A stretch of 64,000 nucleotides of DNA from the NCBI RefSeq assembly GCF_963853765.1, contig NC_088854.1, forward strand, positions 45,632,001-45,696,000. Reading direction: 5' to 3'. Shown here in pieces: positions 1 to 64,000 of the stretch. How positions within the stretch are numbered: position 1 is the stretch's first letter; every line of letters begins with the position of its first letter. The notes beneath the pieces were generated by a model. The model ran no database searches and was not told where the DNA came from. It saw only the letters and a program-made list of their open reading frames with translations. The stretch comes from Magallana gigas. Taxonomy: Eukaryota. The position numbers and the translations under genes are program-made.

Positions 1-188
1 GACACTTGCCTAGAGGTTCTGTAGTGAAAATGACTAGGATAGTTCCTATTAAAGGGTTTTGGTTAAGGTAATGATGAAATCTTATATAATTAAATTGTCC
101 CCTCCCCTCCTAAAAAAAATGACCCAACAGTAAGAGAACAAAATTTCCACAATATGTATACATATACATCTTTTTTCACACGTGATTT

Positions 189-3100
189 AGCCAAATTTGA
201 TATTTTGCATTTTTTAAAAACTTTTCTTTCACATAATTAGCACCAAAATCTACATCAGAAAAAGTGGAAATCAAGAAAAATATGGACATGAACAAAACAT
301 CTGAGTCTTATCAACTTGGACACACAAACAGAAGAGGAAAGAATGTATTAAAAACAAATACTACATTATAATATGAACAGATAATTCACTATTTTCTGAA
401 AATCTTCATGGTAAAATTTTCATTTGACAATCTTTAAAAATGAACATAATTATTTATTACAAACAAATGATGTACTTATTAAAATCAAATACAATTGGGT
501 TTTGAATATTTTTTAATTCAATTCTTATCTTTGAAGAAGCTGCCAACCAAAACGAAATTGACTTAACAATGTATGCGTTGCTACGTTAAAAAAGTAATGG
601 TAACAATTATTTTTGATTACAATGTTTAAGCGAAGGGAGAATTAAAATTATTTAAATCTTATTGTAAATAAGTTAAACGTTTTGTCACGATACCCAAAGA
701 AGCATCCGCCATTTATCAGACAATACCACATATCTCTTCTATTTGTATATTTAATGGGAAAAGGTCCAACGAGCATTTTCATTTGTGTTACTTGGTACGA
801 TACTTTCAAGAGGACAAAGAATAATAAGGTAAACGCAAACAACTGACTGAATTAAATTAGAACTCATTAGCCAAAACACGGTGCCAACTTTTTACAAGTA
901 TAACTTTATTTCAAAAGAATTCTTCTAACTTAAAAGATAATACTGCAAAAGTAGCGAGATAAGCAAATGTTATTCTACAGTGGCCCAGATAAAGCTTAAA
1001 TGGGTGCTAAAATAAGGATGTCTCTCGATACTATTTTGGTTTTATTTGAAAAGTTGCTGTAAAAGCAAGCAAATAAAAGTAAAATTAAGGATGATTTTTT
1101 TAAGTTTATGATAAAAAAAAAGTTTTGCTGTAAACATAAACATTGTATAATTTTCATTTCTTGAAATTTGCAATGTTACTGAACCTTGAAAATAAATACA
1201 CATTGTGTCTGTGTTATTTTTTAAAAGCTACATATAGGTCTATTTGTTTCAATACAGCCACATTTAGGTGTCACTGTTTAAATACATGCGCGCCTACAAA
1301 CAATATTTTACCTAGCATATTTACTCAAAGGACATTAATTCATTGTATATTAATGAATTCATACTGTATATACTGTTTTCTTAGTAAGAACTCAATAAGC
1401 TTTCGTGATGTGTTCGTGATCATTTAAATGACGAATAGAAGAATTTATCTATAAAGAATGTAGATGGTCATGGTCATTTTTAGGCTTAGTTAAGTTAAAA
1501 AGATGAAGAGCTTTTTAGAAAAATATAGGGAAAAATTCAAATTTTAAAGTTAACATATAGATTTTCCAACTACAAAAGACTTTATGGATAGAGATACATG
1601 TACAATGGTTCCTTATTGAAAAGTTTAACGAAGATCTAATGGTTAATTTGTTAACAACCCAGTCTCTCGAACAAAGATATGACATATTGAAACGATTACT
1701 TTTTCTATTGCAGGTACCAAATGTCTTGAATGTGGACAATGGCGGACAACTAAAAACGAGGCGATTCATAAAATGCATATTCTTTTGACTAACAGTACCA
1801 AAAGAATAAGAAATCTAATAAAAAAAAATGTGAACCATATCGTTTAAAACCCTGATGACTTAGTACAAAGTTCAGAATTATTTATGAACACAAAATCTAA
1901 TCAGAATGTATTTAACTTTTCTTTCAGAACATATCTCCATTTTGTGGAATAAATAAGATTTTCACCTCTCAATATTGTGTTTTTAAAAATGAAACATCAG
2001 TGTAATTGTTGAACAAAGATTGCTTTTCAATTATGAATCAGACTTAAATAAATTGCACTCTCACTTTATTCCTAACTATGCCATTGGCACTCAGTACTTG
2101 TACATATTTGACTGCACAGAGTGAATGTTTTCGTTGTAAAAAAGGATAATATATTGTAACACTTTACAAAGATTACTATCACATGTATAATAACTCAGAT
2201 AAAAACAGTTTGCAATGGAATGCAATCATAATTATAAATATTTATTAAAACTCTGTTGATCAACATGAAAGGGAAGCAACTCCCCTTTATAATTGCAGTT
2301 GAAAATGCCCCAAAAGAGTTGTCACTCGTTTCATCGATAATGAGAATGAAGTACAAAGAAAAATATGCTAGATTCATAAGTCTCTTTACGGCAGGATACA
2401 TTTTCAATGTTCGTCTCCGAAATGAAACTTTATAAAACATGATTTACCTATAAAATGTTTAAATTTCGAAACAGATGCATGGTAATATTCTCCAATAACA
2501 TGTGGAAAAAATCATCTGAAACAATTCAGAAAAAAACCAACCTCAGACATGCTTTTAGTTACTGCTTTAGCGTCTTGAAAAATGTTCTGTGCATATATAG
2601 ACAGGAAACAAGGGTCACTTTTTTCAGTCTGCTTGTTGAACGCGAGCCAAGGAATAAAAAAAAAACACATGTAACATCTAAAACCAGTTTGCGTTTCTAT
2701 ATTAAGCGCCACCCAATTTTAAAAACCTAATTCATTCATAAAACAATAAATGTAGGTCTCTTGGCGTCAAGGAAATCAAGATGTGATGCCCCAAAAATAC
2801 ATGTGGATGTTTTCAAACAAGATTATACTTTTTTGTCCACATTAACTTTGAGAAAAAGCTTTGCAAATATTCTTTTCAATGTATTCCTATGTAAAATCTT
2901 AATCTACCATTATGGGCCCTACCTAAAGTCCTGGATAATAGTAAACATTCTTGAATCTAAAGGAACTAAGGATGCTTCAAAACAAGTTTTTGCTTATACC
3001 TTATTTTGGCTAAATTGAATTTGAGAGGATATTGTTAAAGATAGCTTTTCTGTATTTTCTATGTAAGAATATTTATTCCCATTGTTGCCCAACTTTTCCC

Positions 3101-4399
3101 ATAAGGATAAGAACAAACTTAAATTAATACTATGTTGAGATGCTTCTTTTCCAAGTTACATTTTGTCTGACTTAATGCCTATTGTATATCTTTAAAGATT
3201 TTCCTTAAGCATTCACCTGGTAAAAACTTGCATTTTTGCCAAATCTACCTCTTGGGAGTCAGTTTTGGAAAAGAGAAAAATTACAAGAAAACACTGTTAA
3301 ATGATTCATTCATTAAAGTTTTTAGTTTTAAAGATAATGAAGAATTCTTTCATATATTCCTTCGTAAATATTTTTTACCTTTACACTTTTAATGTAACAA
3401 GTAAATCGTATATTTTTGCCTCATTACCATGGCAAAACTTGATTCTTCACTACCGGTTAATGCGGTAACATCAAAACAAGTTTCAGTGTTTCTGGTTTAC
3501 TACAAAAAATTTAAGATTATGAATTGCCATGTACCACTTATTCAAATTGTGATCCCAATCAGTCATAAAGTTCAACATTTGAACAAACATAAATCTATCT
3601 ACCTGAGGATTCTCCAGACAAAGCTGCATCTTTTGTGGTCGAGTAGCTACATGTTGTTTTAGAAAAAAAAATCAGAAAATGCTTCTATCATATTTCAATA
3701 CAAAAATTTGATTCCTCATTGGAACGCTACTCTACCCCCAGGAGATCATTATCTAAATAGAACTGAAATGACATAACTTGATTCTGCTGATGTTAGAAAA
3801 TTTATCCCTTCCTTATGATGTCTCTTTACAAGATTCAACTTCTGGGACCAAATAGCTTTTGTTCGAAAGATTTAAAAAAAAGGTGTATCATCACTTCCTT
3901 AGAATGCTTCTACACAAGATAATCTGAATTATACTGTGAACTTCTCTGATTACCTTTTGTCAAACGGCCATCATCTGTCTATATCTTTCTATATTGTCTG
4001 TCTATATTGGCTGGTTGTTTGGATGATGTTTGTCTGTCTGTTGAATTTTTACGTGGGATTAAATAGCAAAAATGCTGAAAATCCTCTAAAACTTCAGTAA
4101 GATCAAACTTGTGTGGATGCATCCAAAGGTAGTGTAGATATAGGTTCAAATTCAAAAAAGGGGATGGTTGGATTTTTACATAAAAAATGAATTGGGAATC
4201 ATCTTTCAAAATCTTTTCACTAAAACTGAAACAACCAAAGGAACTTGACAGTTTTGTATTCGATAGCATTAGTCAGATACGATCAGTTTTTCGTATACCT
4301 TTTGATGGCACAGATGTTAGTGCGAGGAGGTCATTGATGTTTGGGAGCAGGAGTGCCCGGCTCGCAGCGGTGATAAGCGCGAGTGTATTGTCCACTGAA
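189..4399. repeat. Segmental repeat, copy A (paralog of 16229-19810)
   Basis: Colinear match read by eye, e.g. ATAATTAGCACCAAAATCTACATCAGAAAA near 230 and near 16270, through to TTGTCCACTG at about 4399 and 19810. Roughly 90% identity by eye, with indels. Confidence 0.92.
2455..3018 (+). pseudogene. Relic reading frame of unknown protein (188 codons, one internal stop)
   Basis: ORFs 2455-2730 and 2761-3018 share one frame separated by a single TAA. A diverged homolog near 15715-15810 keeps FLCK....YYGP...SW with synonymous third-position changes. Confidence 0.4.
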
Positions 4400-4688
4400 C
4401 TATATTATAAATCACCGGTATATTTCTCTCTAAAAGAAGGTATTGGAACTAATCTCTCCTCCAAGCCAGTAAGAAAAAAAGCGACAAATATTACATGAAA
4501 TTTTATAAAATATCTATTTTTATACACGTTTGCAAAGTAAATACATGTATGTTCATAAAACTGTACCAATGTATCGTCGGGAAAATTCTGTTAAATTATA
4601 TATACATTGTATATTTTTAACATTAAATGTGTCCATCAGAAATCAAACAATGATAACGACGAAGTTCTACGTCAGGGATCCGCTACGT
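2967..4688. repeat. 1.72-kb direct duplication, left copy (matches 7378-9101)
   Basis: Near-identical sequence at offset +4411/+4413 with only about a dozen differences. The ORF track repeats the same ORFs (3429/7840, 3979/8392, 4187/8600). Confidence 0.97.
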
Positions 4689-4690
4689 CA

Positions 4691-5461
4691 CACTACTGGC
4701 TCTAAAAACCCCTGTCCGTATGAAAATCCCCTGTCTTCCCCTGTCACCCCCTGTGTTTTCACTGTCATCCCCTGCACATCCCCTGTGTGCCACTGTACAG
4801 AGCCCCTGTATACCCTGTCATCCCCTGTGCGCCCCTGTACATATCCCCCTGTGTGCCACTGTAAGCCCCTGTCACCCACTGTACGCCCCTGTCATCCCCT
4901 GTAAGCCACTGTATGCCCCTGTGCATGCCCCTAACATCCCCTGTACGGCTTTTGAGTGGGGTTTTTTTTCAATATCATTTTCGTAATGCAACTATTGAAA
5001 TCACATGTGTTCTATTTTGAGCTATAAGTCAATATTTGCACTCAACAGCGCCGAAGCACAAGACACACTGTTATCTTAATTTTAGAAATCACATGTTTTA
5101 GTTGATAATTTATTGATACTTTATTAATTTCCCGTGAATAGCAAAATAAAGCTTCAATAGCTTATATAAGTTTGTCTCAGAAATATTTTAGTATGTTTGT
5201 TCAATACGTTTCTGACCGGCTTATTGGACTCTTGAATTGAATTTAAACTGATGTTTTAATCTCATAATCAATTTCATTTATTTCCAAAATCTAATTGTTA
5301 TATCTCTTTTTACTGCAAAGTGGAAGATATCAAAGATAATTTAATTAATTGCCAGTGAACAGAAATCTGCCGTAAAGGTCAGAAAATGTAAATGTGTTTT
5401 CTATACATGTAGGAGGTTTTATAGATATTGAGATATTTAAAAAAAAAAAACCTGATTAGTC

Positions 5462-5524
<63 letters not shown>

Positions 5525-7377
5525 CATTGACTTTGAATTAAATTTATTAATTATATAGTTTACCCGGGAATTAATTTCCTAATAAGTAAACATGCAATCC
5601 TAATAGTTATTACCTATTCTTTATCATTCCGCTGCCCTGGTCAGAACATACACAACATAAATGTAAATGTAGAACTAGTGTTTGCTATACATGTAGCCTA
5701 TGGAGTTTATACAGAGAGAGAGAGAGAGAGAGAGAGATTGCACTGATTTTTAATTAAATGTTACTAATAGTTTAACCGGGAATTAATTTCTTAATAAGGA
5801 AACATGCAATCCTTATTAACTTTCATAACCAATTTTCTATAATTATTTAGATTAACTTAGAGCTGTCAAAGTGATGTTTAATTCATCAATGTTTTATGCT
5901 ACTCAAGATCAATTGATCAAAAACTTGAAGACACATGATTAACAACTAGCTGATTGAAGCTACAGATTTCAAAGGAGATGATGTTGACATTATTTCACTC
6001 GGTCAGTGATTATATAATAGCTACTGTACACAGCCCTTCTTGACAATTTGCAGTTCACGGTAGCGAGATAGGGAAAAAGAGATGATAGACACAGGTGTAC
6101 ACGTATATATACACACCCTTCCTCAGATCTGAATGGTCGGTCAGTGATTATATAATAGCTATTTACTGTATACAGCCCTTCTTAACAATTTGCAGTGCAC
6201 GGTAGCGAGACTGGGAACAATGAGGTGACAGACACATGTCCTCGATCAGGTCTGGATGCTCGGTAATGCTACACAATATTGCAATATGTTGTTTAACACC
6301 CCTTATGACCTTTTCCCCAGTCTGTCAAGTAAAGAAACACGCAATTGAAAATTTCAATTTTTCAGTTCTGAGAATTTTAAACATGAAAAAATTGAAGAGC
6401 TTAAAATTCATAACATTATTTGGCACAGTGATATGAATTAAAACTGTATATTGCTCTTTTATATTTTTCATTTTTCAAATAAAATCAAATTTAAATAAAT
6501 GTCTGATATTGTTCTGATCCGAAATCCGGACCATTGTTTAATATAATGCATGTGTGTATAATTAAATGGTACCCCGTTACCGGCATTTGCATACATTCAT
6601 GCATGCATGATTTATAAAAAACAATACTGACAGCAATTATCAGCGATTTACATGAACTTCATAAAGGCTGTTTAATTCTATGCATCATTACACTGGTCAA
6701 AACAGTCAAAATATAGGTGATCATGTCATCATTTCGATCGGTGTGTGGTTATCTGCACGTACTGATGTTGTGTTATTATGCGCTTTATCTCAGTCAGGTT
6801 ACATGGCACAGAACATTGCAGATTTCACGCACTCCTCCACTTATTTTTCTTTCTTTTTTTCTTTCTGTTTTATTTTTACAAATTACAGAACATGGTCATT
6901 TGTTTAAATGCATGTAATAAAATAAGCGATTTATCGGTATACAAGTATATCTTGATTTGTGTCAATGTTAAGTCAAAATTATTCACGCTTGTAATAATAT
7001 TGCCCTTTATGAAATGCAAAGAAAAACAAGCATCGTCTAAAACTTGAATGCTATATATAATTTTTTTAAAAATCCGAATTAATTAAAAACTTTTTTTTTT
7101 ACTTAGCGAGCAGTTAAAGTCCGTACAGGGGATGTCAGGGGCATGCACAGGGGCAGACAGTGGCTTACAGGGGATGACAGGGGCGTACAGTGGGTGACAG
7201 GGGCTTACAGTGGCACACAGGGGTTGTGTACAGGGGCGCACAGGGGATGACAGGGTATACAGGGGCTCTGTACAGTGGCACACAGGGGATGTACAGGGGA
7301 TGACAGTGAAAACACAGGGGGTGACAGGGGAAGACAGGGGATTTTCATACGGACAGGGGTTTTTAGAGCCAGTAGTG
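4691..7377. mobile_element. Non-autonomous DNA transposon with about 258-bp TIRs and CACTAC...GTAGTG termini (CACTA/EnSpm-like, foldback-type)
   Basis: 4691-4948 is the reverse complement of 7121-7377. The TIRs begin CACTACTGGCTCTAAAAACCCCTGT and are built from CCCCTGT repeats. No transposase ORF inside. The interior has (GA)n tracts and internal tandem duplications (about 5460-5620/5710-5815; about 6000-6110/6138-6250). Confidence 0.85.
5462..5522. repeat. (GA)n microsatellite inside the TIR element (second tract about 5714-5737)
   Basis: Direct reading. Confidence 0.97.
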
Positions 7378-9101
7378 TAAGGGTGCTTCAAAACATGTTT
7401 TTGCTTATACCTTATTTTGGCTAAATTGAATTTGAGAGGATATTGTTAAAGATAGCTTTTCTGTATTTTCTATGTAAGAATATTTATTCCCATTGTTGCC
7501 CAACTTTTCCCATAAGGATAAGAACAAACTTAAATTAATACTATGTTGAGATGCTTCTTTTCCAAGTTACATTTTGTCTGACTTAATGCCTATTTTATAT
7601 CTTTAAAGATTTTCCTTAAGCATTCACCTGGTAAAAACTTGCATTTTTGCCAAATCTACCTCTTGGGAGTCAGTTTTGGAAAAGAGAAAAATTATAAGAA
7701 AACACTGTTAAATGATTCATTCATTAAAGTTTTTAGTTTTAAAGATAATGAAGAATTCTTTCATATATTCCTTCGTAAATATTTTTTACCTTTACACTTT
7801 TAATGTAACAAGTAAATCGTATATTTTTGCCTCATTACCATGGCAAAACTTGATTCTTCACTACCTGTTAATGCGGTAACATCAAAACAAGTTTCAGTTT
7901 TTCTGGTTTACTACAAAAAATTTAAGATTATGAATTGCCATGTACCACTTATTCAAATTGTGATCCCAATCAGTCATAAAGTTCAACATTTGAACAAACA
8001 TAAATCTATCTACCTGAGGATTCTCCAGACAAAGCTGCATCTTTTGTGGTCGAGTAGCTACATGTTGTTTTAGAAAAAAAAATCAGAAAATGCTTCTATT
8101 ATATTTCAATACAAAAATTTGATTCCTCTTTGGAACGCTACTCTACCCCCAGGAGATCATTATCTAAATAGAACTGAAATGACATTACTTGATTCTGCTG
8201 ATGTTAGAAAATTTATCCCTTCCATATGATGTCTCTTTACAAGATTCAACTTCTGGGACCAAATAGCTTTTGTTCGAAAGATTTAAAAAAAAAAGGTGAA
8301 TCATCACTTCCTTAGAATGCTTCCACACAAGATAATCTGAATTATACTGTGAACTTCTCTGATTACCTTTTGTCAAACGGCCATCATCTGTCTATATCTT
8401 TCTATATTGTCTGTCTATATTGGCTGGTTGTTTGGATGATGTTTGTCTGTCTGTTGAATTTTTACGTGGGATTAAATAGCAAAAATGCTGAAAATCCTCT
8501 AAAACTTCAGTAAGATCAAACTTGTGTGGATGCATCCAAAGGTAGTGTAGATATAGGTTCAAATTCAAAAAAGGGGATGGTTGGATTTTTACATAAAAAA
8601 TGAATTGGGAATCATCTTTCAAAATCTTTTCACTAAAACTGAAACAACCAAAGGAACTTGACAGTTTTGTATTCGATAGCATTAGTCAGATACGATCAGT
8701 TTTTCGTATACCTTTTGATGGCACAGATGTTAGTGCGAGGAGGTCATTGATGTTTGGGAGCAGGAGTGCCCGGCTCGCAGCGGTGATAAGCGCGAGTGTA
8801 TTGTCCACTGAACTATATTATAAATCACCGGTATATTTCTCTCTAAAAGAAGGTATTGGAACTAATCTCTCCTCCAAGCCAGTAAGAAAAAAAGCGACAA
8901 ATATTACATGAAATTTTATAAAATATCTATTTTTATACACGTTTGCAAAGTAAATACATGTATGTTCATAAAACTGTACCAATGTATCGTCGGGAAAATT
9001 CTGTTAAATTATATATACATTGTATATTTTTAACATTAAATGTGTCCATCAGAAATCAAACAATGATAACGACGAAGTTCTACGTCAGGGATCCGCTACG
9101 T
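7378..9101. repeat. 1.72-kb direct duplication, right copy (matches 2967-4688)
   Basis: Starts at the first base after the right TIR (TAAGG[G/A]TGCTTCAAAAC) and ends at GGGATCCGCTACGT, like the left copy. Confidence 0.97.
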
Positions 9102-10534
9102 GATCAGTAATACATGTATATCTTAAATGCATATTTTTTAAAGTGAAAAATCAGATTTCATATATAAACTTAATTTTGTTTTATATTTACGCAAACCGCT
9201 TTTGAGAATTTGTTTGTCAAAACATTTCATTTTTATTTCATTTCTTTAATTACTTCGACTCTAATTAAAAACTTTAAAAACTGTATTGTACATATATTAC
9301 GACTAAGACGTGGACAATCATTTACAAATATAAATTTGGTACTCTTAAATCTGTAATATAAGACTGTCGAAGCGCCTTAATGTTTAGAATAGTATCATTT
9401 CTGCCTATTCATATTGAAGGGCGCTGTTCAAGCAAATAAACAAAGTACTTACAAGACTACTAACACTAGTGTACTACCAGTTGAAATATCTGCAAGGTTT
9501 AAGGAACAACACCATGATATAGACAGAAAAACCATATTATGTGCTTTTTTTAAACACGCACATAATTGGAAAAACGCAATTGGTTTTCAAAAACTAACAT
9601 TGAACACATTACATAAGACCCCTGTCATAGTCTTTATATCAAACTGTTTGTGATGCAGATCTATTTACTGACATTATCTTTTTTGTGTTGGTATCACTCA
9701 ACCAATTATGAACATGCTATTTTTATATTAACATCAACGATGTAAAAAAAATAATAACCTGTGATTCGAAATACGTTGAACGATTCGAAATATGACTAGT
9801 TTCTTCAATAATCAATGTTATTAAAGGAAATATAAAAAAAAACATGCCGACTGTGGTATTTTATCACGACCTTTTCAATGTCTATATTTGCCTCAAGTTG
9901 AGCAACATGTTGTACATGTACTTCGAAACACAGTGTTTACATAAGACATAACGTATAAATATTTTATAATCTTAAACATGTACGAACGGTTCTTTTAATG
10001 ATGTCAGGTAAATTTGCAAAATCTTGAAAAATTCTTCTGTTGCTGTCTTTTATTGCTTGAAAAAGATACTGAAAGTTAAAAAAATCAGAAACTATAATTT
10101 TTTATAGAAATGTGGGTACGTATGTGTGAGTGAAAGTGTAAAACATTTCCTTCAAGGTTTATTATGAAGAATAATCACAACAATTTTTCATAAATGGGTA
10201 TATGTTATAATGTTAATCATCAAGTGTTATTTCCCCCCATCAAAATGCTATTTAACTCAACAAAATAAGTCCTGGTTTTAACATGCAACGATCGATAAAG
10301 TATTGAATGAGTATTGAATTTTATTTTGCGTCACACAGTTTAACTGGTACAGTCAATGGTTGACGACAGGATCTGTTTAGACACATTCACAAATAGTTCA
10401 GGTCTGATGAAAACGTTTGGATTTATCTTTACAATTTCAGAAAATTAAGGAAATATATATGAAATTGTGAACTTGAAACAAAAGAGACCACATAGTCTGT
10501 GTCATCTGTTTCATATTTGGATATTTTACTGGAG

Positions 10535-11105
10535 AATGAATATTGATAGTAATTTAACTACAAAACTTTATGATTAAAGCGATAGCTTCAATTTTTCCAT
10601 AGTCAACTTTCCTTCCTTTGTAGCAATATACCTTCATCGCCTGCATATGGTGTTTTTGTCTCTCAATTGATTCGAAACACAAGGGCATGCTCTTTGTATG
10701 AACAGTTTGTAAGGCAGAGAAAGCTACTGAAAAACAAGTTGATAAAACAGGACTATCAACAGTCTCGTTTAAAGTGTTCTTTCCATAAGTTCTATGGTCG
10801 ATACAACAACCTAGTCAGCAAATGCAATCTTCCACTGGGTCGCATGCTGACTGGCGTTTTTCATACTAATTGTTAGACCATAATTAATTACCTAATTGTC
10901 TACAGACTTTTCCTTTTCTTTTGGTTTTTCCCCCAATTACGACAACGAGCACACGGCTGGTGTGACCAGTCAGCAGAGGGTACTCACTCCTCCTAGCTAG
11001 GCACCTGATCCTACCTCTACCTATTTGGAGGTCCGTGTTGCTCTGCTTTGAATTTGTATTTCGTTTTATTGATTTTTGAGATGGTTCACGGTTTGTTATT
11101 GTCAT
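10535..11105 (+). mobile_element. 3' fragment of a Penelope-like retroelement (RT C-terminal region plus 3' UTR), degenerate
   Basis: Translation with a stop and a frameshift: TTKLYD*SDSFNFSIVNFP/FLCSNIPSSPAYGVFVSQLIRNTRACSLYEQF...KFYGRY. This is the KLYDKRDDFNF.IVNFPFL.SNIP..PAYGV.SQLIR motif of invertebrate Penelope-like RTs, followed by a GC-richer 3' segment (GGTGTGACC...CTCCTCCTAG...GCACCTGATCC). Confidence 0.72.
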
Positions 11106-11999
11106 TTTTTTTCATACTCCCTTATATTGTAAGAGGAACTGTATCACAACTACATAAGTAGTTTAAGTAAGTAGTTTATTAACTTGACAAAACTTTTTCT
11201 ATAAATGATATATATTTGGTCTTCATAAGAAGACTTTTTTCAGGATTCTTCAAAAGTATGCCCCTTTCTTTAACTTAGAATTCATGATCATGCTGTAGTA
11301 CAGATTGAATCTGCAAATAAAAATCAATATGCTTCGATACATTCGATGGTGCTGCTCTTATTACACCATCTCATTCATCCTTACTAAACAGACAATATTC
11401 CAGGGTGTTTTCAGCAGAAAGCTTATTGCCAATAACACAAAAATTTGGCATCATTTTACATCAATAATTGATGTTCACAGAAATATTAGATGAGCAGCAG
11501 GACAGTCTTCAGAGATACAAATAACACAATCATGCAATTGATGAATGTTTATTTTATGTGTGTAATTGTCAAATTCACACCAGTACAATATTCTTAAATA
11601 GAAGTATAAACATGAACAAAAATTATAAACCAACTATAGATCTTTGAAGCTAAAAAGCAGGTTAATTTTTTTTTCAAATGCTACATCATTACATATTTGT
11701 TTCTGTTTAATTTTGCATCTAATCTGTGTTGTTGTTATAGCGATTTGATGTTTTCAATTCCAGCGGGTAATTTATTGGGGTTTTTTATCACAGAACTGGA
11801 TGGTCATGTTCCAAGGATGGAAAACATTAGATGTACCACGGCACTGAAATGGTACCCAAAAAGGTGAGGCTCAGTAAAGGCAAAATCCAGAGAGAAAGAT
11901 AGAGAGTGGCAGGGGAAAGAGGTGTATTATTGTCTAATGCACTAGTTGATAGGTTATGTTAAAGCGATCGGCAAGACATGACATCTATGATCTATTGAT

Positions 12000-12497
12000 T
12001 GTTTACTAGTCTTGAAGTAAATGAAGTTCCTGTTCTTCAATGACTACTGAACATAAATTCGATTCTAAAAAGGTGAACTTAAGTTTTGTCTTAAGATTAC
12101 GAGATGTTTTTTGACACACGGGTAGCACTCTGGAACTTAAATCCATATATAACATCCGGTCATCGTTTTAAAAAAAAATACTTAAAAACTGGTAATAACA
12201 ATGCCTCTCCATTCTCTACCAAGTAGCGAAGAAGTCTTTTCTCCAAATCTTGTTTACTAGTCTTGAAGTATATGAAGTTCCTGTACTTCAATGACTACTG
12301 AACACAAATTCGATGCTAAAAAGGTGAACTTAAGTTTGATCTAAAGATTATCGAGTTGTTTCTTGACACACGGGTAGCCCTCTGGAACTTAAATCAATAT
12401 ATAACATCCGATCATCGGTTTCCAAAAAATACTGAACAACTGGTAATAACAATGCCTCTCTATTCTCTACCAAAGTAGCGAAGAAGTATTTCCTCCA
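12000..12497. repeat. Tandem repeat, about 251-bp unit, two copies running into an assembly gap
   Basis: TGTTTACTAGTCTTGAAGTA at 12000 and 12251. The second copy is cut by the N run. Confidence 0.93.
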
Positions 12498-12645
12498 NNN
12501 NNNNNNNNNNNNNNNNNNNNNNNNNNNNNNNNNNNNNNNNNNNNNNNNNNNNNNNNNNNNNNNNNNNNNNNNNNNNNNNNNNNNNNNNNNNNNNNNNNNN
12601 NNNNNNNNNNNNNNNNNNNNNNNNNNNNNNNNNNNNNNNNNNNNN
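12498..12645. other. Assembly gap (N run)
   Basis: About 148 N bases. Confidence 0.98.
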
Positions 12646-27105: not shown

Positions 27106-27884
27106 ATAATATTTTCGCAATTTGTTCCATAAAATGAAAGCATATTGATATCGGCATGACTATAAAGCATTTATTTTATTGTTCTTTGTCTAATTTTCTA
27201 TCTCAATTTAATAAGTTCACATTGATAAATCAACATTTCAAACTTCATATTTTTAAAGTAGAGAGCGCAGAAAGCAATAAAACTTGTAAAGCAATAAAAC
27301 TAGTAAAATTCAATAAGGTGATTTAAATTATTTAGAAATCACAAGATACAATATAATTCAATTCATTTGTATTTGCATAAATAAGAGGTCACAATACTTT
27401 ATATGTTGACAATACAATAAAAAGAAGGACAATTTATAAGTTGAAACACAACAAGTGAATTCACTCTTACGCAAAATTATACGTATCCAAAATAGGTTGA
27501 GAAAAAAGCTCAGAAATCCAGTAAAGATTCAGATTAGTATTTGTATCGAAAATTTAGAAATAAGGTCAACAACATGAAAAAAAATACGCCATTTCAAATT
27601 ATTATGACGACATTGATTCCTATTTAAGTGATGCAAGTAAAAGCAATCAAAAGCTTTATTAGAAGACAATAGAAGTAAATGAAAGGTGTTTTTCACACCA
27701 AATCTACAACTGAAATACAACCTATGCATTACACAGACAATAACGGCACTGATAATTTTGCATGCTCACATAACGACAAGATTTTTTAAATACATATTTC
27801 AGTTCAATTTCCAATTTAGATAATAACAATAAGGACTTACCTGTTTCGCAACACAAGTGTACAGACAATTTTTCAAACCTTGTC

Positions 27885-29945
27885 ATTCAAGAAGATGATG
27901 GAGTTTTTGACATTTTGTCAGTAATACCTGTTAATAAAGCAGTAGGCCCTGACAGTATAAGCCACAAAATGCTCAAATCCTGCAAAGAAACTATTTCAAA
28001 ACCTTTGTGTCTCCTATTCAACAAATCGCTATCATCTAAGACTTTTCCAGCTGACTGCTGGAAATTGGCACATGTAATTCCTTTATTTAAGAAAGATGAT
28101 CCATCTATCACATCAAACTACAGACCAGTGTCATTGCTGAGTTGTATTAGTAAATTTTTTGAGAGAATCTTGTTTAAACATCGATACAATTTTATACTCC
28201 AACAACTTATTTTATAAAAATCAGGCTAGCTGGTTTTTTGCCTCGACTTTCAACTGTGTACCAACTTTTAGAAACTTATCAATCTATTGTGAAAAGTATT
28301 GATGATGGTAATTATTGCTGTATGATCTTTTGTGATCTTTCAAAAGCTTTCGACGGTGTCTGGCATAAAGGTCTCATTCATAAACTTAAATCATATGGAT
28401 TTTCGAATGGTTTATTAGCTACTTAAGTAATAGAACACAGAAGGTTATGTATAAAAACAAACTCTCTTCTAGTCAATTCATAAATGCAGGTGTCTCTCAG
28501 GGCTCTGTTCTTGGCCCATTATTGTTTTTACTCTATGTAAATGATGTGGCTGAAAACATGAGATCAATATGTAGACTTTATGCTGATGATAGTACATTAC
28601 AACAGTGTTCAAACAATATTTCTGTCATAGAAGATACTCTTAATTATGATCTTCATTTACATATGTACTAAAGGAATGGTCAAAACAATGCCTTCTAGAA
28701 TTTAATAAAAAAAAAAAGTTGTATTCTTTAGTTTTAAAAAATGTTGGAAAAATCTTCTAATTTATTTTTTGATGATTGTGCTTTGGAATATGTTTCAAAA
28801 CACAAGCATCTAGGAGTATTGTTATCTTCAAATTGGTCTAATCACATAGACATCATTGTTAAAAAAGCTTACAAAAAACATGGTCTACTTAAAATTAACT
28901 TAAATTTACTGTTTCTAGAAACATTCTAACACAAATGTATGTATTATTTATAAGACCTCAACCAGAGTATGCTGTTGAAGTTTGGTCTGGATGTACCCAA
29001 TTTGATATGGATAAGCTTGAAAAGGTTTAATTATCATGATTATATGCAGCAAGAATACTTCCAGATCTTTCAGTCATAGCTTCAAGAAATTCTCTTTATT
29101 TGGAAACAGGATGGGAACCATTAATGATGAGACGAGGTCGCTTTAAATTATCTACTACGTTCAAAATTCATAATAACCTTGTTCCTTCTTATCTAAAAGA
29201 TATAACTCCTGTAATTAGAAATGTCACTTCCAACTATAATACTAGAAGCTCCTCAAACTATTCTTTGCCTAGATGTAGACTAGAAGTTTTTAACAAGTCA
29301 TTATTTCCTTACACTATTCGTAAGTGGAATAGTCCGAGTAATAATACCAAGGAAGCTATTTCATTAAATATTTTTAAGAAAACTCTACAGAGCGATAATA
29401 AAAAGGCTCTGAAGTTTTTCTCTTTTGGTTCAAGATTTTTAAATATCACTCATACGAAATTGAAGCATAGTTGTGTTCTCAATTATGATCTTTATCGATG
29501 TAACATAATAGCCAACCCAATGTGTTCATGTGCAAGTTCAGAAGATGCACATCATTTGTTCTTCGTTTGTAAAAAATATTCATTATCGTTGAACTTTTTG
29601 AATATAACTGATGTACATTTGATACCTTGGGGTGACATAACTTTATCTTATGATGAAAATATAAAAATATTTAAAGAAGTTCATACATTTATACAAAAGT
29701 GTGGAAGATTCATGTTTTTAAATTATTTGATTAACTTTCACGTCCATCCTATTTCTAATTCTAGATTTAAAACTATGGATTTGTTTGTATTTCATTAAAT
29801 GTACTATAACTGTTATATTTGTTAACTAGCATTGTATGGCATTGTACCAGGTAATTGTAATATATTTTGTACAAGGAGAGAACTTTCTAAGTTTTTGGAA
29901 CTTGTGTCCAATCCTTTTGGCAATAGTCAATAAAATATGTTCTAC
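27885..29945 (+). mobile_element. 5'-truncated, frameshifted non-LTR retrotransposon (CR1/L2-type LINE RT)
   Basis: Successive fragments KAVGPDSIS, NYRPVSLLSCISKFFER, FCDLSKAFDGVWHKGL, GVSQGSVLGPLLFLLYVND, LYADD, and a C-terminal CSC...EDAHHLFFVC. AATAAA near 29930. Confidence 0.93.
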
Positions 29946-29951
29946 TCAACT

Positions 29952-30180
29952 CAACAAGTGTAGGCCCCGATACGCTTCCGTATATGTCCCCTAAATGCAA
30001 GATATGTCAGCATGCTAGAAAATTGTGTCAAAATGCAAGATAATTATGTCTACATGCAAGATATTTATGTTGACATGCAAATTACACATCTTTTAAGAGA
30101 ACCAGACTTTAAAATATGTAAAATTACTTACGCCCGTATCTGACATAATAGATGCAAGATGCATAGCTAATATCAATTCA
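29952..30180. repeat. Partial inverted copy of the 24510-25090 element
   Basis: CAACAAGTGTAGGCCCCGATACGCTTCCGTA and CATCTTTTAAGAGAACC...CCGTATCTGACAT are reverse complements of 24960-25090. Confidence 0.85.
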
Positions 30181-30191
30181 TGTACATGTAG

Positions 30192-30222
<31 letters not shown>

Positions 30223-30919
30223 AAATTTCAATTTGACAAAACTTTAAGAACGACTCAAACTTCGCCTTGAAGCAAGAAGACCACAGTAACCGAATTTACA
30301 GTGGTCATATTGATTTAACTTTAACTGCCCACCCCACCCCACCCCCCCCCCCCTTTTTCTCTCAGCAACTAATTGTTTAAAATTTGCATATAAAAAATTG
30401 AATTATCATTGAGTTGCCCCCCCCCCCCAATTTTTTGGGAGCATGTAAAAAATTAATATGAAAATAAGGAAATTTAAGGAAATTAGGATTGAAATTGAAG
30501 TTATATAGTATTTATATATTTCTAGCAAGTCTGATCCTTTTCTTTCCAAAACGATGCTATGTGCTTACATCATCTTTCAATGTGTGTGCAGAAAGGGCTG
30601 ATAGACCAAAGGGGAGAAAATTCGGGGTCCTGCTTAGGGCAAGTCAATCTGCCATGATCTTAACACAGAAACACGATTAGTCGAAACTCCACATCCTTGA
30701 CCTACATGTACAGGCAATCTTTTGGTAAAAACTAAATGTTATTAGATCAGAGGATAAAAGAACTCTGAATTTTACAGATGACACTGAATGAATTCAGAAG
30801 CAACATTGTTACAGTTTTGAAACAGAAAAACATCGAGTGAATTGTATTTCTTAACAATGTTTTAATCTTGATCAATGATTCAAATTGGTCACATTTCTAA
30901 TATCATAAATAGTAAAATA

Positions 30920-31968
30920 CGAGGGTTGTTCGGAAATTATTGAGACATTTTCTCTTATTCTTTAAGTAAAAAAGATAAACTCTTGAAATTTTACCAAAAC
31001 GTAAATCAGTATAGAGTTTATCGATGTGAAAAATTTCTTGTTCATGGCATGAATAAATCATTCCTAGTAAGCTGACCAACGTGCCTTCGTCCTGTAACCC
31101 GGCGCAACCGCAAACTTTTCGCAACGTCATTTTAACGCTTCTTATTGCTCCCGTGTTTTAAACATCTTACAAATGAACTGAAATAAGAATTATTCTTTAT
31201 TTCTCATCTTTTGTTTTAATTTCAAGATGTCATCATTTACATTTTCTCTCATTCTTGTTTTTTTTTTAGAGAAAAAATCGAGTTATTTTTACCCGAAAGT
31301 CTAATTACTGTGAATGTCTCCTGCAGTCATTTTTTTTTTTACATATTTTAGAACTGTTGACAACAGTTAGTGTGTCAAAAGTTGTTAATTAATCCCTTTG
31401 GCCTAACTCTAGTTAAACAATCAGTGAAAAAAATATGATGAACTGAAGTTCTATACCTTGTCTTGTCATCGTATAGTTTTTTACGCAATTGCGTGGCTTT
31501 AAAAGGTCTTCTTCTGAGATTTCCACCAGTTTAATGGTTTTCGTTGCGCCGCCGTGACGTCAAAATTCAATGTAAAGTCGTTGTCAGATTTTTATTGTTT
31601 GGTAAATATATGTGTACCATATCCGTATTTCAACTCGAACATCAGTGAAACTTAATCAACAGTTAGTCGCAAAGAATAGCAAAATGAACATATTTAATTT
31701 GATTTCTTTTATCATTAACTGTAATTCTACGGACACTTATAAAGTAGATGTTTAAGTTGTTTAATCTCCAAATTCATGGCTGCGCCGGGTACCCCGACCA
31801 CCGACTTGTTTATCTACTGTCGTAAACAAAATATTAAATATTCTTTTAATATTACTCTGTTTTATTATTTGTTGGTGTTTCGTCAATGTCTATGCCAATT
31901 TTCACCAAAATTCGTCACTTAGAAAAGAAAATAATCGATTTGTCTCAATAATTTCCGAACAACCCTCG
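30920..31968. mobile_element. Tc1/mariner-type non-autonomous element, 28-bp perfect TIRs, TA target duplication
   Basis: TA|CGAGGGTTGTTCGGAAATTATTGAGACA ... TGTCTCAATAATTTCCGAACAACCCTCG|TA. No transposase ORF. Confidence 0.9.
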
Positions 31969-32492
31969 TAAACATATTCTGAGATAATAAACTGTCAAAG
32001 CATTAAAATTTATTAGAGATTAGTTAAACAACAATTATAGTTTATTTCCATTAAAGCTCTTGAAACATTAACACTGCAGTAATGACTTAAATCAAAATAC
32101 AAAAGGTTTTTAAATGAAAACCCTAGTATAACAAATGTAATTTAAATGGATGTACAGGAAATACCGAAAAAAAATTTAATACTGCATGCAGATGGCTCAT
32201 AATTTTACACAAACTCTCAGGGTTGTGTTGATTCTTTCCAAAAAGAAATTTCCAATTTCACTGTAAAACTAAGAATCATACTGTAAATAGATTTGTTTTA
32301 CATATATGAAATACTAAAGATATCAAATGTTGGCATGCTAACATATAAACAATGTACTCCTTTTCCAAGGAAGTATGTGATAGCATTTCATAAATATGCA
32401 CTGCTCCCAATATGTGGTCAATTCTACTCCATATTTTATTTGCACAGCGGTGTTGTCTTCTCTTCATTTACGGGAATTTATACCATGGTGCT

Positions 32493-35233
32493 TCATTGAT
32501 CAGTCACGCCAACTTTGTAAAACTCGCTGAACCGTGAAGTCAGCTCAACAGCATCATTGTATAGACCTAAATCTACAAATAAACACAATTTGATTTTTTT
32601 TAAAATTTAATTTCTACTCTCAATGAATAGTTTGTTAATGATACAATATAAATAGGCATGTTGATGCAATACACTTAAAAAGGGCTCAAGTTTCGCACGA
32701 GATTTAGTGTCATCTCTGTTGCTATGGTGAATAAAATTGCTCTTGACTTATGCACAGTAAGTAAAATTGTCTAAGTGCAAATGAAAATTATATGTATAAA
32801 ATACATATATACAAATTAAATAAAACACAAGTGCAGTTTGAGAGTAAGAGAAAACAGTCACCATGGTAAGTACTGTACAAGTAAAATTGCTTTATTTGCC
32901 ACTGCTTTTTACTTAAAAATTCAAGGGCATGACAATTATTGAGGCATTTTTGAGCAAGAAAAGTTTCAGTTTTATTCACCATTTTTAATTTTAAGAATGC
33001 TTCATCATAGTTTTTCTAATGCTTAACTAGAACTGTCCTAATGGGACTAATACCCCCGCTAGGCTAATTTCAAATGGGACAAATAATTGAATTGAATAAT
33101 AATTAAGGTTTGGAACACATAAAAAAAAAAATTCTAGAATTGTAAAAAAAAAAAAAATAGTTAACAAAGAAAAATCTAAATTGTCAGAATTTCACTGTAA
33201 ATACATATCTATAACAGTAATACATTTACAAATGTATGTATTTGATGATATATTTTTTTAATTTAATTGATTTAAAGAAAAACCAACAAAATGACAAAAA
33301 CCCCTCCCTTTGCAGTGAATAGAAATACCGGTAGCCAAGCAATGCTCTTCTGTTGATAAAACTTTCAATATCTTTCTTATAAGAGTCTTGACAGATGCAA
33401 TTAGTTGTTTCAAATTTTCCTCACTTTCTCCTATGGCACAATTGAACTCCATATCAGAAAATTGATCCCATAGGACTATGATTTTCTTTGATGAGCTTGT
33501 TAAATTTAATAAACTCCCAAAACATTACCATAATTACCATACTATGTAAAAATATGTAAAAAAGAAAATTTAATATTACTAACAATTTTAAATTGCCAAA
33601 ACACTACAATCATATCAGTAATTTTGAATTTCATTTAAATTAATGCCCAATAGGGTCACTTCATCAAATTACTTGACAAATAAATTTAAACAACCTCTAA
33701 AAATAGTTTAACTTCTTTATTAATAATTATATTATTTATTTCCTTATAATGATAGACCTTTTGGTTTACATGAAACAGTTTTAAAATAGCCCCAAAACCA
33801 TCACCCATTTTACAGATTATCAATTTCCCCTAAACACATGCTCCATCTGAACCATGGCTCAGATAATGGCTCCCTTGGGACAAATGAATTCAGCCACACT
33901 TGTCTTTGATGTTCTCATTAGCTCCTAAGAATTTATCATTGACAAACAAAAACTTTGCATTGTCAGTTGATAGAATACTTAAAAAAAATAATTTTTTTTT
34001 TATTAATTAAGACATAAAGACAAAAAACTCCATCTGGATGTATTTATATAAATATATTTTAGAGTGTTTTCTATTAATTAATTAATAAAATCTGTAAGGA
34101 TTACCTCCCTTACTTTTCAACATTAGTGTACAATATATAGAATAAGGAAAATGAAAAATGTCATAAAATCATTAAATCTTGTCTGATCTTAAAAAAAATT
34201 GCAGGTGCACATCTTCAGATGGTGTTCAACATATGTACAAATTTTCAAACTGTTCCATGCAGTAATAAAAAATTCTATAGGGGGGACAAAGTTGCGTCTA
34301 CAGACAGACGGACAGACAGACAGACGGACAGACGGACAGGGTGAAACCAATATACCCCCCTAAACTTCGTTTGCGGGGGTATAATAATAATTTGATAGTT
34401 GTCAAGTTGTCAGTGAGTAAAGACCATGCCCCTTTAATAAAAAACTCTTACCAAAAGTATCACTGATCTCCTTAGGAAATGCAATGTAGCTCTGACAGTT
34501 GATGTTATTCTGTGCATCTACGTTTCCATGGACTTCAGTTAATCCTGATACATATTCTCCAAGCTAAAAAGGTTTTAAATGTGTGAATTGGTTTTCATAT
34601 TCAAATCAATATTCATTTTTTCAATATTTTGTCATTTTTTAATTGAAATACAATAAAATTCACAATCGGATAAAAACAGACATCTAAAAATGGTAGGGTC
34701 GGGGCAATTTTGTAGGTTAGGCCGGGTTACCCTAAACACACAACCTTTTTTTTTTTAGGCCTAAGTATACTCACAGGTTCCTGCATGATTACTTTCACAT
34801 CTTGGCCATCCCCTGTAGACAATGTGAAGGCTGTTCCATTGCTATCCACCTAAGCCATGAAAAAAAAATCATTCAATATTGTGTAACCCAATTAAGGCCC
34901 AAATTGTACAGGTTGATGAATGTGTGCCAGTAGTATTCAGTCAACTGGTCAAGTAACACAAAGCAATTCTCTCCGTACGGCAACAGATCTGCAACCTACT
35001 TCTTACCTTTTAAAATAAGAGGGGAGTCGGATTTAAAAAGAATGGCGAGGGCTACATTATTGCTACTGAAAGCTAGGTGGTACAATAAACTTATATAAAG
35101 TTAGCCAATACGAACAAATTAAATATTGGGTAGGTAAACTTACATCCTTGGCATTTCCTAGTAAACAAACAGTTCGGCCCTGGAAACTTGGCAACATTTT
35201 ACCATTAACTCGAGGCTTCGAAAAATCTGACAT
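32493..35233 (-). CDS. RPA3: Replication protein A 14-kDa subunit. Exons 35233-35144, 34849-34775, 34563-34452, 32572-32493; 118 aa
   Basis: Spliced translation MSDFSKPRVNGKMLPSFQGRTVCLLGNAKD-VDSNGTAFTLSTGDGQDVKVIMQEP-LGEYVSGLTEVHGNV...ISDTF-DLGLYNDAVELTSRFSEFYKVGVTDQ*. All introns are GT-AG with matching phase. Typical RPA14 OB-fold sequence. Confidence 0.95.
34140..34385 (+). mobile_element. Helentron-associated non-autonomous element (HINE), 3' part, in RPA3 intron 3
   Basis: (GACA/GACG)n microsatellite followed by the terminal stem-loop ATATACCCCCC-TAAACTTCGTTTG-CGGGGGTATA. Confidence 0.75.
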
Positions 35234-35267
35234 CGTGAATGAAGTTGTTTTCGATGCTTCCAAAATT

Positions 35268-35275
35268 GCGGGAAA
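35268..35275 (-). promoter_or_regulatory. E2F-like site TTTCCCGC about 35 nt upstream of the RPA3 ATG
   Basis: Exact E2F consensus on the minus strand next to a DNA replication gene. Confidence 0.5.
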
Positions 35276-36853
35276 TAAGTTTGATCTTAGTCTTTTAAAC
35301 GCTTAAAATTGATTTCCGAACCCGAGCTTATTATTTTCCAATTGGGGGGGGGGGGGGGGGGGGGGGGTAATTTCATAAGATCCACGATGAACCCACCATT
35401 TAGTGAGTATAACCTGGCTTTTATGAGTTGGTGATTGAGGTAGAATTTTTGTTAGCTTAAATACCCGAAAACAGGTGCTTGCAGGGATGGAGAGGTCCGA
35501 CACCCTCCCCCCTTTGGGTCTTTACACCTTTTCAAATACATGTATATCCTTCATGTAAGACTTATTTCTGATTTTATCTAAGAATTTGATATTTATGAAA
35601 AATAAAAAGGGAGTAATAACCCGGGGGTCAATACCATGGGGGTTGGGGTGGGTCGGTCATGATCATGTCCCGAAGACCTCAATCTAATTAGATACATGTA
35701 GCAAGCACATTTGCCAATAAAATGGGATTAAAAAGCGATGGAGCACAAATTTATCATTTTATACTTTATTTTAAAAAAAAAAACGAGAGTATTTTGTTAT
35801 TGTTGCGTGAATTTGAGATGAACATATTAGTGTCGTATTTTTGTTTTAATTCATTTGACTGATTGAAAAGGTATTATGATTTAGACATGATGAAGATATC
35901 GATTGATATGTTATTAACACAATATTTACTGTGTAGATATACTTATTTTAAAAATATCATGTCTTCCTTTTTATGCACATAACGGTATCTAAATAAGTTC
36001 AACGTGTTCAAGTTCAGTGCGTAATATACAAATAATTAATTCCCTTAGTTATTGTTTTTCCGCGTTTATTCTTAAACTGTTGAAAAGACATAATACTTCA
36101 AAAACAGCTGTAATCTGTAATAAATTCTATAGTTGTATATTAGAAGCTTTAATAACAGCCCTACCATGGCGAAAAAACGACTGATTTGTAACACAGATTT
36201 GCATGTATTGGTAAATATCATGTATCGAAAATTAATTATTAACAATTCAAAGGGATTCATTAAATACAGAAATGGGCAATCAAAAAGTTTTCTGGTAACC
36301 TGTATTAATATAAATATATTTCCTGAATCTTTGTGAACTAATGAAATACACGTAGATAGATGATGAAAACAAAGTAAAAAGGAGTAATGCACATTACGTA
36401 ATATGTAAATGTAAACATGTATACAGGCATGTGCAGTACAACACATAAAGAGATCGGTGAATTCCCAAGAAACCATGGTACATATGTAAGAATTGTTGAT
36501 TGTCTTATTTAAAACAACCTCATAATTGAAAGACATTTTAAAACATTGCGTGCGTAGACGGCCAACGGACACTATGTGCATTTTCTAATTAATCACCATT
36601 TTTAGAAACCATATTTATAGGATAGTACAGGTGACTGTGAGGATAATTAATCTAAATTTATGTACACAACAATTTGAGCTTCCTCGTCACTTTTCAGTAA
36701 TACAAAGACTAGGACTCTGATATGTTTACGTTCAGTGCAGAGAGTCAACATATATACCTACATATCCTTGACATTTAAAGCGCGTCACATTAGGTAGGGC
36801 AGGCAAAAAAAAACTAACCTCGACTCTTTCGATCTTGTATTATCACTGTGAAA

Positions 36854-39800
36854 ATGAGGGAAGTAGGTCTGTACGTTCTTTTTCTTGTTTTGGGACATAT
36901 CCAGGCCGAGCAGAATGATTCTTGTCGATTTAGGACGCTTGCCCCGTCACACAATCAAAGCAGGTAAGTGACCTAGCTTTATGTTTCATAAAAAATATAT
37001 TTTTTTTTAAATTGCGAATATTAATGTGCATATGAAATGTTGTATTGCATCCTTGTTTATGCAAAGTTTATTTTCAAAAAGATTGTGCGTTCATTTAAGT
37101 GATAAACTTGCGATCCCGAACTTTTCCAGGTTTTTTTTTCAACCTCAATTTGCGTCCTTTCCGTTGTGATCCCAAACTTTCGTGTTAAATGCGAAATTCG
37201 ACTTTTGATTTATAGACAAGATTTAAAAACCTCAACACCTGAAGAACGAAACAAACAACAGAACGAAAATAACACCTATTCAAAAGAACCCAAAAAAGGA
37301 AAACTCGAAAAAATTCAACCCCATCATTTCAATTGTCATGAAGGCAGGTGCCTCCTTAAACCCCATGTATTTATACAAAGTTTCACGCAAAGGAGTTATT
37401 ATATAATTATCAAAACAATTTGAGACTTCCCCACCTTCTTTTGTCAATATACACTTCATTTATATGTTAGACGCCCAGCTAGATCAGGACTTGACAGATG
37501 TTTGTTAAAAATGGCCATCAGGTCTGCAACGAAAAGATTGCTAGTTCGAATCCTAAGCACACAGCAGTTTGTAACATACTGGTGCGGCTTCTTAAAACGA
37601 CGAACCGACGAAACGACAAGATCTTGTTCAAACACAAGGTTCAAATCTGATTAAAATCAGCTGTTTGATACACGCTACCGCTCTCTACTAGCTAGAGGAC
37701 ATCAAGAGTCGGCCCTCTACTGGTATTATTCTAGCCTAATTTGAAGTACCGGTATTGTACATATTCATGAATACAGAAACTGTGTCAGTAAACTTTTCGA
37801 GGATTGCTTTTTAATCTACTGAATATATTTACTTGGAGCTGATTGTGATTTACGTGTGAAATCGAGGTCTGATGTTGATGGAACTTGATGATCAGAATGT
37901 TTCACCAGCTAGACCACACATTCATGTGCATCGATGTATAATTAGTCACGTCTATTTATGTAGATGTCCTTTACTAGAATACTTGAAATTGTTGGTCAGG
38001 TCTTGACCAGAGTTAATGGATGAATAAGCAGGCCTGTTTACCTGTACATTTACATTCAGACACACTCATCACGGGAAAGAAATCCGAATTTTATTGCTGA
38101 TACATGTAATACTCAAAAAGCTTCGTTCACTGATAAAAACATAAAAAATAACTTTTCTTTACTTTCTGCATCGACTTTGCGGGGATGGCATGATCATGTC
38201 TTTTAAAGAATATGAACGAATAAGCAATACCTGAGGTATAGCCAACAACAACAACAACAAAAACTCGTACATGGAAAGGAGAATTGAAAGACAAGAGGGA
38301 AAGATTTTGGTCATTGGTGCAGCATATGCCATACCTGTTCAAGAAATAAGCATCCGTTTATTTGGACTCAAAATGACACATACTGTATACAGGATTATTT
38401 TCGCCCTTCTTCACTTACAGTTTCGCCCCGTCTTAAATTCGCCGAGACAAAGTTGTGTTTAAAGAGAGATAATTTGAAATATTGGAATTCGCCAAGTCTT
38501 AAATTCGCCCACTGACAACATGGGTGAAAATAAAACGGGGGCGAATATTTCCCTGTAGACAGTACCGATAACTTGCAGGACAGACTATAGATGTATTCCG
38601 ATACCTTACCAGATTAACCTAATAACCGTTACGAACATAACACATATCACTGTTTATATATGTTTGTATGCCTTGTGTATACGCACTTTCGTGCATAAAT
38701 GTATTTCTATCATATCATTTTACTCTATACAATACATTGAACTTTTGTCGTGTCTTTCAATACTTTCCACTAAGAAGTACATAGATTTACATAAAAATGT
38801 TAAAATGGTGAAAAATAAATTGTGGTTATTTAAATTCACCGACACCGAAATAAATTGATTAAGCACATGTTTTAATTAATTCAAAATAAAATTAAATAAT
38901 TTATTGAATGCAAAATGTGCCAAGAGTAAAAAGTCGAAGTGAACGAGTTAAAATTATGCAATAGATCCTGCAATAAGTCTTGATATTAAAACAAGTTGTA
39001 GACCCCTGAACTAAAGCTGTAATAAGGTTGTTAAAATGTCATTTTTACACACATGCTATTTCAATTAATGATGACTCACTTTCCCATATTAATGTCGTTT
39101 CCGCACTTTTAGCTTATAACAGTTACGTTACTTGTCCTAAATATTAACAATAAAACACCAAAAACAACAGTTGTTATGCAGAAAGCCACTCAAATTAAAT
39201 ATACCGAATACAACTTCTGGCAAAACAAAGCGTTTGCAACTGCGACAAACAAGCAGAAGGCAAACTGCAAACAACTTTTAACTTAATAAGCAGCTGATTC
39301 AGATGAACAATTTTATGGAAATCTATTAATATTTACATGAACATGTTATACTAGAAGAAAGATGAAAATCAAAATGACTTTTTATGTAATTTTCACATGC
39401 ATATTTCCTCCTCAGCATTTCGCCTATTCTGGAGAAACATGAGTCTGCCCTTCTGATGATCCTAGGCTTCGCCGGGTTTTCCATTCTTTTGGCGATCATA
39501 CACAATTCTATCAGGAAATACATCTACAAAGACGCCCATAGCTTGGACACGGTGTTTGACGCTGGCGGGAAAGTCACGCTCAGTTTGACGGCAGTCACCG
39601 TGACGTCACAACTATTATGGCCGGCAGATTTCCTACAGATTACCACTATTACTATTACTGTAATAAAATAGATAGAACAATCTAAGTAAAGAACCTCAAG
39701 TTTTTCTTCAAATAAGGAATTGAAAATAAGAATTTATTGCTTGGGATTAAGTTTACATTCTTATACGGGCATATTTTTTTTTTCAGAGTGGCATAGGAGG

Positions 39801-53583: not shown

Positions 53584-55465
53584 GTAAGTATTCGTAGCGG
53601 GGGTAAACTGTGTTGGGTGACGATTGTATAGTTTCTCACTACCCCCCCCCCCCTTCACTAACCCTCCTCCCCCCTTTTACTTTAGAGTTTTATAGAATTC
53701 TTAAGCCATACGTCTACACGAATCGCAGCAATTGATTGAAAATTCCCTAGAGTTTTATAGACCGTTCAGAGATGAAGGTTTTCCTTTTCATTTAAATTGT
53801 TATTTCAGGAGGTGAAAGTCTCGTTGAATAAATTTGATTGCAAATGGCTTTGGATGCAAATTAGCGGCGGTTAAATTACGTTTGGTAATGAATAATTGAT
53901 TTCATAAAATTGTGTTGTTGAATACTGAGATTCTGGAATTTTGAATTTGTTTTTATCTGTCACTACCGCCTGTGTGTATGACTCACGAACTCTGAATCAC
54001 ACATCTTATCTTCATTGCACTACGGGGTCTGAGTTCTCCGATCCGTACTATATAAATTACTTTTCGGTTCAAGGTCGCAAGTATATGTTCGACAACCTGA
54101 ATTTCTTGAAATTTGATCACTTTGGAAAAAAATCAATAAAAACAGCAGAACTATTTCTTTGGAAAAGATGAATACATAAGTTTTCAGTGTCCTTTGCAAA
54201 AATTTAGATTGTTGGGAATCAAAATTTGTAAGTTTGATTCGCAATAATCTAAAATTTTGTAAAAAGCAATAACTATTCTACCGCTACTTGGTACGAGATT
54301 TTAAAGGGTTCATGGTGAGGTGTTCAAAGGGGAGATAACTTTTTCAGAAGTTTTTCTGCCTGTGAGATAAAATAAAGGATTTGGCAGCCTGCGAACGTCA
54401 GCGTGTTTGATGTAGGTTTTGTTCTTGGCTTAATGTTCCGAGTTACAATTGAACACAAAAATCTTTTGAAGGCATTATAACTAGTACACCATAGCTGCTT
54501 CGGTCGGTACAAAAACACCCCTCTAAAACTGCTTGTAAAATATTTACATTGAATGCTGCAGTGCATGGAAGGCCTACATTCATCAGGTCAATAATTAATT
54601 AAGAAGATAAATTAGTGCATATAAAATTGGACAATGTGTGTTCAAAAGTATTTACGACTGAAACTGCACTTATGTGTTCAATACTTGACGTGAATTAAGC
54701 AGAAGCAGTTATAGGTAAGTGTCAGTTAATATTTACATTTTCCAGTGTATTTGCCTGTGATATAACACTACGTACCGATTTTGCACCATATAACCCATAA
54801 CTTCAAATGACTCAAAATCGTGGCGCCAGCGGGGTTTCCTTATATTTAACCATACGATGGCTTAAAATTATATAAATATAGGTAATAAGGAATAATTCTT
54901 TGAATATTATGAGGTGATAATTTCGAAATTATCACTCCATAATACTCAAAGAATTATTCCTTACTCCTTAATAAATCGAGCATACTAACAAACGGCGGTT
55001 GATGACATACAGTAACTTCTGCATGCATAAAAAGCTTAAAGTTAAAGAATGTACACGTAACTTTTAAAAACGGTAATAGAAGGAATTTGGGCAAAGTTTG
55101 ATTTAAAAAATTCGTGATGAAAAAAAAGAATACCGTGTCGTGGAAATGGGAACACATAGGAATTATTTCCTAGACTGCCGGAGTAAGCTGTGGGTTTTGA
55201 GCTTTGCTCGGCGGGGCCCTCAGCAGATGCCACTTTTTACCGTGTTGTTCCATGTTTATCAGTAAATTAGTCATCTCTTCTAGGCCTTTTTTCTGTCTTA
55301 TCTTCCATCATCTCTTCCACACACAGCTGTTTTTCTCGGATTTCTTAGAATAATATTCTGATTTGTTTTAATCTGGGAAACATTTTCTCAGCGCTTGATT
55401 ACTAGTACATTTTCTGGGCATATATTTTTTTTCGTAAGGAAGGGGGTAATTCAATGTCAAAGAGG

Positions 55466-55496
<31 letters not shown>

Positions 55497-55717
55497 GGCA
55501 ATGCCTGCTATCCCATCCGTTTATGTTATATATTGAATAATAAAATATTGTTTTTTAAAAAAAATCAACGTTTCTTTTTAAATCAAAATAATATTTCTTC
55601 ATTATGTAATTGGTAACAGGATGAATCAGACAGCATCGATCAAAAGCACAAGTTTCGACAAATCAATAATTAAAAAAAAAAAATCCGTTCACACCTTGCC
55701 TAACGGCGTATAACTCC

Positions 55718-55929
55718 ATGTTTCACACTAAGCCACAGTCGTTGCGCTTGACTGGACACGAGGTCACATGGTTTGATGATGACCTCAGCTCTCCGTCTAG
55801 CCCCAGGTGTGTTTACAAAGTCTCGCTTGATTGTATCATGTTAGAGGAGGATGAGGACACCCTCCCGTTCCCTGGGGTAGTGGATGCATTCCCCTCACCC
55901 ACACTTGCCCGTAGTTCTAGCGAAAATAG
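55718..55929 (+). CDS. Candidate first coding exon C of the kelch-like gene (MFHTKPQSLR...SSSEN-R)
   Basis: GC-richer 70-codon frame ending in phase 2 at AG|GTAAGT. Confidence 0.65.
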
Positions 55930-58900
55930 GTAAGTGTGCCTATAGATTACAGACTTGTAAACAAAGACCGTACAACGCGCGACATTTGACAACACAGTAT
56001 TTGGATCTATGTACACATTGTTATTGTTTTCCTCCACGAAACTGTATTCTTAATCAGTAAAAGCTGATTTTGTGTCAGTAATAACACTAGGCTATTGAAA
56101 TAAGTTAGTTCTAGAAGGTCTGTGTTTTTCACTTTCTTATCAGTAAAAAGTTCGTTCTACATTTTATTGCTGCTTTGGATCCTATTGGCACTCTGACAAA
56201 TTGTTCTTTGAGTAGGTAAATGACGTCACATCAATGTCAAGTACAATAAAGTGTACAGTTATATAGTTTCATATTCCTTTATTTTGATAAACGGACACGG
56301 TTTTGAATAAAGCAATGAAGATATAAGGAAATCATCAAGTTTGTAAATTTGTGTTTATAAAAGAATATTTTGCCGAATTTTTTTTTATAGTCTATCCCAA
56401 GATATTTTGGATTCACATTTTGCTTAATTGCTTGATATTTATAAATACCTCAGGGTTCAAACGATGTTCATTCAAAAGTATAAAAAATTTCCAAGATTTC
56501 TCAGTCGAAACGCCCCTGTTGTCGTATCAGGTTTCAATACAATGCTAAAAAATGTGATGTCTACGGAGATTTTGTATTGCAGCAAGCCCGGATGATAACG
56601 TTGAAAAATTGCGCGATGTATTCCGAGTGTATTCCGAACGGAGTAAAGATGTAAACATTCCCATTATAAATCTCCGTAAGGAATCTGTTTTCGTTCCTGT
56701 GATTTTTTCTGAGTGACAATTGATAATGTGTCAATGAAATTATCTTGGAAATTATCCCTTTCAACTATTACAAGTGCACTTCTTTCACAGGTATGTGTAT
56801 TTTTTTTTAAAAACGTCCAAATGTGCTGCATAAATATCTTGGGACAGACTATAGAATTATATTACATGTATACGGTTGTTTTGGATGGTGCACATGCAAG
56901 TACATTGAATTCATGCATCATAAATACATGTACAAATAATTAAAGTACTTCCTATTTAAAAAATCCTTCATACTTGGATATTTTAATCAAGATACAATGA
57001 AAATACAATCTGCAATATATTAATTGCGACTGTTTTGTTTCTATGTGCATCTTTGGGTTTATATAAACATTCAGTAGGAAATAAAAAAGGTGGTAATATC
57101 ATAGGCTTAGAAAATGTTTTATATTAATTTGATCAAACCCTGAATAAAATATTCATTTTTAAGATGACTCCATCAATAGTGCGACGTACATATATTGTAG
57201 TTTAAGAGCACAAAGGTATTAATATTCTGGAAATACCATGCGAAAAGAGGTGGAAGCAAAAACTGTGGACAGAGTATAGAAAAGTTTTTAAACAAACGAT
57301 TGTTGCGTACCTTAAATGGAACGTAATAGAAAAAAATCCAGTGAATTCTGTCAAAATTCTGAGCAACTGACACCTTTCACAGTTTCCCGTAACCCGGCCT
57401 TAAAACCATCTTATCCCTAAACTTTTACCAATTCAACTTAATTTTATTGTCTTGAAAAAGGACTGGTTTGTGTGTACCCTTTTTGGATTCTGACATGATA
57501 GAAAGGATCAGCATCTTTTGTGGTTATGAATGTAGAGAGTTTTCTGGCTGTGATCAGTGTCGATCATTACAATGCCAGTCTCTGTAGGTTGAAATGATTT
57601 GTTGGAAGAACGGCAAACCAAGACGCCATCCTTTCTGCAATCCTTACTCTGGAGACCATGTAAAATTATCACTCGACATTGATATTGCATGAAATATTAG
57701 GAAAAGTTAATAGATATTGCAATAAAAATCAGACTGCCCTGCGTTGGCTCATGATGACATATTTGATAGCTGGAAGTTTTCTGGAAATGATCGGTTTTGG
57801 TTATATGGAAACAGAGTAGCAATTTTTCATGTATATAACATCTCTGTAATGAATACAGAATGTTTTAAGTTTTTTTTTAACAAAGCAGTGTTTGTTGTGT
57901 ATATATAGGGATTTCCTACTTCTACTGAAGGTCACCTCTATTTCTTCACAAGAGACTGTTTGTTTGAATTTACGACTTGAATTTTGAAAGAAAAATCAGA
58001 ATAACATGCAGTTTCAGATCCCTTTTGTTTTGTTTTAGAATTTGATTACAAGATTAATGAATATAATGAGGTTTTTGTATGAGCTCCAACTTTGTATATT
58101 TATAAGCAAATGAAGAGACTTTCTTTTTATTAAAACAAGGATGACTTTGTATTTTAAGTTCCTGTTATTCAGTAATTCACTTAGAGAGTTTATTTAGAGG
58201 CGAAAAAGCTTTCCATGCAATTGATGATGCAATTGATGAAACCCTCTTTTCATAATAGGGACGATTAGTATGTAAAAGTTCCTGTTATTTATGAAGTTAT
58301 TGGGATTTGTAAGCAGGTGGTATGTTTTACAGTATTGTATTACATCAGGTAGCTTGTTTCAAGGTGAGGTTTTTGATCACCTACGATGGAAATACATAAA
58401 AGTTATGCTATGACTAAATTGGAAACTTTTCCAACAATGATTATTGTCCAGCTATTGTGAAAGTAAGTCTTCATTTTACATTACCTGGAGATTCATTGGA
58501 CTTTAATTTGTGATTAATGTAAAGTTATAATGAATATTGTTTGTCGAATGTAGCAGTGTTACCAATACCGGTATACAAGATTTTTATGGAGGAGTAAATT
58601 TCTGATAAACAAGGGTTTGTTTAAAAAATTCATAATTTGACTCTAATTTCAAAGATCATATTGTACAGATGTAGTGTGTAGTAGACTTTTCCAAAGAAAT
58701 ATAGTATCATTTCATGAAATGAAAAAATATCATATATTCAAAAGGGGGGGGGGGGGGGGGGTTGGAGGTGGATTAAGACTAAATCTGTGTCCTAGAATCT
58801 GTAGAGCCAGTACAAATTATCTTGGTTAACAGGGACTTCCCTCTTATAGTCATCTGGGAACTCTTTATTCTGCAACCCCTTGTTAAGTTTTAATGGGCCA

Positions 58901-60391
58901 TTTTGTGAAGAAAGGTTGTGAAGTGTTCAGTTAATGAAACACTTGATAATACAATGAGGTTTCAACCTCTTGAGGCGTTTTCAGATGGCTACTTCAGATT
59001 TTACATCATACAATGTATATATATGTTTGAGAAACTTGTCAAGCATGTTGCTTTAAAGCAGCTTGGTTGGTAGAGGATGAAAATTGTTAAGTACATGTAC
59101 AATGTAGTGACGTCTTGGAAATCTGAGGTATGTCTCCAGTTTTTTCTCTGTTATACCTAAAAAAGTTATATTATTTCAGAGGTTATTTTGTCTTCTCAGT
59201 TTTCAATCTTTACCAGTATTACCAGTATTTCCCCGAGTGACACATCAGATGAGATCACCCTATTGTAAAGAAAATTGTCAATATTTTAGATTATTTCCTC
59301 GTAATGCGATGGTTCACTATATCATCATGTCAGTCTTTTCACATTTATATAGTGTTGGGATTTGTTATAACATCATCGAATAGGGAAACTTTTTCACGAG
59401 GGACTATTAGCTTGAGTAACATTGGACAATTTTTCTTCAATATAAATTATAGCTTTATACCTGGGAGGTACATGGTTTGTACATGCAAGGATCCTATGTG
59501 GGCAATATATCTCCCTGAAGAAACATGTAATGAATTAGACAATTGTACTGGCATCCCCAAATTAGACATCATACTGGCGTCCTCAAAGTTCCCAGTGCCT
59601 CTATGGAAGAAAATCAAATTAGGGACCTTTCATGCTTATTTAGCCCTAGTAATTCAGTTAATACTAATTCCTTTCTAAAGGCGAATTGATTTTGTACAAT
59701 GCAGTTTCCAAAGGATGTATTTTGAGTTAAGTTAATAACATCTCATAATAGAATTTGCTTTAATCCAATAAATGTCAGATGATTGTGTTTGGATCCAATG
59801 TGTGTGTGTGTTTTTTATGTGCTCTACATGTTTGTGCGCTGCTAATCCTTTTTGCTCGTTCTTTCTTCACTGTTCACTTCTTGCCAACAGATTTGGCACT
59901 GGGGTGAATGATTATTGAAAATCCAGTTTGTTTATGTGTATAAGCAGTAGTGGGGGGTCCTTTTCTACAGTGCAGTGTCAGTATTTATGGGTACCTCTTC
60001 AGTGGTTGTTCCGTAGGTGACTTTACTAGACAAGGTTTGTTTAAAAGCTGGCTGTGTCCTTTTTTTCGTAATGGAATTTCTGAATTTTAAAACTTTAATT
60101 TTTTTCTCTTGTGTATTGGATTGCTTTCAATATATTTTTTCATTAACAATTCATAAGTGAATACACTGGTAGTGTACATATCTGCAGTAATCAAGTTAAC
60201 TTTCGTTGTTATTAAAAATAAAATTCTAAAGCTTTTTGGCCTTGAGCTCATTCTTGACAACATATGGTATTGATAGAGAAAATAATGAAATGTTTTACAA
60301 AGCAGGATGGTGCACCACTAACAATTAGAAAGAGGGGAAAAAAATGCCTTTAAAATGTAAAAAGATGACGTAATTTTTGATTGCCTTCCAG

Positions 60392-60720
60392 GTACCTCGT
60401 ACAACAGACATATGCCTCACAGAACCAGGCCAACTCGAGGATGGAGGAGTCCATGACCCCTGACCTCTTCCACTCCCACAACCACCCGGAGAGGATGATC
60501 CGGAAGATGGAACAGTACGTGGAGAAGAGGCAGCTCTGTGATGTCACCCTCATCGTTGGCAGCAAGCGGATCCCCGCCCACAGGCTGGTCCTCAGTGCCG
60601 CCTCCGACTACTTCGCAGCGATGTTCATGAACGATGTAAAGGAGGCATCCATGGAAGAAATCCGGATGAAGGACGTGGATCCGGATGCCATGGTAGCCAT
60701 CGTCAACTATGCTTATACAG
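60392..60720 (+). CDS. KLHL5: Kelch-like protein (KLHL1/4/5 clade), BTB-domain exon; gene continues beyond the window
   Basis: TTCCAG| acceptor and |GTCAGT donor. Reads HPERMIRKMEQYVEKRQLCDVTLIVGSKRIPAHRLVLSAASDYFAAMFMNDVKEASMEEIRMKDVDPDAMVAIVNYAYTG. The exact paralog name is uncertain. Confidence 0.88.
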
Positions 60721-61652
60721 GTCAGTTGGAGTGTTTGAGTTTATTTATAATGAAAAGCTACCATTGATGATCCTAAACTTTTTCAATTGCCCGGTATGAC
60801 ATTAAAAAAAAAAAATATTGAAAAAGGAGCTTTATGACAGTGGATAACGTAATTTACTAATGCCTGATGCCTCAGTCTATGCCAAATTGCTTTTTTTAAA
60901 GCCCATTAATAGAGTGCCATGTTAATGAAAATGGTGTGATAGGAGCTTGAAGCAAGAAATCATAAATAAAACAGCATTTATTATTTCAATAACCGATTAT
61001 TTCAAACGGCAGTTCTTGTAAATTGGTGTGTATCAAAGTATTGCTGATTTCTGAGTACCTTGATCTGTTTGATAAATGCTGATGGGTGACTTGTCTATTG
61101 ATTTTGTGTCGAGTTGGACATTACTGATTGATGGGGGACTATGTGACAGAAATTCCCGTCTTAATGAAGATGGAGTGTGAGGGTGACAGGTCCGGGCAGA
61201 TTAGTGTTGGCTGGAAATATAAGCCCAGCCTAAGTAAAATCAATCCAGAAATTGCTAGTAGTCACAAATAGGTATCTCCTGAATGTGGAAAACTACTAGT
61301 ATAGTCACAAAACTAGGGAATGTCAAAAGGGGGATTTTTACTTTACTAAGACATGATAATCACAATTCTGATGGGGAAACAAGGATAAAAACTAAGGATC
61401 TTTTGACTGTAGAAAAGGGCTAGCAATTGTCACAAATGGAGATCTTCTGAATGGGCAAACAAAGCACAATAGAGAATGGGCAGACACGGGAAGCAATAGT
61501 CACAAAGGGGGATAATTTGACTGTGAAAAAGGGGGATCTTATGACAGGTGAAACATATTCCTTGGTTTGGGGCAAGGAAAAGGAGAGAACATAGTTGGTC
61601 AGATTGACAAAAATACTGTTCATGGATAGTTTTGATAAGATTAGAAAGGGGC

Positions 61653-61653
<1 letters not shown>

Positions 61654-61679
<26 letters not shown>
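61654..61679. repeat. (GA)n microsatellite
   Basis: Direct reading. Confidence 0.95.
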
Positions 61680-61683
<4 letters not shown>

Positions 61684-64000
61684 AATTTAGAAATGCATTA
61701 TTCTTTGTAGTAGAGTGGTGATGAGCAGGATTATCTTGATGTTTATTGACTGAAGTCTAATTACAAACAGAGACACAGCATTGATTAATGCTGTAATTAG
61801 TGATGAAGTCTTTGATCCTCATCACCTATCTGTAGCATATTGAACCATTAAACCATTCAGCAGTATCTTGGATCAGTCTGACTGTCATAGTTACAGATGT
61901 GTGTAGCTAGCTAGTTGAAGTAGAATTCAATGTGTGGACCTTTGTCCTAATACAATTTCCTCAATACACAAAGAGCCCATTTAGTTATATTTTTAGTATT
62001 TAAATTTAATCTTCTATCTATCATTGCGCATTGGTGTTGAGAGGAAGGGTTGAAATTGAGGATGTGAAATGGAGTGTTCATTTTTTTTTTTTGGTGTAGG
62101 GAATTGAAGACAAATCAATTTGGATTATCTTGAGCTTGGAAAAACTGCACCTAAACAAATGTAAATAATTTTTCTTAAGTATTATTGCCAACCTTATAAT
62201 GAGTCATAAACTAATATATAAACTTGCAATGTTTGCCTTTATTTTATATTCCCATAAGTTTAAAACCCTTGACAATTTTATTGACTTATAAAATATCCAA
62301 GTTTATATGACTCTTGTGCACACGATTAGGAAACAAATTAGTGTTTCTTAAATGATTCATTGCTACATGTGCAGGCATCATTATGAAACTATGTGTGAAG
62401 TTGTATATAAGACCTGCATCCTGCTGTACTAAAAATGCTCTCTGTCCTCCACACTGCGTAATGTATTGTCTAAGTCGGGGAGTGTGGATAAGGAAGTTCC
62501 TGTGTCTGGCCCCCGGAAAAGACCCGCAGAAGTGTTAAGTGGTTCAAGGGCCTCAGCCATTTCTAATGGCCTGATCTCAGCAATTTTCTGTGTTAATTGA
62601 GCTTTGTTCTCTGCCATGTTCAGCTCAAGTGTGTCCCCCTTATTGATGTTTAACATGTAACTCCTGTATGTAACGGTACAATAGACAGCCATGTGTAACG
62701 GTACAATAGAGCCCTGTTGCAAGGCTGGTGTTCCATCTACATCCCAACATTAATTTTTTTTCCATAGAGTTAACTAGTGCTCAACTCAGATAATAACCAG
62801 CACCAGATACATGGCATTTCCTGCCGTCTAATTTTACTTGTCTTTGATCTCTACTTTGTTTTAATTTATTTTATTTCCTATAATTTTTAGCATATAAATA
62901 CATGTACCAGAAGTTGATAAAAGTGAACTTGCTAGTGGTTTGATTCTGGTATTTTAAAAGGATTTTATACCGACGTTTCTGTTTGTATTTTTTACCATGT
63001 TGCACCCAGAGTGACTGATTATGACTCCAGATTTTGTGCGATATTTTTTGTACATAAATTTGCTCCATAAATAATGCATCATTGAGTGCGTTTTGGTTAT
63101 GCAGGTGTATTTCGTTATCAGAAATATTGAACACAACTTTACACACGTTGTGGTTAAATTGCCACTGGTACTTAAAAACCGTTAACATCTAATTTTGCTG
63201 CTTGTGAGGTATTTTAATGTGCCAGGCAATTGTAAACAGCTGTTTACATTTAGGTTGAGGGGAAGGAAATAAAAATACACTTAGCAGAACTGAAAGCTAT
63301 TAAAGATGGAGGTTTATTCTGCAAAGCGAAGGGAACTCTCCAAACGTAATGCTTTTCAGAGAGAGATAAGGAAAAAAGGGAGACAATCTAGGTGTCTGAA
63401 AAAACGTTAATGTGTTAGATTGATATGATGAATAAATAGAATAAGACAGTATATAGTGGCCATACATCCAGTAAACAAATTACTTGATTGTCTGTGATGA
63501 CGTGATAGATTTGGAGGAGGTTGATGAGTAGATTTTTGTTTCCACCTATTATTATCTTGGCTGACAAAAGCCAGACACCTGTTTTATTGTGTGTTGCTAA
63601 GATCAGCTGGTATATATAAAATCTTAGAAAAATTCCTCAAAATCTAAAAAATTTAAGTACAAAACAAAATATATAGATGTGTAGATATATTATAGGATTT
63701 TTTATAATGAATGGTTTTGAGCAATTTTTGTTGTTGTGTATTTTACGTCAATCTTAGCTAATCCTGTATACAGTATATATTTTGTGTGTATCATCATTAC
63801 TGTCATTTCAATTAATTCACTTCTGAGCGATTCTGATGGTCAGGAAAGAGATTTATGTATCAATTACTATAAACCAACTATAATTCGCAAAAACTTCAGA
63901 TATTTCTTGAGAAAACCAATGCTTATTTTTGCAATCATGCCTAAGTTAATATCATTCAGGAAACATTTATGAGAGGCATTCATTGGCTAGTTCATGGCTA

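What the first reader, a model, noticed from the sequence alone, without database searches (positions are those of the whole stretch)
2967..9101. Transposon set exactly between two 1.72-kb direct copies: possible hybrid-element-insertion footprint
Seen: [2967-4688]-CA-[TIR element 4691-7377]-[7378-9101]. The right copy starts at the first base after the right TIR with TA. The matching site in the left copy (AC-TA-AGG, 2967) is empty. The left copy stops 2 nt before the left TIR. The copies differ at only about a dozen positions. Known: P-element hybrid element insertion and Ac/Ds alternative transposition give flanking duplications with the element at the junction. Inference: the element sat at the TA, and ends from sister chromatids inserted 1.7 kb away on the homolog. 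The copies would then be two former alleles, making this a transposase-driven duplication in a mollusc. Unequal crossover between two insertions would give a similar structure.
Basis: partly seen in the sequence, partly recalled or inferred. Interest (0 to 1): 0.72.

Follow-up and report, generated by a model that had tools for sequence, protein, structure and literature searches.

The report
Transposon at a tandem-duplication joint
In the Pacific oyster genome, one non-coding CACTA-type transposon sits exactly at the joint of two 1.7-kb direct copies and carries flanks from two different target sites, which marks a transposon-made duplication of a kind known from flies and maize; I could not check it against reads.

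Summary
Window 2967-4690 and 7378-9103 are direct copies that differ by 13 substitutions and one 2-bp indel. A 2,687-bp element (4691-7377) fills the whole space between them.

The element is a non-autonomous CACTA/EnSpm-type transposon. It has CACTACTGG termini, TIRs of about 265 nt with 10-bp subterminal repeats, and no ORF of note. At least 152 matching termini occur in the genome. 18 of 19 other copies have a perfect 3-bp target-site duplication.

This copy does not: its flanks are TCA and TAA.
- TAA is the first triplet of both copies. The left copy holds it as an unoccupied site, identical to an older paralog in the window, with no excision footprint.
- TCA corresponds to TGA at the end of the right copy.

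One element with flanks from two sites 1.72 kb apart, and no element outside, indicates a transposon-mediated duplication (about 0.8). Hybrid-end transposition (about 0.40) and unequal crossover between two offset insertions (about 0.37) fit the sequence equally well. Assembly error is about 0.1. The event type is known; the host and transposon superfamily are new. The duplicated DNA is non-coding.

The parts
2967..4690 (+). Left copy of the duplicated segment (A), non-coding. It begins with the unoccupied target TAA and ends with TCA abutting the element.
   Evidence: no Pfam hit on its ORFs
2962..2975 (.). Site p1, unoccupied: GGAAC-TAA-GGATGC. It is identical to the older paralog at about 18478-18491, so it is ancestral and carries no excision footprint.
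4688..4690 (.). Left flanking triplet TCA. It corresponds to TGA at 9101-9103 (site p2), with one mismatch at 4689.
4691..7377 (.). Non-autonomous CACTA/EnSpm-type transposon, 2,687 bp, with termini CACTACTGG...CCAGTAGTG.
   Evidence: no ORF over 124 aa and no Pfam hit
4691..4958 (+). Left terminal inverted repeat, with about 15 subterminal CCCTGT-type repeats at 10-bp spacing.
   Evidence: I1, I2, D3
7111..7377 (-). Right terminal inverted repeat with the mirrored subterminal repeats. It is 97.3% like the left one.
   Evidence: (I1, I2, D4)
7378..7380 (.). Right flanking triplet TAA, the target triplet of site p1.
7378..9103 (+). Right copy of the duplicated segment (A'). It begins at the first base after the element and ends with the unoccupied site p2.
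9096..9109 (.). Site p2, unoccupied: CTACG-TGA-TCAGTA.
16229..19815 (+). Older paralog (85-89%) of window 189-4402. It runs uninterrupted through the equivalent of p1 and was used as outgroup.

Best explanation
This is a real tandem duplication of 1.72 kb of non-coding DNA, made by the transposon that sits at its joint (about 0.8 for a transposon-mediated origin overall). The mechanism I commit to is hybrid-end ('alternative') transposition of the hybrid-element-insertion type; the confidence given here (0.40) is for that mechanism. A non-autonomous CACTA element sat at TAA (site p1) on one chromosome. Transposase supplied in trans paired the left end of the copy on one chromatid with the right end of the copy on its sister. 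It cut both ends from their flanks and inserted the pair at T(G/C)A, 1.72 kb away (site p2), on the homolog that had never carried the element. The left end then became joined to U-A of the target chromosome. It still dragged its own element and the original A-D behind it, giving U-A-[element]-A-D. The reciprocal product would be U-[element]-D. The roles of p1 and p2 may be swapped, because the structure is symmetrical. Shown: the element's identity and exact ends, the family's 3-bp TSD, the non-matching flanks that each fit a different single-copy site, the flush copy ends, the footprint-free ancestral p1, and the absence of any second element. Inferred: that ends from two chromatids were used, that the target was the homolog, and that a transposase was active at the time.
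For: The copies are flush with the element ends. The family has a 3-bp TSD in 18 of 19 other copies, while this copy has TCA|TAA. TAA is the first triplet of both copies, and TCA aligns with TGA at the end of the right copy. Both triplets fit the family's T-N-A-rich target spectrum; TAA, TGA and TCA all occur among the other TSDs. The left U|A junction is identical to the in-window paralog over more than 35 bp, so there is no footprint. Only one pair of termini occurs in the 64-kb window. The segment A occurs only here, apart from old paralogs of 89% or less. The element's two TIRs are 97.3% alike, in the upper part of the family range of 78-98%, so they give no sign of a chimera of two diverged copies. 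No other copy in the genome is closer than about 92-96%, so a second, independently inserted and near-identical element at p2 is not an obvious expectation. The family clusters locally, for example a pair 3 kb apart on C3 with different TSDs, as expected for short-range movement. Transposase_21 (PF02992) reading frames of up to 1,028 aa without stops exist in the genome. Three of the 14 differences lie within 20 bp of the element ends (P about 0.004). The assembly is 48x HiFi with hifiasm, whose reads should span the 6.1-kb structure (PMC11267148). Hybrid-element insertion with flanking duplications is established for the P element, as summarised in PMC3744419 and PMC2775673.
Against: Unequal crossover between two offset insertions predicts exactly the same sequence. 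No reads, alternate haplotype or population data could be consulted, so neither the donor allele nor the reciprocal deletion is known. Hybrid-end transposition has not been reported for CACTA/EnSpm elements, and a literature search found no paper combining the terms. Insertion into the homolog needs homolog proximity, which is well known only in Diptera. The p2 triplet matches only 2 of 3 bases. No autonomous partner with these termini was found by coordinates. All other copies are at least 4% diverged, so recent activity of the family is not shown.
Confidence: 0.4

Rival explanations
1. Unequal homologous crossover. Two copies of the same element, in the same orientation, sat at p1 on one homolog (U-element-A-D) and at p2 on the other (U-A-element-D). 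An exchange inside the misaligned elements gave U-A-element-A-D, with flanks from the two sites, plus a reciprocal U-element-D.
For: It predicts every sequence feature seen: one element, none outside, flush copies, the left flank from p2 and the right flank from p1, and a clean p1 in the left copy. It uses ordinary meiotic exchange between homologs. This fits copies that look like two alleles: derived changes fall on both copies and divergence is 1.4% in the first 945 bp. Close pairs of this family exist (C3, 3 kb apart). Tandem arrays holding the element show that unequal exchange is active in this genome. Transposon insertion polymorphism is very common in oysters (bioRxiv 10.64898/2026.02.10.705023). 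Exchanged TSDs are the accepted mark of ectopic recombination (PMC2775673).
Against: It needs two steps and two near-identical insertions 1.7 kb apart, in the same orientation, on different haplotypes. Yet the nearest copy elsewhere in the genome is at least 4% different. The element shows no chimerism: its TIRs are 97.3% alike, near the top of the family range. That test is weak if one copy arose from the other by a local hop.
Confidence: 0.37
2. Assembly artefact. The animal is heterozygous for two arrangements, for example the element at p1 on one haplotype and at p2 on the other. The assembler walked from one haplotype into the other inside the identical element, creating a duplication that no molecule carries.
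For: The two copies look like alleles. Oysters are highly heterozygous, and curation of this assembly removed 68 haplotypic duplications (PMC11267148). No read evidence could be obtained.
Against: HiFi reads at 48x are far longer than the 2.7-kb element and the 6.1-kb structure, so overlaps confined to the element should lose to longer within-haplotype overlaps (inference from the method given in PMC11267148). No gap adjoins the structure; the only N run is 3.4 kb away, at 12498-12645. This is the only near-identical duplicate in the 64-kb window. The scenario still needs both offset insertions to exist.
Confidence: 0.1
3. Coincidence. An ordinary tandem duplication of A arose first by end joining or replication slippage. 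The transposon later inserted exactly at the joint, and one base of its TSD then mutated (TAA to TCA).
For: Ordinary tandem duplications not flush with element ends exist in this genome (C9, 5,855-bp period, breakpoint inside the element). One other copy also has a one-base TSD mismatch.
Against: The insertion would have to hit about 3 positions out of about 3,450. A post-duplication insertion should be young, yet no copy within 4% of this one exists in the genome. The left triplet also fits the p2 site equally well.
Confidence: 0.05
4. Reversed-ends transposition, or crossover between two elements on one chromosome, gave element-A-element-A (or three elements). The outer element(s) were later lost by excision.
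For: These are the documented routes in maize (PMC3744419).
Against: The outer junction U|A is identical to the paralog and has no footprint. No second element or solo end occurs in the window. Precise loss would be required.
Confidence: 0.03

Closest known systems
P-element hybrid element insertion in Drosophila (flanking duplications and deletions with male recombination; Gray, Tanaka & Sved 1996 and Preston, Sved & Engels 1996, cited from my own knowledge and from the reference lists of PMC2775673 and PMC3744419)
   Same: A single element is retained at the joint of a short flanking direct duplication. One flank is the original site and the other a nearby new target. No element lies at the outer ends. 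The span is of kb scale, and a reciprocal deletion is predicted.
   Different: The transposon superfamily differs (CACTA/EnSpm type with a 3-bp TSD, against P with 8 bp), as does the host (a bivalve). This is a natural allele of unknown age, not an event watched in a cross. The reciprocal product and the donor allele have not been seen.
Maize Ac/Ds alternative transposition giving tandem direct duplications (Zhang, Zuo & Peterson 2013, PMC3744419)
   Same: The duplication endpoints coincide precisely with transposon termini. The argument against ordinary NAHR is the same: no element at an outer breakpoint and no footprint.
   Different: The reversed-ends model needs two elements and leaves one at the start of each repeat (element-A-element-A). 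Here there is a single element between the copies, so that model is not met.
Galileo-mediated inversions in Drosophila buzzatii by ectopic recombination (PMC2775673)
   Same: Non-matching ('exchanged') TSDs, each corresponding to a single-copy target in the unrearranged sequence, are used as the mark of a transposon-mediated rearrangement. The same ambiguity arises between ectopic recombination and hybrid element insertion.
   Different: That case is an inversion between inverted copies, and it was resolved by showing chimeric elements. Here the product is a direct duplication and the chimerism test is uninformative.
CACTA/EnSpm (CMC) non-autonomous elements
   Same: CACTA termini, a 3-bp TSD, and long TIRs with short subterminal repeats.
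   Different: No transposase is present in this copy, and its autonomous partner was not identified.

Membership tests
CACTA/EnSpm (CMC) DNA transposon, non-autonomous member | Termini 5'-CACTA...TAGTG-3' within terminal inverted repeats | tested here: met
   CACTACTGG / CCAGTAGTG at 4691 and 7377, with arms of about 265 nt at 95-98%. The same ends occur in 18 other copies.
CACTA/EnSpm (CMC) DNA transposon, non-autonomous member | 3-bp target-site duplication | tested here: met
   18 of 19 other copies have identical flanking triplets, against a chance of about 0.02 each. This copy is the exception (TCA/TAA), which is the finding.
CACTA/EnSpm (CMC) DNA transposon, non-autonomous member | Arrays of short subterminal repeats | tested here: met
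   About 15 CCCTGT-type units at 10-bp spacing at each end (D3/D4).
CACTA/EnSpm (CMC) DNA transposon, non-autonomous member | DDE transposase (Transposase_21) in the element or supplied by a partner with the same ends | tested here: inconclusive
   This copy has no ORF of note and no Pfam hit. 35 PF02992 matches occur in the genome, with open frames of up to 1,028 aa. None lies between listed termini of this family, and only 100 of the 152 termini were listed.
Hybrid-end (HEI-type) transposition product | One element at the joint of two direct copies, with none at the outer ends | tested here: met
Hybrid-end (HEI-type) transposition product | Both copy boundaries coincide to the base with the element termini, and the two flanks belong to two different single-copy target sites | tested here: met
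   p1 TAA matches exactly; p2 TCA against TGA matches 2 of 3.
Hybrid-end (HEI-type) transposition product | A donor allele with the element at one site and a single copy of A, and a reciprocal deletion carrying the other half of the new TSD | not testable with these tools
Hybrid-end (HEI-type) transposition product | The element is not chimeric (both ends from the same insertion) | tested here: inconclusive
   The TIRs are 97.3% alike, near the top of the family range. No near-identical relatives exist against which to detect a switch.
Reversed-ends transposition duplication (maize Ac/fAc type) | Each repeat is initiated by an element (two elements), the first one with a full TSD | tested here: not met
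   There is a single element, and U|A is footprint-free and ancestral. Criteria are taken from PMC3744419.
NAHR between two elements on one chromosome | Three elements: one at each outer end and one at the joint | tested here: not met

The most novel reading that the evidence does not exclude
This locus is a natural footprint of hybrid-end (sister-chromatid ends) transposition by a CACTA/EnSpm-type element in an animal. It would show that transposases of this superfamily can pair ends from different chromatids and so create kb-scale tandem duplications in bivalve genomes. Together with an earlier, untested note from this scan (a Mutator-like element at every joint of a gene array in the same genome), it would suggest that transposase-driven duplication is a recurrent source of oyster tandem repeats.
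Probability: 0.4. Interest if true: 0.5.

Novelty: new member of a known kind. Interest (0 to 1): 0.38.

Why it matters
Tandem duplications are usually put down to unequal crossover or replication errors. Direct creation by transposases has been shown only in a few genetic systems (P element, Ac/Ds, Tam3). A clean natural example in a mollusc, made by a CACTA-type element, would extend that mechanism to another superfamily and phylum.

It also gives a simple search key for surveys of the structurally very variable bivalve genomes: an element whose two flanking triplets do not match, flush between direct copies, with no element outside.

The segment duplicated here is non-coding, so no functional consequence is apparent. 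The value lies in the mechanism.

Tried and rejected
**Reads and outside sequence**
The planned survey of all roughly 76 or more copies for other non-matching TSDs with flush duplications stopped at 19 copies.
- Junction-spanning ORF as a handle on other assemblies: the search for homologous proteins with window:4530-4901 gave only two transposon-derived hits and none with the junction.
- An exact-terminus scan of metagenome contigs gave 0 hits.

**Coding and RNA content**
- Coding content of A, of the element and of a neighbouring ORF: no Pfam hit.
- Rfam on window 1-22000: nothing.

**Tests on the element and the copies**
- Chimerism of the element, by TIR identity and by segment-wise nearest neighbour among 19 copies: no signal, but low power.
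- Autonomous partner, by intersecting PF02992 hits with terminus coordinates: none found.
- Polarity of the C/G difference at p2: no paralog covers p2.
- Gene conversion from the paralog as the source of the differences: the derived states are interleaved between the copies, with no tract.

**Rejected readings**
- LTR-like element: the interior is a complete TIR element with its own family.
- Composite or captured flanks: A occurs only at this locus.
Full report
**1. What is there**

Window 2967-4688 and 7378-9101 match at 99.2% over 1,724 columns. A global alignment lists every difference:
- 12 substitutions and one 2-bp indel between 2972 and 3911;
- nothing from 3912 to 4688;
- one further mismatch at 4689 (C) against 9102 (G).

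Outside these limits the two sides are unrelated. Between the copies lies a 2,687-bp element, 4691-7377. It has inverted arms 4690-4958 / 7111-7378 (95-98% complementary). Each end carries about 15 CCCTGT-type subterminal repeats spaced 10 bp apart. The window contains only this one pair of termini.

**2. What the element is**

Its terminal 300 bp finds at least 239 candidate places in the window's own genome. The 27-nt terminus occurs 152 times with up to 2 mismatches, against 0 for the reversed control. I fetched 18 complete copies.
- All begin CACTACTGG and end CCAGTAGTG.
- 17 of 18 are flanked by identical triplets. A 19th copy on C3 (TTA/TTA) makes it 18 of 19. A chance match would be about 0.02 per copy.

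CACTA termini, a 3-bp TSD and subterminal repeat arrays define a CACTA/EnSpm-type (CMC) element. This copy has no ORF over 124 aa and no Pfam hit, so it is non-autonomous. Transposase_21 (PF02992) frames of up to 1,028 aa without stops exist elsewhere in the genome. None lies between listed termini of this family, so the partner is unidentified. The observed TSDs are T-rich, often T-N-A: TAA, TAG, TCA, TGA, TTA, TAT.

**3. The key anomaly**

This copy's flanks are TCA (4688-4690) and TAA (7378-7380), which is not a duplication.
- TAA is the first triplet of both copies. In the left copy it sits in GGAAC-TAA-GGATGC with no element (site p1).
- TCA lines up with TGA (9101-9103) at the end of the right copy, where there is also no element (site p2).

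The duplicated unit therefore runs from the p1 triplet through the p2 triplet. Both copies are flush with the element.

**4. An outgroup inside the window**

Window 189-4402 has an older paralog at 16229-19815 (85-89%). It runs straight through the equivalent of p1 and is identical to the left copy for more than 35 bp around it. The U|A junction of the left copy is therefore the ancestral, never-disturbed or precisely restored state, with no excision footprint.

Polarised on the paralog, 7 events are derived in the left copy and 6 in the right, interleaved.

The differences are strongly clustered:
- 13 of 14 fall in the first 945 bp (1.4% there);
- the chance of a 778-bp gap is about 0.003;
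- 3 of 14 lie within 20 bp of the element ends (P about 0.004).

Uneven divergence with derived states on both sides is what two alleles with different local coalescence times look like. Conversion between paralogous copies could give the same pattern.

**5. Which genome**

A protein hit named Magallana gigas sits on a 76,070,991-bp contig. The scaffold sizes and the total of 564.0 Mb in 29 scaffolds match xbMagGiga1.1, GCA_963853765.1 (PMC11267148). The window lies on chromosome 2.

That assembly used 48x PacBio HiFi, hifiasm and purge_dups. HiFi reads should span a 6.1-kb structure. No gap touches it, and it is the only near-identical duplicate in the window. I put assembly error at about 0.1.

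**6. Mechanism**

One element at the joint, none outside, and flanks from two sites 1.72 kb apart exclude several routes:
- a simple insertion;
- the maize reversed-ends model, which leaves an element at the head of each repeat (PMC3744419);
- crossover between two elements on one chromosome, which leaves three elements;
- later loss of an outer element, which is disfavoured by the footprint-free U|A junction;
- insertion by chance into a pre-existing joint, which needs a hit on about 3 of about 3,450 positions and a young insertion, whereas no copy in the genome is closer than about 92-96% to this one.

Two routes remain, and they predict the same sequence.

(a) Hybrid-end transposition, as in P-element hybrid element insertion. 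The left end on one chromatid and the right end on its sister are used together. They insert nearby on the homolog, giving U-A-element-A-D and a reciprocal U-element-D.

(b) Unequal crossover inside two same-orientation copies, one sitting at p1 on one homolog and one at p2 on the other.

PMC2775673 describes this same ambiguity and resolves it by testing whether the element is chimeric. Here the TIRs are 97.3% alike, near the top of the family range of 78-98%. No segment of the element has a distinct nearest relative. That leans slightly to (a), or to two copies related by a local hop. Against that, (b) uses ordinary meiotic exchange between homologs. Close pairs and tandem arrays of this family also exist.

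I commit to (a) at about 0.40, with (b) at about 0.37.

**7. Novelty and weight**

Transposon-made flanking duplications are established in Drosophila and maize. I found no report for CACTA-type elements: 0 papers combine CACTA with sister chromatid transposition. A recent preprint describes pervasive transposon-linked structural variation in oysters, without this mechanism.

I did not test it, and I use it only as a lead that the pattern may recur.

The duplicated DNA is non-coding. This is a tidy new example of a known kind of event, unresolved between two mechanisms and unverified by reads.

Noticed in passing
window 189-4402 and 16229-19815: An older segmental duplication (85-89% identity), about 16 kb apart. 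Further diverged pieces lie upstream of the window on the same chromosome. 2365-2893 is present only in the first copy and matches a dispersed repeat.
   Followed up: partly
window 19811-19820: Homology of the paralog to segment A stops at 19815, exactly where CACTACTTGG begins. This may be the end of another CACTA-like element. No partner end was found in the window.
   Followed up: no
window 11999-12645: A 251-252-bp tandem repeat (units 90-94% alike) runs into the N run 12498-12645.
   Followed up: no
G000 C1:44,362,140-44,387,427 (L049, L050, L021-L023, L030): There are at least three 7.92-kb tandem units, 99.8% alike. Each holds a 3.8-kb copy of the same transposon family with the same TSD (TCT). 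A lone 260-bp TIR piece of a second copy lies near each unit start, and a full second copy follows the array.
   Followed up: partly
G000 C9:12,141,343-12,152,031 (L025, L029): A tandem duplication with a 5,855-bp period, 99.9% alike. One breakpoint lies inside the transposon, about 557 bp from its end. This is an ordinary duplication that is not flush with element ends, which makes it a useful contrast.
   Followed up: partly
G000 C3:56,994,995-57,004,183 (L037, L008): Two copies of the family lie in inverted orientation 3 kb apart, with different perfect TSDs (TAA and TTA). They are separate insertions, which suggests short-range movement.
   Followed up: partly
protein P0001 (chromosome 1 of the same genome): A 152-aa NCBI model named 'scavenger receptor class F member 2-like' matches the translated CCCTGT subterminal repeats of this transposon (73% identity over 32% of the query). 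It is probably a transposon-derived gene model.
   Followed up: no
window 5465-5533 and 5713-5740; 5497-5604/5713-5816; 5999-6096/6137-6239: Inside the element there are (AG)n runs and two short internal tandem duplications (86% alike). This copy is also 350-700 bp shorter than most family members.
   Followed up: no
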